Shown here: positions 1 to 54,501 of the stretch, one piece after another
How the letters are laid out: each line of letters starts with the position of its first letter
How positions within the stretch are numbered: position 1 is the stretch's first letter
DNA from: a virus
Taxonomy: Duplodnaviria > Caudoviricetes
Reading direction: 5' to 3' (one strand)
DNA: 54,501 bases
Virus record (IMG/VR): IMGVR_UViG_3300018757_000023
Coordinates: 1 to 54,501 of that record
Position numbers and translations under genes: made by a program
The notes under the pieces: model-generated
Database searches by the model: none
What the model saw: the letters and a program-made list of their open reading frames with translations, nothing else
Told to the model about the DNA's origin: nothing

Positions 1-449
1 TCGAGGAAGAAGCCACATTATCCTATGAACAGCTCATGGCGCTGCCCAAAGGGAATTCCACCAATGACATTCACTGCGTGACAGGATGGAGCAAGCTGGA
101 CAACGTCTGGGAAGGGATTCCTGTCGAAGAAATCACCAAGCTCGTCCGCATCAAGCCGGAAGCCAAATACGTCATGCTGCACGCGGAGCAGGGCTGGACA
201 GCCAACCTACCGCTTGCAGACTTTCTTGCCCCAGGCAATCTCTTTGCCTACAAGCACAACGGGGAGGATCTGACTCCTGAACACGGTTGGCCGCTTCGTT
301 TTGTGGTGCCGCATCTGTATTTCTGGAAAAGCGCCAAGTGGGTGCGGGGAATTGAGTTTATGGAGAAGGATCGGCAAGGCTTTTGGGAGAAGAATGGGTA
401 TAATATGTACGGTGACCCGTGGAAATCTCAAAGATTCGCTTGGGATTAA
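1..449 (+). CDS. yuiH: Host sulfite oxidase-like molybdopterin oxidoreductase (YuiH/MsrP family), 5'-truncated by the window; 3' end supplied by phage attP
   Basis: DIHCVTGWS, HGWPLRFVVPHLYFWKSAKW and GFWE..GY...GDPW motifs typical of this family. Confidence 0.85.
   Translation, partial: EEEATLSYEQLMALPKGNSTNDIHCVTGWSKLDNVWEGIPVEEITKLVRIKPEAKYVMLHAEQGWTANLPLADFLAPGNLFAYKHNGEDLTPEHGWPLRFVVPHLYFWKSAKWVRGIEFMEKDRQGFWEKNGYNMYGDPWKSQRFAWD
398..449 (+). other. attL (host B arm + phage P' arm), predicted crossover dinucleotide GA at 414-415
   Basis: GACCCGTGGAAA shared with the right end; ACGG-TGAC-CCGT dyad centred on GA; phage arm encodes SQRFAWD*. Confidence 0.85.
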
Positions 450-1918
450 CTAAGAAGCTTAAAGTCTGTAACCACAACTTCAGCAAATCTGCCGGGTCCG
501 CCTTTGGTGTACTCGGCAGTACAATTTATAGTGATCGATTCAAAAATTTCTCTTAAAAAGATTTTTTTAGCTTTTTCATCATCGGTGTTTTCCCAGACTT
601 CTCGCACTTTTGATAATTGATTAACGATCTCTTCCTTTGTCAAACGAGTTTCCGTATGCTCGGGTATAGATCGAATTTCTTCTAATAGTTCAGTCTCTCG
701 TTGGTTATCCTCACTTGTGCGTTCCTTTAACTCTTCTAAAGTAATAGCATCATCTGCATAGGCCAGCTGCCATTTCTTTTTTCTGCGTTTGATTTGTTCG
801 AGTTCCTTTTTTAACGATTCGAGGTAATCTTGCCTTTCCGAAACTGCACTATCTATAGAAATTTTTATTAACTTTCTCAACTGCTCTGAGTCATAGGCTA
901 GTGATGACAGGAAGGCTTCCTGCACTTTTACATCATTTACAGTAGGCATGTTACAAGTCCCGTATTGCGCACGCCCAGTGCATCTATAGTATCTATGCCT
1001 GCCGTTAGATTTTTTAGCAGAAAATCCAGTCATAGCATAACCGCACCTTGCACATCGTAGAATGCCAGAAAAAGCATAATCGGAGGAAACGGTTTTTCCA
1101 CCTTTAGAACGCAATGATATTTCATTAAATACTCGTTGAAAAAGTACTTCATCGATAATTGGCTCATGGTCGGATTCGCTTATAACTGCTTGTCCCGTTG
1201 GTTTACCACTTGCTTTACGATAGTTCCAACGAAGTTTTCCGCAGTATGCGGGATTCGTTAGAACGTAACGAACAGCGGAATAGTTCCAAATTTTGTCGTC
1301 AGGCTTGTTTGGGTCTCGGTTAAGCGAAACTGCTATTTCTCTAAAACCAGCTAACTTGTTAGTATACATATCGAAAATTTTCTTCACTATTTCGGCTTGT
1401 TCTGGATTTATTACAAGTTTGCCGTTTTCCAAATCGTACCCGTAAGGAGCTTTCGCACCGTTCCTTAGTCCTTTCTGGTGGCGCTCCATCATTACAAAAT
1501 GAACCCTTTCCGATATTTGCTCTCGTTCGAACTGACCCAAGAGAACGTTTAACCCGACATTAAAGCGGTCAAACGCAGTTGTCTCTTTTAAGTTTTCGCC
1601 TATTGCGCTTCTCAGTTCGACACTATGTTTTTTCAAAATGTCTTGAAGAACATGCCAGTCCCTCCCGTCACGAGTCCAACGGTCCAACTTCCAAAAGGCG
1701 ATAAAATCCGGGCGGATAGTTTCGATATCTTTGATAAGCCGCTGCAAATCAGGTCTTCTCATGTTTTTAGCGGAGTAACCCTCATCAACATAAACTCCGA
1801 CTAAGTTAGCTCCCCATTCAGCAAACTTGCGATCAAGTAAGCTTTTTTGAGCTGTAATAGAGTAACCCTCAATTGCTTGTTCTTCGTCGGATACCCTGAT
1901 ATATTGGATACCTCGCAC
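446..1918 (-). CDS. Large serine recombinase (phage integrase)
   Basis: YIRVS catalytic Ser, DRWTR, recombinase domain, CxxC...C zinc ribbon, coiled coil; AGGAGG upstream of GTG 1918 (ORF track starts at 1936). Confidence 0.95.
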   Translation of the reverse strand: MRGIQYIRVSDEEQAIEGYSITAQKSLLDRKFAEWGANLVGVYVDEGYSAKNMRRPDLQRLIKDIETIRPDFIAFWKLDRWTRDGRDWHVLQDILKKHSVELRSAIGENLKETTAFDRFNVGLNVLLGQFEREQISERVHFVMMERHQKGLRNGAKAPYGYDLENGKLVINPEQAEIVKKIFDMYTNKLAGFREIAVSLNRDPNKPDDKIWNYSAVRYVLTNPAYCGKLRWNYRKASGKPTGQAVISESDHEPIIDEVLFQRVFNEISLRSKGGKTVSSDYAFSGILRCARCGYAMTGFSAKKSNGRHRYYRCTGRAQYGTCNMPTVNDVKVQEAFLSSLAYDSEQLRKLIKISIDSAVSERQDYLESLKKELEQIKRRKKKWQLAYADDAITLEELKERTSEDNQRETELLEEIRSIPEHTETRLTKEEIVNQLSKVREVWENTDDEKAKKIFLREIFESITINCTAEYTKGGPGRFAEVVVTDFKLLS

Positions 1919-1932
1919 TCTCAAACGCCTCC

Positions 1933-2340
1933 TCAATAAAATATGTGCATTTCTTCTGGGATGCCATTTCGTCTTAAAAGTTCTGAAATTGATTCCCCTT
2001 CATCTAATGTGTCTCCAGCAGTCAAAAGTCTAACAGCAAACTTATTTGCTTGTCGTTCGTATTTACCGGGATTCCGAAAAGAATGCTCGTCCAACCAAAA
2101 GCGACTGAATCCTGGATGAAGCCGATCGTGCCCCAACTCGTGCGCGCAAATAAATCGTTGCCAGTTTTCATCGAGATCTTCATGGATTACAATATACCGC
2201 CTTCTTAACTTTCTCATATAAAATCCACGAGTACTATTTCCTAAATCATGAAACCAGATATTAATGTTCAATCTTTTAGCAAGTTCAAAAGGACAATGGG
2301 TTTTATGTTTGCGGATGAGTGTTCGGATAAGCTTGTCCAT
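1933..2340 (-). CDS. immA: ImmA/IrrE-family metallopeptidase (anti-repressor protease)
   Basis: HELGH (HExxH) and E.QAN.FA motifs; lies between integrase and repressor. Confidence 0.9.
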   Translation of the reverse strand: MDKLIRTLIRKHKTHCPFELAKRLNINIWFHDLGNSTRGFYMRKLRRRYIVIHEDLDENWQRFICAHELGHDRLHPGFSRFWLDEHSFRNPGKYERQANKFAVRLLTAGDTLDEGESISELLRRNGIPEEMHIFY

Positions 2341-2354
2341 TCCATCCCCCTGTA

Positions 2355-2780
2355 TTAATCTCCGACAGGTTTCCTCTTGTTTTTCTTTTTTGCATCCCAG
2401 AAGATCGCTTCCATGACTTTTAAAACTTTCTCTTTGTCTTCATCATCTAAAGGGACTCCATCAAACATAATAGGAGAATCTTCTAATAACATTTTCTTGA
2501 AATCTCGAATATCTTTAGGAGAAGCCCATTTAGGAATTGACGTATCTGTTGGATTAGAATTTTCCTCGGATTTAAAAGGTGTATCAGTATGTCCGAGTAA
2601 ATAATCTGTTGTTACATTGAGTATTGAAGCTATTTGCGACAATTTTTCGCTTGGAGGAACACTTTTATTTCTTTCATAACTAGAAAAATTTGCTTCTGTC
2701 ATGTTCAACTTAGCTGCCATTTGACTTTGTGTGTAGCCTCGTTTGCGCCGGTATTCCTTAATTCTTGCGCCAAGAGTCAT
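2355..2780 (-). CDS. Xre/ImmR-like prophage repressor
   Basis: N-terminal HTH_3 (TQSQMAAKL...SSYE...DYLLG); divergent from a Cro-like gene. Confidence 0.9.
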   Translation of the reverse strand: MTLGARIKEYRRKRGYTQSQMAAKLNMTEANFSSYERNKSVPPSEKLSQIASILNVTTDYLLGHTDTPFKSEENSNPTDTSIPKWASPKDIRDFKKMLLEDSPIMFDGVPLDDEDKEKVLKVMEAIFWDAKKKNKRKPVGD

Positions 2781-2791
2781 TTTAGTCACTC

Positions 2792-2847
2792 CACAAATTA
2801 AAATTTAGTAAAAGGGTATTGCTCAAATTAAATTTGAGTGTTATATT
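2792..2847 (+). promoter_or_regulatory. Early lytic promoter overlapped by repressor operators
   Basis: TTGCTC(2819)-17 bp-TGnTATATT(2842); perfect dyad CTCAAATT-A-AATTTGAG at 2822-2838 and degenerate copy at 2792-2808. Confidence 0.7.
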
Positions 2848-2880
2848 GGGTATACGATAATAGGGAGGTGAAAAATAGAT

Positions 2881-3117
2881 ATGACAAAGACAATAGCTAA
2901 TCCTCGCATTCGATTCAAAGAACTACGCGAAGCAAAGGGGACTCAGCGCTTTGTTGCAGATGAACTGGGTATTACTGAAACCCATTTGCGTGAATTGGAA
3001 AACGGAAGATCAGTACCTGGGACTAGGCTATTGAAACGTATTGAGCACTACTTTGGAGTTCCAGATGAGGTGATTTTTCCAGACCTCCATAAGCCAGAAT
3101 TTTATTTACGCGGTTAA
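2881..3117 (+). CDS. Cro-like HTH regulator
   Basis: HTH_3 pattern, GGAGGTG RBS, divergent from repressor. Confidence 0.85.
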   Translation: MTKTIANPRIRFKELREAKGTQRFVADELGITETHLRELENGRSVPGTRLLKRIEHYFGVPDEVIFPDLHKPEFYLRG

Positions 3118-3227
3118 CTCAAATTTAGTTTTACCTCCGAAATGAATTATATACCTAAATTTGAGTTTCCGCAAGAGAAATTTGTGGTGCTTATTTAAGT
3201 ATGCCCTTTTATCAAATTTACTTTGGG
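3118..3227. promoter_or_regulatory. Additional degenerate repressor operator sites
   Basis: CTCAAATTTAGTTTTAC (3118), half-site AAATTTGAG (3157-3165) and ATCAAATTTACTTTGGG (3211) resemble the 2822 dyad. Confidence 0.5.
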
Positions 3228-3250
3228 TAGACGAGAAAGGAGAAGGTGTA

Positions 3251-3376
3251 TTGGAACAAGTTCAAATTGTGATCCCGCCAGAAAAATTAGCTGCTGCTTT
3301 GTCGAAGGCTTTCACAAAACCGTTACTCGCAAGACTTGAAAAAGAAAGTACTTCCAAGTTGGCAAGCGGCTCTTAA
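3251..3376 (+). CDS. Small hypothetical protein (41 aa)
   Basis: TTG start after AAGGAGAAGGTG. Confidence 0.5.
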   Translation: MEQVQIVIPPEKLAAALSKAFTKPLLARLEKESTSKLASGS

Positions 3377-3414
3377 GAGTCGCCACGATGGACAAGCAGA
3401 AAGGGGATGGGAAA

Positions 3415-4125
3415 GTGGATCAACTGCAAATCATTCAACAAAACGGTCAACTTTTCGTGGATAGCCGAGAAGTCGCAGAAATGCTCAACGTAAGACACGC
3501 TGATTTGTTGGGAAAAATCGACGGGTACATCAATCATTTAACCAACGGAAATTTCCGTTCGTCAGATTTTTTCATCGAAAGTGACTACCAGGACAATAAA
3601 GGCGAAATGAGACGTTGTTATCTCCTCACTCGCAAAGGCTGCGACATGGTAGCAAATAAGCTAACTGGTGAAAAAGGAGTCCTTTTCACCGCTGCATATG
3701 TGACCAAGTTTGAAGAAATGGAGCGCCAAACAGTCAATCCATACATCGGACTCAGCAGAGAACTGCAGGCCATCTTCGCAATCGATAAGAAAACGCAAGA
3801 AATCGAAACTCGCGTCGAAAATCTCGAACACAACATGACAGTAGATTACGGTCAGCAGTTAGCGCTCCAAAGAGCTGCAAAAGCACAAATCCTTCAGATC
3901 GTCGGTGGCAAAGAGTCTCCATCATATCGAAACAAACCTTTGCGGGACAAGCTGTTTAGTTCCATCTGGAGCGACTACAAGGATTACTTCAATGTTGGAT
4001 CATACAAAGACACTCCGGTCAAAGATTGTGAAAAGGCAAAGGACTACCTCAAGAAATGGTCACCACAAGGCAAGCTGTTACGTGAGGTAGAGGAAGCGAA
4101 CAGGCAACTTACATTTGTTAGTTGA
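3415..4125 (+). CDS. Rha-family regulator/antirepressor with ORF6C-like C-terminus
   Basis: VDSREVAEM...CYLLTRKGCDMVANKLTGEKG..FTAAYV..FEEME Rha signature. Confidence 0.85.
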   Translation: MDQLQIIQQNGQLFVDSREVAEMLNVRHADLLGKIDGYINHLTNGNFRSSDFFIESDYQDNKGEMRRCYLLTRKGCDMVANKLTGEKGVLFTAAYVTKFEEMERQTVNPYIGLSRELQAIFAIDKKTQEIETRVENLEHNMTVDYGQQLALQRAAKAQILQIVGGKESPSYRNKPLRDKLFSSIWSDYKDYFNVGSYKDTPVKDCEKAKDYLKKWSPQGKLLREVEEANRQLTFVS

Positions 4126-4141
4126 AAGGGGCGGTAAGACA

Positions 4142-4375
4142 TTGCGTCGTCTCAAACAATCGATTGAAGTGATCACTTTGTTGGCGCTTATCGTGACCAC
4201 GATACTAAACTGGTCTACTTTTCAAAAAAGAAAAGAGCTCAATCAACAGTATGAATTGGTGATTGAGCAGCAGAAAAAAACAAATCAAGAAATAGATCTG
4301 ATTGTCAGGGAATCCCGGGATCTCCTTGGTCGCCTTCGTGATCGTCTGACCAATCAGGGAAGTGAGAACCAATAA
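4142..4375 (+). CDS. Small membrane-anchored coiled-coil protein
   Basis: Hydrophobic stretch VITLLALIVTTIL; overlaps the convergent gene by about 70 bp. Confidence 0.45.
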   Translation: MRRLKQSIEVITLLALIVTTILNWSTFQKRKELNQQYELVIEQQKKTNQEIDLIVRESRDLLGRLRDRLTNQGSENQ

Positions 4376-4991
4376 AGGAAAAAATATTATCGAGTGTTTC
4401 ATATACCTCTTCTATTGCTTCTGCAGTTTTTTCCTTGACGTTGTTAGCGATGGTTCCTTCCTGAGAACTATTCGAATCAAACCAAGCTAAAAGAGCGATC
4501 AAAATTCCGGCAAGGGTAATTAAATCCTTCCAGGTAAAGCGATTCGACTCAGGTTGAATGTGAATGTGAATTTCCTGATTAATCACTGGATACTCAGTCA
4601 CCAATTCTTCTATTTGTTCAATCTCAGCATCGAAATACTCAGACTCAGTAACTTTTTCAATAACTGGATTCCAGCGGTCAATCACTTCAGCGGTTATTGC
4701 ACTACGCACTACTTCTTCTAAACGAAGCTGGTGTTCCAGCATCAATTTCATAGCAGGTGCAATGCTTTCGCGATTTGAATCAATGATGCTTTGCATTTTT
4801 CGAACCGTCTCATTTAGCTGAACTAACGGACCAGATTCGATAGCTGAATAAACCTGTAGCAAAGGCAAGAAAGAACGTTTGATCATTTCCTCATGTCGGA
4901 TAACTTGCTCAACAGGAAAGCTTATATTTCTCATCACTTTTTGAAATTGCTCTAACTGCCGACGCACAGGTTCAAATGGATCATCAATCAT
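4305..4991 (-). CDS. Moron-like hypothetical protein with C-terminal TM helix
   Basis: GAGGAGG RBS before ATG 4991; antisense to the early operon; SigH-like promoter at 5037-5063. Confidence 0.7.
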   Translation of the reverse strand: MIDDPFEPVRRQLEQFQKVMRNISFPVEQVIRHEEMIKRSFLPLLQVYSAIESGPLVQLNETVRKMQSIIDSNRESIAPAMKLMLEHQLRLEEVVRSAITAEVIDRWNPVIEKVTESEYFDAEIEQIEELVTEYPVINQEIHIHIQPESNRFTWKDLITLAGILIALLAWFDSNSSQEGTIANNVKEKTAEAIEEVYETLDNIFSFIGSHFPDWSDDHEGDQGDPGIP

Positions 4992-5162
4992 GGAATACCT
5001 CCTCTCATATGAAATGGTAAGTCTGGACAACAAACCATTTCGACATGCAGGAGGATAGTCCTACCAAAAGAGAGAGGGTAACAATGAAGGAGTACAGCAA
5101 ACGTTTGGATGGCCTGGAACAATTTCTAAAGGAACAAAAATCAAAAGTAAGGGAGTAGAGAC

Positions 5163-5402
5163 ATGAAACAAACAGCAGTGGAACCGATCAGTCGGGAAGA
5201 CTTCGCGGAGTTTGTAAGGAACATGCGGAAGGCTGCACGGATCACACAGAAGCGATTGGGTGAGTTGCTTGGTACAGATCAACCAGCAATTAATAGATGG
5301 GAACACGGCGCTTATATGCCGCGCGAGGCAGACGTAGTAATCAAACGCATTCGCGAAGTTGTCAGAAGGGAAATTCAACTAAGGAGGATGTTGGAGACAT
5401 GA
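5163..5402 (+). CDS. Xre-family HTH protein
   Basis: ITQKRLGELLG..QPAINRWEHG. Confidence 0.8.
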   Translation: MKQTAVEPISREDFAEFVRNMRKAARITQKRLGELLGTDQPAINRWEHGAYMPREADVVIKRIREVVRREIQLRRMLET

Positions 5403-5887
5403 TCGATGTAACGGAACACTTGGGGCTTGTTTGGAAAATCATTAACAAATACAACTATACTCCGCCACTTGGAATGGATGAAGATGATCTTTTCCAGACC
5501 GGATGCATTGGATTGATGACAGCGGCTAGGAAATTTAACGCAGAGTTAGGATACACATTTTCGACATACGCAGCTACTTGGATCAGAGCCGAACTTCAAC
5601 GAATGTATGACTATCACGGCAGGCAAAAGCGTCGTAAAGTTCCCATGAGCCTGGATAAACTTCTGGATAATAGCAAGTCGAGCTTAGCAGAAATTATTCC
5701 GGATACCGTTTCGATAGAAAGTGAAGTGATAGCTAGTAATTTAAAAAAGGCTTACAGCGAAAGGGAGCCGATAATCACAAGGATGCTTCTTCGGGGATAT
5801 ACGCAAAAAGAGATCGGTAAGGAGTTAGGTATATCTCATCAGCGTGTATCAATAAGAATTCAAAATTTGAGGAAGATGGTTGTATGA
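5399..5887 (+). CDS. Phage-encoded sigma-70 family factor (SigF/SigG/SigB-like region 2 plus region 4)
   Basis: HLGLV, EDDLFQTGCIGL, FSTYA..WI and YTQKEIGKELGISHQRVS motifs. Confidence 0.85.
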   Translation: MIDVTEHLGLVWKIINKYNYTPPLGMDEDDLFQTGCIGLMTAARKFNAELGYTFSTYAATWIRAELQRMYDYHGRQKRRKVPMSLDKLLDNSKSSLAEIIPDTVSIESEVIASNLKKAYSEREPIITRMLLRGYTQKEIGKELGISHQRVSIRIQNLRKMVV

Positions 5888-6105
5888 TCCATACACTTCG
5901 ACGGAGACTGCTGTTTTACCAAAGAGAAATGGCTGATGCCAAGAGCAAAGGTGATGACGTTGCTCACGATTTTTACCGTAATCTCACGCGAGAGTTGTCA
6001 GAGACGATCCAAGAAAAAGAAAAAACAGTCTGCTCGCAACAGACTGTACAAACTCAATATACCCGTCCTCAGTTTAATGGACAATTGATCGGAGGTCAAG
6101 TATGA
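5884..6105 (+). CDS. Hypothetical protein
   Basis: ATGA-coupled within the early operon. Confidence 0.55.
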   Translation: MIHTLRRRLLFYQREMADAKSKGDDVAHDFYRNLTRELSETIQEKEKTVCSQQTVQTQYTRPQFNGQLIGGQV

Positions 6106-6356
6106 AGCCGATTAAACATCAGATTGATGAGCTTTTGAGAGAGATAGACGACCTTATTGGGATGAAGCTAGAAGCCGAATCCGAGTGGAAGCACCATTCG
6201 GACGAGTCTATCAGGCACAGGAACAGAGCCGAAGAAGCTGAACAGCGAATGAATGATCTCCAAGACAATATCGAATACAGACTAGCAAAAATCACGGATC
6301 TGGAGGAACAAGAAAATGGACAGATTCCAGGAGCCGACGCAGCAGAAAGTGCTTGA
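6102..6356 (+). CDS. Hypothetical coiled-coil protein
   Basis: GGAGG RBS, ATGA overlap. Confidence 0.6.
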   Translation: MKPIKHQIDELLREIDDLIGMKLEAESEWKHHSDESIRHRNRAEEAEQRMNDLQDNIEYRLAKITDLEEQENGQIPGADAAESA

Positions 6357-6489
6357 TTATTGCGAAGAGTGCGGTGCAGAGATATACGAGGGTCAGCTTG
6401 CGACCACATTGGAAAGTGATTTGTTTTGCAATGACCGGTGCTTATTTAACTATTTGGGAGCCGTGACGATCACGGCTGGGGAGGGATAA
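6316..6489 (+). CDS. Small Zn-finger protein (57 aa; not in ORF track)
   Basis: Read from sequence: MDRFQEP...YCEECG...FCNDRC...; GGAGG RBS. Confidence 0.6.
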   Translation: MDRFQEPTQQKVLDYCEECGAEIYEGQLATTLESDLFCNDRCLFNYLGAVTITAGEG

Positions 6490-6492
6490 GAA

Positions 6493-7017
6493 GTGAATTT
6501 ATCTTTAACCGAAAAGTTAAGGTCAGTAAAGCCCAGGGGCAAAAAAGTTTTGTTTGTATGCGTTGGAACTGATCGTTCAACCGGAGACGCACTCGGTCCG
6601 ATAGTTGGCACAAAATTAAAAGCCAAGGGATATGACGTCTTGGGAACAATCGATGATCCGGTACATGCCCAAAACATTTCCGAAACGATCGAATACATCG
6701 AAAAGACATACAAAGATTACTTTGTGATCGCGATCGATGCATCCCTTGGAAAATTCAACGATGTTGGAAAGATAAAAATCAAAAAAGAGGCCTTGAAACC
6801 GGGTGCAGGAGTGGGTAAAAAACTGCCTGAGATTGGCGATGTAACAATAGCCGGGATTGTAAATGTAGGTGGATATATGGAGTATTTTGTTCTCCAAAAT
6901 ACGCGACTTTCGTTAGTGATGAGAATGGCTGACGAAATATTTCAAGTAATCCAAAAAGAAATTCGTCCTCCAAGGCGTTCAAAGAGATTGCGTGAAATGT
7001 TTGCATTAGGAAGCTGA
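6493..7017 (+). CDS. yyaC: Spore protease YyaC (DUF1256, GPR-like)
   Basis: CVGTDRSTGDALGP.VG, PVHA.N, IAIDASLG, PGAGV.K.LP.IGD and LQNTRL motifs. Confidence 0.9.
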   Translation: MNLSLTEKLRSVKPRGKKVLFVCVGTDRSTGDALGPIVGTKLKAKGYDVLGTIDDPVHAQNISETIEYIEKTYKDYFVIAIDASLGKFNDVGKIKIKKEALKPGAGVGKKLPEIGDVTIAGIVNVGGYMEYFVLQNTRLSLVMRMADEIFQVIQKEIRPPRRSKRLREMFALGS

Positions 7018-7111
7018 GAAGTAGCTTTTTATCGAGCGTGGCGCAGTCATCGGAGCTGTAGCGGTCTGTAGAGGTAGGGGCATGACGTAACTCGATTAGG
7101 GAGGTATTCGC

Positions 7112-7678
7112 ATGAATGCATTGATGAATATGGAGTTGGACGAGCTCCAAGAGATTGCTTTTCAGTTGCCGGAAGCCGAAGTAAAGCAACGTTTTCGCAT
7201 CACAGACTTGGATTCGTTGAACTGGACATTGCGCAAGTTGGCAGCGCTTGAAGCGAAGCGTAAAGAACACGAAGCCCTGGCAAAGAAAGAATATGAGCGA
7301 ATCCAGGCATGGGAAGAGAAGGTCAGTAAAGATATCGAGGACCATAAACAGTTCCTGACTATGCTCATTGAAGACTTCGCAAGATCACAACGGGCCGTAG
7401 ATCCGAAGTGGAAAGCATCTACACCATACGGGAAAGTCGGTTTCCGTAAGCAACAACCAAAGTGGTCGTATGACGAACAGAAGGCCCTAGAATCAATCGA
7501 AGCCTCTGGCCTGGATAAATATGTCCGTGTGAAAAAAGAACTGGATAAGGTGTCTCTAAAAGCTTCTGTGCAGGTATTGGAAGATGGTCGAGTGATTGAT
7601 GTAGATACAGGGTCATTTATCGAAGGCGTAACCGTACTGGAGCAGCCAGAAGCCTTGAAAGTGGAGGTTGCGGAATGA
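7112..7678 (+). CDS. Mu Gam-like host-nuclease inhibitor
   Basis: F.ITD..S.NW.LRK, STPYGKVGFRKQQPKW; precedes the SSAP. Confidence 0.8.
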   Translation: MNALMNMELDELQEIAFQLPEAEVKQRFRITDLDSLNWTLRKLAALEAKRKEHEALAKKEYERIQAWEEKVSKDIEDHKQFLTMLIEDFARSQRAVDPKWKASTPYGKVGFRKQQPKWSYDEQKALESIEASGLDKYVRVKKELDKVSLKASVQVLEDGRVIDVDTGSFIEGVTVLEQPEALKVEVAE

Positions 7679-8256
7679 GCAAAGCCCAGCTGTATCAAAA
7701 AATCCATAAGGTCATGCAAGACATCGAGTATCTGCAGAAGGATGACAGCGTGGAATTTAAGAGCACGAAATACAAAGCCATTTCAGAGGAGAAGGTTACA
7801 TCAACTGTTAGGGCCAGCTTGATCAAAAATGGTTTGATCATCCTCCCTATTGAGCAAGCCCACAAACGGGAAGAAACGCTAACGACAGTGGATACAAAGT
7901 ACAAAATCATCGATATTGAGACAGGCGAATTTGAGACGATCGTTTCTTCTGGCACAGGCGCTGACACACAGGATAAAGGCGTAGGTAAAGCGATGACATA
8001 CAGCTATAAGTATCTCCTGCTGCGTTCATTCGCCATTCCGACAGGTGATGACCCGGATAAAGTCAGCAGCGCCGAATTGGATGAAGAGGCAAAGCAAAAA
8101 CGTCTTGCCGTAATCAAAGCAAAGTACGAAACGTTCAGAGCGACCGATGACGGTTTCGAAGAGTTCATGTCAAATTGCTACAAAAACAACTGGAGCGACA
8201 AGCGAATTGAACAATATTTAACCCAGAAGATAGCAGAAATGAATAAGGGGGCGTAA
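7675..8256 (+). CDS. ERF-family single-strand annealing protein
   Basis: G.D..DKG.GKAMTY..KY.L...F.IPTGDDPD ERF motif. Confidence 0.85.
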   Translation: MSKAQLYQKIHKVMQDIEYLQKDDSVEFKSTKYKAISEEKVTSTVRASLIKNGLIILPIEQAHKREETLTTVDTKYKIIDIETGEFETIVSSGTGADTQDKGVGKAMTYSYKYLLLRSFAIPTGDDPDKVSSAELDEEAKQKRLAVIKAKYETFRATDDGFEEFMSNCYKNNWSDKRIEQYLTQKIAEMNKGA

Positions 8257-8260
8257 AAGC

Positions 8261-8674
8261 ATGAATCACGTTGCGTTGATTGGTCGTTGGGCAAAAGATG
8301 TTGAGTTGCGGTACACGACAAATGGTAAGGCTGTGGCAAGCGGAAACCTTGCTGTGAGCGATGGATACGGTGACAAAAAGCAAACTTCCTATATTCCGAT
8401 CGTGTTCTGGAACAAACTTGCTGAGAATGTAGCCCAATACAGCGGTGCAAAAGGCAGACAAATCGCAATTGAGGGGCGTATTTCGCAACGATCCTATGAA
8501 AAAGACGGCCAGAAGCGATACGTACTCGAAGTAGTCGCCACAAACGCTGAGTTCATTGGCAGTAGCAATTCCGAGGATCAGAAGCCGGCAAAAAATGACT
8601 TTGATCCGTTTGCAGATCCATTCGCAAATGCCGGAAAGCCCATCAACATATCCGATGATGATCTTCCGTTCTAG
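8261..8674 (+). CDS. ssb: Single-stranded DNA-binding protein
   Basis: N.V.LIGR...D.ELRYT..G OB fold; acidic tail DDDLPF. Confidence 0.95.
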   Translation: MNHVALIGRWAKDVELRYTTNGKAVASGNLAVSDGYGDKKQTSYIPIVFWNKLAENVAQYSGAKGRQIAIEGRISQRSYEKDGQKRYVLEVVATNAEFIGSSNSEDQKPAKNDFDPFADPFANAGKPINISDDDLPF

Positions 8675-8685
8675 GTGGTGGTCAG

Positions 8686-9039
8686 ATGATGCCAGTCAAC
8701 GAATACCCAAAGTCACGACAATTAAAGCACAAACGCCGCTCGCCAAAACGTCGAGAGCGCGGCAGAATCAAGCCGAAAACTTACGCTAGGGTGTTTGATC
8801 GGGACCGCGGTCAATGCGCCAGGTGCGGACGTGGGACAAACCTAGAAGCACACCACGCAATCTATCGTTCGCATGGTGGGAGTGGTGAGGAATGGAACGT
8901 TGCATTAGCTTGCGGTCCGGTGACACGGAAAGGTTCGTGTCACTGGGCAGCTCATAACATACCGGAAGTGCGGAAATGGTTCGAGGCTTATTTGAGAAAA
9001 CTGTATCCAGATAAATGGCCGGTTGCGCAAATGGAATGA
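8686..9039 (+). CDS. HNH endonuclease
   Basis: RDRGQCARCG...HH...RSHGG....N...C...CH. Confidence 0.85.
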   Translation: MMPVNEYPKSRQLKHKRRSPKRRERGRIKPKTYARVFDRDRGQCARCGRGTNLEAHHAIYRSHGGSGEEWNVALACGPVTRKGSCHWAAHNIPEVRKWFEAYLRKLYPDKWPVAQME

Positions 9040-9060
9040 CTCAAAATGGAGGGGAGAGGC

Positions 9061-9240
9061 ATGAGTAAGAGCAAATTTGACATCCACAATCCTCATCACC
9101 AGATGTTGGTAGCCACTCTTTCGATGTTCATTGACGACTTTGGTTATTCTCCGAGAGAACTGTATGAATTGATCGAAAGCAGCAAAAAAGAATTGTGGTT
9201 TACCTTCCAAGAAATGGCAAATGAAAGGGCAGCACAGTAA
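9061..9240 (+). CDS. Hypothetical protein
   Basis: RBS GGAGGGGAG; operon context. Confidence 0.55.
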   Translation: MSKSKFDIHNPHHQMLVATLSMFIDDFGYSPRELYELIESSKKELWFTFQEMANERAAQ

Positions 9241-9566
9241 TGGATCACATTAAACTCGTCGAAGATATCCGGCGCGTATCTCAACGGTTGGACAAGCTTC
9301 CGACAGAATTGCGCAAACAAGCGAAAGCTTACGCCGAAAAGGAGCATGCTTATCGAGTCGCCCTTAGTCAAACGATGCTGAGCTTGCGGGCCGAAAATAT
9401 GCCCGCGACTCTCATCAACGATGTAGCCCGAGGGAAAGTGGCCGATTTGAAGTTTGAACGGGATTTGGCAGAGGCTCTATTCAAAGCAACGGTCGAATCG
9501 TCTAGAGCGATCCAGGCAGAAATGAGTGGGCTGCAATCGATTTACCGAAGGCAGGATGAGGTTTAG
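9240..9566 (+). CDS. Hypothetical phage protein (helical)
   Basis: TAATG coupling; operon context. Confidence 0.65.
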   Translation: MDHIKLVEDIRRVSQRLDKLPTELRKQAKAYAEKEHAYRVALSQTMLSLRAENMPATLINDVARGKVADLKFERDLAEALFKATVESSRAIQAEMSGLQSIYRRQDEV

Positions 9567-9616
9567 CTACAACGGGCAATCCCGGACTGGATACCATCGA
9601 GAAAGGAGGGTCCTGG

Positions 9617-10513
9617 GTGGCGAGGCCAAGAAAAGAGGGAATGGATTACTTTCCACATGATACGGATGCGGCTAACGATGAAAAGATCGAGGCTCTACGT
9701 TCCCTATACGGAAATGACGGGTACGCATTTTACTTCATTATGCTTGAACGGATCTATAGAACTGCTGATTTTGAGATCGATGTTTCTGACGCAGAAACTA
9801 GGGAACAAACCTTCCACATACTCGCCAGAAAAATAGCAGTAACTAGGGAACAATTCGAAAAGATGCTCTGTACTGCGCTAAAGTGGGGTTGCTTTGACAA
9901 AGTAAAGTACGAAGAAAATGGCATCATTACGAGCGAAGGGATTAAAAAAAGGGCGTCTGTAGTCGTTGAAAAACGAGAGAAAATGCGATTAAAACGCCAA
10001 TCTGACAACACTTTAGTTTCTGACGCAGAAACTAGGGAACAAACTGGGGTACAAATACCACAAAGTAAAGAAAAGAAAAGTAAAGAAAAGAAAAGTAATA
10101 ATAATTACCTCGACGATTCCCCGTACATGAAAATGATCGATTACTTCATAGAAAAAATTCAAACATGGATGCCAGATTTCAAATTCAAAGGATCAAAACA
10201 AACATGGGCAGATGACTTCAGAAAATTGGTCGAGATCGACAAAGCAACTAGACAAGACATTGCAGCTGTCATGGACTATCTGCCCAACGATACCTTTTGG
10301 AGAAAGAACGTTCTTTCAGCAAAGAAGTTTCGTGAACAATTCATGCGATTGAAGGCAGAAATGGTTTCAAAGGGGGAACGGGCACATGCAAGGACTGGAC
10401 GAGCTGTTGACTCAAATTCAAGCAAGGGCGGAGCAAGCCCGTTTGACGGCTTCAAAGTACCGACAAGAACAATCGAACGAGAATCAAACGAGGCAGACGA
10501 GTTCGTGTACTAA
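9617..10513 (+). CDS. Replication initiator / replisome organizer (Lin1244/DUF4373-like N-terminus)
   Basis: MARP.K.G.DYFP.D start; internal iterons; upstream of DnaC. Confidence 0.8.
   Translation: MARPRKEGMDYFPHDTDAANDEKIEALRSLYGNDGYAFYFIMLERIYRTADFEIDVSDAETREQTFHILARKIAVTREQFEKMLCTALKWGCFDKVKYEENGIITSEGIKKRASVVVEKREKMRLKRQSDNTLVSDAETREQTGVQIPQSKEKKSKEKKSNNNYLDDSPYMKMIDYFIEKIQTWMPDFKFKGSKQTWADDFRKLVEIDKATRQDIAAVMDYLPNDTFWRKNVLSAKKFREQFMRLKAEMVSKGERAHARTGRAVDSNSSKGGASPFDGFKVPTRTIERESNEADEFVY
9782..10098 (+). repeat. Putative replication origin iterons within the initiator gene
   Basis: 29-bp GTTTCTGACGCAGAAACTAGGGAACAAAC at 9782 and 10016, partial copy at 9841, followed by A-rich AAAGTAAAGAAAAG repeats. 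Confidence 0.75.
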
Positions 10514-11264
10514 ATGCAACGGTACTCTCGGGAAGATGCACACATGGTACGAGGATAAGACATTCACGAAAAAAGTTGATGGTGAATGGATTACCGAGAC
10601 ACGCCCAGTCAAGCAAGAATCCTGGGAATGGTGCAGCTGCTACTTACAAAAACGCACTTTGTCTGCCAGCAAGATAACAGATGATTTCAAGGAAAAAGGG
10701 TTTAAGAATTTCGTTGCCGATGGTCGCCCAGAGATCGTGAAGTTGATGCTTGAAACGGCAAAGGACTACACGAAAAAATTCGAGATTATTCGGAACGAAC
10801 GGAGAAATTCTATCGCGTTCCTCGGTAATCCGGGTGTTGGCAAAACACATTTGCTCATGGCGGCTTGCAATAACCTGATGTACCAAAACGTTCCCGTTAT
10901 CTACTTCCCGTGGGTAGAGGGATGGAACGAAATAAAAGATGATTTCGATTTGCTGAATAAACGTGTAAACATGCTCAAGGAATGCGAGTTGTTATTCATT
11001 GATGATTTGTTCAAAGGCCGACCAATGGACGAATACGGTCGCGGGGGGCCAACGGCGTTCCAGTTAGAGCAGCTTTTCGGGATTGTGAACTATCGATACT
11101 TGGAGAAAAAGCCAATCATGATCTCGTCAGAGTGGTCATTCGAAAAGATCGTAAAGGTTGACGAGGGGATCGGCTCCAGACTGGTTCAGATGTGCAAGGA
11201 CTACACAGTTGAGGTATCGGGAGACCCATTCCAATTGAATTACCGCTTGTTGGAGGAGGGGTGA
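10386..11264 (+). CDS. DnaC/IstB-like helicase loader ATPase
   Basis: GNPGVGKT Walker A, LLFIDD Walker B, NYRY, SRL. Confidence 0.9.
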   Translation: MQGLDELLTQIQARAEQARLTASKYRQEQSNENQTRQTSSCTKCNGTLGKMHTWYEDKTFTKKVDGEWITETRPVKQESWEWCSCYLQKRTLSASKITDDFKEKGFKNFVADGRPEIVKLMLETAKDYTKKFEIIRNERRNSIAFLGNPGVGKTHLLMAACNNLMYQNVPVIYFPWVEGWNEIKDDFDLLNKRVNMLKECELLFIDDLFKGRPMDEYGRGGPTAFQLEQLFGIVNYRYLEKKPIMISSEWSFEKIVKVDEGIGSRLVQMCKDYTVEVSGDPFQLNYRLLEEG

Positions 11265-11265
11265 A

Positions 11266-11463
11266 ATGCAAGCCAAATATCACGGGAAACTGTACGACAT
11301 AAAAGGTTTTGCTAGAAGTACGGTGCTGCCGGAAGAGTTTATCTTGCTTGAGGGACATGGCGAAATCTTGGTTGCACCAACACATGATCTGAGTGGGGTT
11401 ACATTGCCGCAATGTGTGAATCAGGAGGCGATTGTAAATGAAACAGCCGAAACGCCCAACTAA
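11266..11463 (+). CDS. Hypothetical protein
   Basis: RBS and operon context. Confidence 0.45.
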   Translation: MQAKYHGKLYDIKGFARSTVLPEEFILLEGHGEILVAPTHDLSGVTLPQCVNQEAIVNETAETPN

Positions 11464-11590
11464 ACGGCAGAAAGACGAAATGTCATTCTATGGTCTCGAT
11501 TATGAAAACTGGCTAGTGGAGAGAGACACACCAGATGAATTCGTGGTAGTTCACCGCTATACAGGGACAATAAAACGTTTCGGGAAGTGA
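11438..11590 (+). CDS. Small phage protein (50 aa, MKQPKRPTKRQK...; not in ORF track)
   Basis: AGGAGG RBS; resembles a common Bacillales phage early protein. Confidence 0.55.
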   Translation: MKQPKRPTKRQKDEMSFYGLDYENWLVERDTPDEFVVVHRYTGTIKRFGK

Positions 11591-11597
11591 CGGAACA

Positions 11598-11981
11598 ATG
11601 AATGAATTGCGAATCATCATCCCAGGGAATCCACCATCTATAAACCATGTTTACCGGAACGTGGCAATCAACCGAAGAATCACCACGGCAGACGGTCAGA
11701 AATGGCGTCAGAACGTTCGAGAAATTGCAGCTAGGGCAATTACCCTACAAGGCTGGGAAATGAGCGTAGAAGAGAAACTGGTGGCTGAAGTAATGATCTA
11801 TTGGCCGACACGAAGAAAGAGAGACGTGGAGAATGTCGGAAAACTCCTTTGGGACGCCTTGGAAGGCATCGTGTACGAAAACGACAGATGGCTGCTGCCG
11901 CGGTACATGGACTTTGCGGTGGACAAGCATAATCCAAGGGTGGAGATCAGGTTTTACCGGATGGAGGAGGGAGCTGCATGA
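11598..11981 (+). CDS. rusA: RusA-family Holliday junction resolvase
   Basis: PPSIN..Y, RDVEN..K.L.DAL.G..YENDR, NPRVEI. Confidence 0.9.
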   Translation: MNELRIIIPGNPPSINHVYRNVAINRRITTADGQKWRQNVREIAARAITLQGWEMSVEEKLVAEVMIYWPTRRKRDVENVGKLLWDALEGIVYENDRWLLPRYMDFAVDKHNPRVEIRFYRMEEGAA

Positions 11982-12018
11982 ACGGAAGGGATCAAAGTGC
12001 GGAAGGGGAGTGTAAAAC

Positions 12019-12231
12019 GTGAGTAAATCGAGCCGGATGGCCCCGAATAGGTACGGATCAGAGTTTAGGGCTAGGCCAAGAGAATTGCCAGCACCTCCTG
12101 TAACTGGTCATTGCATAACCAGACTGATGACGGATGAGGAAAGGGCGTGGCTGGAGTCATTGCCGCCGCCTCCAAAACGACCGACAGGACTAACCATGGC
12201 AAAACCTCGGAAAAGGAGGGGCAGCATGTGA
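12019..12231 (+). CDS. Hypothetical protein
   Basis: GGGGAG RBS, operon context. Confidence 0.5.
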   Translation: MSKSSRMAPNRYGSEFRARPRELPAPPVTGHCITRLMTDEERAWLESLPPPPKRPTGLTMAKPRKRRGSM

Positions 12232-12656
12232 AGCCTTACCTTAATGGCGATCAGCAAAATGAAGTCGTGTTGATGGGTGTAGGAATTGGTGTGATGGAGA
12301 AAATGGCGCAGCAAGATAAGTTCCAGGAAGCGCATGACGACTTGATTCAGGCAAGTTTGATCGGAAAGAGCGCATTGAAAAAGATACGTGAATGTGTAGA
12401 TGAAAAATCATTTACGACAGCCCAAAACCTCGCAAGCGAAACAAAAATTATCCTCAAACCCTTAACCAGCCCAGAAGAAGGCGAGATAAAGATCAAGATA
12501 CCGCGGTTACACGATCTTCACATGCTTGCAATCGGAAACACATGCAGGGGATGCGAACGCAAAGACTACAAAAAATGTCCGACCCGTGAGCTTCTTCTTG
12601 AGACGCATTGTCCGTTTGCACAAGACACAATAAAAGACTGCCCGTATCGGCAATGA
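12228..12656 (+). CDS. Hypothetical Cys-rich phage protein
   Basis: C-terminal C..C......C...CP......CPY; GTG start after GGAGG. Confidence 0.65.
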   Translation: MKPYLNGDQQNEVVLMGVGIGVMEKMAQQDKFQEAHDDLIQASLIGKSALKKIRECVDEKSFTTAQNLASETKIILKPLTSPEEGEIKIKIPRLHDLHMLAIGNTCRGCERKDYKKCPTRELLLETHCPFAQDTIKDCPYRQ

Positions 12657-12669
12657 GGAGGGAATAAAG

Positions 12670-12891
12670 TTGATACCAGAACCATTGAGTCGAGCTAAGC
12701 AGCTAGCATGGCAACGCGAATGCATCATGGAAGACTACCAGGACCAGATGGGTAACGTTGACCATGATTACCAAACACCTGCAGCACCGCGCCGTATTGT
12801 CGGACAGGTAGGTCAGGAAACACTACGACAATCTGTCCACCCTGTAGCCAAACAGGCTGTTCAAGAGAAAACAGGACGTCTATACGCATAA
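12670..12891 (+). CDS. Hypothetical protein
   Basis: GAGGAGG RBS. Confidence 0.5.
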   Translation: MIPEPLSRAKQLAWQRECIMEDYQDQMGNVDHDYQTPAAPRRIVGQVGQETLRQSVHPVAKQAVQEKTGRLYA

Positions 12892-13028
12892 TCTGATCAA
12901 TCACTATACGGGCCTCAGTCCAATCAATGACGTGATAAAACGATTTTGTCATATATAGTCACTCTCCTTTGCCGCAATCGTAGCGCAACAAATTGGGACA
13001 AAAAAAGCAATTACGGGAGGGGATCGGA

Positions 13029-13571
13029 ATGAATTTCGTGGAGCCCATCAGGGATAAGGAAAAAATCGAGGAACTGAAAGCACTGTTGAAAAAACAGTCT
13101 GCCCGAAACGGTTTTTTACTGAACTTTGGTATCAACACGGGACTTCGGATCTCTGACATCTTGCCGCTGAAGGTCGCGGACGTGCGCGGTAAATCACATA
13201 TCCTGATCACAGAGAAAAAGACCGGCAAACGGAAACGCTTCAAAATTAACCAGGCTCTACGCGATGCAATCAAGAGCTACACCCAGGGAATGGACAACGA
13301 TGACTACCTGTTCGCTTCATCAAAGCGTCCGCAGCCAATCACCCGGGTCCGGGCTTACCAGATTCTGAATGGAGCTGCGCGAAAGATCGGGCTCAGTGAG
13401 ATCGGGACGCATTCGTTGCGGAAAAGCTTCGGCTATCACTTCTACCAGCGCACGCGGGATATCGCAACATTGCAGATGATTTTTAACCACTCGCACCCGT
13501 CGATCACGCTGCGATACATCGGGATTACACAGGATCTGATTGACGAGGCGGTAGATCAGTTCAGTTTATAG
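13029..13571 (+). CDS. Short (180 aa) tyrosine recombinase, essentially catalytic domain only
   Basis: Complete catalytic set R (GLRISD), K (EKKTGK), HxxR (HSLRK), H (FNHS), Y (LRYIG); GGGAGG RBS. Confidence 0.92.
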   Translation: MNFVEPIRDKEKIEELKALLKKQSARNGFLLNFGINTGLRISDILPLKVADVRGKSHILITEKKTGKRKRFKINQALRDAIKSYTQGMDNDDYLFASSKRPQPITRVRAYQILNGAARKIGLSEIGTHSLRKSFGYHFYQRTRDIATLQMIFNHSHPSITLRYIGITQDLIDEAVDQFSL

Positions 13572-13584
13572 AGGTGAGCACAGA

Positions 13585-13812
13585 ATGGCTGAACTAAGCG
13601 AGGAAGCAAAGCGGATTTGTAAAGAAAATTATACCAAGAACTGTCACAGATGCCCGATCAGACCACAATGCACATCACCTGTTGGTCCAGGTTACGAAGC
13701 GCAATACAGGTGGTTGAACGTGGTGAATGAGGCAGCAGATAAAGTGGGCACGGGGACACAAGGTGTAAGTTTGAAAGGAGGAATTGAAGATGTTCGAACA
13801 GTCCGCATATAA
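13585..13812 (+). CDS. Hypothetical Cys-containing protein
   Basis: GAGGTG RBS; C..CP....C. Confidence 0.55.
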   Translation: MAELSEEAKRICKENYTKNCHRCPIRPQCTSPVGPGYEAQYRWLNVVNEAADKVGTGTQGVSLKGGIEDVRTVRI

Positions 13813-13987
13813 ACAGGTGCAACACATGCGTATAGAACTTGAAGACTTACATCAACGACTTGCTGATAGTCAGAGTATACCGCTTACGTTATCACTGTTG
13901 TCCGATCTTTATAAATATGGGTTACCTGCGATCATCAAGGTGCTGACCAAGGCGGAAGAAGAGTTGGCTAAACAGCAGCAAGGCTAA
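13790..13987 (+). CDS. Hypothetical protein
   Basis: AAGGAGG RBS; its TAA forms the start of the first cassette site. Confidence 0.6.
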   Translation: MFEQSAYKQVQHMRIELEDLHQRLADSQSIPLTLSLLSDLYKYGLPAIIKVLTKAEEELAKQQQG

Positions 13988-14024
13988 CACAAGCTCAATT
14001 ATGTAAAGCAGGGAGGTAAAGCGT

Positions 14025-14534
14025 ATGCGAATGTTGTCTCTCTGTTCAGGAATCGACGGGATAGGATTGGCAGCAAAGTGGGCCGGGATCGAGACGGTAG
14101 CTTTCTGCGAGATCGAGCCTTATCCAGTGAAGGTCCTGAACAAACGATTCCCAGGAATACCGGTCTTCGATGATCTTCGGAAATTGAACAAGCAAATGCT
14201 TATAGATGTAGGGGTGATAACGAGTGATGGCAGCCGAACAATTGACCTTATTTGCGCCGGATACCCTTGCCAGCCTTTCTCCAACGCCGGGAAGCGACTT
14301 GGCGAGGACGATGACCGCCACCTCTGGCCGGAAGTGTTTAGACTTGTGTGTGAGCTCAGGCCCACTTGGTTCCTTGGAGAAAATGTTGCTGGACACGTCA
14401 CACTGGGCCTCGACAACGTACTTGCTGACTTGGAAGGTGCTGGCTACGCAACAAGGCCGTTTTTATTACCGGCTGCAGCCGTTGGTGCCCCACATCGAAG
14501 AGACCGGATCTTCACTTTGGCCCACACCTTCTAG
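14025..14534 (+). CDS. C5-cytosine DNA methyltransferase, N-terminal catalytic part (motifs I-VIII)
   Basis: SLCSGIDG (I), GYPCQPFS (IV), ENV (VI), PHRRDR (VIII). Confidence 0.88.
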   Translation: MRMLSLCSGIDGIGLAAKWAGIETVAFCEIEPYPVKVLNKRFPGIPVFDDLRKLNKQMLIDVGVITSDGSRTIDLICAGYPCQPFSNAGKRLGEDDDRHLWPEVFRLVCELRPTWFLGENVAGHVTLGLDNVLADLEGAGYATRPFLLPAAAVGAPHRRDRIFTLAHTF

Positions 14535-15363
14535 CCAGGAACCAGGGGTTAAAGTGGAACGCTTAGTTGATAAAGACGGAAACATACCAACCCATTCAAA
14601 TCAGAGATTATATGACAAGGACACGGGGAGATTAGCGCAAACTGGATTACAACAAGCGGTTGCAATATCAGGTATGTGGCCTACTCCACAAGCTAGAGAC
14701 TACAGAAGCGCAGACAATCCAGATTCACCACGAGTAGCACGAAAAGCTGAGCAAGGATGGAGCCCGAACCTGAATGATGCCGTTAAACTCTGGCCTACTC
14801 CACGAGCTAACGATGCGGAAAAGCGTGGCGAAATAAACGCAAATGATCCAAGGAATGGATTACCTGCCGCCGTAAAGCTTTGGCCGACGCCTAAAGCCAC
14901 TCTAAGAGGAGATTGTCCTTCTGAAAGAGAGCGTCGTACTCCAGACCTGCATGCAGCGGTAAAGATGTGGCCAACACCAAATGCCTCTGACCATAGGGAT
15001 AGAGGAAACCTATCAAATCCGTGTATTCAACGCCGTATAGAAATCGGTAAGCAAGTGGAATTGTCTATGTGCGTGTCGGATAAGAGCGGACAACTCAATC
15101 CCGATTGGGCAGAGAGCCTGATGGGGTTCCCGATCGGATGGACAGACCTCGATTGCGAAGAACCAGGAGTCCATTGGATCGATTATCCACGTTGGCCAGC
15201 CGGTCAAGGTCAGGAACAATACGAATGGGAGCCGCCCCGAGTGGCTGTTGGAGTAAAGAATAGGGTTGCCCGGCTGAAAGCATGTGGTAACGCAGTTGTA
15301 CCGGCGCAAGTGTTCCCGATCTTGTCAGCCATTAAAGCGGTACATGATTCAGAAGCAATTTAA
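14224..15363 (+). CDS. C5 methyltransferase second polypeptide: repeated WPTP target-recognition units plus motifs IX-X
   Basis: Five (L/M)WPTP repeats, LNPDWAESLMGFP (IX), RLKACGNAVV (X); overlaps the first ORF in the +1 frame. Confidence 0.8.
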   Translation: MMAAEQLTLFAPDTLASLSPTPGSDLARTMTATSGRKCLDLCVSSGPLGSLEKMLLDTSHWASTTYLLTWKVLATQQGRFYYRLQPLVPHIEETGSSLWPTPSSQEPGVKVERLVDKDGNIPTHSNQRLYDKDTGRLAQTGLQQAVAISGMWPTPQARDYRSADNPDSPRVARKAEQGWSPNLNDAVKLWPTPRANDAEKRGEINANDPRNGLPAAVKLWPTPKATLRGDCPSERERRTPDLHAAVKMWPTPNASDHRDRGNLSNPCIQRRIEIGKQVELSMCVSDKSGQLNPDWAESLMGFPIGWTDLDCEEPGVHWIDYPRWPAGQGQEQYEWEPPRVAVGVKNRVARLKACGNAVVPAQVFPILSAIKAVHDSEAI

Positions 15364-15387
15364 CAAACTGCTCAGTTTGAAAAGGAA

Positions 15388-15645
15388 GTGATCATGTTGG
15401 CCAGAGGCGACTACGGAAAGAACCGAAAAGAATGGATCGCATCGACAATTGTTGGCGGGCATACTTACGCTGTTCGAGTCAGTTGTGTATCGGCCCGATC
15501 AGCAATGGTTCAAGGATCGGGAGAATTAGAAAAGATTTTAAAGGAACATAAGATTAAAGCTCCAGATGATTGGAGCGTTCGCATTGTAGGTGAAGGCACA
15601 GAAGCCTATAAGGAATTTGATATTTGGATGTCAGGCGGATATTAA
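15388..15645 (+). CDS. Hypothetical protein (single-gene cassette)
   Basis: Fills the interval between two cassette sites. Confidence 0.6.
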   Translation: MIMLARGDYGKNRKEWIASTIVGGHTYAVRVSCVSARSAMVQGSGELEKILKEHKIKAPDDWSVRIVGEGTEAYKEFDIWMSGGY

Positions 15646-15678
15646 CAAAATGTGTAATAAGTAAAGCTGAACGAATTA

Positions 15679-16035
15679 TCATTTTTTGTCTGGCCACTCA
15701 TCACCTTCTGTGCGACATATCCAGTCGTAATGTAACTCTGTATCAAATGGTTCTACAGGCAACTCAGAGCCTTGAACAACAATTCGCAGATCATCTAGGG
15801 TAATCCGCTCATTGAGATATACGAGAGTGTCGTGAATCCCTCCGTCACGAGCTTGTTGTAGCATCTGGGACAGCACCATTTTTTGTTCGGATGTTAAAAC
15901 ATCAAGAAACTGATTTATTTGCTCATCCTGAGGAAGCTTTGGCCATCCATCTTTTTGTACCCAAGTTGACTGTACACATGGTCGTAGCTTCACTAAATCA
16001 TCGATAAACATTTTGTATTGATCTAAGTTAGTCAA
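15679..16035 (-). CDS. Hypothetical protein resembling DUF6547 / immunity-type proteins (inverted cassette)
   Basis: GGGGAG RBS; YK.FID.LV, ARDGGIHD.L.YL and HYDW..R..GD.WP pattern recalled from DUF6547. Confidence 0.6.
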   Translation of the reverse strand: MTNLDQYKMFIDDLVKLRPCVQSTWVQKDGWPKLPQDEQINQFLDVLTSEQKMVLSQMLQQARDGGIHDTLVYLNERITLDDLRIVVQGSELPVEPFDTELHYDWICRTEGDEWPDKK

Positions 16036-16129
16036 ATCGATCTCCCCATTTAACCGTAGTAATATGGGTCATTTTAGCAGAACAGTGGGCGCAGAACAAT
16101 TTAACTTAATAGTTAGGGAGGAAAGAACT

Positions 16130-16399
16130 GTGAGAATACTAACCGACAAACAATACAGTGTCCTGATGGCACTGACAGATGAATGGCAAACACCGACGCA
16201 GATTGCTGGCAAGCTCGAGCAATCCAAACAAAACCCAACGTGGGCTGCATTGTACGGATCATCGTACGTCAATCAACCGCTGAAGGCTCTCGTCAAAAGA
16301 TGGTGGGTCGAGGTCAACCCGGATAAGCGCGGCCAATACAGGTTATCTGATCTGGGCAAATCAGTAATGGACGAGGTGAGAAGGGTACATGCGAACTGA
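16130..16399 (+). CDS. Winged-helix-like hypothetical protein
   Basis: GGGAGG RBS before GTG; LT..Q..VL..L...W.TP..I...L..LV....V.....G.Y.L wHTH-like pattern. Confidence 0.55.
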   Translation: MRILTDKQYSVLMALTDEWQTPTQIAGKLEQSKQNPTWAALYGSSYVNQPLKALVKRWWVEVNPDKRGQYRLSDLGKSVMDEVRRVHAN

Positions 16400-16625
16400 A
16401 GCGCTGAACGGCTTGAAAAAAGGCGACCGCGTACGACATAAAAAGAGCAGCGGAAACAACCACTGGTACCAGTCGTTAAACAACGGGACTGTTGAAGATG
16501 TGTCCTTATCCGGAAAAACGGTGTACGTGAAATGGGTAGATGGACGAGGTCAGTATCATCATTGGGCCATGTATAGGTGCGATGTACTGGAAAAGATCGA
16601 TGAGGGAGGGCAAGCCGATGCTTGA
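16389..16625 (+). CDS. Small SH3-like hypothetical protein
   Basis: LKKGDRVRH...GTV..V......V.W pattern. Confidence 0.55.
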   Translation: MRTEALNGLKKGDRVRHKKSSGNNHWYQSLNNGTVEDVSLSGKTVYVKWVDGRGQYHHWAMYRCDVLEKIDEGGQADA

Positions 16626-16911
16626 TTGCACAAAGGTAAAAACATTCACACCGCATATTCCAGCGGGTACGGGACCGACGTTCATCAAAGCAGAAGATGC
16701 AGTAGTAGAGATCTTGGCTAATTTAAACGAATCTGCGACCCGGGTGTTGAGCAATGATCAACTTGAAATGATGGAGCAATTTATAACCGATACACTACGG
16801 ATCGCTGATTGGATCGACGGGACATACACAATCTTCGAGGACTATCAGATCGAAGTCAGGACCATGCAGCAGTGGCAGCTTGACCAAATGCCAGAGTTCA
16901 ACGGCTATTAA
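16618..16911 (+). CDS. Hypothetical protein
   Basis: GGGAGG RBS; ends in a cassette site. Confidence 0.6.
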   Translation: MLDCTKVKTFTPHIPAGTGPTFIKAEDAVVEILANLNESATRVLSNDQLEMMEQFITDTLRIADWIDGTYTIFEDYQIEVRTMQQWQLDQMPEFNGY

Positions 16912-16935
16912 CACAACGGTAATTGAATAAAGCTT

Positions 16936-17304
16936 TTACTCCAGTCTGAGAATTACATTGTCATGTTGGGCGATTATTTCCAAAACCCAATCCAAGATTG
17001 TAGGACCAATACCTGATTCAGCTTTTTGTAAATCTTCTCTAACAAGTGGTCTGTTTAAAGGATGACAATATTCAAGACGTTCTTTCAGAATCTTAACTGT
17101 TTCAGAATAACTTAGGTTTTTCTTGGATTAGGCAAAGTTTTTCCAGATGATAGTGCCGTTCACATCGCGAAGTAAGTCGTTAAAACCGTCTAGGTTTCCT
17201 GGCTTCCATTGATTGTAGAATCCTGCAAACACAGTATTATTAAACTCCTTGCAGAGCTTAGCATAATTGGAAATGTTATTACCGTCGATAACAAAAGTCT
17301 CCAC
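16936..17304 (-). pseudogene. Barstar-family (ribonuclease inhibitor) gene with an internal nonsense codon (inverted cassette)
   Basis: FVIDG...W..GNLDGFNDLL...IIWKN, then TAA at 17128-17130, then the same frame continues SKKNLSYSETV...CHP...GPTILDWVLEII..H..V.L.LE* to 16936. Confidence 0.75.
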
Positions 17305-17400
17305 ATTACTCACCCTTTCTGGTGGTAGGATTATCCAAATATTAATTGATGATATTATTAAACACAACACACGATTTGATAAAAAGGGAGGGGCAAGGGC

Positions 17401-17877
17401 ATGGATAGGGAACAGCTTATCTCGGAAGCAATCGCGGGGAACAAAGCGATTTTGGCGGAACTGAACGACTTCGCAGAAAACGAGGGACATCCAAATGCAC
17501 AGGTGATGCTCGCTGTGATGAGTCAGATCAGGAAGTTGGAAAGGGAAATCGCTGAACTGGAACAGGAGCTTGAACTTGGTCCGAAAAGAAAAAGGGATAT
17601 CCATGAGTGGTTCAATTTAACCTATGCGCAGTACCTGACTGTCCCGAGGAGTGTCCTGCAATCCATGCCGGAGACATGGCAGCATAAGTTCGTCGCACTT
17701 CTGGAGGAACTCGATGAGACGGGGTGGATGTCCCTGCTGCCGAAGGATACGTGCTACAAAGTCGAGCTCCGCAAGATGGAGGAAAAACTCAGCGGAGATG
17801 GCTGGAAATGGGGCGGGAAAGTAACTGACCAGCTGGCTGACTATCAAAGGGGCAGAAGAAACGTATTTGCTGAGTAA
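17401..17877 (+). CDS. Hypothetical phage protein (single-gene cassette)
   Basis: GGGAGG RBS; WF.L.YA.YL..PRS.LQSMP..WQ pattern seen in phage accessory proteins. Confidence 0.7.
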   Translation: MDREQLISEAIAGNKAILAELNDFAENEGHPNAQVMLAVMSQIRKLEREIAELEQELELGPKRKRDIHEWFNLTYAQYLTVPRSVLQSMPETWQHKFVALLEELDETGWMSLLPKDTCYKVELRKMEEKLSGDGWKWGGKVTDQLADYQRGRRNVFAE

Positions 17878-17912
17878 CACAACAATCGTTGTGATAAAAG
17901 GGAGGCGGGAGG

Positions 17913-18080
17913 ATGGCAAAGGCAGTGGTATTCAGCGTGGTTCTTGAATCGCCCCTAAAACTCGAAATAGGCGATCAAGTAACCTTTGAAGGAAAGAAAT
18001 TAATTGTTACTAAGATTAGAAAGGTCGAATACATTACGAGCCGATTGGTTTCTGTGCTAGGGAACGGAAAGGCAATTTAA
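17913..18080 (+). CDS. Small beta-rich hypothetical protein (55 aa; not in ORF track)
   Basis: Read from sequence: MAKAVVFSVVLESPLKLEIGDQV...KAI*; exactly fills one cassette. Confidence 0.6.
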   Translation: MAKAVVFSVVLESPLKLEIGDQVTFEGKKLIVTKIRKVEYITSRLVSVLGNGKAI

Positions 18081-18114
18081 CATTTCATTACGTTTGTATC
18101 CAGGAGGGACGTTT

Positions 18115-18354
18115 ATGACAGAGATCGTTTTAAATCTCAATGAGAGCCAGCGCTTCCTGATAGAAGACCCGGACAGTGTAGCAGTGATTATGGTTGATCA
18201 AGTAACCATTCATCCGGTTGCAAATCAAATCGTTTATAGTGGCTACTCATTCGATGTCGATTTCGAAAAAATGGATTTTACAAGCAAACGAAAAGTTCAG
18301 ATGGTACTGAACACCAAAACGGAAGCAGTATTTGGCGAGGAGGACGGTGCATGA
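18115..18354 (+). CDS. Hypothetical protein
   Basis: AGGAGG RBS. Confidence 0.6.
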   Translation: MTEIVLNLNESQRFLIEDPDSVAVIMVDQVTIHPVANQIVYSGYSFDVDFEKMDFTSKRKVQMVLNTKTEAVFGEEDGA

Positions 18355-18833
18355 AAGCCATCACCATTCACCAGCCTTGGGCTACGCTGATTGCTCTTGG
18401 AGAGAAACGGTTTGAAACGAGAGGCTGGCCGACCAAGTACCGCGGCCGCATCGCGATTCACGCCGCCAAGAAAGTGGACAAGGAGATTTGCCAGCAAGAA
18501 CCTTTCCGCAGCGTTCTTGCAAAATACGGATATACAGCAGACAGCTTGCCGACAGGGGCCATCGTCGCCACATGCGAACTTGCGGAATGCTGGAAATGGG
18601 ATGACAGAGACGGCGTTCTGCTTCGCATCAAGCCAATCATCGAATATGATGCGATCGGCCAAGTCACAAATCACTTGGAAATCAGCAACAAGGAAAAGGC
18701 TTTTGGATGGTACGGGGCCGAACGCTTTGCATGGGAACTGGCCGACGTCCAGCAGTTCGCGGAGCCTGTGCCAGCAAAAGGCCAGCAAGGACTATGGAAT
18801 TGGGGAGGGGAACGGGATGCAAGCAGGACGTGA
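18351..18833 (+). CDS. ASCH domain protein
   Basis: MKAITIHQPWA.LI..G.K..ETR.W...YRG.IAIHA; P.PAKG.QGLW. Confidence 0.9.
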   Translation: MKAITIHQPWATLIALGEKRFETRGWPTKYRGRIAIHAAKKVDKEICQQEPFRSVLAKYGYTADSLPTGAIVATCELAECWKWDDRDGVLLRIKPIIEYDAIGQVTNHLEISNKEKAFGWYGAERFAWELADVQQFAEPVPAKGQQGLWNWGGERDASRT

Positions 18834-19245
18834 TGCAGAAAAAGACCTTGCGATGTGTGAGGCAGCTACAGACGGACCATGGCATACACAACCGGACGGT
18901 AGATACTCGCTGGCTATTGTTAGCGTTCCTGAGCAAGAAGTGATTTGCTTCACAGATAGCTTTGGTGATGGCGTGCATGATGGACAATTCATAGCGGAAT
19001 CACGAACTGCACTTCCGCATTGGATCCAGCGAGCGTTGGCTGCAGAGGAAAAGCTGAAATGGGTAAGCAAGGACGCTACAGAAATGCACGACGACTGGAT
19101 TGATTCGTCAGCAAGGGCTACGGCTGCTGCAACTGAGATTGAACGCCTCCAATACGTAGCTGAGTCGCTATATCAAATCATCCAGCGTGGGGACTTGACT
19201 TCATCGGATATGGCGGAGGCAGAACGGATATACGTTGGCACTTAA
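18817..19245 (+). CDS. Hypothetical phage protein (Ead/Ea22-like)
   Basis: AAT.GPW...D..FIA..R..LP pattern. Confidence 0.6.
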   Translation: MQAGRDAEKDLAMCEAATDGPWHTQPDGRYSLAIVSVPEQEVICFTDSFGDGVHDGQFIAESRTALPHWIQRALAAEEKLKWVSKDATEMHDDWIDSSARATAAATEIERLQYVAESLYQIIQRGDLTSSDMAEAERIYVGT

Positions 19246-19277
19246 CATAAGAGAAATTGTGATGAGGAGGAGTATCG

Positions 19278-19793
19278 ATGAGCAAGGTATTTAAAATCAA
19301 GCCAGATACAAAAGAATGGGAGTTGTTTCATAAACTCTGGACGTTTGAGGATGTTTGGAGAGAAAAGATGGGCGATATCGAAAAATTACTTGGGTGCAGC
19401 GTAGATAGAAACCTTGCTGTAAATACACATACACTCCTGATGAAAAATCCACCAGAGCATTTACGTGACCAATTCTCAAAAAGAGCAGACAAAGAGGGTT
19501 TCTATAGGGCAAAAAGCAAGTCAGCTATCCAGAAACAATGGACTGACTTCTGCAAGGTCTATAACCTGGAGGCATTTACACCATACGATTTAATTTGGAG
19601 GTTGGGCTTACCCTCTATTGAGGACATGAATGCGTTCAAATCCTTTTATCCGCTGATGGAAGGGGATTACTATTTCGAATTGAGAGAAGGGAAGAATTGG
19701 AGTGGCTACAGTTGGGCAATTGAAGTCGATGAACCCAGTTTCCTAAGGATCAAGGCAAATTGGCTGGAGGAAAAGAACAAGCAATCTGCTTAA
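19278..19793 (+). CDS. Hypothetical protein (single-gene cassette)
   Basis: GAGGAGG RBS; bounded by two cassette sites. Confidence 0.7.
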   Translation: MSKVFKIKPDTKEWELFHKLWTFEDVWREKMGDIEKLLGCSVDRNLAVNTHTLLMKNPPEHLRDQFSKRADKEGFYRAKSKSAIQKQWTDFCKVYNLEAFTPYDLIWRLGLPSIEDMNAFKSFYPLMEGDYYFELREGKNWSGYSWAIEVDEPSFLRIKANWLEEKNKQSA

Positions 19794-19826
19794 CAAAATA
19801 TTTCGGGAGTATAGGAGGGAGCAAGT

Positions 19827-20351
19827 GTGACAAAAGACCAAAAGAAAGTGAATGTTAAGATCAAGAAGCTTCACCCAGATGCGGTGACCCCACAATATGC
19901 ACGGGAACTGGATGCTGGCTTCGACCTGGTTGCCGTGGAGGATACGCTGATCTACCCAGGAGAGAGTGTAAAGGTGCGAACTGGATTGGCGATAGCGCTG
20001 CCGCCTGGTTATGAGCTGCAGGTCAGGCCGCGGTCGGGAGTGAGTAATAAGACAAAACTGCGAATCAGCAACTCGCCAGGGACTGTAGATGCCGGATATC
20101 GTGGAGAGGTATGCGTATTGATGGACAATATCTCTCAATATCCAGTACCTAATGTCAATGAGCCAATACTCATAAACGGGAAGAACGTTAGAGGTGAGAA
20201 TGTTAAATCAGGAGTCTATATCATCCGCAAAGGCGACCGCATCGCCCAAGGTGTACTGGCTGCAGTGCCGATAGCACAGTTCGAAGTAGTTGACGAGCTA
20301 GACGATACAGAGCGCGGCAGTGGAGGATTCGGCAGCTCAGGAATTAACTGA
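19827..20351 (+). CDS. dut: Trimeric dUTPase
   Basis: AGFDL, RPRSG, GTVDAGYRGE, GDRIAQ and RGSGGFGSSG motifs. Confidence 0.95.
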   Translation: MTKDQKKVNVKIKKLHPDAVTPQYARELDAGFDLVAVEDTLIYPGESVKVRTGLAIALPPGYELQVRPRSGVSNKTKLRISNSPGTVDAGYRGEVCVLMDNISQYPVPNVNEPILINGKNVRGENVKSGVYIIRKGDRIAQGVLAAVPIAQFEVVDELDDTERGSGGFGSSGIN

Positions 20352-20371
20352 TAGAAATAGGGGGATGGGAT

Positions 20372-20662
20372 ATGCCGGAGAAACCGACCTTCCAAGAAAT
20401 CGGCACCGAGCTTGGTGCATTCATTGACGATAGACAAGTAAGATATGGAAACTCATTTGAAAAATGCGGGGAGTTTCTAAAACTACTGTATCCTAGTGGA
20501 ATTCAACCGGAGCAGTACACGGACATGCTGGCAATTGTGCGGATCTTTGATAAACAAATGCGGTTAGCAACAGGAAAGAATGACGATGGCGAAACACCGT
20601 ACAAGGACATTGCTGGATATGGCTTGCTGGGATGGATGAAGGACGAAAAAGCTAAACAGTAA
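20372..20662 (+). CDS. Nucleotide-modification-associated (DUF1599-like) small protein
   Basis: YGNSF...RI.DK..R.......E...DIAGY pattern. Confidence 0.6.
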   Translation: MPEKPTFQEIGTELGAFIDDRQVRYGNSFEKCGEFLKLLYPSGIQPEQYTDMLAIVRIFDKQMRLATGKNDDGETPYKDIAGYGLLGWMKDEKAKQ

Positions 20663-20675
20663 CGGAGGGGATAGC

Positions 20676-21158
20676 TTGACTGTGATAGACAACTTCGGTC
20701 ACACATATGGCGAACTTGTCGCTGAAATCGATATGTTGGAAGCCAGGAAGAATGATTTGCTCACAGAAAGGCGATTTCTCCTGAAAAGCATGAATTCAAC
20801 CGCACCAAAGGGAATGGGCGCAGTTGATTACTCCAAAGATCGAGTGCAATCGAATTTCGTTCCATACACGTTGGATCGCATTGTGGAACGGATGAACAAG
20901 ATCGATACCATGATTGAACAAGTGGATGAACAACTCAAGGCAAAGCGCGAGACACTGAACAAAGTGGAGAGTGTATTATCGCAATTGGACGGTCTTGATT
21001 ACAAGGTTGCGTTTATGCGGGACAAGCTGAATATGCGACTGAATGAGATTGCTGAAAAACTGGGATATAGTTACGATCATATCCGGCGTGTATCAAGTAG
21101 AATACAAAAGATGCCACATCGATGCCACAGACAGCCTAAAATTTCTAGTGTAAACTAG
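20676..21158 (+). CDS. Late-gene transcriptional activator (ArpU/RinA/sigma-region-4-like)
   Basis: Coiled coil then L.EIAEKLGYSYDHIRRV HTH; position just upstream of packaging genes. Confidence 0.7.
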   Translation: MTVIDNFGHTYGELVAEIDMLEARKNDLLTERRFLLKSMNSTAPKGMGAVDYSKDRVQSNFVPYTLDRIVERMNKIDTMIEQVDEQLKAKRETLNKVESVLSQLDGLDYKVAFMRDKLNMRLNEIAEKLGYSYDHIRRVSSRIQKMPHRCHRQPKISSVN

Positions 21159-21314
21159 GATATAGGTCGAGGTAAAGGGAAATATCCTGGAGCCTGAATT
21201 GAAGAGGGATCGGGGCTATCCCGGTCGGCTCCCGCATATGATCGATTCCGCCGGGTGCGATGGCACAAGACGCGCCTTATACTGGTTGGCGGATAGATGG
21301 GGGCTATACAAAGC

Positions 21315-21352
21315 GAAAAGCCATTCGGAAAATACCGGGTGGCTTTTCCATT
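21315..21352 (+). terminator. Intrinsic terminator-like hairpin
   Basis: GAAAAGCCATTCGG / CCGGGTGGCTTTTC. Confidence 0.55.
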
Positions 21353-21369
21353 TGAGGGAGGAATCCATA

Positions 21370-21651
21370 TTGCTGGAGAAATGGCAATGTCACAAATGCG
21401 AAATAGGCTTTCTGTTGATCGCAGAGGAGACAAAAGACAAGAAGGTACATTGCCCTTTCTGCGGCAGTAAGGAGCATGCGGAGGCGGTAACATGGCAGAA
21501 CCCAGAAGTTGACTATGAAAGCGAAATGGGCTGTCTGTGGCCTGGGTATAACAAGCTCGATAAGTTAGCTCATCAGATGAGGGTCGGACAAATATCTCAC
21601 TCTGAGGGAATCGAGTATCTCACTACTAGGTTTCGAGGCAAAAGGATATGA
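21370..21651 (+). CDS. Zn-ribbon hypothetical protein
   Basis: QCHKC...HCPFCG; GGGAGG RBS. Confidence 0.6.
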   Translation: MLEKWQCHKCEIGFLLIAEETKDKKVHCPFCGSKEHAEAVTWQNPEVDYESEMGCLWPGYNKLDKLAHQMRVGQISHSEGIEYLTTRFRGKRI

Positions 21652-21830
21652 CGGGGTTCGGGATCAGCTGCATCGTTGTGTTCGTTCTGGGAATGGTCGG
21701 AGCAGCCGTGTATGACACATGGAAGTGGCGTGTATCCAAAACAAAACAATGCCAACACATGTACTGGATAGATGGCGACGAAGAGTTGTTTTGCATTCAT
21801 TGCGGGGTGAAGAGAAATGACAAACGTTAA
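21648..21830 (+). CDS. Small membrane protein with Cys/His tail
   Basis: N-terminal TM; CQH...CIHCG. Confidence 0.5.
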   Translation: MTGFGISCIVVFVLGMVGAAVYDTWKWRVSKTKQCQHMYWIDGDEELFCIHCGVKRNDKR

Positions 21831-22148
21831 AATCACAATGCCAACCAAAGACGGGAAGCTCGTTGAATGGGAAGATTGTGTGCAGGCATATAGGGAGAAA
21901 GAGAAGATTAGATGGGGGAAGAAAAGTCGTGCGCTTCTATCTGCCAACAGAACCGATGAAACAACGGTTCAAAAAGGGGAAGTTTTGGCGATTTAGCCCA
22001 GATGAAATACACTTCCGAGACGATCCTAACGACATCGGAAGGGACATCAGGACTTTGGGATATAAACCACACTCTCATCCTTGGGGAAGAAAGCCGATGT
22101 GGAGAGCAAAGCGCAAGAGGCGAAAAAGGATAGAGAGAGGTGGTTGTA

Positions 22149-22496
22149 ATGAGTATCTTGAAGGAATTGATGTGGTATGTAAAATCTGACATCGAGCTAA
22201 AATACACAACCTGTTGGTATAGAGAAGATGGGTTGGTGGAAAAGATTGATGGGTTCAGATTTTATTCAAAAAGACCATTTTCGAGATCGTATCAATACTG
22301 CGGAACCATTGGTCTTGAAAACACCTATAGCATTTTGTCCGTTCTGCAGCAAGCGAGGAAAGAGCGCAAAAAAGCTGTACTGTTTGAAATTAGAGTTGGG
22401 TTAGGGGTAGAGAGATTGCACATTTGGAAAGGTAGCTTCAAAAAGGCAGAAGAACAACTTTTCTGCATGATTAAAAAGATTCAAGAGCAATATTGA
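22149..22496 (+). CDS. Hypothetical protein
   Basis: GAGGTG RBS. Confidence 0.55.
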   Translation: MSILKELMWYVKSDIELKYTTCWYREDGLVEKIDGFRFYSKRPFSRSYQYCGTIGLENTYSILSVLQQARKERKKAVLFEIRVGLGVERLHIWKGSFKKAEEQLFCMIKKIQEQY

Positions 22497-22576
22497 GCAA
22501 TGTCTATTGGGAAATTGTAAGTATAGAGGGAATCTCTTCCTTATGTCGAAGTGTGACGGAGGAGGAGGTGAGCGAT

Positions 22577-22879
22577 ATGGCTCAATTTCGTAATCTTAAC
22601 GATTTAAGTAAACATTTGCAAAAGAAGGTCAAAGAAGCTTCTGGGAATGTCAGCATATCTGAATTACTCAATGATGCATTTATGCAAAAGTACACAGACT
22701 TTGAGAACTCACAAGAATTTTTCGATAAGAGCCCATTCAAATTTGAAACACAGGAAGAGTGGGATCAAATCGATGAGAAAGAAAAAGATGATTATGTAAA
22801 AATTCATACAAGATTCGATACATGGAATGAAATGCTTCAGAAGGCAGCACAAGAGTATTTTGCACGTCTATTTAAATAG
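22577..22879 (+). CDS. Moron-like conserved hypothetical protein
   Basis: GGAGGAGGTG RBS, SigH-like promoter upstream, hairpin AGCACC..CGGTGCT+T-run downstream. Confidence 0.7.
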   Translation: MAQFRNLNDLSKHLQKKVKEASGNVSISELLNDAFMQKYTDFENSQEFFDKSPFKFETQEEWDQIDEKEKDDYVKIHTRFDTWNEMLQKAAQEYFARLFK

Positions 22880-22939
22880 CACCCACGCGGTGCTTTTTCT
22901 TTTGTAATTCAACTCAAACGACGGTGGTGGTGATGCCAT

Positions 22940-23386
22940 GTGAAACTAACGGAGAAACAAAAGAAGTTTGCTGATTATTACATTGAAACAGGCAATGCGA
23001 CAGAGGCTTATAGGCGTGCTGGTTACACAGGAAAAGGAAATGTAGCAGAAGCAGCTGCAAGCAGACTGTTAAGCAATGTTAAGGTTAGGGAATACGTCGA
23101 CAAAATAATTGCTGAAAAAGACAGCAATCGAATCGCCAAGCAAGACGAAATACTTGAGTTCTTAACAAGTGTATTGCGCGGGCAAGTGAAAGAACAGTTT
23201 CCGCTTGGTTTAGGTATGGGCGAACAAGCTCTCGTCAAAAAGGAACTGGATGGCAAGGATCGTATCAAAGCTGCAGAACTGCTTGGAAAACGATATGCAA
23301 TGTGGACAGATAAGCAGCAGGTAGACAGCAACGTAGCCGTTCAAATCATCGACGATATCGGAAGTGGCGATGATGAAACGGATTAA
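22940..23386 (+). CDS. terS: Terminase small subunit
   Basis: KLTEKQKKFADYYI..GNATEA..RAGY, RLL.NVKV, DRIKAAELLGKR. Confidence 0.92.
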   Translation: MKLTEKQKKFADYYIETGNATEAYRRAGYTGKGNVAEAAASRLLSNVKVREYVDKIIAEKDSNRIAKQDEILEFLTSVLRGQVKEQFPLGLGMGEQALVKKELDGKDRIKAAELLGKRYAMWTDKQQVDSNVAVQIIDDIGSGDDETD

Positions 23387-24638
23387 GCTATCCCAAATCA
23401 TTACGCCGAAGTTCCAGTCATTCTGGAAAGCATCAAATTCGCGTAAATACCTGCGGCATGTCCTAAAAGGTGGCCGCGCGTCGTCTAAATCTACGCATGT
23501 GGCTCTGAAATTGATCAAAGACATGATGAAGTACCCAGTTACAACCCTGTGTATCAGGAAGGTAGCCAGGACGCTTGAAGAATCAGTTTTTGAGCAATTG
23601 AAAGAAGCTATCGACATGCTTGGAGTCTCCGATTATTGGCGTGTTGTTAAAAGCCCTCTGCAACTCGTCTATTTGCCACGCGGTAACAAGATCATATTTC
23701 GTGGCGCTGACGATCCAATGAAGATCAAATCAATCAAGGTGAGTAAGTTCCCAATCGCTTTCTTATGGATTGAAGAATTGGCTGAATTCAAAACTGAAGA
23801 AGAAATCTCGACCATCGAAAATTCTGTGTTGCGTGCAGAATTGCCGGATGGTCTTTTTTATGCGTTTTATTACAGCTACAACCCGCCGAAACGAAAACAA
23901 TCATGGGTGAACAAGAAGTACGAATCACACATGATTCCAGCCAATACATTCGTTCATCACTCTACTTATCTGGATAATCCGCACATATCAAAGGCGTTTG
24001 TGGAAGAGGCCGAACACGTGAAGGTGACAAAGCCGGATAAGTACAAGTGGGAATATCTTGGTCAAGCGATCGGTTCCGGTGTCGTGCCGTTTGAAAACCT
24101 GGTATTCAGGCGAATCACAGACGAGGAAATGAAGTCGTTCGACAACATCAGGCAGGGCGTTGACTTTGGGTATGGTCCAGACCCGTATACATTCGTCAGG
24201 TGGCACTATGACAAGACCAGACGGCGCATTTATGCGTTGGATGAACACTACGGGCAGAAGATTAGCAACCGAGAAGCAGCAAAGTGGATTAAGGAGAAGG
24301 GATACCAAACCGTACAAACCACAGCTGATAGCGCAGAGCCTAAATCAATTGATGAACTGAAAGAATACGGCATCCGCATTAAGGGAGCTAAGAAAGGTCC
24401 TGACTCAGTGCAATATGGCGAGGAATGGCTGGACAATCTAGAGGAAATCGTAATCGATCCAGAACGAACACCAAACATTGCTAGAGAGTTTGAGAACATC
24501 GACTACGCAACAGATGCTGACGGAAATCCGAAAGCAAGATTGGAAGACAAAGACAACCATACAATCGACGCAACGAGATATGCCTTTGAAGGCGATATGA
24601 AGAAATCCGGTGTCTGGTTCCCGGATGAAAGGAGGTAA
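23370..24638 (+). CDS. terL: Terminase large subunit, PBSX family
   Basis: GGRASSKS Walker A, WIEE, YNPP, DFG, ADSAEP, NH.IDA.RY. Confidence 0.95.
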   Translation: MMKRIKLSQIITPKFQSFWKASNSRKYLRHVLKGGRASSKSTHVALKLIKDMMKYPVTTLCIRKVARTLEESVFEQLKEAIDMLGVSDYWRVVKSPLQLVYLPRGNKIIFRGADDPMKIKSIKVSKFPIAFLWIEELAEFKTEEEISTIENSVLRAELPDGLFYAFYYSYNPPKRKQSWVNKKYESHMIPANTFVHHSTYLDNPHISKAFVEEAEHVKVTKPDKYKWEYLGQAIGSGVVPFENLVFRRITDEEMKSFDNIRQGVDFGYGPDPYTFVRWHYDKTRRRIYALDEHYGQKISNREAAKWIKEKGYQTVQTTADSAEPKSIDELKEYGIRIKGAKKGPDSVQYGEEWLDNLEEIVIDPERTPNIAREFENIDYATDADGNPKARLEDKDNHTIDATRYAFEGDMKKSGVWFPDERR

Positions 24639-24642
24639 AGGC

Positions 24643-26148
24643 GTGGGCTTTTTAGATCCAAACATATTCGATAATAACCCTCAAGAGCAGATCGACAGCA
24701 TCATCCTAAAGGGCAAGCAATCAGCCATGAAGGTTGAAGAGATCATCAACCAGGAAGTCAGCGAGTGGGAGCAATCGGAAAAACGCAAATGGATGCTCAT
24801 TGGCGAAAGGTATTACCGTAACAAGACGGACATTCTGGATAGAGAGAGAAAAGCAGTTGGACCTAGTGGAAGTTTGGAGCCTGTACCCAACCTCGCAAAC
24901 AATAAGCTCGCCAATGCGTTTACCCGAAAGCTCGTTGATCAAAAGGTGGGTTATCTACTGGGCAAACCTCTAAGTGTACAGACAGACAAGGATGAGTACG
25001 CCGATGCTCTCAACGTTTTTTTTGATAAAGCCATGATGCGCAGACTGCAATCACTTGGTAAAGAGGCAGTCAACAAGGGTATCGCGTGGCTACATCCGTA
25101 TTATGACGAAAACGGGGTTCTGAGCTTCAAGAAGATGAGGTCAGAGGAAATCATACCACTTTGGCGTGACGCTGCTCATACGATCCTGGATGCTGTAATA
25201 AGGGTGTATGAGGTTGAAGAATTCGAGGGTACGCAACGTAAAACAATCAAGAAGTTCGAGTGGTGGGATACAAACGGGGTTCGTCGCTTTACGAACAGCA
25301 ATGCCGGATTTGTTCCTGACGTGGAAGCAGGCGAAATAGGGGGACACTTTAGCGTTATTTCAGGCGGCAAAGAGATCCAAATGAGTTGGCAGAGAGTGCC
25401 GTTCATCGCTTTCAAATACAACGAAGAAGAGCAGCCTCTTATCGAGATCATTAAAAGCCTTGTGGATGACTACGACAACCGCAAGAGTGATAACGCGAAC
25501 AACCTGGAGGATTTGCCGAACAGCATCTATGTAGTCAAAAACTATGACGGAACAAATGCGGCGGAGTTCCGGAAAAACATTGCGACCTATCGCACAGCAT
25601 TCGTATCTGGAGACGGCGGCCTTGATTCGGTTGGAATCGAAATCGACACAGAAGCTTTCCGAACACACATGGAAATGGCCCGGAAAGATATTTTTGAATT
25701 TGGTCGAGGGGTACTATTCGATGTAGACAAATTTTCTAGCGCTCCGTCAGGTGAGGCACTCAAGTATATGTATGCAGACCTCGACATGGATGCAAACATG
25801 ATGGAGACGGAGTTTCAAGCCTCTCTCGAGCAATTGCGCTGGTTTATTGATGTACATCTGGACAATGCCACCGGCAACGATTATTCCAAAGAACGAGTGG
25901 ACTTTATCTTTAACCGCGACATGATTGTCAACGAGTCGCAAGTCATCACTGACATCAGAAACAGTATGGGAATCTTGTCAGAGGAAACGTTGGTTGCAAA
26001 TCATCCATGGGTGACAGACGTACAAGATGAGATGGATCGCAAAGAAAAACAACTCGACAGGCAACTTGAGGATTTGCCTACCTATGGCATGTTAGGGAAC
26101 GAAAGCGACCCTGGAGCGCAGGGGACGAATCGGGATGAGACCGAATGA
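24643..26148 (+). CDS. Portal protein, SPP1 gp6 family
   Basis: LVDQKVGYL.G, VPFI.F..N, SG.ALK..Y..LD motifs; position. Confidence 0.92.
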   Translation: MGFLDPNIFDNNPQEQIDSIILKGKQSAMKVEEIINQEVSEWEQSEKRKWMLIGERYYRNKTDILDRERKAVGPSGSLEPVPNLANNKLANAFTRKLVDQKVGYLLGKPLSVQTDKDEYADALNVFFDKAMMRRLQSLGKEAVNKGIAWLHPYYDENGVLSFKKMRSEEIIPLWRDAAHTILDAVIRVYEVEEFEGTQRKTIKKFEWWDTNGVRRFTNSNAGFVPDVEAGEIGGHFSVISGGKEIQMSWQRVPFIAFKYNEEEQPLIEIIKSLVDDYDNRKSDNANNLEDLPNSIYVVKNYDGTNAAEFRKNIATYRTAFVSGDGGLDSVGIEIDTEAFRTHMEMARKDIFEFGRGVLFDVDKFSSAPSGEALKYMYADLDMDANMMETEFQASLEQLRWFIDVHLDNATGNDYSKERVDFIFNRDMIVNESQVITDIRNSMGILSEETLVANHPWVTDVQDEMDRKEKQLDRQLEDLPTYGMLGNESDPGAQGTNRDETE

Positions 26149-27179
26149 AATCTTCAACATACTGGCAGAAACGCTCTGAGCAGATCCACAACGAGCAATT
26201 CCGCAAGACAGACAAATACATTGACACAACTCTAAAACGCGAATACGACCGCGCTATGAGGTCTATACAGCGTGAGATCGAGGTGTTCTATCAGCGATTT
26301 TCCGTAAACAACGAAATCAACCTAGCAGATGCGCGCAAGTTGCTGAATAGCGACCAGTTGAAAGAGTTCAAGATGTCGCTTGAGGAATTCACCGAGCTCG
26401 CTAAGAACAATCCAGACGGGCGATGGACGCAAATACTCAACAATGTGTACTACAAGGTGCGTGTTACACGTCTCCAAGCCCTGCAGATACAGATTGAGGG
26501 AGCCATACAGGGCGTAAACGTAAAACAAAACGGGCAGATGACAGGATTGCTGGAGGATGTATATACCGACACGTATTACCGGACAATCTTCGAAGTGCAA
26601 AAAGGGATTTCTATCGGCGCGTCTTTCGCCAAGGTAGAAAACGTCAAGCAGATCGTTCAGCGTCCTTGGTTGGAGGAAAACTACTCAAAGCGAATATGGA
26701 AGGATAACAGCAGGCTTGTCCAACAGCTTCAGACACAGCTAACACAGGCAATCATTCGTGGTGATAGCATCGACTACACAGCCAAGGTCATCGCAGAACG
26801 AATGGGAGTTGGCTACAGAGCCGCGCAACGGCTTGTGAGGACAGAAGCTAGCCATATTCAGAACGAAGCCTCTTTTGACGCCTACAGGGCTTCTGGCGTG
26901 GTGAAGAAATACGAGTTCTTAGCAACGCTTGATAGCCGGACAAGCTCTATCTGCAGGTCGATGGATAACATGGTATTCCCACTGTCTGAGAAAGAGATTG
27001 GCGTGAACTTTCCGCCGCTGCACAGTAATTGTAGATCAACGACCGTCCCTTACTTTGATGATGAAATAGACCCTGGAGAACGGATTGCTCGAGATTCAAA
27101 GGGGACGTATTACGTACCGGGAGACATAAGTTATCGAGATTGGCTTGAAAAACACGTAGGGGAGGAAGGCGCTGAATAG
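26145..27179 (+). CDS. Minor head protein (SPP1 gp7/MuF)
   Basis: RLVRTE, ATLD.RTS..C, PPLH.NCRS. Confidence 0.9.
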   Translation: MKSSTYWQKRSEQIHNEQFRKTDKYIDTTLKREYDRAMRSIQREIEVFYQRFSVNNEINLADARKLLNSDQLKEFKMSLEEFTELAKNNPDGRWTQILNNVYYKVRVTRLQALQIQIEGAIQGVNVKQNGQMTGLLEDVYTDTYYRTIFEVQKGISIGASFAKVENVKQIVQRPWLEENYSKRIWKDNSRLVQQLQTQLTQAIIRGDSIDYTAKVIAERMGVGYRAAQRLVRTEASHIQNEASFDAYRASGVVKKYEFLATLDSRTSSICRSMDNMVFPLSEKEIGVNFPPLHSNCRSTTVPYFDDEIDPGERIARDSKGTYYVPGDISYRDWLEKHVGEEGAE

Positions 27180-27278
27180 GCGGCTTTTTCTTTTGCCCTG
27201 TCATATGGCATAAAACTGGGCAAATTCATCACCGGACGCGACCGGGAAAACAAGCGAAGATGAAAGGAAGGATCATAT

Positions 27279-27902
27279 ATGGATTGGCTCAAACAACTGC
27301 TCGAAGGAATGCAACTGTCCCAGGAGCAAATCAAACAAATCTCAGAAGGGGTTGACGGCCATTACAAAGGTTATGTGCCTGAGCATCGATTCAAAGAGGT
27401 TAACGATGCTAAGAAGTCGCTGGAATCCACCTTGAAGGAACGGGATCAGCAGCTTGCAGATTTGAAGAAGTCTGCTGAGGGTAACGAAGCCTTGCAAACC
27501 AAGATCAAAGAACTAGAAGAAGCAAACAAACAAGCAGCTGATAAGTACCAAGCAGAGTTGAAGGAGCTGCAAACCAACACTGCGCTTAAACTGGCCCTGT
27601 CCGGGAAAGTTCACGACCCTGATCTTGTGGTCGGACTGCTGGACAAAACGAAAATTGAATTGGATGAATCCGGCAGCGTAAAAGCTGGTTTCGAGGATCA
27701 AATCAAGGCCCTGCAGGAGAGCAAGGCTTTTTTGTTTGTCCCTGAAAAGCAAGAACCAGGATTCCAATTTCGGGGCATGCAGCCGGCAGATGGTGCAGGT
27801 GGGGGCGAGGGGCAGCAACCAAATCTTGGAAAACAATTGGCGGCACAGAACAAGCAGTCGGGCGAAGTGATGCAGCAAGCCCAAGCAAACTATTTCAAGT
27901 AA
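27279..27902 (+). CDS. Capsid scaffolding protein
   Basis: YVP..RF.EVN, coiled coil, ES.AFLF; position. Confidence 0.85.
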   Translation: MDWLKQLLEGMQLSQEQIKQISEGVDGHYKGYVPEHRFKEVNDAKKSLESTLKERDQQLADLKKSAEGNEALQTKIKELEEANKQAADKYQAELKELQTNTALKLALSGKVHDPDLVVGLLDKTKIELDESGSVKAGFEDQIKALQESKAFLFVPEKQEPGFQFRGMQPADGAGGGEGQQPNLGKQLAAQNKQSGEVMQQAQANYFK

Positions 27903-27918
27903 AACGGAGGTAAAAACA

Positions 27919-28278
27919 ATGAGTAAATTTGTTACAACTCAATACGGCACCCCAAAGCAAATCCTCAAGTTCCCAGACCATTATGTTGCACTAACTGTTA
28001 CGGTCGATGACACGGGGATTACTGCTGGTCCAGATGGCAAAAAAATTGTTCCTGCTGGCACAATCATCGGCGGCGGGTTCTTGGCTGACGATACGAAGAA
28101 AGCAGTGGTGGCAAATGACGCAACGGCAGAAGGTGTGTTGTTCAATGATACGGATGTAACGTATGGACCCGCCCCAGGAGCTGCAATCATCCACGGATTC
28201 ATTGCGACAGATAAGTTGCCTACTGCACCTGCTGCTGATGCTATTACGGCGCTCAAACAAATCACATTCGTGAAGTAA
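27919..28278 (+). CDS. Head decoration protein
   Basis: KKIVPAGT, G.L..D.D, HGFI...LP; precedes the capsid gene. Confidence 0.7.
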   Translation: MSKFVTTQYGTPKQILKFPDHYVALTVTVDDTGITAGPDGKKIVPAGTIIGGGFLADDTKKAVVANDATAEGVLFNDTDVTYGPAPGAAIIHGFIATDKLPTAPAADAITALKQITFVK

Positions 28279-28292
28279 GGAGAGGGATATAG

Positions 28293-29345
28293 ATGAAAAC
28301 CATTTTCGATCTTATCAATGCGCGTGAGATCGCCACATATTACGAGGAGAACGGATCAAACAAGATCCCATACCTCGGAGAAACGCTGTTCCCAGCACGG
28401 AAGCAGCTTGGCCTTGATCTGAGCTGGATTAAAGGATTCAACGGACTGCCTGTTCAGTTGAAGCCGTCTGAATTCGATGCGAAAGCCACTCTGCGCGATC
28501 GAGTTGAAATGACCAAAGTTGATACGCAAATGCCATTCTTCCGAGAGGCAATGCGCGTAGGCGAGAAAGAGCGCCAAGAACTCCTGCGCTTGATGTCTTC
28601 CACTAACTCGCAATACCTGATGCCAGTAATCAACCGCATCTACGACGATGCCACAAACCTGGTTAACGGTGCGCGCGTCATTTCGGAACGCATGATCATG
28701 CAACTGCTCTCTACTGGCAAAATTTCGATTGCTGCCAATCGTCAGGATTACGAGTATGACTACCAGATGCCTGTCGGTCATCAAGAAACACTATCTGGAA
28801 CTGATCAATGGAGCGACCCGAATAGCAACCCTGTTGACGATATTCGTACATGGCAGGATAAAGTCGAAGATGATACAGGTGTTCGTCCGACTCGTGCAAT
28901 CTGCACTCGGAAAACATGGAACTACCTGCTGGCAAACGCAAAAATTCGGTTGGATATGAATCCTGCAGGTGGTCAAAACATCATTTTGACTGACTCCATG
29001 CTGAAGCAATACCTGGAAGCGAAACTCGGGGTTACTGTTGCTGTATATGGCAAGAAGTTTGCTCTCGAAGTCGGCGGCGCAGCTCAAAACTTCTATCCAG
29101 ACGATTACTTCACTCTCATCCCTGAAGGAAACCTCGGGAATCTCTACTATGGTACAACACCAGAAGAGGCTGACCTGATGAGTGGCGGAACATCCGCAAA
29201 CGTTCAGATCGTGAACACAGGTGTTGCGATTACAACGATCAAAGAGCCGCACCCAGTAAACGTTGAGACGATCGTTTCTCAAATCTGCCTACCGTCTTTC
29301 GAAACGATCGATACAATCTTCATCGCGAAGGTAGCAGGAGCGTAA
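28293..29345 (+). CDS. Major capsid protein (lambda E-like family)
   Basis: 350 aa, LFP.RK, MPFFRE, W.DP..NP..DI, YG.TPEE; position. Confidence 0.88.
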   Translation: MKTIFDLINAREIATYYEENGSNKIPYLGETLFPARKQLGLDLSWIKGFNGLPVQLKPSEFDAKATLRDRVEMTKVDTQMPFFREAMRVGEKERQELLRLMSSTNSQYLMPVINRIYDDATNLVNGARVISERMIMQLLSTGKISIAANRQDYEYDYQMPVGHQETLSGTDQWSDPNSNPVDDIRTWQDKVEDDTGVRPTRAICTRKTWNYLLANAKIRLDMNPAGGQNIILTDSMLKQYLEAKLGVTVAVYGKKFALEVGGAAQNFYPDDYFTLIPEGNLGNLYYGTTPEEADLMSGGTSANVQIVNTGVAITTIKEPHPVNVETIVSQICLPSFETIDTIFIAKVAGA

Positions 29346-29388
29346 GGAGAGGTATACAGCCTCTCCTATTTTCTTGGAGGTGTATGAA

Positions 29389-29553
29389 ATGTCGGATGTT
29401 CAAGGTGAAAAACAGCAGAGGAAATCGAAACAGAAGGTGCGACTGCTAAAAAACATCAAGTACAACGGTCAACGCTATAAGATTGGTGATGAAATTGACG
29501 TTGAGGCAAAGGACCTCGACTCTTTTGTCAAAGCCGGAATAATCAAGGGGTGA
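29389..29553 (+). CDS. Small head-associated protein (54 aa; not in ORF track)
   Basis: GGAGGTG RBS; V.LL.NIKYNG.RY..GDEI.V pattern. Confidence 0.6.
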   Translation: MSDVQGEKQQRKSKQKVRLLKNIKYNGQRYKIGDEIDVEAKDLDSFVKAGIIKG

Positions 29554-29559
29554 TAAGCC

Positions 29560-30090
29560 TTGAGTACAGCATTGATGCAGTATTATGACCGATCAAAAGG
29601 AGAGTGTGTGACGGTCACTCCAGAAACGCCTTTGCCCATTTCCGGGTCCAGCGGCGGAGGAGGAACCTCGAACGTTAACATCACTGGACAAACTGCCGGA
29701 TTGGCGACTGCAGCTAACCAAACATCAATGACGAACGAAATCAAGAAATTGGCTACAGCTGCTGCTCAATCGCAAATTCTCTCTGCCATTCAAGCCAACA
29801 AGCCCGTCATGCCCGTGGGGGTCACCTTTCTTTCTGGCGAAGTGGATCCTACATCCGGTAGTGACTACCCGAAATTGATTGATCTTGCTAATGAGGGCGC
29901 GGTTACGATCAAGATTCAATGCCCGAAGGCAAATACGGCTCCATTGCTCGTATCCAACGATTCTCTAGGATTTGGCCAATGGGAGATTCAACCCGGGGAA
30001 TCCGAGGAGTTCCATTACAACAAGCTCTATGTGTCCACTACAGGGCAAGACAAGCAAAACCTAACCTTCAAGGCGTGGAAGTATGCATAG
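29560..30090 (+). CDS. Putative structural protein (head fibre/decoration-like)
   Basis: Gly/Ser linker and beta-rich C-terminus; within head-neck genes. Confidence 0.55.
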   Translation: MSTALMQYYDRSKGECVTVTPETPLPISGSSGGGGTSNVNITGQTAGLATAANQTSMTNEIKKLATAAAQSQILSAIQANKPVMPVGVTFLSGEVDPTSGSDYPKLIDLANEGAVTIKIQCPKANTAPLLVSNDSLGFGQWEIQPGESEEFHYNKLYVSTTGQDKQNLTFKAWKYA

Positions 30091-30102
30091 GGAGGCGATT
30101 CT

Positions 30103-30495
30103 ATGACTTGGGAAGCACAAATCGCCAAAGTATTGGAAACCGTCAAACTGCGCCTTGGACTCTCTGAAAGCACACAGGATGCACTAATCACCTCTTACAT
30201 CACAGAGATTGGTTGCCGCATTAAACATTACTGCAACATTTCGACCATCCCGGATGATTTGAATTATGTATGGGCTTCTATGACGCTTGATGCTGTCCGC
30301 GTCGATCTGCCGAATGTCGATGAAATTTCCGACAGCGTGGGCGGCGGTGGCGCGAACGTCAAAGTAGGCGATACGTCCGTTTCTGGCGGAAGTGGATCAG
30401 GCGGAGGACTCTCCAATACCGCAAAGTCGGTAATAGACAGCGTTGTATTTAATTACAGGATGGATCTGCATCGGTATAGACGGATGAGGTGGTAG
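30103..30495 (+). CDS. Head-tail connector (gp15/gp6-like)
   Basis: I..YCN....P..L, GDTSV, L..YR pattern. Confidence 0.75.
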   Translation: MTWEAQIAKVLETVKLRLGLSESTQDALITSYITEIGCRIKHYCNISTIPDDLNYVWASMTLDAVRVDLPNVDEISDSVGGGGANVKVGDTSVSGGSGSGGGLSNTAKSVIDSVVFNYRMDLHRYRRMRW

Positions 30496-30497
30496 CC

Positions 30498-30866
30498 ATG
30501 GGGATAATCAACTACAAGCGCTACAGACGCGAAATTGAGCGTTTGTATGAGGACAAATGCACCATCTACCGCTACGAAAAGACGACCGATCCTGATGACG
30601 GAGAAACGGTGCTGAAGCCCGTTGCGGTTTACTCCGATCAAATCTGTCGCGTATCTCAAAAAACACTCGGAACCAACAATCAAACGGATGCTCAGAACAA
30701 CATCCAGTATGAAACGAAACTGTTCATCGCCCCTGAGTTGGAAATCAAGCAAGGTGACATGATTGAGGCCACACGCGGCACTTTAACGCGCAAATACGAG
30801 GCTGGAGAACCATTCCCTTATCCTTCGCACCAGGAAGTCAGTATCCAGCGTAAGGACTGGGCGTAA
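30498..30866 (+). CDS. Head closure protein
   Basis: Position; KLF..P...IK.G, Y.SHQE. Confidence 0.7.
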   Translation: MGIINYKRYRREIERLYEDKCTIYRYEKTTDPDDGETVLKPVAVYSDQICRVSQKTLGTNNQTDAQNNIQYETKLFIAPELEIKQGDMIEATRGTLTRKYEAGEPFPYPSHQEVSIQRKDWA

Positions 30867-31312
30867 TGGCGAAATGGGGAAGCTTCGATTTCAGCGGCTT
30901 TGAGAAGATAGCCCAGTCATTTCAGAAGACACTTGATGAGCGTGTGATTGAGCGTTTCATGCGGGACTTTCTCATGGAAATGGCGATGCGATCTTTGCGA
31001 AAGGTGAAGAAGCGTACTCCCGTTGGTAAAGACACTCCCTCACCAGGCCAACTGAGGAACGGTTGGCAAGTAGGAAACATCGAAAAACGCGGCGATTCTT
31101 TGCAAGTGGAGGTCTATAACAATACGCATTATGCCAGCTTTGTGGAGTACGGACACAGGACAGGAAAAGACCTCACCAAATGGGTGGAAGGTCGCTTTAT
31201 GATGACCATTTCCATGCAGGAGATCGAGCGAGAATTGCCGCGCTATCTGGAAAAGCGAATGGGTGAACTGCTAGATAATATCATGAACGGCAGACCACCA
31301 AATAAGGAGTGA
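30866..31312 (+). CDS. HK97 gp10-family neck protein
   Basis: RTPV...G.LR..W, YA.FVEYGHR, G.FM. Confidence 0.85.
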   Translation: MAKWGSFDFSGFEKIAQSFQKTLDERVIERFMRDFLMEMAMRSLRKVKKRTPVGKDTPSPGQLRNGWQVGNIEKRGDSLQVEVYNNTHYASFVEYGHRTGKDLTKWVEGRFMMTISMQEIERELPRYLEKRMGELLDNIMNGRPPNKE

Positions 31313-31316
31313 CAAA

Positions 31317-31742
31317 ATGCAACCAGTCACTTTCCTGGATGTTAGAACGGGCTTGTTAAAAGCTCTCGCACAAGCCTTTCCGGACATTGACAGATACGGC
31401 GAAGAAATCAAGGAGGGATTAACCACCCCTTCTTTTTTTGTGAAGCTTTTGGAGCCTACACACAATCAGGAGTTGGGCAGGCGCTATAACCGCGAGTTAC
31501 CTTTTGATGTGCATTATTTCGCGGAGACGAATAAAGACCGTATCACGATGGCGGAGCAGCTTGCCAGTGTACTTGAAACGATTCAAGTCAATGACAGACC
31601 AATTATCGGAATCAAAATGTCATGGCAGATCGTAGATGAGGTTTTACACTTCTTTGTCACGTACCGTATGCAAGTCTGGAAACAGAAGCCAGTTTATCCA
31701 AATATGCAAACTCTTGATGTAGAAGAGGTGATGAAACAATGA
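31317..31742 (+). CDS. Tail terminator-like protein
   Basis: E....G...PSFFV, FDVHYF, VD.VLHFF; precedes the sheath. Confidence 0.7.
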   Translation: MQPVTFLDVRTGLLKALAQAFPDIDRYGEEIKEGLTTPSFFVKLLEPTHNQELGRRYNRELPFDVHYFAETNKDRITMAEQLASVLETIQVNDRPIIGIKMSWQIVDEVLHFFVTYRMQVWKQKPVYPNMQTLDVEEVMKQ

Positions 31743-31936
31743 GCAAAAAAGCTGAGGAAAAAGAAAGCACTAAAGTGGTCGGTACTTTCACCAAGGAGCA
31801 ATTCATAGCATCCAAGCAATTTACGCCGCTTGAAAAGGATTTTCTTCGATCTGTTCTGGATGAAGGGAAGACGTACACGATCGATCAAGCGCGAGACGTG
31901 TTGAAAAAGACAATGAGTAAAGAGGTGAAGTCGTAG
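31739..31936 (+). CDS. Small tail-associated protein
   Basis: F.KEQ...SK.F...D.L..L....YT; precedes the sheath. Confidence 0.6.
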   Translation: MSKKAEEKESTKVVGTFTKEQFIASKQFTPLEKDFLRSVLDEGKTYTIDQARDVLKKTMSKEVKS

Positions 31937-33252
31937 TGTCTGGCGGAAACTTTACATTTCAAAATAAAGTGCGGTCCGGCGTTTACGTCAATGCGAAAAG
32001 CAAAAGACGCGCAATGGGTTCGATTGGAGAACGGGGAACCACGTCTCTGCCGTTGTCGCTATCGTGGGGGCCAGCAAAGCAGATAGTGAAGCTTGATTCT
32101 AGCGAAGATCCTTCAGGAATTTTGGGCTACTCAATCACAGACTCAGATGTGCTGTTGGTAAAAGAGGCGATGAAACGGGCAAAAACCGTTCTGCTCTATC
32201 GCTTGAATGAGGGGACAAAGGCCACTGCAACATCCGGTGCGTTGACCGTCACAGCAAAGTATGGTGGGGTTCGTGGAAACGACATCACGGTATCAGTGGT
32301 GCAAAATATCGATGATACCGAGAAATTCGATGTCAAAACGTTTGTTTCTGGAGAAGAGGCAGATGTTCAGACTGTTGCAACCATCGATGATCTTACAGCA
32401 AATGACTGGGTTACATTCTCAGGAACGGGAGCTCCTACTGCTACAGCAGGAGTACCCCTTGCAGGTGGCGATGACGGAACTCCAACAGCACAGGATTACG
32501 CTGATTTTCTTACGGCAGTTGAAGTAGAGAATTATCAAACAATCGGACTGACCGTGACTGACTCAACAATCAAAGACGTGTTCGTTTCATTCATTAAGCG
32601 TCAGCGTGACGATGAGGGCAAGAAAGTACAGCTTGTTGTGGAGAACTATCCTGCAGCGGACTATGAGGGTGTAATCAGCGTTAAGAACGGCGTTGTGCTT
32701 GCGGACGGAACAAAACTTACGGCAGCTCAAGCCGTAGCCTGGGTAGCTGGCGCAGAAGCCGCGGCGCAGGTGAATCAATCCCTCACCTACGATGCCTACG
32801 ATGGTGCCGTAGACGTTGAGCCTAAATACACAAATAGCCAGATTATCGAAGCTCTCAGGAACGGTGAATTCCTGTTCATTCCAAACAACGGTAGAGCAAT
32901 TGTGGAACAGGACATCAACACGTTTACCAGTTTCACACCGGATAAAAACAAGTCGTTTAGTAATAACCAGGTCATTCGCGTTGTGGATGGGCTTGCCAAT
33001 GATTACAACCGCATCTTTAGTGAGTTTTACCTTGGTAAAGTACCCAACAACGATGATGGACGCAATCTGTTGAAGTCTGAGTGCATCAACGTTTCGCAAC
33101 AGTACCAAAACGTCGAGGCGATCCAAAATTTCGATCCACAAACGGACTTGGAAGTATTGCCGGGGATTGAGGTTGATGCGGTAGTTATCAACCAATGGAT
33201 CCAGCCTGTTTCGGCAGTTGCGAAAATCTACATTACAATTACGGTGGAATAG
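31936..33252 (+). CDS. xkdK: Tail sheath protein (XkdK-like)
   Basis: GG.F..QNKVR.G.Y, YRLN.G, AKY.G.RGN, VEQDIN.F, PN..DGR. Confidence 0.92.
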   Translation: MSGGNFTFQNKVRSGVYVNAKSKRRAMGSIGERGTTSLPLSLSWGPAKQIVKLDSSEDPSGILGYSITDSDVLLVKEAMKRAKTVLLYRLNEGTKATATSGALTVTAKYGGVRGNDITVSVVQNIDDTEKFDVKTFVSGEEADVQTVATIDDLTANDWVTFSGTGAPTATAGVPLAGGDDGTPTAQDYADFLTAVEVENYQTIGLTVTDSTIKDVFVSFIKRQRDDEGKKVQLVVENYPAADYEGVISVKNGVVLADGTKLTAAQAVAWVAGAEAAAQVNQSLTYDAYDGAVDVEPKYTNSQIIEALRNGEFLFIPNNGRAIVEQDINTFTSFTPDKNKSFSNNQVIRVVDGLANDYNRIFSEFYLGKVPNNDDGRNLLKSECINVSQQYQNVEAIQNFDPQTDLEVLPGIEVDAVVINQWIQPVSAVAKIYITITVE

Positions 33253-33264
33253 GAGGGATAGCGA

Positions 33265-33729
33265 ATGTTTTTTAACGTAGAAGATGCAGTTCGCGGTAAA
33301 TTTGCGAAAGCATTTGCGACGATTGAGGGTAGAGTTGAAGAATTGTTTTATGGTCGCACGTTAGATGCGACTATTGAGAAGAACATGACTCCCGTCCCGA
33401 TTCTAGGCAAGACAACAACGCCACAACGCGCTGCTGGTTGGTCCGGTTCTGGTACACTTAATGTTTATTATGTCACGTCTGTATTTCGCGATCTTATGCT
33501 TAGATACGTGAAAACAGGACGTGACTTTTATTTTGACCTGACTGTAGTTAACGAGGATCCGCAATCAAGTGTTGGAAAGCAAACTGTTGTCCTCAAGAAC
33601 TGCAATCTTACGAGTTTGACTGTAGCTAAGTTTGACGCAACGTCTGATGAAATGCTGAACGAGGATATGCCGTTTACCTTCGATGACGTTGACATCCTGG
33701 ACCAGTTTGGTCGACCGGTAGCTATTTAA
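33265..33729 (+). CDS. xkdM: Tail tube protein (XkdM-like)
   Basis: G.G.L..YY.TS.F, NEDP.S.VG.Q.V.L, FTFDD. Confidence 0.9.
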   Translation: MFFNVEDAVRGKFAKAFATIEGRVEELFYGRTLDATIEKNMTPVPILGKTTTPQRAAGWSGSGTLNVYYVTSVFRDLMLRYVKTGRDFYFDLTVVNEDPQSSVGKQTVVLKNCNLTSLTVAKFDATSDEMLNEDMPFTFDDVDILDQFGRPVAI

Positions 33730-33795
33730 GTTTTAAAGGAGGCGGCATTAACTTGTCGCCTGCTATTTCACAAAAATAAAGGGAGAGATAAGAAT

Positions 33796-34209
33796 ATGAG
33801 TGCACTGACAGATTTTTTTGTATCCGAATTTGAAGATGCAGAAGTTGTTGAAAAAACGTTGAAACTTGGCGGGAAAGAAAAATTAATGAAGTTCAAGGCG
33901 ATCAGCGCTGCAAAAGGAGATGAACTCCGCAAAAGTTGCCGTAGGGTTAAAACGATAAAGGGAGTCCGTCAAGTCGAAACCGACCAGGACGCATACATTG
34001 CTAAGCTTATCACTGAAACAACGGTTTACCCTGATTTCAAGGATGCAGAATTGCAGAAAAACTGGGGCGTCATGGGAGCAGTTGAGCTTCTGGAAGCCAT
34101 GAAACAAAAAATGCTTGATGGAGAATACGGCGATTTAGCTCAATTTGTGCAAGAAGTAAATGGTTATCAAGTCGACATAAATGAGTTGGCGGAAGAAGTA
34201 AAAAACTAA
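33796..34209 (+). CDS. xkdN: Tail assembly chaperone (XkdN-like)
   Basis: VYPDF...EL...WG, GEY..L; ends in slippery A AAA AAC TAA. Confidence 0.85.
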   Translation: MSALTDFFVSEFEDAEVVEKTLKLGGKEKLMKFKAISAAKGDELRKSCRRVKTIKGVRQVETDQDAYIAKLITETTVYPDFKDAELQKNWGVMGAVELLEAMKQKMLDGEYGDLAQFVQEVNGYQVDINELAEEVKN

Positions 34210-34382
34210 TTGACGAGGGCGATAGTGATTGGAATTATGCTTACTTCGCCCTCCACAAATTACGAATCATGCCTTGGGAGTTTGCTGAATTGAATTTGCG
34301 GCAGAAAGCTGCATTAATCGCAATGATCGATGTCCGGATTGAATCTGAGAAAAAAGCAAATAAAAAAACGAAACACAAATGA
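34200..34382 (+). CDS. -1 frameshift extension of the tail assembly chaperone (GT-like)
   Basis: -1 frame open after AAAAAAC: LIDEGDSDWNYAYFALHKLRIMP...KHK*; no own start; downstream stem. Confidence 0.75.
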   Translation, partial: KKLIDEGDSDWNYAYFALHKLRIMPWEFAELNLRQKAALIAMIDVRIESEKKANKKTKHK

Positions 34383-34447
34383 CCTTCTTTTCGTAAGCAT
34401 GTTATGATAGGGTGAAGGATAATTTATCCAGAAAAGGAGGTCATTTT

Positions 34448-34990
34448 GTGGACTTGTTTTTGATTGTAATAATAGCAGTGGTTTTATTGGCGGTAATCGG
34501 GATGGTAGCAAGCAAAAAGACGAAAAATCACGCCAAAAATCTCGGAGCGAAAGAAAGTGCAATTGCATTGCATATGCACGGAATTCCGAACGTGAGTCAG
34601 AATGAACAAGCGAAAATATTCCTGATGGAAGATAAAATGATAATCGATGCAAACAAAAAAACGTTTGAACTAAAATACGAACAACTCACCGCTGTGGCAG
34701 GCCTGCAGAAAAGCGAACTCCTGAAAAAAGATAAATCAGTTATTGGTCGAGGAGTAGTAGGCGGTCTTGTACTCGGTCCATTAGGTGCTATTATCGGAGG
34801 GGTGTCAGGGATCGGACAGAAGAATATAAAAGGTGACTTTTTGGTCCTCAACTATTCGTCATCGGATTCAAACGAAACTAACGTACTCATCTTCGACACC
34901 AAAAACTTTATGATAGCTCAAAAACTTGCAAAATTTATAAGCGAAAGAATACCAGCAAAAATAAATGAGCAAGGTCATATACAGCTTTAA
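34448..34990 (+). CDS. Membrane-anchored moron protein with glycine-zipper segment
   Basis: N-terminal TM, KSVIGRGVVGGLVLGPLGAIIGG; AAGGAGG RBS; terminator at about 35002-35030. Confidence 0.75.
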   Translation: MDLFLIVIIAVVLLAVIGMVASKKTKNHAKNLGAKESAIALHMHGIPNVSQNEQAKIFLMEDKMIIDANKKTFELKYEQLTAVAGLQKSELLKKDKSVIGRGVVGGLVLGPLGAIIGGVSGIGQKNIKGDFLVLNYSSSDSNETNVLIFDTKNFMIAQKLAKFISERIPAKINEQGHIQL

Positions 34991-35051
34991 TAACAGACCA
35001 TAACGTCCCGATGTTGGGGCGTTTTTATTTTGTCAGAAAGGCGGTGAAAAA

Positions 35052-36995
35052 ATGGCAACAGTTACATCAACGCTAAAAATGTTTGATGCAATGACTGGTC
35101 CGCTGAAAAACATTACGCAAAGCCTTAACTTGACTATATCAGCAATGCAAAGTATGCAAAATGCGGCAAACCGAAATGTAAAGGTTGATAACTCGTTGAT
35201 AGCAGCTAAACAAAGAATTGCACAAGCTGAATCTCAGATAGTCAAGGCAATCGATCAGGCAACTGCAGCGCAAAATAGGTATAACAAGAGTTCACAGCAA
35301 AGTGTTGATGAGTCAAATAAATTGCTAAGCGTAGTTAAAGATATTGCTGCTACATATCTAACTTTCAGTGGATTGAGAACTTTGGGGAGAGCCACGATAG
35401 TTGCGGCAATGGAACAGCAGAAAATGCTTGATATGTTCATTGCGCGTACAGGGAATGCGGAGATTGGTACAGCGATGTTCGAGAAATTTAAACGCGATGC
35501 TTTAGCCGCCGGGCAAGATGTTAACAAATCGTTGCAAAGTACGTTGTCATTCTTTTCAACAACGCAAAATGCCGAACAATTGACAAAGCTAAACAATCTA
35601 GCTCAGAGATTGAATGCATTTGATTCAGCGGGCAACGGAATCGAAGGGGCAGCATTTGCATTGAAAGAGGCAATGAGCGGTGACATCGTATCTCTTGCCG
35701 AGCGATTCAATATGTCGAAAACCGATATTCGTGCATTCAAAATTGATGAGCTTGGAAAAAAGGGGGATATGGAAGGCTTTATTAAACAATTTGACTTGTT
35801 GCTAGAAAAGCAACGAATGGGGCAGCAAGCTTTTGAACAAATGATGAAGAGCCCAGCAAAACAACTGGAGATTTTCACAAACAACATGCGCTCGAAATTT
35901 GCTGAGACGGGTGGAGAAGCGATGAGGGCATTGCTTCCATTTATAACTATGTTGAACCAATCGTTTCAAGCAGGTAGATTTGATTCGTTCTTTTCGGCGC
36001 TAGGAAAAGCCTTAACGGTGACAATGGTTCTTTTAACAGCAATCACAAAAGGAGCGATGAGCTTTTATGATGTCGTTTCAACCTACTGGCCAGAAATAAC
36101 AGCCATGCTCATCTTTTGGGGGAGCACATTAATCCCAGGCGTGGTAACAAAGTTATGGGCTTTGGTTCCTCCGATATACGCTCAGGCCGTTGCATGGCTA
36201 GCTGCAAACTGGCCCATCTTGCTAATTGTAGCTGCAATCGGATTACTGATATACGCCTTACGAAGCCTTGGAGTCACCAATGAGCAGATAGTGGGTTTTG
36301 TGACAGGTACATTCAACACTCTGTTTGCTGCCATCTACAATGGAGTTGGTTTTGTCTGGAATAACATTCTGGCTTTTGCGGAGTTCTTGGCAAATATCTT
36401 TATCGATCCGGTGTACGCAATCCAAAAGCTGTTTTACGACATGCTCAAGAATGTATCGGATTATTTCGGTAACTGGGCTAATAGCGTGGTTGATGTGCTC
36501 AACTGGTTAATTAGCAAATTCAACGAGATAACAGATTCATCCATCCAGATGATTGCAAAACAAGACAGCTCCTGGATAGAGAAGTTCAAACCAGAGACAA
36601 ACAAAGCTGTAGTTGACTTGTCCAAATATCAAATGCAACAAAAAGATCTTGGGGCTGCGTTTGAATCTGGGTATAGCTGGGGAGCGAGTGCACTAGGCAA
36701 TCTGAGCAACGCTTTAAGCATGCCAGACTCATTAAACATACAAAGCATCGGAAAAGTCGGAGAGGTAGGAAAAATCCGCGATTCAGTAGATATCAGTAGC
36801 GAAGACCTGCGCCTAATGCGCGAATATGCCGAACAACAGAGTATCCAAAACTTCGTATCGCTCACGCCAACTGTACAGGTGACTGGCGACAACCATTACA
36901 GCAGCGGATATGACATTGACACCGTAATTGCCAGGATCAATCGCGAGCTTGAGGAAGGAATCGCATCGACTGCAAGGGCAAGTTGGAATGTGTAA
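35052..36995 (+). CDS. Tape measure protein
   Basis: Position after the chaperone; helical Ala-rich with hydrophobic central segments. Confidence 0.85.
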   Translation: MATVTSTLKMFDAMTGPLKNITQSLNLTISAMQSMQNAANRNVKVDNSLIAAKQRIAQAESQIVKAIDQATAAQNRYNKSSQQSVDESNKLLSVVKDIAATYLTFSGLRTLGRATIVAAMEQQKMLDMFIARTGNAEIGTAMFEKFKRDALAAGQDVNKSLQSTLSFFSTTQNAEQLTKLNNLAQRLNAFDSAGNGIEGAAFALKEAMSGDIVSLAERFNMSKTDIRAFKIDELGKKGDMEGFIKQFDLLLEKQRMGQQAFEQMMKSPAKQLEIFTNNMRSKFAETGGEAMRALLPFITMLNQSFQAGRFDSFFSALGKALTVTMVLLTAITKGAMSFYDVVSTYWPEITAMLIFWGSTLIPGVVTKLWALVPPIYAQAVAWLAANWPILLIVAAIGLLIYALRSLGVTNEQIVGFVTGTFNTLFAAIYNGVGFVWNNILAFAEFLANIFIDPVYAIQKLFYDMLKNVSDYFGNWANSVVDVLNWLISKFNEITDSSIQMIAKQDSSWIEKFKPETNKAVVDLSKYQMQQKDLGAAFESGYSWGASALGNLSNALSMPDSLNIQSIGKVGEVGKIRDSVDISSEDLRLMREYAEQQSIQNFVSLTPTVQVTGDNHYSSGYDIDTVIARINRELEEGIASTARASWNV

Positions 36996-37009
36996 AGGGA
37001 GAAGATGAG

Positions 37010-37465
37010 ATGGAAAAGACAACGGTACAAGCATACTTGAACATTAATGTGGATGAAGCAATAAGTGCATTGAAGCACGTTGAGGAAGTTGCAAATAGTA
37101 TCCGTGAAACAATAAACATTGCCGCTGACGATTTGAAAGAGATGAGAAAAGTTGCGGATATGGATAATCCCAAGACTTTTGTAACATTAAATCCAACTAT
37201 ACAGATCACAGGCAACAACAACTACGCTAACGGTTACGCCATCGATAAAATCATCAAACGCATTTCTAGTGAGTTAGAAGAAGGTATTGCATCAGCGTCG
37301 AGAAAAACTTTGAGCTTCGAAGATACAAAGATCAACGTATACGATACAGACGTCATCGTTGAGGAATTGGTTAACATTCTAAAGTCTAGGGGAGTCACAA
37401 TCGGAGAAGCCGAACGCATCCTCGGCAAAGTGATAGCTGAGTTGAGTCACGTTCGGCTTATTTAG
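37010..37465 (+). CDS. Stand-alone paralogue of the tape-measure C-terminal domain
   Basis: FVTLNPTIQITGNNNY..GY.ID..I.RI..ELEEGIAS aligns to TMP FVSLTPTVQVTGDNHY..GY.ID..I.RI..ELEEGIAS. Confidence 0.7.
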   Translation: MEKTTVQAYLNINVDEAISALKHVEEVANSIRETINIAADDLKEMRKVADMDNPKTFVTLNPTIQITGNNNYANGYAIDKIIKRISSELEEGIASASRKTLSFEDTKINVYDTDVIVEELVNILKSRGVTIGEAERILGKVIAELSHVRLI

Positions 37466-37525
37466 TACAGTTATTTTACAAGATTAACCAATTAGAGAGG
37501 TAATCCTTCCAGAAAGGAGGATTTC

Positions 37526-38215
37526 ATGGAATACGGAATCTGGCTTAGTTTTAACAACCAACAAGAAGGTTTCCAACTCCCCATTAACCCAGGGTCAATC
37601 GAAATGGGAGACGGAAGCAACAGCACCACATATGACATCGTTGGGTTAGGTGAAATCAACGTAATCAAAAGCCCGAAGCTAACTAGATTCGCCTTTAGCA
37701 GTATATTTCCAGCACAGCCTTATCCGTTTATCTCGGCTAATGTAGTCCTTGAACCAGGTGAATATGTGCGGATGATCAAAGAATGGATGGGGACCAGGCG
37801 CCCTATCCGTTTTGTTTTTGCCGGCGCAAGTTTCGACATCAACGAAGCAGTAAGCATTGAAAACTTTGACTGGAAAGAAGTCGCTGGAGGCAGCGGAGAC
37901 ATCGAATTCAGCCTCCAATTGAAGAAGTATGTGTTTTACTCTGCACAGCGTGTAAACGTCACTACAAGGCAAAATAGCGCCTCTGCAACGCAGATTATCG
38001 AGAAGGGAAGTAAGCCGCGTCAAAATGATCGACAGCCGCCTAAAACGCATACCCTTGCGCCTGGAGAAAACCTTTGGTCTGTTGCGAAAAAGAATCTTGG
38101 GGACGATTCAAAATGGAGAGACATACAGAAGCTGAACGGAATTACGGATGCACAACTCAAGAATCTGCCGGTTGGTATGGTGCTGCAAATGCCGGGAGGG
38201 ACAGCGAATGTATGA
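37526..38215 (+). CDS. LysM-domain baseplate/tube initiator (XkdP-like)
   Basis: LP.NP, F.F.S.FP, C-terminal LysM (G.NLW.VA...LG....W..I..LN). Confidence 0.85.
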   Translation: MEYGIWLSFNNQQEGFQLPINPGSIEMGDGSNSTTYDIVGLGEINVIKSPKLTRFAFSSIFPAQPYPFISANVVLEPGEYVRMIKEWMGTRRPIRFVFAGASFDINEAVSIENFDWKEVAGGSGDIEFSLQLKKYVFYSAQRVNVTTRQNSASATQIIEKGSKPRQNDRQPPKTHTLAPGENLWSVAKKNLGDDSKWRDIQKLNGITDAQLKNLPVGMVLQMPGGTANV

Positions 38216-39176
38216 GGTGCTGTTGGATGACAAACGCGGTAATGTGTGGGACATCTCTAATATCGTTACGGGGATTACGTGGAAAACCAGCCGGATCGGA
38301 AGTCCTGGGAGCCTTGATTTCACACTGATTAAAGGAGCCATCTATCAGGATGTGTCTTTCAAGGTCAACAACGGCGATATTGTACGATTCCGGTACAATG
38401 ATCGAAACGTTTTCTACGGGTACGTGTTCTCCATTGATGGTGGCAAAGACGAGGCGGTCCGTATCAAGTGTTACGATCAAATCAGATACCTGCTGAATAA
38501 AGACACATACGTATTCGCCAATGTCACAGCTGCGGATATTATCAAGAGAATTGCTGATGACTTTAACTTACGCCTTGGGCGAATTTCTGAAACTGGTTAC
38601 GTAATCCCTACAATGGTAGAGGATAATCAGGCGCTTCTTGACATCGTTGACAAAGGAATTGTATATACACTCTGGAACACAGGAAAAAACTACGTTCTAT
38701 ACGATGATTTCGGGGAACTTGCGCTTGGTGATACGGAGGACATGCTCCTTGACTTTATCATAGGCGACAACAGCCTAATGACTGACTTCGTAGTGAAAAC
38801 GAGCATTGATCAAGACACATACAACAAAGTCAAATTGTACAGGGACAACAAGGAGACGGGTAAACGCGATGTGTATATCGCCCAAGATAGAGCGAACATG
38901 GCGAAGTGGGGAACGTTACAGATCACGCAATCTGTTGATGAGGATAAAAACGAAGCGCAGATCAATGCGCTGCTAAATCAACTTATGTCCCTTAAAAACC
39001 GTGAAACACGAAATCTGCAAGTCGAAGCAATTGGCGATGTCCGCGTTCGTGCCGGTTGTTATGTGCCTATCGTTATCAGCGAGTATGGAATCAACCAGCC
39101 TTTCCTGGTCGATTCAGTGGCGCACAATTTTGATGGTGACGATTACACAATGAAAGTTGAATTGAAGGTGGTCTGA
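38208..39176 (+). CDS. xkdQ: Baseplate hub (XkdQ/YqbQ-like)
   Basis: PG.L.F, F.GYVF, YDQ.RYL.NKD, YDDFG.L. Confidence 0.85.
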   Translation: MYEVLLDDKRGNVWDISNIVTGITWKTSRIGSPGSLDFTLIKGAIYQDVSFKVNNGDIVRFRYNDRNVFYGYVFSIDGGKDEAVRIKCYDQIRYLLNKDTYVFANVTAADIIKRIADDFNLRLGRISETGYVIPTMVEDNQALLDIVDKGIVYTLWNTGKNYVLYDDFGELALGDTEDMLLDFIIGDNSLMTDFVVKTSIDQDTYNKVKLYRDNKETGKRDVYIAQDRANMAKWGTLQITQSVDEDKNEAQINALLNQLMSLKNRETRNLQVEAIGDVRVRAGCYVPIVISEYGINQPFLVDSVAHNFDGDDYTMKVELKVV

Positions 39177-39487
39177 TGAGTGGAGTTAGTCTGAATCTCG
39201 GACTTATTAAGCAAGCAGCTGCTGATGCAGTGGATGCAGCCAGTCCGGTCGGAATTTATTACGGCACGATTAAAACAGCGTCTCCTCTTGAGGTCGAGGT
39301 GGACCAGCGCTTCCCTTTGACGGCGGAATTTCTGGAATTAACCGAATCCACAAAGGAGTTGAAAGTTCCGCAAGGCGATGGGTACTACATCTTGCGCCGG
39401 AAGCTAGAAGAAGGCGATAGAGTGATACTGCTTCGCATCCAAGGTGGTCAAAAATACATTATCCTGGATCGGGTGAGGGACGCATGA
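39176..39487 (+). CDS. Baseplate spike-like protein (XkdR/DUF2577)
   Basis: G.....PL, L..GD.V.L....GGQ.Y..LD. Confidence 0.8.
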   Translation: MSGVSLNLGLIKQAAADAVDAASPVGIYYGTIKTASPLEVEVDQRFPLTAEFLELTESTKELKVPQGDGYYILRRKLEEGDRVILLRIQGGQKYIILDRVRDA

Positions 39488-39879
39488 TACCAACTGGAAG
39501 AAGCATCACACAGGCGATTGTAGAGGAGCAGCAACAGCCCTCCTTGACGTGGAAACTGGACCTAGAGAATAAACGCATTACACAGATGGTTGACGGGCTG
39601 GAAGCTGTAAAACAGGCGGCATTCATCATATTGGAAACAGAGCGATTCGCGTATCTCATATACAGCTTCAGCTTTGGAAGCGAACTACAAGGACTCATTG
39701 GGAAGAGCCCTCTTTTTGTGCAATCCGAAGTGCGCCGACTAATTCGCGAAGCACTCCTGCAGGATGACAGGATCACGGATGTGCGGGACCTAACGTTTCA
39801 GTCGCAGGGAGACTCCTTGCTAGTCGAATTTACGATAGTAACCATCTTTGGTGAATTCACCATGACGAGGGAGGTGTAA
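39484..39879 (+). CDS. Baseplate wedge/sheath initiator (XkdS/DUF2634)
   Basis: DGLEAV.Q....L.TER....IYS..FG.EL, EALLQDDRI. Confidence 0.85.
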   Translation: MIPTGRSITQAIVEEQQQPSLTWKLDLENKRITQMVDGLEAVKQAAFIILETERFAYLIYSFSFGSELQGLIGKSPLFVQSEVRRLIREALLQDDRITDVRDLTFQSQGDSLLVEFTIVTIFGEFTMTREV

Positions 39880-39881
39880 AA

Positions 39882-40979
39882 GTGTACGAGCAAATGAACT
39901 ATGAGTTCATCATGAAGCAGATGCTTGATAGTGTACCTCCTACGATTGATGGGAGAACTGTAGACAAACGGGAAGGAAGCTTGATTTATACGGCTTGCGC
40001 GGCAGTAGCCGCAAACATGGCGCAGATGTATGCAGACGTGGACATTAACTGGAATCTATCCTTTGCAGATACAGCTACTGGCGATGCTTTATCAAGGCGA
40101 ACTGCCGAATATGGCATAACCCGTGAACCAGCTACAAAAGCCAAGCGAAAAGGGCTGTTCTACGGAGAAAACAATTCGCCCATTGAAATTCCCATCGGAA
40201 GCCGCTTTTCACTGGATGCGCTGAACTTCATCGCGATTAAAGGCATCGGGCCGGGCGAATATGAAATGGAATGCGAGGAGACAGGATCGGTAGGAAACCA
40301 ACCATCCGGTCAAATGCTACCCATTGATTATATCCAGGGGCTTGTACGCGCAGATCTTACGGATGTCCTTGTGCCTGGTGAAGATCTGGAGACGGACGAA
40401 CACCTTCGCCAACGTTATTTTGATGCCATGAACGAACCCGCCTTCGGTGGAAATATCTCCGATTACAAGCAGAAAATCAACAGCATTGATGGCGTAGGAG
40501 CAACCAAAGTATTTCCAACCTGGCAAGGTGGAGGGACCGTTAAATGTACCATTATCGGTGCTGACTGGAATCCTCCATCCCCAACATTAGTTGATGAGGT
40601 ACAGACCATTGTAGATCCAACAGTGAACCAAGGAAAAGGTCTTGGCACTGCTCCTATCGGGCATACCGTTACCGTTACGGGTGCCGAAGCTGTTGCGATA
40701 AACATCGCCACAACGTTGACTCTAGCGGCCGGGACAACAGTAACCCAAGTGCAATCTCCGATTGAAGAAGCTATCGGAAACTATTTGCTTGGGCTACGAA
40801 AAACATGGGCAGATGCATCAGGCATTATTGTACGCGAGGCATTGATCGAGGCAGCTATCTTGTCTGTGTCTGGCGTGGTGGACGTGACCAACACAACATT
40901 AAACGGCTCTGCTGCAAACGTCACGCTAACCGAAGAACAGATCCCAAGTATAGGGACGGTGACTTTAAGTGTCAGCTGA
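39882..40979 (+). CDS. xkdT: Baseplate J protein (XkdT-like)
   Basis: DKREGS.I, G.D.E.DE.LR.R, GN..DY, W.G.GTV, APIG..VTV. Confidence 0.92.
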   Translation: MYEQMNYEFIMKQMLDSVPPTIDGRTVDKREGSLIYTACAAVAANMAQMYADVDINWNLSFADTATGDALSRRTAEYGITREPATKAKRKGLFYGENNSPIEIPIGSRFSLDALNFIAIKGIGPGEYEMECEETGSVGNQPSGQMLPIDYIQGLVRADLTDVLVPGEDLETDEHLRQRYFDAMNEPAFGGNISDYKQKINSIDGVGATKVFPTWQGGGTVKCTIIGADWNPPSPTLVDEVQTIVDPTVNQGKGLGTAPIGHTVTVTGAEAVAINIATTLTLAAGTTVTQVQSPIEEAIGNYLLGLRKTWADASGIIVREALIEAAILSVSGVVDVTNTTLNGSAANVTLTEEQIPSIGTVTLSVS

Positions 40980-41559
40980 CCGCATCTTAAAATATTGGCC
41001 CGAAATCTACCAAGAAGTTGATGATTTCGTCGCATTAGCGGATACTCAAGCGTCACAGGTAGATAACTTGGAAAAGGCTGTTCAGCAGCTATTTGATGAT
41101 CAGTTCGTCATGACTTCAAACGCGCAAGCAATCAAGCGAAGAGAGAAAATGCTTCGAATCCAAGCTGATCCAGCGAACGAATCACTTGAGTTTCGCAAAA
41201 AGCGGATCCTTAATCGTTATCAAACAAAGCCACCCTTTACAATCCGATGGCTCCAACGGCAGTTAAACGAGCTTGTGGGAGTCGGTTTGGTCGTTGTTGA
41301 TGTAGATGTTCAAAACTTCATCCTTTATGTTAGGGCAGACATCGACGATGCAGCTGTTTTTAAAGAAGTGAACCATACGGTGTTAACGGTTAAGCCTGCA
41401 AACCTGATCTACAACCAGCAAACAGAGATCAACGAGGGCATTACCCTCCAAGAGAATATTTATAAATCCACCTTGCAACGAATGACCGGCCTTTCAACAA
41501 CCTGGCAGCTGGGTGTCAGTCCATTTGCCGTTAGAGGAGAGGAGGTACAAATCAAGTGA
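40969..41559 (+). CDS. Baseplate wedge protein (XkdU/YmfQ, DUF2313)
   Basis: DQFV, R.E..L.I, LE.R..RI, KPANL. Confidence 0.85.
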   Translation: MSADRILKYWPEIYQEVDDFVALADTQASQVDNLEKAVQQLFDDQFVMTSNAQAIKRREKMLRIQADPANESLEFRKKRILNRYQTKPPFTIRWLQRQLNELVGVGLVVVDVDVQNFILYVRADIDDAAVFKEVNHTVLTVKPANLIYNQQTEINEGITLQENIYKSTLQRMTGLSTTWQLGVSPFAVRGEEVQIK

Positions 41560-41849
41560 TTACTGATCGTTTTCTTGGAAGTGTTGCTGGCTTTGTAAAT
41601 ACGAGCATCGCAAAAGTGGTACTGAATCAATCCTACGAAATCACCACCTTCGATGTGAAGGAAGTGCAGGGCAATGTAGTGATGATTGAATATATGGTAC
41701 CTGCCACCAGCGTTGATCTTGTCACTTTGATTCAGCTAAGAGATGCAGCAGGAGCGTTGATCACTGAAAACTCGGTGTACGTTCCAGTTCCATCTGACAC
41801 GATCATTAGGCAGCCTATTACAGTAAAAGAGCTTGTGGGAGTGGTGTAA
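41556..41849 (+). CDS. Baseplate/tail-fibre junction protein
   Basis: Position; I.L.D..G pattern. Confidence 0.65.
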   Translation: MITDRFLGSVAGFVNTSIAKVVLNQSYEITTFDVKEVQGNVVMIEYMVPATSVDLVTLIQLRDAAGALITENSVYVPVPSDTIIRQPITVKELVGVV

Positions 41850-41901
41850 AAATGTGGATACCTGCCGATAACGGCCATATTGAGAAGGAAGGAGTGGTAA
41901 A

Positions 41902-43434
41902 GTGGCTAAAACTGTAGAGTTTGTAGCAACTGGAAGTGCTGCGTATCTTGCTAGTACAAGTTCTCTACAGGTAACCTTTCCTGGGAGTGCGCAGCCCGGA
42001 GACTTACTAGTCTTACAGTTAATTCGCAAAGCCGGGAATACATCAGTACCTTCAATACCTAGTGATTGGACTATTCAGTCAAGTATTAACCTTGCCAATA
42101 ACAGTTATTTTGCTCTTGCTACGAAGATGATGGAGCCAGGAGAAAGTAGTGTGGCTATCACACTCTCGCCCGCAGGAAGTTTGGGTGGAGTGGTTAGTGC
42201 CTATAGAAATGTAAATAAGGTTGCAGGTGCGACCGGAGTCTCATTTTCGGGTACTTCCTCCTTCAATCCGATCTCTTCGCCTTTTTCTGTACCTGAAACT
42301 GATACACTTGCCCTGATAATCACAACGGCAGGAGACGCAGCTGGTGGATTAACATTTACACCTCCGTCTTTGTTTTCCACTTATTCAAGGGTGTTTAGGG
42401 ACCGTACTTATCATACGTCAGGACGTCAGATGGCATCAGAAACATCTTTATCACCCTCACAAACTCTCACAAGGATGTCAGATGTATCGTCTGGAGCTAG
42501 CTTTTTGATGATGCTGGAGCCTATAAAAAATACTGCCCCAACACTTACACTCACGTCTCCTTCCGATAATCAGACATTGGTGGAAGGGAACACTTATGTG
42601 ATTGCCGGTTCAGCAACAGAGGCCGATTCCGGGAATGTAGTCACGGTTAAATACAAAATTGACGATGGCTCCACATATAACATCACCGCTTCGGTATCAG
42701 ACGGGACAACCCCGATCAATTTCAGCAAGACTCTGACATACCTGAATAATCGCCTTTATGACGGACAAAACCCAGTCACACCTATCTTAGATGAAAACGT
42801 CACACATAAGCTCACGGTTTGGGCAGAGGACGACCATGGCGGCAAGAGTCCCGAATCAACAAGGAACTTCACTGTATTGTATAATCAGCCTCCGCAAATT
42901 TCCGGAAGCGACCAGGACCTAGGAAGTATTGCCGCGCCTCCATCGATCCCATACTCTGTAACCGACATAGAAGGGTATTCCTTTACTATAACGGAGGCTG
43001 TTGATGGGAATACAATTCGATCCTTTCCGGGGGTGGATGGACAACAGGAAACGCTCACGGTTCCCGATGATATCTGGCTAACTTTGAAGCCCGATGTAAC
43101 ACATCAATTGACCATTACAGCAACAGACCAATATAACGCTTCATCAAAGCGGACTTACACGTTCAAGCGAACGGTTGATGGGATCGAGTTAGAAACGACC
43201 ATCCTCCCTGCAGATGCCAAGCCTACAAGAACAATTCTATCGCTTAATGGACAATTCCCTGCAGGTACTAATGTGAATGTGCTTGTCTGCAATAACGCGT
43301 ACGATCCAACTCCAACATGGGAAGATATGACTACTTCAGTCTTAAACAACAGGCCGTATGTCTTCACGAATGAAACCAGTACATCGGGACAATGGGGAAT
43401 AAAATTTAAGATCAGCATTATGCCGGGAGCGTGA
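41902..43434 (+). CDS. Tail fibre / receptor-binding protein with Ig-like domains
   Basis: Ser/Thr-rich beta protein; NTAPTL, NQPPQISG Ig-like repeats; CNNAYD..PTWED. Confidence 0.75.
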   Translation: MAKTVEFVATGSAAYLASTSSLQVTFPGSAQPGDLLVLQLIRKAGNTSVPSIPSDWTIQSSINLANNSYFALATKMMEPGESSVAITLSPAGSLGGVVSAYRNVNKVAGATGVSFSGTSSFNPISSPFSVPETDTLALIITTAGDAAGGLTFTPPSLFSTYSRVFRDRTYHTSGRQMASETSLSPSQTLTRMSDVSSGASFLMMLEPIKNTAPTLTLTSPSDNQTLVEGNTYVIAGSATEADSGNVVTVKYKIDDGSTYNITASVSDGTTPINFSKTLTYLNNRLYDGQNPVTPILDENVTHKLTVWAEDDHGGKSPESTRNFTVLYNQPPQISGSDQDLGSIAAPPSIPYSVTDIEGYSFTITEAVDGNTIRSFPGVDGQQETLTVPDDIWLTLKPDVTHQLTITATDQYNASSKRTYTFKRTVDGIELETTILPADAKPTRTILSLNGQFPAGTNVNVLVCNNAYDPTPTWEDMTTSVLNNRPYVFTNETSTSGQWGIKFKISIMPGA

Positions 43435-43440
43435 TCATGA

Positions 43441-43734
43441 TTGAGTTATACCGCAAAGCTTAATTGGAAATATAACGACACACCGACAGAGAATGACGCA
43501 AATCGTTGGGAAAAAGGGATTCTTAACAACTACCTTTCCATTGTCAATCTTACGACGCGGGTTCAAAAGGTGGAAGATGCGCTGTTCTCGGACATTGCTC
43601 ACAACAAATTCGAAGAGGATCTCGCTACTGTTGATGATGTGACAGTTACAAAGGGATGGTTCAACCAGTTATATCAGAGGCTTGAAGGTCCGAACGGAAT
43701 AATCCTAGACGGATTTGGAGGGGCTTACGAATGA
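43441..43734 (+). CDS. Tail fibre anchor-like protein
   Basis: Y..K.NW...D......D.NR.EKGI N-terminal fibre motif. Confidence 0.65.
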   Translation: MSYTAKLNWKYNDTPTENDANRWEKGILNNYLSIVNLTTRVQKVEDALFSDIAHNKFEEDLATVDDVTVTKGWFNQLYQRLEGPNGIILDGFGGAYE

Positions 43735-43889
43735 TAATCATCAATCCTAAACCAATTTCGGAGATACAGAGGGAGAAAGAGTTATCTAAACTACCAATGA
43801 GCGACATTTATGAATTGGTTGCACAAATGAACGCAGACTGGTCTGCATTCCTCGAACATTACTTCAGTCAATTTCCAGATCAAGCCTAG
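43731..43889 (+). CDS. Small tail-associated protein (52 aa; not in ORF track)
   Basis: ATGA overlap; open frame MIIINPKPISEI...DQA*. Confidence 0.55.
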   Translation: MIIINPKPISEIQREKELSKLPMSDIYELVAQMNADWSAFLEHYFSQFPDQA

Positions 43890-43903
43890 GGAGGTTGCTA
43901 GAT

Positions 43904-44119
43904 ATGCCGATATATTCGTGGATGGTATCAACTTATGCGAGGGATATTTACATTTTTGGCAATCGGACATTCGCACAGATTCCAGAACCGTATGTTGAGC
44001 CGGTCAAAGAGTACGCAGCAAAAACATATAGGCAGGACCAGATCGATAATGCCTTGGATAAGGGCTGGATCACTCAGCAGGAGTACGACGATACCATGGC
44101 CTATAAAGCCAGCGCCTAA
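43904..44119 (+). CDS. Small tail-associated protein (XkdX/CD1375-like)
   Basis: G.RT...IP..Y...V and GWIT..EY motifs. Confidence 0.6.
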   Translation: MPIYSWMVSTYARDIYIFGNRTFAQIPEPYVEPVKEYAAKTYRQDQIDNALDKGWITQQEYDDTMAYKASA

Positions 44120-44268
44120 AGAGGCGTTTTTTTAATGCATAAAAAAATCTGTGTGAGTAACCGGAGGGAGTGCGGACACACTTTCCTCCGGGTCATCCGC
44201 CCACACAGAAAAGCGAATGACAGACAGATTGTACCATTTTCAGAACACACAGAAAAGAGGGAACGTTC

Positions 44269-44532
44269 ATGCGCCGATTTTACATTTCTCTTGGCGTTGT
44301 TACCTTCATTGGGCTGCTCCATATTTCCAACTGGGCATATGAGAGTGCGGCGAAGGTAGATATAAATACGGCTGACAAAGAAATACTTGTGAGTTTACCT
44401 GGTATTGGGCAAGTCCTTGCTGACCGAATCATTGAAAACAGGCCCATAGAATCGCGGGAACAACTAGCCAATATCGACGGATTTGGAGATCAACGACTTA
44501 GAGCGATTGAAGGGAAGGTGCGTTTTCCATGA
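44269..44532 (+). CDS. ComEA-like helix-hairpin-helix protein with N-terminal TM helix
   Basis: VDINTA....L..LPGIG...A.RII..R......L..I.G.G. Confidence 0.85.
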   Translation: MRRFYISLGVVTFIGLLHISNWAYESAAKVDINTADKEILVSLPGIGQVLADRIIENRPIESREQLANIDGFGDQRLRAIEGKVRFP

Positions 44533-44807
44533 TTGACTTGGCTTTTTTTATGGAGGTTGCGGCAAGGTTTGGGCCTGCAGTAGCAATATTTTTGCTGATG
44601 GTGTTTTTCATCATAAGGGAATATCGCTTAGAAAAGAAAAGATCGCATGAATATGCATTGAAAATACACAACGAGGCAATTGCTCGGGAAGATAGATTAA
44701 TGCAACACGTAGATAGGATGCAGGAAACACAAGAAAAGATCGCTTCAACGCTCGAAAAAATGGAGTATCGAATTTCCAGGCTTGAAAATAATCTCGGGAC
44801 AAAATAG
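44529..44807 (+). CDS. BhlA/UviB-like holin-associated protein
   Basis: One TM, RE.RL, coiled-coil tail; lysis cassette. Confidence 0.65.
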   Translation: MIDLAFFMEVAARFGPAVAIFLLMVFFIIREYRLEKKRSHEYALKIHNEAIAREDRLMQHVDRMQETQEKIASTLEKMEYRISRLENNLGTK

Positions 44808-44818
44808 GAGGAATTGAA

Positions 44819-45082
44819 ATGATTGAAACTGGCATGATTGAAATTGGAGTAATGATTGCTTTGGTGTTGGCTATTGCTAAATGGTTGAAAATAGAGGCAG
44901 ACTTCCCTAACAAGTATATTCCGTTGTCCGTTGTGGTGCTTATGGTTGCGTTTAACTTGATCAACGCATCGTTATTCGGTGGGGACTACCTGGAAGCAGG
45001 TAAAATCGCATTCATTGAAGCTCTGGCGGCAATTGGTATTCACTCTGGGCTGAAGAACAGCTTCGAAAAGAGGGATGAATAA
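44819..45082 (+). CDS. Holin
   Basis: Multiple TM segments, P.KYIP, G.HSG.KN; directly upstream of the endolysin. Confidence 0.8.
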   Translation: MIETGMIEIGVMIALVLAIAKWLKIEADFPNKYIPLSVVVLMVAFNLINASLFGGDYLEAGKIAFIEALAAIGIHSGLKNSFEKRDE

Positions 45083-45958
45083 ATGACAATCAAAGGTATT
45101 GATTGTGCAATTCCTTTAACAGCGGATAAAGCAAAGAAGATCGCGGCGGCGGGAATGAAATTTGCCTGCCGCTATCTTGTTCCTGCCAACATGGCGTGGA
45201 AGCGTCTGACAAGGACCGAAGCTGAACTGATTACTGCAGAAGGCATGAAGGTAGTCAGCGTATTTCAACGCGGAACAAACGATGCAAAAGGTGGTGCAGC
45301 TAACGGTACAAGAGACGGAAGGGCAGCATATCAAGAAGCGAAACTAATCATGCAGCCCGAAGGTACAGCCATTTACTTTGCCGTTGATTACGATGCCCAG
45401 CCTGCAGACTACAACGCTATTGAGGCGTATTTGAGAGCAGTTGCGAAGGAGTTACCGGGCTACTTTGTTGGCGTTTATGGATCATACGCAGTTATCGAAG
45501 AAATGGCGAAACGCGATGCTTGCCAACGTTTCTGGCAAACGTATGCATGGAGTAAAGGCAGATTGTCCAAGGCGGCGAATCTGTATCAGTATCGAAACGG
45601 GCAGACTCTTGCAGGGCATACGGTGGACTTTAACGATGGCCTAGGAAACGAGGGGTGGTGGGACACTAATCCCCAAGTTGTGGATAATACTCGCAAACCT
45701 GTTAGCATCGAAGTCACTCTTCCTGTGAAAGGATATGTTGTCGAAGGTGTTTCTTATCTCCCGGTTCGTGCATTGGCGGAAGCAGTAGGCGCTACGGTCG
45801 AGTGGTTCCCAGAGACCAAGCAAGTGCAGGTGAATGGAAGGGACATTACTGAGACGATAGAAACAGGTGTAACCTACGCGCCAGCAAGGGAGCTAGCAGA
45901 GGTTCTTGGTTTATCCGTTGATTGGATTCCAGATTCAAAAACGGTGAAGTTTAACTGA
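45083..45958 (+). CDS. Endolysin: DUF1906 (GH25-like) muramidase plus copper-amine-oxidase-N-like cell-wall domain
   Basis: KGIDC, F.CRY, IYFAVD.D, GVYG, WQTYAWS; YLPVR.LAE..G..V.W repeats. Confidence 0.88.
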   Translation: MTIKGIDCAIPLTADKAKKIAAAGMKFACRYLVPANMAWKRLTRTEAELITAEGMKVVSVFQRGTNDAKGGAANGTRDGRAAYQEAKLIMQPEGTAIYFAVDYDAQPADYNAIEAYLRAVAKELPGYFVGVYGSYAVIEEMAKRDACQRFWQTYAWSKGRLSKAANLYQYRNGQTLAGHTVDFNDGLGNEGWWDTNPQVVDNTRKPVSIEVTLPVKGYVVEGVSYLPVRALAEAVGATVEWFPETKQVQVNGRDITETIETGVTYAPARELAEVLGLSVDWIPDSKTVKFN

Positions 45959-45960
45959 TG

Positions 45961-46001
45961 ATGCCCTCCTTCGGACCATAAATCCGGGGAGGGCATTTTT
46001 T
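45961..46001 (+). terminator. Intrinsic terminator of the late operon
   Basis: ATGCCCTCC...GGAGGGCAT followed by T-run. Confidence 0.75.
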
Positions 46002-46113
46002 GCTTTATCGCACATATATCCACGATTTCTCCCTTGGATATGCCGGCTCCTAAAGATACCCGGAAAATATTACCTAATTTTCTGGCGAAATTGTTGTATG
46101 ATAGAAAAAGGAG

Positions 46114-46344
46114 GTGATTACTATGGAACAAAGTATTCTGTTTGGACCTGGGGATAGACCAAGACATCAGCACAAAGTAAATTTGTTTACGGATCCAGAA
46201 TGGAAACTTGACAGCGGACCAGAATGGAAACTTGATGGGGGTCCCGGATATGATGATGATAGCCGCGCCCACTTCGGACCATTCGATCCGCCGTCACCGC
46301 TTCGATATGGACCGCCAGATGGCTGGGGAAAAGTACTCCACTAA
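46114..46344 (+). CDS. Small Pro/Gly/Asp-rich repeat peptide
   Basis: AGGAGGTG RBS; internal repeat CCAGAATGGAAACTTGA x2; own terminator at about 46335-46361. Confidence 0.55.
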   Translation: MITMEQSILFGPGDRPRHQHKVNLFTDPEWKLDSGPEWKLDGGPGYDDDSRAHFGPFDPPSPLRYGPPDGWGKVLH

Positions 46345-46363
46345 TAGTGGGGTATTTTTTTGC

Positions 46364-46408
46364 TTGATAAATGAACTAATGCTTGCATATAATACAAACA
46401 AACGTTCT
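46364..46408 (+). promoter_or_regulatory. SigA-type promoter with LexA-box-like sites
   Basis: TTGATA-18-TATAAT; TGAACTAATGCTTG (46372) and CAAACAAACGTTCT (46395) resemble CGAAC-N4-GTTCG. Confidence 0.55.
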
Positions 46409-46443
46409 TGTATTATGCGTGTTTCTTGAATGGAATGGTGACG

Positions 46444-46779
46444 ATGATCGACGATGGTTGGAGAAAAACACTTCAGGAATGTATCGTATATGATCTACTT
46501 TTCAAAGCATTAATGGCAGATAAAGAGAAGATAGGCGGTACAGATTTAAAACTCCGCTATGGCCCCACGTTTGAAAAACTCTCCTTAATTGCCGAGAAAC
46601 AGCACCATCTTTACCGAAATGAACTGGGCAGACTCGGTTGCAAGATAGTCTCAAGACAGAATCAAAACGGCTTTTATACGGTTCAATGTAGGGTAAGGGG
46701 ATATATTGAGGAGGCAGTCTTTTCAGGTGAACTGCTGAAAGCTGAGTGCGAGGTAAGATTGCTGAACCTTATAGGGTAG
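46444..46779 (+). CDS. YhjD-like hypothetical protein
   Basis: L..D......LK..Y, L...G.KI, RGY pattern; SOS-like promoter. Confidence 0.55.
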   Translation: MIDDGWRKTLQECIVYDLLFKALMADKEKIGGTDLKLRYGPTFEKLSLIAEKQHHLYRNELGRLGCKIVSRQNQNGFYTVQCRVRGYIEEAVFSGELLKAECEVRLLNLIG

Positions 46780-46792
46780 CAACTTGAAAATC

Positions 46793-49381
46793 TTATGTGG
46801 AGGACTTCACTCTCTTCTCTTCCTCGCGAACACGACGCCGCTCTTCCTTCTCTCTTTCTTTTGCCTCTCGCACTACTTCTTCCATTCGATTGTGCCACTC
46901 ACGATCCTTTTGGTCGTATTCCAAGCGTCTTTGCTTTATCTCTTCGGAGACATCCTTCCAGTGCCTGCCAAACTGGCGCAAGCACGCTTCGCGGCGTTTT
47001 GATCTATCGCGTACAAATGGTGGCGGCGCTGCCATCTTGCATATAAATGCAACGTCACGCTTTGATGGCAGCTTGCGTGTGACGACAGCTTCATGTTGAC
47101 CGAGTGACGACCAGGCCTGGTCCGGATCCAGCGGCGCGATTACGGGTGCAAGGTCGCGGAAAGTTTGGACCTGTTTACTCTTGTATAGCGTAACCTGTAC
47201 GCCACCAGATTCGAACGAATCCCACAGTTTGCCAAGTTGAGCCCGGGAGTGCCCGAACATAACGAGTTTGCAACGATACTTCCGCAACTCTACAGCGGCT
47301 TCCTCGCCAAGTTTCGTTGCCATTTCACCGCGAATAAAGCGGTGTGGTTCATCCAGCAACACGACAAATGGTTTGCGGTCGGAGGGAGCAATATCAACCC
47401 GGGAGTATGCACCTTCCAGCAGAACTTTTGCGAATAGATAGGTAAGGATCGCCTCCTGACCATCAGGTCCGAAGCTGCTTTTGTCGCAGTAGACCGTAAC
47501 GCAGTATCCGTATCCGCCTTCTGGATTGTCAGCATATCGACGAAAATCCAGTGGCTGCCTTGATGTTTGATAGAAGAGGTTGGTTCGGAATCGATCAGAA
47601 GAAAGAACGCGTAGCCTGCTCAGGATGCCATCCACTGATATGTCGTCGCTGCCCCGGCGTGCTTTGTCCTGAAGATATTCCAACTCCGACACGACATCAA
47701 GGGCGGCAGCTACTTCCGGTCGCGAAAGCAACTCTTCTCGATATGACGGACTGGTAAGTGCGAGCTCTATGTCGAGTGGTGCGGATCCAGCGGCGCGGGC
47801 GGCAGCGGCCAGATAACGGTCCATACGGTTCGTAAAGTCGGCAGTCGCCATGCCAGATACAAACTGCCGCAGAAATGCCTTGCCTGCCTCGCGGGCTTGT
47901 TCTGCTTGCAGTTCGTCGTCTCCATGTAAAGTAGCAGGGGAGAACGACCAGGACAGCGGTATAGGCCATGCCTTATTGGTGAGATCAAGGTGGATGATCT
48001 TTTCCTCAGGGTAGTCCGGTGGCAGGCTGTCGTGAAGTTCTTTAACTGCAGCCCCATCCGCACTATCAAAGAAAAATACGGTCTGCCCAAGTCTGATGGC
48101 GCTATTTGCCCGGTGGATTGCTTCGCCGGTTTTCCCACTGCCCATCTCACCAAACACAAATTCAGGCAGACAATAAGTGTCACGGACATACTTTTCCTCT
48201 ACACCTGGATAGGCTGATACCGGTATCCGCGCAGTACGACTTTTTCCTTTTTCAGTTACAAGTCCAACGTCAATTCCCTGTACGTCATTTAGGAATAATT
48301 CGTCAGGAAGGTTGATTTCTGGTTTACTCACATTCTCTATTGATGGATACTCTTCTTGTAAATTACGTTGTGGAAGCTTAATAAAATGAGCGATCTCAGC
48401 GGCTGTAAGGATTTGACGCTCACCGAATAGCCAAGGCACTCGTATTTCACGCCTTCGTGCTTTTTGTATCCAGGAGGATAGACGACCGTCCCAGATCTGT
48501 TTTTCTTGCAACTCATTGTCATGGTTCAACTGCTTCAAGGCAAAGATCAAACCGCGTGCCACTCGGCGGCGTCTCCTATCATCAGGTGAGGTTACCAGGA
48601 GGCGGATTGTCACATCATATCCATTCTGTCCCGGCTTACATCTTGTAGCTTCGCTTATCTCCCTGCCTGGAGGCCACCACCGCGGTCTTTTTTGGTCAAA
48701 GTCCCTCTTATCATCTTCTGCGTCCTTATACCACGATTCTTCTGCTGCCTGGAAACCAACCTGCAAGATGGCCGTGTCACCATCTTGCATCGATCGTGAC
48801 ACCTCAAAGATTTCGCCGAGCGGGCTTTCAGTAAGTCGACGATCTGTTTTTAGAGACAGGAAAAACGGTCGTTTGATCCGTATATCGTATGCGGCAGTGA
48901 TCTTGCGATCGATACGTTGGAGAGGGCAAGCAGTCTCTTTTAAGGTTACGTGCTTCCATGTGATGCCTGCTTGTTGCTTTACTAGATCTTCATTGCCTGT
49001 GTTTGTTGTAACAAAAGTTTGATAGCTGTCCCGAGTGATTACTGTTTCAAAAAATACCCTGTCTGGATCGCGCAGACCGCCCTTGCCCCACCGTCGGAAC
49101 AGTTCCATATAGCTCCCGGCCAATACCTCGGCAAATTGATCTACTTTGTCGTTTTTTAATTGCAAATGGGGGATGAGTTGGTTGGTAGTATATAACGGTT
49201 TGGTGGCTGGTTTTACGTTAATAACCCTGTGTATCTTGGAGGTTGTTTCTTCTGCTGGTGGTTTTGGATGGGGTGGGGGATAAAATGGAGTGACTGCTGT
49301 TGGCATTACTGGAGCAAGAGCCTTGCAGTATGCGGGACGCGGCGTCAACTGTACGTTGATAGTGGCCCATCCTGGCTTCAT
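46793..49381 (-). CDS. Large HerA/FtsK/VirD4-superfamily P-loop ATPase
   Basis: VFGEMGSGKT Walker A, VVLLDEPH Walker B, ELRKY arginine-finger-like motif. Confidence 0.8.
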   Translation of the reverse strand: MKPGWATINVQLTPRPAYCKALAPVMPTAVTPFYPPPHPKPPAEETTSKIHRVINVKPATKPLYTTNQLIPHLQLKNDKVDQFAEVLAGSYMELFRRWGKGGLRDPDRVFFETVITRDSYQTFVTTNTGNEDLVKQQAGITWKHVTLKETACPLQRIDRKITAAYDIRIKRPFFLSLKTDRRLTESPLGEIFEVSRSMQDGDTAILQVGFQAAEESWYKDAEDDKRDFDQKRPRWWPPGREISEATRCKPGQNGYDVTIRLLVTSPDDRRRRRVARGLIFALKQLNHDNELQEKQIWDGRLSSWIQKARRREIRVPWLFGERQILTAAEIAHFIKLPQRNLQEEYPSIENVSKPEINLPDELFLNDVQGIDVGLVTEKGKSRTARIPVSAYPGVEEKYVRDTYCLPEFVFGEMGSGKTGEAIHRANSAIRLGQTVFFFDSADGAAVKELHDSLPPDYPEEKIIHLDLTNKAWPIPLSWSFSPATLHGDDELQAEQAREAGKAFLRQFVSGMATADFTNRMDRYLAAAARAAGSAPLDIELALTSPSYREELLSRPEVAAALDVVSELEYLQDKARRGSDDISVDGILSRLRVLSSDRFRTNLFYQTSRQPLDFRRYADNPEGGYGYCVTVYCDKSSFGPDGQEAILTYLFAKVLLEGAYSRVDIAPSDRKPFVVLLDEPHRFIRGEMATKLGEEAAVELRKYRCKLVMFGHSRAQLGKLWDSFESGGVQVTLYKSKQVQTFRDLAPVIAPLDPDQAWSSLGQHEAVVTRKLPSKRDVAFICKMAAPPPFVRDRSKRREACLRQFGRHWKDVSEEIKQRRLEYDQKDREWHNRMEEVVREAKEREKEERRRVREEEKRVKSST

Positions 49382-49521
49382 TTGCCTATCACTCCTATTA
49401 CACCTTTGATCATTGCTGCAACTTTCACGATGACGCTATCCGGAACCTCGACAACCTGAAACACACCATATGGCATGCCGATCATAAAGCCGATAATCAA
49501 GCCGATAAAAAAGCGCAGCAT
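49378..49521 (-). CDS. Small hydrophobic membrane peptide (47 aa; not in ORF track)
   Basis: MLRFFIGLIIGFMIGMPYGVFQVV...GK*; AAGGAG RBS; ATGA-coupled to the ATPase. Confidence 0.65.
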   Translation of the reverse strand: MLRFFIGLIIGFMIGMPYGVFQVVEVPDSVIVKVAAMIKGVIGVIGK

Positions 49522-49534
49522 TCCAATCGCTCCT

Positions 49535-49963
49535 TTACTTGTGGAGTTTTGCCATCACTTCGACAAGACGATCATTGAAGAGGGTGCCGATGATAGCCAA
49601 CAGCATCACCGCTGCTGGAACAAGGAAAACGCCGCCGGTAACGATTGCCGCTGTCTTTATGGTGACCACGCCCCAACGCTTTCTGAACACGAGCATTGCA
49701 AGACCGGCCATGATTGCAAGAGCACCAATTACCATAGCGACCTCTTGAAACAGTTGGAACATGGGAAACATACCATCCCATAAGCCGGTTCCTGTAGAAT
49801 CTGCCGCAAAAGCTTGCGCTTTGGCAAATAAAACTCCTGAGAATCCCCACAGGGTTATGGCCAAACGCCGTAGATCGATACGGCGTCGGTTTTTCAATTG
49901 AACAGGAACACCGTCCGGTTTCAAAGGCGAACTGACAACCACACCATTCATCCGTACGATCAT
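49535..49963 (-). CDS. Membrane protein with VirB2/TrbC pilin-like topology
   Basis: AAGGAGG RBS; signal-like AQAFA then two hydrophobic helices separated by RKR. Confidence 0.65.
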   Translation of the reverse strand: MIVRMNGVVVSSPLKPDGVPVQLKNRRRIDLRRLAITLWGFSGVLFAKAQAFAADSTGTGLWDGMFPMFQLFQEVAMVIGALAIMAGLAMLVFRKRWGVVTIKTAAIVTGGVFLVPAAVMLLAIIGTLFNDRLVEVMAKLHK

Positions 49964-50223
49964 GGATGTACCTCCTTGTATGTTTGGCGTTATACAAGCG
50001 CATAGTAATAATAAAACGAGGTGACGCAACATGAGACTGTACATTCTCCCTTGGCTGCTCATTGGGGGAGGGATAGCTTTGATTGGTTTTTCGCAACTGC
50101 CGCTCGAAAAATTGTTTCAATAGGACTGTGAAACAGGCATAAATTAACACACCCGGGCATACGCTGTGAGTAACGCACGCGTAAACGCGAGTAACGCAAC
50201 AGCTCCATAGGGAAAGTCTACTC

Positions 50224-50250
50224 ACCGCCGTTTTCGGCGGTTTTTTCTTT
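50224..50250 (+). terminator. Intrinsic terminator on the + strand
   Basis: ACCGCCG-TTTT-CGGCGGT followed by T-run. Confidence 0.7.
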
Positions 50251-50255
50251 TTCTG

Positions 50256-50456
50256 TCATACCTTCCAACTCATCCGATTCGCAAAGTCAAGCAGTGTACC
50301 CATCTTCTCTTCAGAGCAGGACATGTCTGAGATACCGAGACGAATATTTTCATACTCCCGCTCGGCATACACACACAATGCAACTACCAGTGTTTTCTCG
50401 TCAAAACCGCACTGATGGAGTCCTACAATCAGTTCGCGCACGATAACCATATTCAC
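50256..50456 (-). CDS. Hypothetical protein
   Basis: GTGA-coupled to the upstream gene. Confidence 0.5.
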   Translation of the reverse strand: MNMVIVRELIVGLHQCGFDEKTLVVALCVYAEREYENIRLGISDMSCSEEKMGTLLDFANRMSWKV

Positions 50457-50638
50457 GATTTAGTCGCCCCCTTGCCGCCTACCTGACGGTTTTCTTTTTG
50501 TGCCTGCAGAGATAAAACAGTGTGCTTGAGTCGATCTTTTACCCACTTGCTGAAATTGATCGATCTGGCGTACTCATAACATGCTTTTTCGAGTGGATCA
50601 TCGACATTAAACGCCACCTGTTTGCGCTCTGTTGCCAT
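50453..50638 (-). CDS. Small ribbon-helix-helix-like protein
   Basis: K.VAFN..DP.E....EY....NFS..VK..L; GGAGGTG RBS. Confidence 0.6.
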   Translation of the reverse strand: MATERKQVAFNVDDPLEKACYEYARSINFSKWVKDRLKHTVLSLQAQKENRQVGGKGATKS

Positions 50639-50798
50639 ACACCCCACCTCCCACTGTTATGTTCCTCCCTGGAGCAGATTGCTCCGGGCTGTTGTGTTAC
50701 TATCTGATGCGCTATGGAATGTCCAATATTCCGCAAAATTTGCGGATGTTTGGACTAATATTCGGAAGGTTTGTCCAAACTGCTACTGAGGTGATTGC

Positions 50799-51023
50799 AT
50801 GTTCGGTTTGGGGAAACCACGATCAAAAGTAGGGGAGTGGCTGGATTCAAAGGGGAAATCACAGAAGTGGTTGACATTGAATGCAAAAATAAGCGAGGAT
50901 ACGGCTACCCGAGTTTGTTCCGATCCACACTACATCCCGGGTAATTCAACCAAAAAGAAGGTATTAAGCGTCATAAGAGAAATCGATCCAGAAAAGCAGC
51001 ACGATGATTTCTGGCCAATGTAA
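50799..51023 (+). CDS. HTH transcriptional regulator
   Basis: GLGK.RSK.G..LD..G..Q.WL...DFW pattern typical of Bacillales phage right arms. Confidence 0.75.
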   Translation: MFGLGKPRSKVGEWLDSKGKSQKWLTLNAKISEDTATRVCSDPHYIPGNSTKKKVLSVIREIDPEKQHDDFWPM

Positions 51024-51115
51024 AGAGCCCTTATAGTTCTAAGGGCTCTTTTGCGTCGTGATAAAATATCGTTATCGAATGGACAACCAGAAAATCCACA
51101 GGAAAAAGTGATGAT

Positions 51116-51484
51116 ATGACAGCACGAATATTTTGCGTAAGAGTGAATAAACAAGGTGATGAGTATGACTACATGGAATTTGATTTGGTCAATGATGTAT
51201 TCTTTGTTTCGATCTATCGACCTAAGAGGGTAGGAGACGGTATTTTGATACTGCATACAAAGTACGGAGAATATCACTGGATAAACACATTAGCAGGTGC
51301 AAGGAAGTTGTGGTCTGGATATGGATTTGTAGCTTTGGACACTGTTAATGTTGTCAATCTTAACAAGGTAGTAGCCGCAAATCCTGATGAAAAGATGGTA
51401 TATTTCAAAGACGGATCGTCAACTACGGTTTCTAAGAAGAAAATACATTTAGTTCAGCACCTACCAAGATGGAGAGAAAGATAA
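51116..51484 (+). CDS. Stand-alone LytTR DNA-binding domain protein
   Basis: HT..G.Y, GF..LD..N.VNL..V, V.F.DG....VS LytTR-like pattern. Confidence 0.7.
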   Translation: MTARIFCVRVNKQGDEYDYMEFDLVNDVFFVSIYRPKRVGDGILILHTKYGEYHWINTLAGARKLWSGYGFVALDTVNVVNLNKVVAANPDEKMVYFKDGSSTTVSKKKIHLVQHLPRWRER

Positions 51485-51719
51485 AGCAAAATAGCATTTT
51501 ACATTATTCTACAATAACCGTCAATAATTTTTGGAACCTGTTCCATATGATGTATTTCCATCGTATGGGAAATGGTAATATCATAATAAGATTTTCAAAT
51601 ATTAGAAAATGGAAACAAAATATTATTAGAGGTTTCAAAGTGGGGGGGATTTGCGAACTTGTTCACATTGCGACTTGTCTATATGGCAAGTTTCTCGTTG
51701 TGGGAGGAGCTTACAAAGC

Positions 51720-51947
51720 TCACTGCCGTTTACCTTTTTCAACGATGATCCACTCATAGAAGTCTTCTGCATGACAATCAAGAATTTGAGCAGCTAACAC
51801 GGCGTTCTCGTAAGTCATTTCGCGTTCGTTGGAAATCCAGCGGCTTACAGTTGATTCAGCAACCTTCATTCGACGTGCTAATTCTGCAGGCTTCATTTTG
51901 TTTCTCAGTATGTCGGGCAAACGGCATCTCCCTTTTCGGAGAGCCAT
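51720..51947 (-). CDS. Xre-family HTH regulator
   Basis: GRC.L..L, AELARR..V..STVSRW...R.M, L.C..ED.YEW. Confidence 0.85.
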   Translation of the reverse strand: MALRKGRCRLPDILRNKMKPAELARRMKVAESTVSRWISNEREMTYENAVLAAQILDCHAEDFYEWIIVEKGKRQ

Positions 51948-52051
51948 ATTAAGTTCCTTTCATAACAAAACTTCGGTGGTGATGAACGTCGGGCGAATTA
52001 TAACATGTCCAACATTTTCCTGTAAAGATATATACATCGAAGGGGGTTCTT

Positions 52052-52240
52052 ATGCATACAATAGAAGTCCTAAAAAAACTGAAGATTCACGAAGAAGTAA
52101 TGTATGTGATTGCTGTCTCTAAAGTAATGAAGATCAAACTCCCGAATAAAGTTAGAGTTATTACATTAGGCGCAGAAAATATTTACAGAATTTGCAGCTT
52201 TGATATAGCAGGTGTAAAAAAGGAAGGGCCTGGAGGGTGA
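52052..52240 (+). CDS. Small protein next to attR, candidate recombination directionality factor
   Basis: 62 aa, AGGGGG RBS, terminator hairpin at about 52222-52255; position only. Confidence 0.4.
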   Translation: MHTIEVLKKLKIHEEVMYVIAVSKVMKIKLPNKVRVITLGAENIYRICSFDIAGVKKEGPGG

Positions 52241-52273
52241 AACCCCAGGTCCTTCAAGGTGAAAAACGTATAC

Positions 52274-52326
52274 TTTTAGATTATCATGGAGACCCGTGGA
52301 AAGAGCAACGTTTTGCTTGGGATTAG
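52274..52326 (+). other. attR (phage P arm + displaced host gene 3' end DPWKEQRFAWD*)
   Basis: GACCCGTGGAAA core at 52291-52302; translation matches the C-terminus at 414-449. Confidence 0.88.
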
Positions 52327-52365
52327 TCCTTATCGGAGCAACATAATAATTTTGGCCAGAGTGCT

Positions 52366-52393
52366 CAGCAGGAGAAATTAATTTCTCCTGCTG
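52366..52393. terminator. Perfect 28-bp palindrome, probable original terminator of the host yuiH-like gene
   Basis: CAGCAGGAGAAATTAATTTCTCCTGCTG. Confidence 0.55.
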
Positions 52394-52671
52394 GTTTCAT
52401 TATGAGAGGATGATTTTGACATGCATTCATGTTTGGATCATTTCTGGTTGTGGGAATAAGCGACTAGGTAATAAAATTTGAATTTTTTCTTTACCGGACT
52501 CTGCATAGAGCAAGGTCGGATTTTGTTTGAATTGATCCATAGAATTAGCCGTGTAGACGAAATTCTTCCCAGAGATCTCGGCTTTTTTCACATGTTGAGC
52601 TTTGCAATTCCGCTGATGAGTCAATGGAAAGGATGTGATAAACTGGAAAGTAACGATAGACGAAAGGCTGA

Positions 52672-53163
52672 TTGTGCATGAACCCAAAAACGACAAGCAG
52701 GGGAATTGTTACGGAAGTAATCCAGTACGTCGCGGGAGTCATTATTTTGGTATTTGGAGTGATTATGATCGCTGGGGCAATGGCTTCCGAAGAGACAAAG
52801 TTGACCGTAACGGAAGATTTGGTACTCTTTCTTCTGCTCGGGGTTCTTCCAGCTTTGATCGGTGGCTGGCTATTGTTCGCGGCAAGAAAAAATACCAGGC
52901 TCCGAAGGTTAGACGCAATGGAAAATTTGGTGCTTCAGATTGCTTCGCGTTATGGCGGCAAATTAACCGCTACGGAGCTTGCGATGAATTCCAAGTTGTC
53001 AATTACGCAGGCGAATGAAGTGTTGGAGGGTTTTACGAAGCAGAACGTAGCCTACCTCACGATTACGAACAATGGCACGTATGTGTATCAATTTGAGGGA
53101 ATTATTAGTCAGCAGGAGAAAGATCAGGCAGAATCGTTGAAATCCTTGATTTATAAGGAATAG
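52672..53163 (+). CDS. Host membrane protein with C-terminal winged-helix-like domain
   Basis: Two TM helices then GG.LT..ELA. Confidence 0.7.
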   Translation: MCMNPKTTSRGIVTEVIQYVAGVIILVFGVIMIAGAMASEETKLTVTEDLVLFLLLGVLPALIGGWLLFAARKNTRLRRLDAMENLVLQIASRYGGKLTATELAMNSKLSITQANEVLEGFTKQNVAYLTITNNGTYVYQFEGIISQQEKDQAESLKSLIYKE

Positions 53164-53350
53164 TGTCGTCTGCAAATCACGCTGAAACCTCATCCTTTGT
53201 TGATGAGGTTTTTTGCGTAAAAGCTTCAAACATTTACTCACAGAAAATCCACAAAGGTCAAACGACTCTGTGGATATCTATTGGGCATAAAAAAGCGGCA
53301 GCCTGGAAGAAAATCATCTCCAGTATGCCGCTTGTGTTGTCTCCAAGTAT

Positions 53351-54133
53351 CTATTGAGTCAACAATTCCTCTCTCTTGGTGATTACATGATCCCAATCAA
53401 TCACATACACTTTTACCCCTGCTAGTTTATATCTGTCGCCAGCTTGTGTGTAAATTTTCTCGGTGAACTCCCTTGTTTCCTCATTGAAGGAAAGAGAGCC
53501 TTGAACGGGATCGATCTGACGGGAGAACACTTTGGAAATGGAAATTTTCACTTTATCAATTTGATACCCGTTGATGAAGGAACCTTGTGAATTTTTTTCG
53601 AGCATATAGAACATGTTGGCGTGAACCATGCGAGAAATGGGAGTCAAGGTCCCGGTGCTTTCCATCTTGGGAATAACAAGCTCTTGGTTGTTTACAATAT
53701 TAACCACTTTTTCGTAATAGGGACGTAAAGCGTACACATAATCCAATGGATGTGGATAATTTTGCTGACCTTGCATTCCCGCATACTGTGGTGCATTTTT
53801 GGCTCGATCAGCACTTTCAAAACGGACAGCAGGCGTGTCGTTATCCCACGTTTGACCGATGCCAAACATATTGGCAATGGTAGCGGCAGGAACATACACG
53901 TTGCCGTTGTAGCTAAATGGCTCTGCCTTGGTTTGAATCTCTTGGCCATTGACAATTAATTTGATATTTGCAAAATGTACCCGTATGGCTTCCGTTGCCT
54001 TTTTTGCCAGTACGCTGTTGCTCCCGGCCATCATTCCCCCCGTAAACAATAACGCCCCTGCAACGCTTCCAATGACGATTTTCTTCGAAATATTCAACAC
54101 GGATCTCACTCCTTCTTGCTTTTGTTTATACAA
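53351..54133 (-). CDS. Host exported protein with copper amine oxidase N-terminal (stalk) domain; true start probably near 54100
   Basis: Signal peptide; IKLIVNG......EPF.YNG..YVP. Confidence 0.75.
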   Translation of the reverse strand: MYKQKQEGVRSVLNISKKIVIGSVAGALLFTGGMMAGSNSVLAKKATEAIRVHFANIKLIVNGQEIQTKAEPFSYNGNVYVPAATIANMFGIGQTWDNDTPAVRFESADRAKNAPQYAGMQGQQNYPHPLDYVYALRPYYEKVVNIVNNQELVIPKMESTGTLTPISRMVHANMFYMLEKNSQGSFINGYQIDKVKISISKVFSRQIDPVQGSLSFNEETREFTEKIYTQAGDRYKLAGVKVYVIDWDHVITKREELLTQ

Positions 54134-54420
54134 ATTAAACGTTGAAGAGAAATAAATGTTGCATGCTCAAGACAAATAGGGAAAATACCTGGGCTGGTGT
54201 TCATTACATAGAAGGAACCACTGAATCGGCAAATCGGAGGAGGCGTGAAATCCCATTACATAACAGGTTCCGCATGCAAGGACATCTTTTTATGAAAACG
54301 TGGGCCAATCTCCCTTTTGGGAAGATCCGCAAAATATCTTAATAGCTGGTAGAACTTTGACAGAGGCGGGAAATAAAAAGACGGACACCATCAGCTGGAT
54401 GCGGTGTCCGTTTTTCCGTA

Positions 54421-54501
54421 TTATTTCAGAGCCTTGTATGCATTAGCCTCGCCAGCTCCGAAGTATTGGTCTGTCCCTCTTTTGCCCATGTCAATCGCTG
54501 T
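54421..54501 (-). CDS. 3' end of a host subtilisin-like (S8) peptidase
   Basis: TAIDMGKRGTDQYFGAGEANAYKALK* matches the TA.D.G..G.D..FG.G..NA S8 tail; terminator hairpin at about 54381-54415. Confidence 0.6.
   Translation of the reverse strand, partial: TAIDMGKRGTDQYFGAGEANAYKALK

What the first reader, a model, noticed from the sequence alone, without database searches (positions are those of the whole stretch)
13029..19812. Candidate phage integron-like system: short tyrosine recombinase followed by nine gene cassettes delimited by dif-like sites
Seen in sequence: ten 22-bp sites with 8-6-8 geometry. They are 13985 TAACACAA-GCTCAA-TTATGTAA; 15361 TAACAAAC-TGCTCA-GTTTGAAA; 15643 TAACAAAA-TGTGTA-ATAAGTAA; 16094 GAACAATT-TAACTT-AATAGTTA; 16909 TAACACAA-CGGTAA-TTGAATAA; 17360 AAACACAA-CACACG-ATTTGATA; 17875 TAACACAA-CAATCG-TTGTGATA; 18078 TAACATTT-CATTAC-GTTTGTAT; 19243 TAACATAA-GAGAAA-TTGTGATG; 19791 TAACAAAA-TATTTC-GGGAGTAT. 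In 8 of 10 the first TAA is the stop codon of the upstream gene, and the two exceptions follow the 5' ends of inverted genes. Wherever a + strand gene follows, its RBS lies a few nt after the right arm. Genes internal to multi-gene cassettes instead end in TGA/TAG overlaps. I did not see this pattern at gene ends elsewhere in the phage. Established knowledge: inverted arms around a 6-bp spacer are the architecture of tyrosine-recombinase core sites, and TTATGTAA/TTATGTTA is the XerD(RipX)-type arm of dif. Inference: the intact 180-aa recombinase (or host Xer) captures, excises or shuffles promoter-less cassettes inside the early operon, like integron cassettes or pdif modules. The phage already has a serine integrase for chromosome insertion, so this second recombinase needs another job. 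I know of no description of this system.
Basis: partly seen in the sequence, partly recalled or inferred. Interest (0 to 1): 0.92.

Follow-up and report, generated by a model that had tools for sequence, protein, structure and literature searches.

The report
Barcoded recombination sites between phage genes
Brevibacillus prophages separate their small early genes with ten look-alike 24-base sites, each with its own fixed six-base middle and always in the same order, and related phages have swapped, gained or lost genes exactly at those middles, which points to a built-in, slot-by-slot gene-exchange system not described in print.

Summary
The ten sites exist; site 4 registers better at 16102. 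The unit is 9-6-9, TTAACAMAA-N6-WTKTGWWAA.

Arrays recur in about 75 loci, in prophages of many Brevibacillus species. The six-base centres are slot-specific and keep one order, GCTCAA to TATTTC: 325 of 352 neighbouring pairs ascend. Of 130 sites picked by arms and position alone, 125 carry the expected centre.

Between the sites the genes are mostly unrelated. Each arm travels with its adjoining cassette, so crossovers fall in the centre. One near-identical phage pair differs by a 445-bp cassette lying between two slot-4 copies that share only the centre as an uninterrupted run.

Best reading (0.65): heterospecific tyrosine-recombinase core sites that allow slot-wise cassette exchange and insertion.

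The enzyme is open. The 180-aa Xer-like recombinase has intact catalytic residues, abuts site 1, and its homologues in other genera sit beside similar sites. But most arrays, and 17 of 26 site-bearing genomes, lack it. Host XerCD remains possible.

Eight literature searches found no description. Earlier unchecked notes of this scan report analogous barcoded palindromes in other phages.

The parts
13029..13571 (+). 180-aa tyrosine recombinase consisting of the catalytic domain only (Xer-like, YoeC/phrog_216 family). It heads the transcription unit.
   Evidence: PF00589 E 1.2e-26 over residues 10-164. phrog_216 E 1.3e-64. Best NCBIfam hits are XerA, XerD and XerC, all below their cut-offs. R40, K64, H128, R131, H154 and Y163 are invariant in 16 family members and align with the XerH/XerA motifs.
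13585..13987 (+). Two small overlapping genes (13585-13812 and 13790-13987) inserted between the recombinase and site 1. No site lies upstream of them.
   Evidence: ORFs. No Pfam or PHROG hit. In relatives, site 1 directly follows the recombinase stop codon.
13984..14007 (+). Site 1, centre GCTCAA. Right arm is TTATGTAAA.
   Evidence: The right arm equals the inner 9 bases of the XerD-side arm of the Brevibacillus fortis dif candidate.
14025..15363 (+). Cassette 1-2: C5-cytosine DNA methyltransferase, read in two frames with a shift near 14500-14534.
   Evidence: PF00145 E 8.5e-36 on 14025-14534. The C-terminal part lies in another frame.
15360..15383 (+). Site 2, centre TGCTCA.
15394..15645 (+). 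Cassette 2-3: 83-aa gene with no known family.
   Evidence: No homologue among the five other full arrays.
15642..15665 (+). Site 3, centre TGTGTA.
15679..16035 (-). Cassette 3-4: inverted DUF6547 gene.
   Evidence: PF20184 E 1.8e-46.
16101..16124 (+). Site 4, centre TAGTTA. The right arm is the ribosome-binding site GGGAGGAAA.
16130..16911 (+). Cassette 4-5: three overlapping small genes (16130-16399, 16389-16625, 16618-16911).
   Evidence: phrog_20140 for the third gene.
16908..16931 (+). Site 5, centre CGGTAA.
16939..17313 (-). Cassette 5-6: inverted gene with an in-frame TAA at 17128-17130.
   Evidence: No Pfam hit for either half.
17359..17382 (+). Site 6, centre CACACG.
17401..17877 (+). 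Cassette 6-7: 158-aa gene.
   Evidence: phrog_3527.
17874..17897 (+). Site 7, centre CAATCG. This is the best palindrome, with 7 of 8 arm positions complementary.
17913..18080 (+). Cassette 7-8: 55-aa gene.
18077..18100 (+). Site 8, centre CATTAC.
18115..19245 (+). Cassette 8-9: three overlapping genes (18115-18354; the ASCH-domain gene 18351-18833; 18817-19245).
   Evidence: PF04266 E 1.8e-06. The first gene is 65% identical to a slot 7-8 gene of L006.
19242..19265 (+). Site 9, centre GAGAAA.
19278..19793 (+). Cassette 9-10: 171-aa gene.
19790..19813 (+). Site 10, centre TATTTC. It is the last site; the dUTPase gene (19827-20351) follows.
   Evidence: PF00692.

Best explanation
The ten sites are core sites of a conservative, tyrosine-recombinase-type site-specific recombination system.

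Each site has two arms, shared by all ten, that bind the recombinase. Between the arms lies a 6-bp asymmetric overlap region, which must match between the two partner sites.

Every junction of the early accessory-gene operon has its own overlap sequence, and the same ten sequences in the same order are used by prophages across the genus. The expected consequences are:
- Sites within one genome do not recombine with each other.
- A site can recombine with the same-numbered site of a co-resident or superinfecting phage.
- One crossover joins the left part of one genome to the right part of the other.
- Two crossovers at different slots replace the cassette(s) between them. This would be a natural equivalent of recombinase-mediated cassette exchange.
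- A circle carrying one site can insert at the matching slot.

Shown here: the site anatomy, the conserved order, the slot-specific centres, the unrelated cassette contents, and crossovers that map to the centre.

Inferred: the chemistry and the enzyme. My estimates for the enzyme, given that recombination happens, are about 0.45 for the 180-aa Xer-like recombinase supplied in cis or in trans, about 0.3 for host XerCD, and the remainder unknown.
For: 1. Specificity of the centres.
- Of 375 sites chosen by arm score alone in 75 loci, 336 carry one of the ten centres exactly. Chance would give 0.24%.
- Of 130 arm-only sites lying between a slot i-1 site and a slot i+1 site, 125 have exactly the centre of slot i and 3 differ by one base.
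- All 12 strict arm matches in a complete B. fortis genome carry canonical centres (11) or a one-base variant (1), against 0-1 hits for the control pattern.

2. Order. Of 352 neighbouring labelled pairs, 325 ascend, 10 are equal and 17 descend.

3. The sites are islands in unrelated DNA.
- In 9502 of 9668 same-slot pairs, both flanks are below 45% identity.
- Cassettes are diverse; for example, slot 5-6 holds 52 cassettes in 37 families.

4. Crossovers fall between the arms.
- In 23 pairs alike upstream only, left-arm identity is 0.96 and right-arm identity 0.62.
- In 33 pairs alike downstream only, the values are 0.73 and 0.95.
- The baseline is 0.74 and 0.66.
- Estimated change points fall at site positions 15-33 and -2 to 9 respectively.

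5. Recent clean events.
- L049 compared with L026 has an extra 445-bp cassette between two slot-4 copies.
- The single L026 site equals the left arm of copy 1 plus the right arm of copy 2.
- The two copies share only the centre TAGTTA as an uninterrupted run.
- In L026/L049 and in L049/L110, similarity switches on or off exactly at centre edges, in backgrounds 99-100% identical over the 100 bp compared on either side.

6. Similarity breakpoints. Of 994 internal ends of BLAST similarity between arrays, 280 lie within 15 bp of a site centre. Random placement gives 58 +/- 8.

7. Properties expected of heterospecific core sites.
- No centre is a palindrome.
- The minimum pairwise distance between centres is 2.
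- All sites lie in one orientation.
- The arms vary independently, with no covariation.

8. Link to the recombinase family.
- Site 1 starts 3-11 bp after its stop codon in 12 intact loci and after one gene remnant, out of 23 site-1 copies.
- Homologues in other genera have sites of the same architecture nearby: SM1 has TTAACAGAA-TATAAG-ATATGTTAA; others have GTAACACAA-N6-TTGTGTTAC.
- One locus (L207) has two copies with reverse-complementary centres flanking the gene.
- Of 34 non-Brevibacillus representatives, 11 have such a site within 450 bp, at 0.65 per kb against 0.16 per kb further away.
- The catalytic residues are intact.
Against: - No experiment exists, and no read-level evidence of ongoing recombination was found.
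- Most arrays lack the recombinase:
  - 4 of 24 site-7-bearing virus records have a close homologue.
  - Three complete phages have no PF00589 gene.
  - B. fortis has at least 8 array regions and no copy.
  - 17 of 26 site-bearing Brevibacillus genomes lack it.
- The protein has no N-terminal core-binding domain.
- Right arms at slots 2, 4 and 10 are often just the ribosome-binding site GGGAGGAAA, a poor match to the left arm.
- Slot fidelity is not absolute. One ORF family occurs 16 times in slot 5-6 and 11 times in slot 6-7. There are 17 descending and 10 same-slot transitions.
- 72% of similarity ends are not within 15 bp of a site.
- One junction in L049 switches in the middle of the slot-5 centre.
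- The phage encodes Erf, Gam, SSB and RusA, so relaxed homologous recombination is available.
- Loci were retrieved through the recombinase or through patterns for sites 6 and 7. This inflates the counts for those items, and inflates right-arm conservation at slots 6 and 7.
Confidence: 0.65

Rival explanations
1. The sites are conserved linker or boundary sequences, and the exchange is homologous. The phage Erf/Gam system or host RecA uses the short shared sequence as microhomology. No site-specific enzyme is involved.
For: The window phage encodes Erf, Mu-Gam-like, SSB and RusA proteins. Breakpoints in the longest identical stretch (centre plus adjoining arm bases) would also be expected under this model. 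One junction lies inside a centre. Boundary sequences and relaxed recombination by Rad52-like proteins have been proposed for phage mosaicism; I recall this literature and did not read it here. PeSL elements shuffle T4-type genes by recombination between repeats (PMC2839356, abstract read).
Against: - In the L049 insertion, the contiguous identity between the recombining copies is 6 bp. That is far below what annealing or RecA pairing is known to need (established knowledge).
- This model gives no reason for inverted arms shared by all ten junctions. Shared arms would only invite ectopic deletions.
- It gives no reason for centres being about 99% conserved while arms are 66-74% identical.
- It gives no reason for sites of the same architecture lying next to tyrosine-recombinase genes in other genera.
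Confidence: 0.12
2. The chemistry is as in the best explanation, but the enzyme is the host XerC/XerD (CodV/RipX) pair. The small phage recombinase has another job, for example resolving phage-genome dimers at site 1 or regulating late genes.
For: - The centre is 6 bp long, as in dif.
- The site-1 right arm TTATGTAAA equals the XerD-side arm of the B. fortis dif candidates (CCATTCCAGAA-TATATA-TTATGTAAACT).
- Arrays persist in phages and genomes that lack any small recombinase.
- In Bacillus and Streptococcus phages, the homologue sits by the late activator and cos, not by an array.
Against: - Left arms do not resemble the XerC-side arm of the dif candidates.
- Both arms look like the same half-site, which suggests a single protein species.
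- The strict arm pattern finds no chromosomal dif-like site outside prophage arrays.
- Sites of the same architecture accompany the small recombinase gene in other genera.
- The dif pattern I searched with was recalled from memory.
Confidence: 0.2
3. The sites are operators. A recombinase-fold protein, or another dimeric regulator, binds between the genes and controls the early operon. The models are MrpR on SPBRE elements of SPbeta, or the stoperators of cluster A mycobacteriophages. Breakpoints at the sites would then be a by-product of their conservation.
For: MrpR has a tyrosine-recombinase fold, has lost recombinase function, and binds a repeated 15-bp element in intergenic regions of SPbeta (PMC10516654; abstract and passages read). 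Here the arms are shared by all sites, lie just upstream of ribosome-binding sites, and overlap stop codons.
Against: - One regulator cannot explain ten slot-specific centres that are better conserved than the arms, or their fixed order.
- Most arrays have no recombinase-fold gene.
- Unlike MrpR, this protein keeps all catalytic residues.
- The 445-bp insertion has the exact arm-swap structure of a site-specific event.
Confidence: 0.08
4. The sites act as RNA or single-stranded DNA hairpins. Possible roles are mRNA processing or stability elements, or attC-like folded sites.
For: The arms are partly complementary, 2-7 of 8 positions in the window, and lie between cistrons.
Against: - Complementarity between the two arms of a site is no higher than between shuffled arms: 5.12 versus 5.27 of 9 positions, and 2000 of 2000 shuffles reach the observed value.
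- The C6/G17 pair shows no association (Fisher p 0.18).
- The stems would be AT-rich and weak.
- Ten different conserved loops have no obvious reader.
Confidence: 0.03

Closest known systems
Integrons (IntI integrase, attI, attC-bounded gene cassettes)
   Same: Both have a row of mostly promoter-less small cassettes. In some loci a tyrosine recombinase gene sits at the head of the row. Cassette insertion leaves the inserted unit flanked by recombinant sites.
   Different: - The sites are 24-bp duplex-type core sites. They are not 57-141-bp folded attC hairpins, and the arms show no covariation.
- Centres are slot-specific and ordered, so position is preserved. In integrons cassettes enter at attI.
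- The recombinase is not an IntI: the integron-integrase models score 33 and 19 bits against cut-offs of 265 and 435.
- The recombinase is co-oriented with the array.
- Most arrays have no integrase.
- The system lies in a phage early operon.
dif modules bounded by pdif (XerC/XerD) sites on Acinetobacter plasmids
   Same: Short Xer-type sites with a 6-bp centre flank gene modules that turn up in different contexts. The enzyme is presumed to be supplied in trans by the host. The description of pdif rests on a search listing and abstract start (PMC7399989) and on recall.
   Different: - pdif sites alternate in orientation (C/D then D/C) and share centres. Here all sites are direct repeats in orientation, with ten distinct centres in a fixed order.
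- Both arms here look like one half-site type.
- The setting is prophages of a Gram-positive genus.
Engineered recombinase-mediated cassette exchange with heterospecific lox or FRT sites
   Same: The logic is the same. Sites share arms but differ in the overlap region, so only like sites recombine, and a segment between two unlike sites is exchanged without rearranging anything else. This is established knowledge; two searches returned only engineering papers.
   Different: That is a laboratory design using two or three spacer variants. Here ten variants appear to be a natural, genus-wide convention, and the exchange is inferred from comparative data, not demonstrated.
PeSL (promoter-early stem-loop) cassettes of T4-type phages
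   Same: Short repeated intergenic elements in a hyperplastic region of small accessory genes mark the points of insertion, deletion and replacement (PMC2839356, abstract read).
   Different: PeSLs are promoter-plus-terminator units, and exchange is by recombination between near-identical repeats. Here there is no promoter or stem-loop, identity is confined to 6 bp plus degenerate arms, and each junction is individually addressed.
Single-recombinase Xer modules with the site next to the gene (XerS/difSL, XerH/difH) and small invertases (FimB/FimE)
   Same: The 180-aa protein is closest to XerA, XerD, XerC and XerH. Site 1 abuts its gene. In one relative, the gene lies between inverted copies of the site.
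   Different: It lacks the N-terminal core-binding domain and scores below every family cut-off. One genome carries ten cognate-looking sites with different centres. The adjacency of difSL and difH to their genes is recalled, not checked here.
MrpR (YopR) and SPBRE elements of SPbeta
   Same: A tyrosine-recombinase-fold protein is associated with a short element repeated in intergenic regions of a Bacillales prophage (PMC10516654).
   Different: MrpR has lost the catalytic Arg and His residues and acts as a repressor on near-identical elements. Here the catalytic residues are kept, the centres differ by slot, and the sites coincide with exchange points.

Membership tests
Integron | IntI-type integrase | tested here: not met
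   The NCBIfam integron-integrase models score 33.1 bits (cut-off 265) and 18.9 bits (cut-off 435).
Integron | attC sites: long imperfect palindromes recognised as folded single strands | tested here: not met
   The sites are 24 bp. Arm-arm complementarity does not exceed shuffled arms.
Integron | Array adjacent to, and dependent on, the integrase gene | tested here: not met
   4 of 24 array-bearing virus records have a close homologue. Three complete phages have no PF00589 gene.
pdif / dif module (Xer-dependent) | Core site with a 6-bp central region and an XerD-type arm | tested here: inconclusive
   The centre is 6 bp. The site-1 right arm TTATGTAAA equals the dif-candidate arm, but the other right arms match only 6-7 of 9 positions, and the left arms do not match the XerC-side arm.
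pdif / dif module (Xer-dependent) | Modules flanked by sites in alternating (inverted) orientation | tested here: not met
   All labelled sites of an array lie on one strand with asymmetric centres in one orientation.
pdif / dif module (Xer-dependent) | Recombination by host XerC/XerD | not testable with these tools
   Needs binding and recombination assays.
Shufflon / invertible-segment systems | Inverted site pairs that allow inversion of segments | tested here: not met
   There are no inverted site pairs in the Brevibacillus arrays. An inverted pair flanks the recombinase gene only in one distant locus, L207.
PeSL-type regulatory cassettes | Strong promoter plus terminator stem-loop at each junction | tested here: not met
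   There are 5 promoter-like sites against 10.6 expected from shuffles, and none lies at a site. No + strand terminator lies at any junction. There is no hairpin signal.
Operator arrays (stoperators, SPBRE) | Near-identical copies of one binding motif with no position-specific part | tested here: not met
   There are ten slot-specific centres, 125 of 130 exact by position, while arms are only 66-74% identical.
Tyrosine recombinase, Xer-like (the 180-aa protein) | Catalytic R-K-H-R-H/W-Y set | tested here: met
   R40, K64, H128, R131, H154 and Y163 are invariant in 16 members. They align with the GLR, HxLR, GH and Y motifs of the XerC-like protein, XerA and XerH.
Tyrosine recombinase, Xer-like (the 180-aa protein) | N-terminal core-binding domain | tested here: not met
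   PF00589 covers residues 10-164 of 180. PDB and NCBIfam matches start at about residue 100-190 of the full-length enzymes.
phrog_216 / YoeC-like small phage integrases | Full-length match to the family profile | tested here: met
   phrog_216 E 1.3e-64. At least 7836 clusters at E <= 1e-10; 101 of the 120 listed are exactly 180 aa, and some are named YoeC.

The most novel reading that the evidence does not exclude
Brevibacillus prophages share a genus-wide socket standard: ten heterospecific recombination sites in fixed order. With it, any two phages meeting in one cell can trade accessory genes slot by slot without disturbing gene order or the operon. This would be a natural counterpart of recombinase-mediated cassette exchange. 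It would be catalysed by the widespread but uncharacterised 180-aa YoeC-type recombinase supplied by either partner, and that would also give the 'second integrase' of thousands of Firmicutes phages its function.
Probability: 0.4. Interest if true: 0.92.

Novelty: categorically new. Interest (0 to 1): 0.86.

Why it matters
Phage genomes are mosaics, and how genes are exchanged so cleanly at gene boundaries has been argued over since the modular theory was proposed. The two standing ideas are conserved linker sequences and random illegitimate joints filtered by selection.

This locus shows a third possibility in unusually clear form: addressed site-specific crossover points between individual genes, conserved across a genus while the genes themselves turn over.

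If confirmed, it would:
- explain the hypervariable early regions of these phages, which carry methyltransferases and ASCH, YopX and other accessory genes;
- assign a role to a very large family of small 'second integrases' whose function is stated as unclear in print (PMC3335513);
- supply a set of ten naturally orthogonal recombination sites of practical use for genome engineering.

Tried and rejected
RNA or ssDNA hairpin: rejected. There is no arm covariation.

Promoter or terminator elements at the junctions: rejected.

Similarity search of the region against deposited phages: only a 294-bp methyltransferase stretch matched, at 75%, mainly in Paenibacillus larvae phages. No deposited phage carries the array.

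Scanning 64 distant recombinase loci with the Brevibacillus arm matrix: only 2 of 64 had a site of 12 bits or more within 400 bp downstream, against 29 of 247 control windows. The association in other genera appeared only with a looser pattern and at characteristic positions. It covers 11 of 34 representatives, so it is suggestive, not general.

Genome-level co-occurrence of recombinase and sites in 37 Brevibacillus genomes (my cross-tabulation):
- 9 have both, 2 have the recombinase only, 17 have sites only, 9 have neither.
- This shows no clear association.
- The strict pattern is insensitive. It misses, for example, the window's site 7, whose preceding base is G.

Read laying:
- The only full holder is the probable source sample, kept as contigs, with no variants.
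- Two rhizosphere metagenomes hold pieces of single cassettes. One example is a contig piece matching 19250-19809, which runs from the centre of site 9 to just past the centre of site 10.
- The joints have short sides of 21-29 bases at 85% likeness, and may simply be the repeated sites of other phages.
- I do not count this as evidence.

Search for a gene always found upstream of site 1 in arrays without the recombinase: none. Upstream genes differ, for example polymerase-like, helicase-like and small ORFs, named from the first residues of the ORFs printed and not tested against any family model.

Search for more clean insertion events: only one was found among 75 loci, and two clean segment replacements.

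Supplementary files of papers were not opened. The SPBRE site list of PMC10516654 may be there and could refine the comparison with operators.

Papers recalled but not seen: De Paepe 2014 and Martinsohn 2008 on relaxed recombination; Clark 2001 on boundary sequences; Blackwell and Hall on pdif; Nilsson 2004 on P2 inserts.

Full report
**What is in the window**

The window is a complete 54.5-kb virus record, a temperate phage. Its gene content, in order:
- a serine integrase (446-1936, minus strand) and a Rha-type regulator;
- a sigma-70-like factor, Mu-Gam-like, Erf, SSB, HNH, replication proteins and RusA;
- a 180-aa tyrosine recombinase (13029-13571);
- the region in question;
- a dUTPase and the terminase genes.

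A matrix built from them recovers 9 of 10 in leave-one-out scoring at 10.7 bits or more. It finds one comparable hit in the remaining 48 kb. TAACA fused to a stop codon occurs only at gene ends between 13987 and 19793. Site 4 is better placed at 16102. An alignment of 57 sites from six phages shows the unit to be 9-6-9: TTAACAMAA-N6-WTKTGWWAA.

**The decisive observation comes from relatives**

I retrieved relatives by three routes:
- Nine viral contigs through the recombinase.
- 29 stretches through a site-7 pattern.
- 62 stretches through a site-6 pattern in species-representative genomes. Of these, 48 are Brevibacillus of many species. The other 14 are single matches in unrelated taxa, close to the roughly 17 I calculate for chance, and they have no neighbouring sites.

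In the Brevibacillus material, the six central bases are specific to each junction and come in one order: GCTCAA, TGCTCA, TGTGTA, TAGTTA, CGGTAA, CACACG, CAATCG, CATTAC, GAGAAA, TATTTC.

Over 75 loci:
- 336 of 375 sites picked by arm score alone have one of these ten centres exactly. Most of the rest are one-base variants.
- Of 352 neighbouring labelled pairs, 325 ascend, 10 repeat a slot and 17 descend.
- In a test that does not use the centre for assignment, 125 of 130 sites lying between slot i-1 and slot i+1 carry the exact centre of slot i.
- No centre is palindromic, and any two differ at 2 or more positions.

The arms are much less conserved. Identity is 0.74 (left) and 0.66 (right) between same-slot sites in unrelated contexts.

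**What lies between the sites**

The content between sites is mostly unrelated from phage to phage:
- Seven of the nine cassettes of the window have no homologue in five other full arrays.
- Across the set there are 345 distinct cassettes, with 20-37 families in the well-sampled slots 2-3, 3-4, 5-6, 6-7 and 7-8, and 9-16 in slots 4-5, 8-9 and 9-10.
- In 9502 of 9668 same-slot comparisons, both flanks are unrelated.
- Recurrent cassette genes are typical early accessory genes: C5 and N6 DNA methyltransferases, ASCH/DUF3850, YopX, ABA-sandwich proteins.

Slot preference is real but not absolute. Some ORF families occur in adjacent slots.

**Where the exchanges happened**

When two same-slot sites share only the upstream flank, the left arms are 96% identical and the right arms are at background (62%). 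When they share only the downstream flank, the reverse holds (73% and 95%). Each arm therefore belongs to its neighbouring cassette, and the crossover lies between the arms.

Ends of BLAST similarity between arrays are 4.8 times enriched within 15 bp of a site centre: 280 of 994 against 58 expected. However, 72% lie elsewhere, inside genes or at internal gene boundaries.

Three recent events in near-identical backgrounds are especially clear.

*Event 1: insertion or deletion at slot 4.* L026 has one slot-4 site, TTTACTAAA-TAGTTA-CTTTGTTGA. L049 has TTTACTAAA-TAGTTA-GGGAGTGAA, then a 445-bp cassette, then TTATCACAT-TAGTTA-CTTTGTTGA. This is exactly the product expected if a circle with one site integrated at the resident site, or the substrate of the reverse excision. 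The two copies share only the 6-bp centre as an uninterrupted run.

*Event 2: replacement upstream of slot 6.* In the same pair, the sequence upstream of slot 6 is replaced. Identity resumes at the first base of the centre.

*Event 3: L049 versus L110.* These share a cassette up to and including a slot-4 centre, and diverge from the first base of the right arm.

One further junction in this pair switches in the middle of the slot-5 centre and leaves a non-canonical centre. So not every event is clean.

**What the sites are not**

- The arms of a site do not co-vary. Complementarity is 5.12 of 9 against 5.27 for shuffled arms, so a hairpin in RNA or single-stranded DNA is unlikely.
- There is no promoter or terminator signal at the junctions. 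Promoter-like matches in the region are fewer than in shuffles.
- A single DNA-binding regulator could explain the shared arms but not ten conserved, ordered centres.

**The enzyme**

*In favour of the 180-aa recombinase:*
- It is a Xer-like catalytic domain with all catalytic residues.
- When present in Brevibacillus prophages, it sits immediately upstream of site 1. This holds for 13 of 23 site-1 copies. Among the 15 not retrieved through the recombinase, it holds for 6 plus one 42-aa remnant.
- Its family is huge and uniform. At least 7836 clusters reach E <= 1e-10, most of the 120 listed are exactly 180 aa, and identity to Bacillus cereus-group members is 63%. There are 180 deposited phages with a homologue, mostly Streptococcus and Bacillus.
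- In other genera, sites of the same build lie next to the gene:
  - TTAACAGAA-TATAAG-ATATGTTAA about 100 bp downstream in Streptococcus phage SM1;
  - the same TATAAG centre downstream in several uncultured relatives and in L009;
  - GTAACACAA-N6-TTGTGTTAC about 150 bp upstream in another group;
  - two copies with reverse-complementary centres flanking the gene in L207.

*Against it:*
- It lacks a core-binding domain.
- Only 4 of 24 site-7-bearing virus records have a close homologue.
- The complete phages G002, G013 and G019 have no PF00589 gene.
- The complete B. fortis genome has at least eight array regions and no copy.
- 17 of 26 site-bearing species genomes lack it.

Supply in trans by the other partner of a cross would reconcile these facts, but that is inference.

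*Host XerCD is the alternative.* The B. fortis dif candidates are CCATTCCAGAA-TATATA-TTATGTAAACT and a second copy 29 kb away. The site-1 right arm matches the XerD-side arm, but the left arms do not match the XerC side.

*Homologous recombination is the main non-site-specific rival.* The phage has Erf, Gam, SSB and RusA. Six contiguous bases of identity, and the shared inverted arms, argue against it.

**Proposed mechanism**

The early operon is punctuated by core sites that share arms but differ in overlap sequence. Tyrosine recombinases need matching overlaps to complete strand exchange (established knowledge for Cre, FLP and Xer). Sites within one genome are therefore inert towards each other, which protects the operon. 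The same-numbered sites of two phages in one cell can recombine.

One crossover swaps everything to one side of the slot. Two crossovers exchange the cassettes in between. A circle with one site can enter its matching slot.

The pattern of arms travelling with cassettes, invariant centres, conserved order and the L026/L049 event are all direct predictions of this scheme. Cleavage, strand exchange and the identity of the protein are not shown.

**Comparison with known systems**

The system works like an integron or a pdif-module system in using recombinase sites to delimit cassettes. It fails the defining features of both: there is no IntI, there are no folded attC sites, site orientation does not alternate, and most arrays have no integrase (see the membership table). 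Its logic is that of engineered cassette exchange with heterospecific lox or FRT sites.

PeSL elements (PMC2839356, abstract read) and MrpR/SPBRE (PMC10516654, abstract and passages read) are the nearest phage precedents. They serve for junction repeats and for recombinase-fold proteins with repeated sites respectively, and both differ in the points listed.

**Literature and earlier scan notes**

Eight full-text searches found no description of such arrays or of a function for the small recombinase. The phIS3501 paper states that the role of this 'second integrase' is not clear (PMC3335513, passage read). The paper on integrons in phages (PMC9892861) was seen only as a listing and abstract start, and concerns classical IntI/attC.

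Earlier notes of this scan report analogous palindromes with slot-specific six-base centres in SPbeta-like and other phages. They are unchecked AI notes on other DNA. I used them as leads to the PeSL and pdif literature, not as evidence.

**Caveats**

- Loci were retrieved through the recombinase or through patterns that fix the centre and part of the arms of sites 6 and 7. Counts for those slots, their right-arm conservation, and recombinase frequencies in the first nine loci are therefore biased.
- The arm matrix was trained on the first 57 sites.
- Near-duplicate loci were removed only by exact context.
- Cassette families rest on stop-to-stop ORFs and single-linkage clustering.

Noticed in passing
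window 14025-15363: The C5-cytosine methyltransferase is read in two frames. Motifs up to RRDRIF lie in one frame, ending at a TAG at 14532-14534. The WPTP-repeat target-recognition part and the C-terminal NAVVP motif lie in another frame. Paenibacillus larvae phages annotate their homologue as two CDS. The split may therefore be a common natural form, or a frameshift site, not simply damage.
   Followed up: partly
window 16939-17313 (minus strand): The inverted gene of cassette 5-6 has an in-frame TAA at 17128-17130. Neither half matches a Pfam family. Slot 5-6 often lacks a ribosome-binding site after site 5 in relatives, which suggests this slot commonly holds inverted genes.
   Followed up: partly
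L207:2403-3148: In a distant relative (53% identity), the small recombinase gene is flanked by two copies of GTAACACAA-N6-TTGTGTTAC whose centres (TTGTAG and CTACAA) are reverse complements. This is the layout of an invertible segment that contains its own recombinase.
   Followed up: partly
L137:3157-3180 (Streptococcus phage SM1), L009:10722, L194/L196/L198/L199/L211/L215: A site with centre TATAAG (ACACAAAA-TATAAG-ATATGG type) lies 100-170 bp downstream of the small recombinase gene in phages of other hosts. It may be the family's ancestral cognate site.
   Followed up: partly
G025:C1:3236813-3265859 (L132, L133): The complete Brevibacillus fortis chromosome has two dif-like sites 29 kb apart near mid-chromosome. 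They share an identical centre and XerD-side arm but have different XerC-side arms. This is the usual footprint of an element integrated at dif.
   Followed up: no
L004:19097-19621 and L006:17707-18246: A second, paralogous small recombinase (45-49% identical) lies 2-3 kb downstream of the array in two relatives. Similar paralogues occur elsewhere in three Brevibacillus genomes and in virus record G023.
   Followed up: no
L106, L119, L089, L085/L099: Some genomic arrays repeat blocks of slots, for example 2-3-4-3-4-5-6-2-3-4-5-6, or 6-8-9-6-8-9-10, or slot 6 followed 68 bp later by slot 1. These may be tandem prophages or products of unequal exchange. They make up most of the 17 descending transitions.
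   Followed up: no
window 5297-5887 and 6493-7017: The phage carries a sigma-70-like factor gene and a DUF1256 gene (weak match to germination protease) in its early region.
   Followed up: no
G053:C643:2949-3488: A 3.9-Mb genome of the genus holds a recombinase 99% identical to the window's. It is a likely host or near relative of the host of this phage.
   Followed up: no
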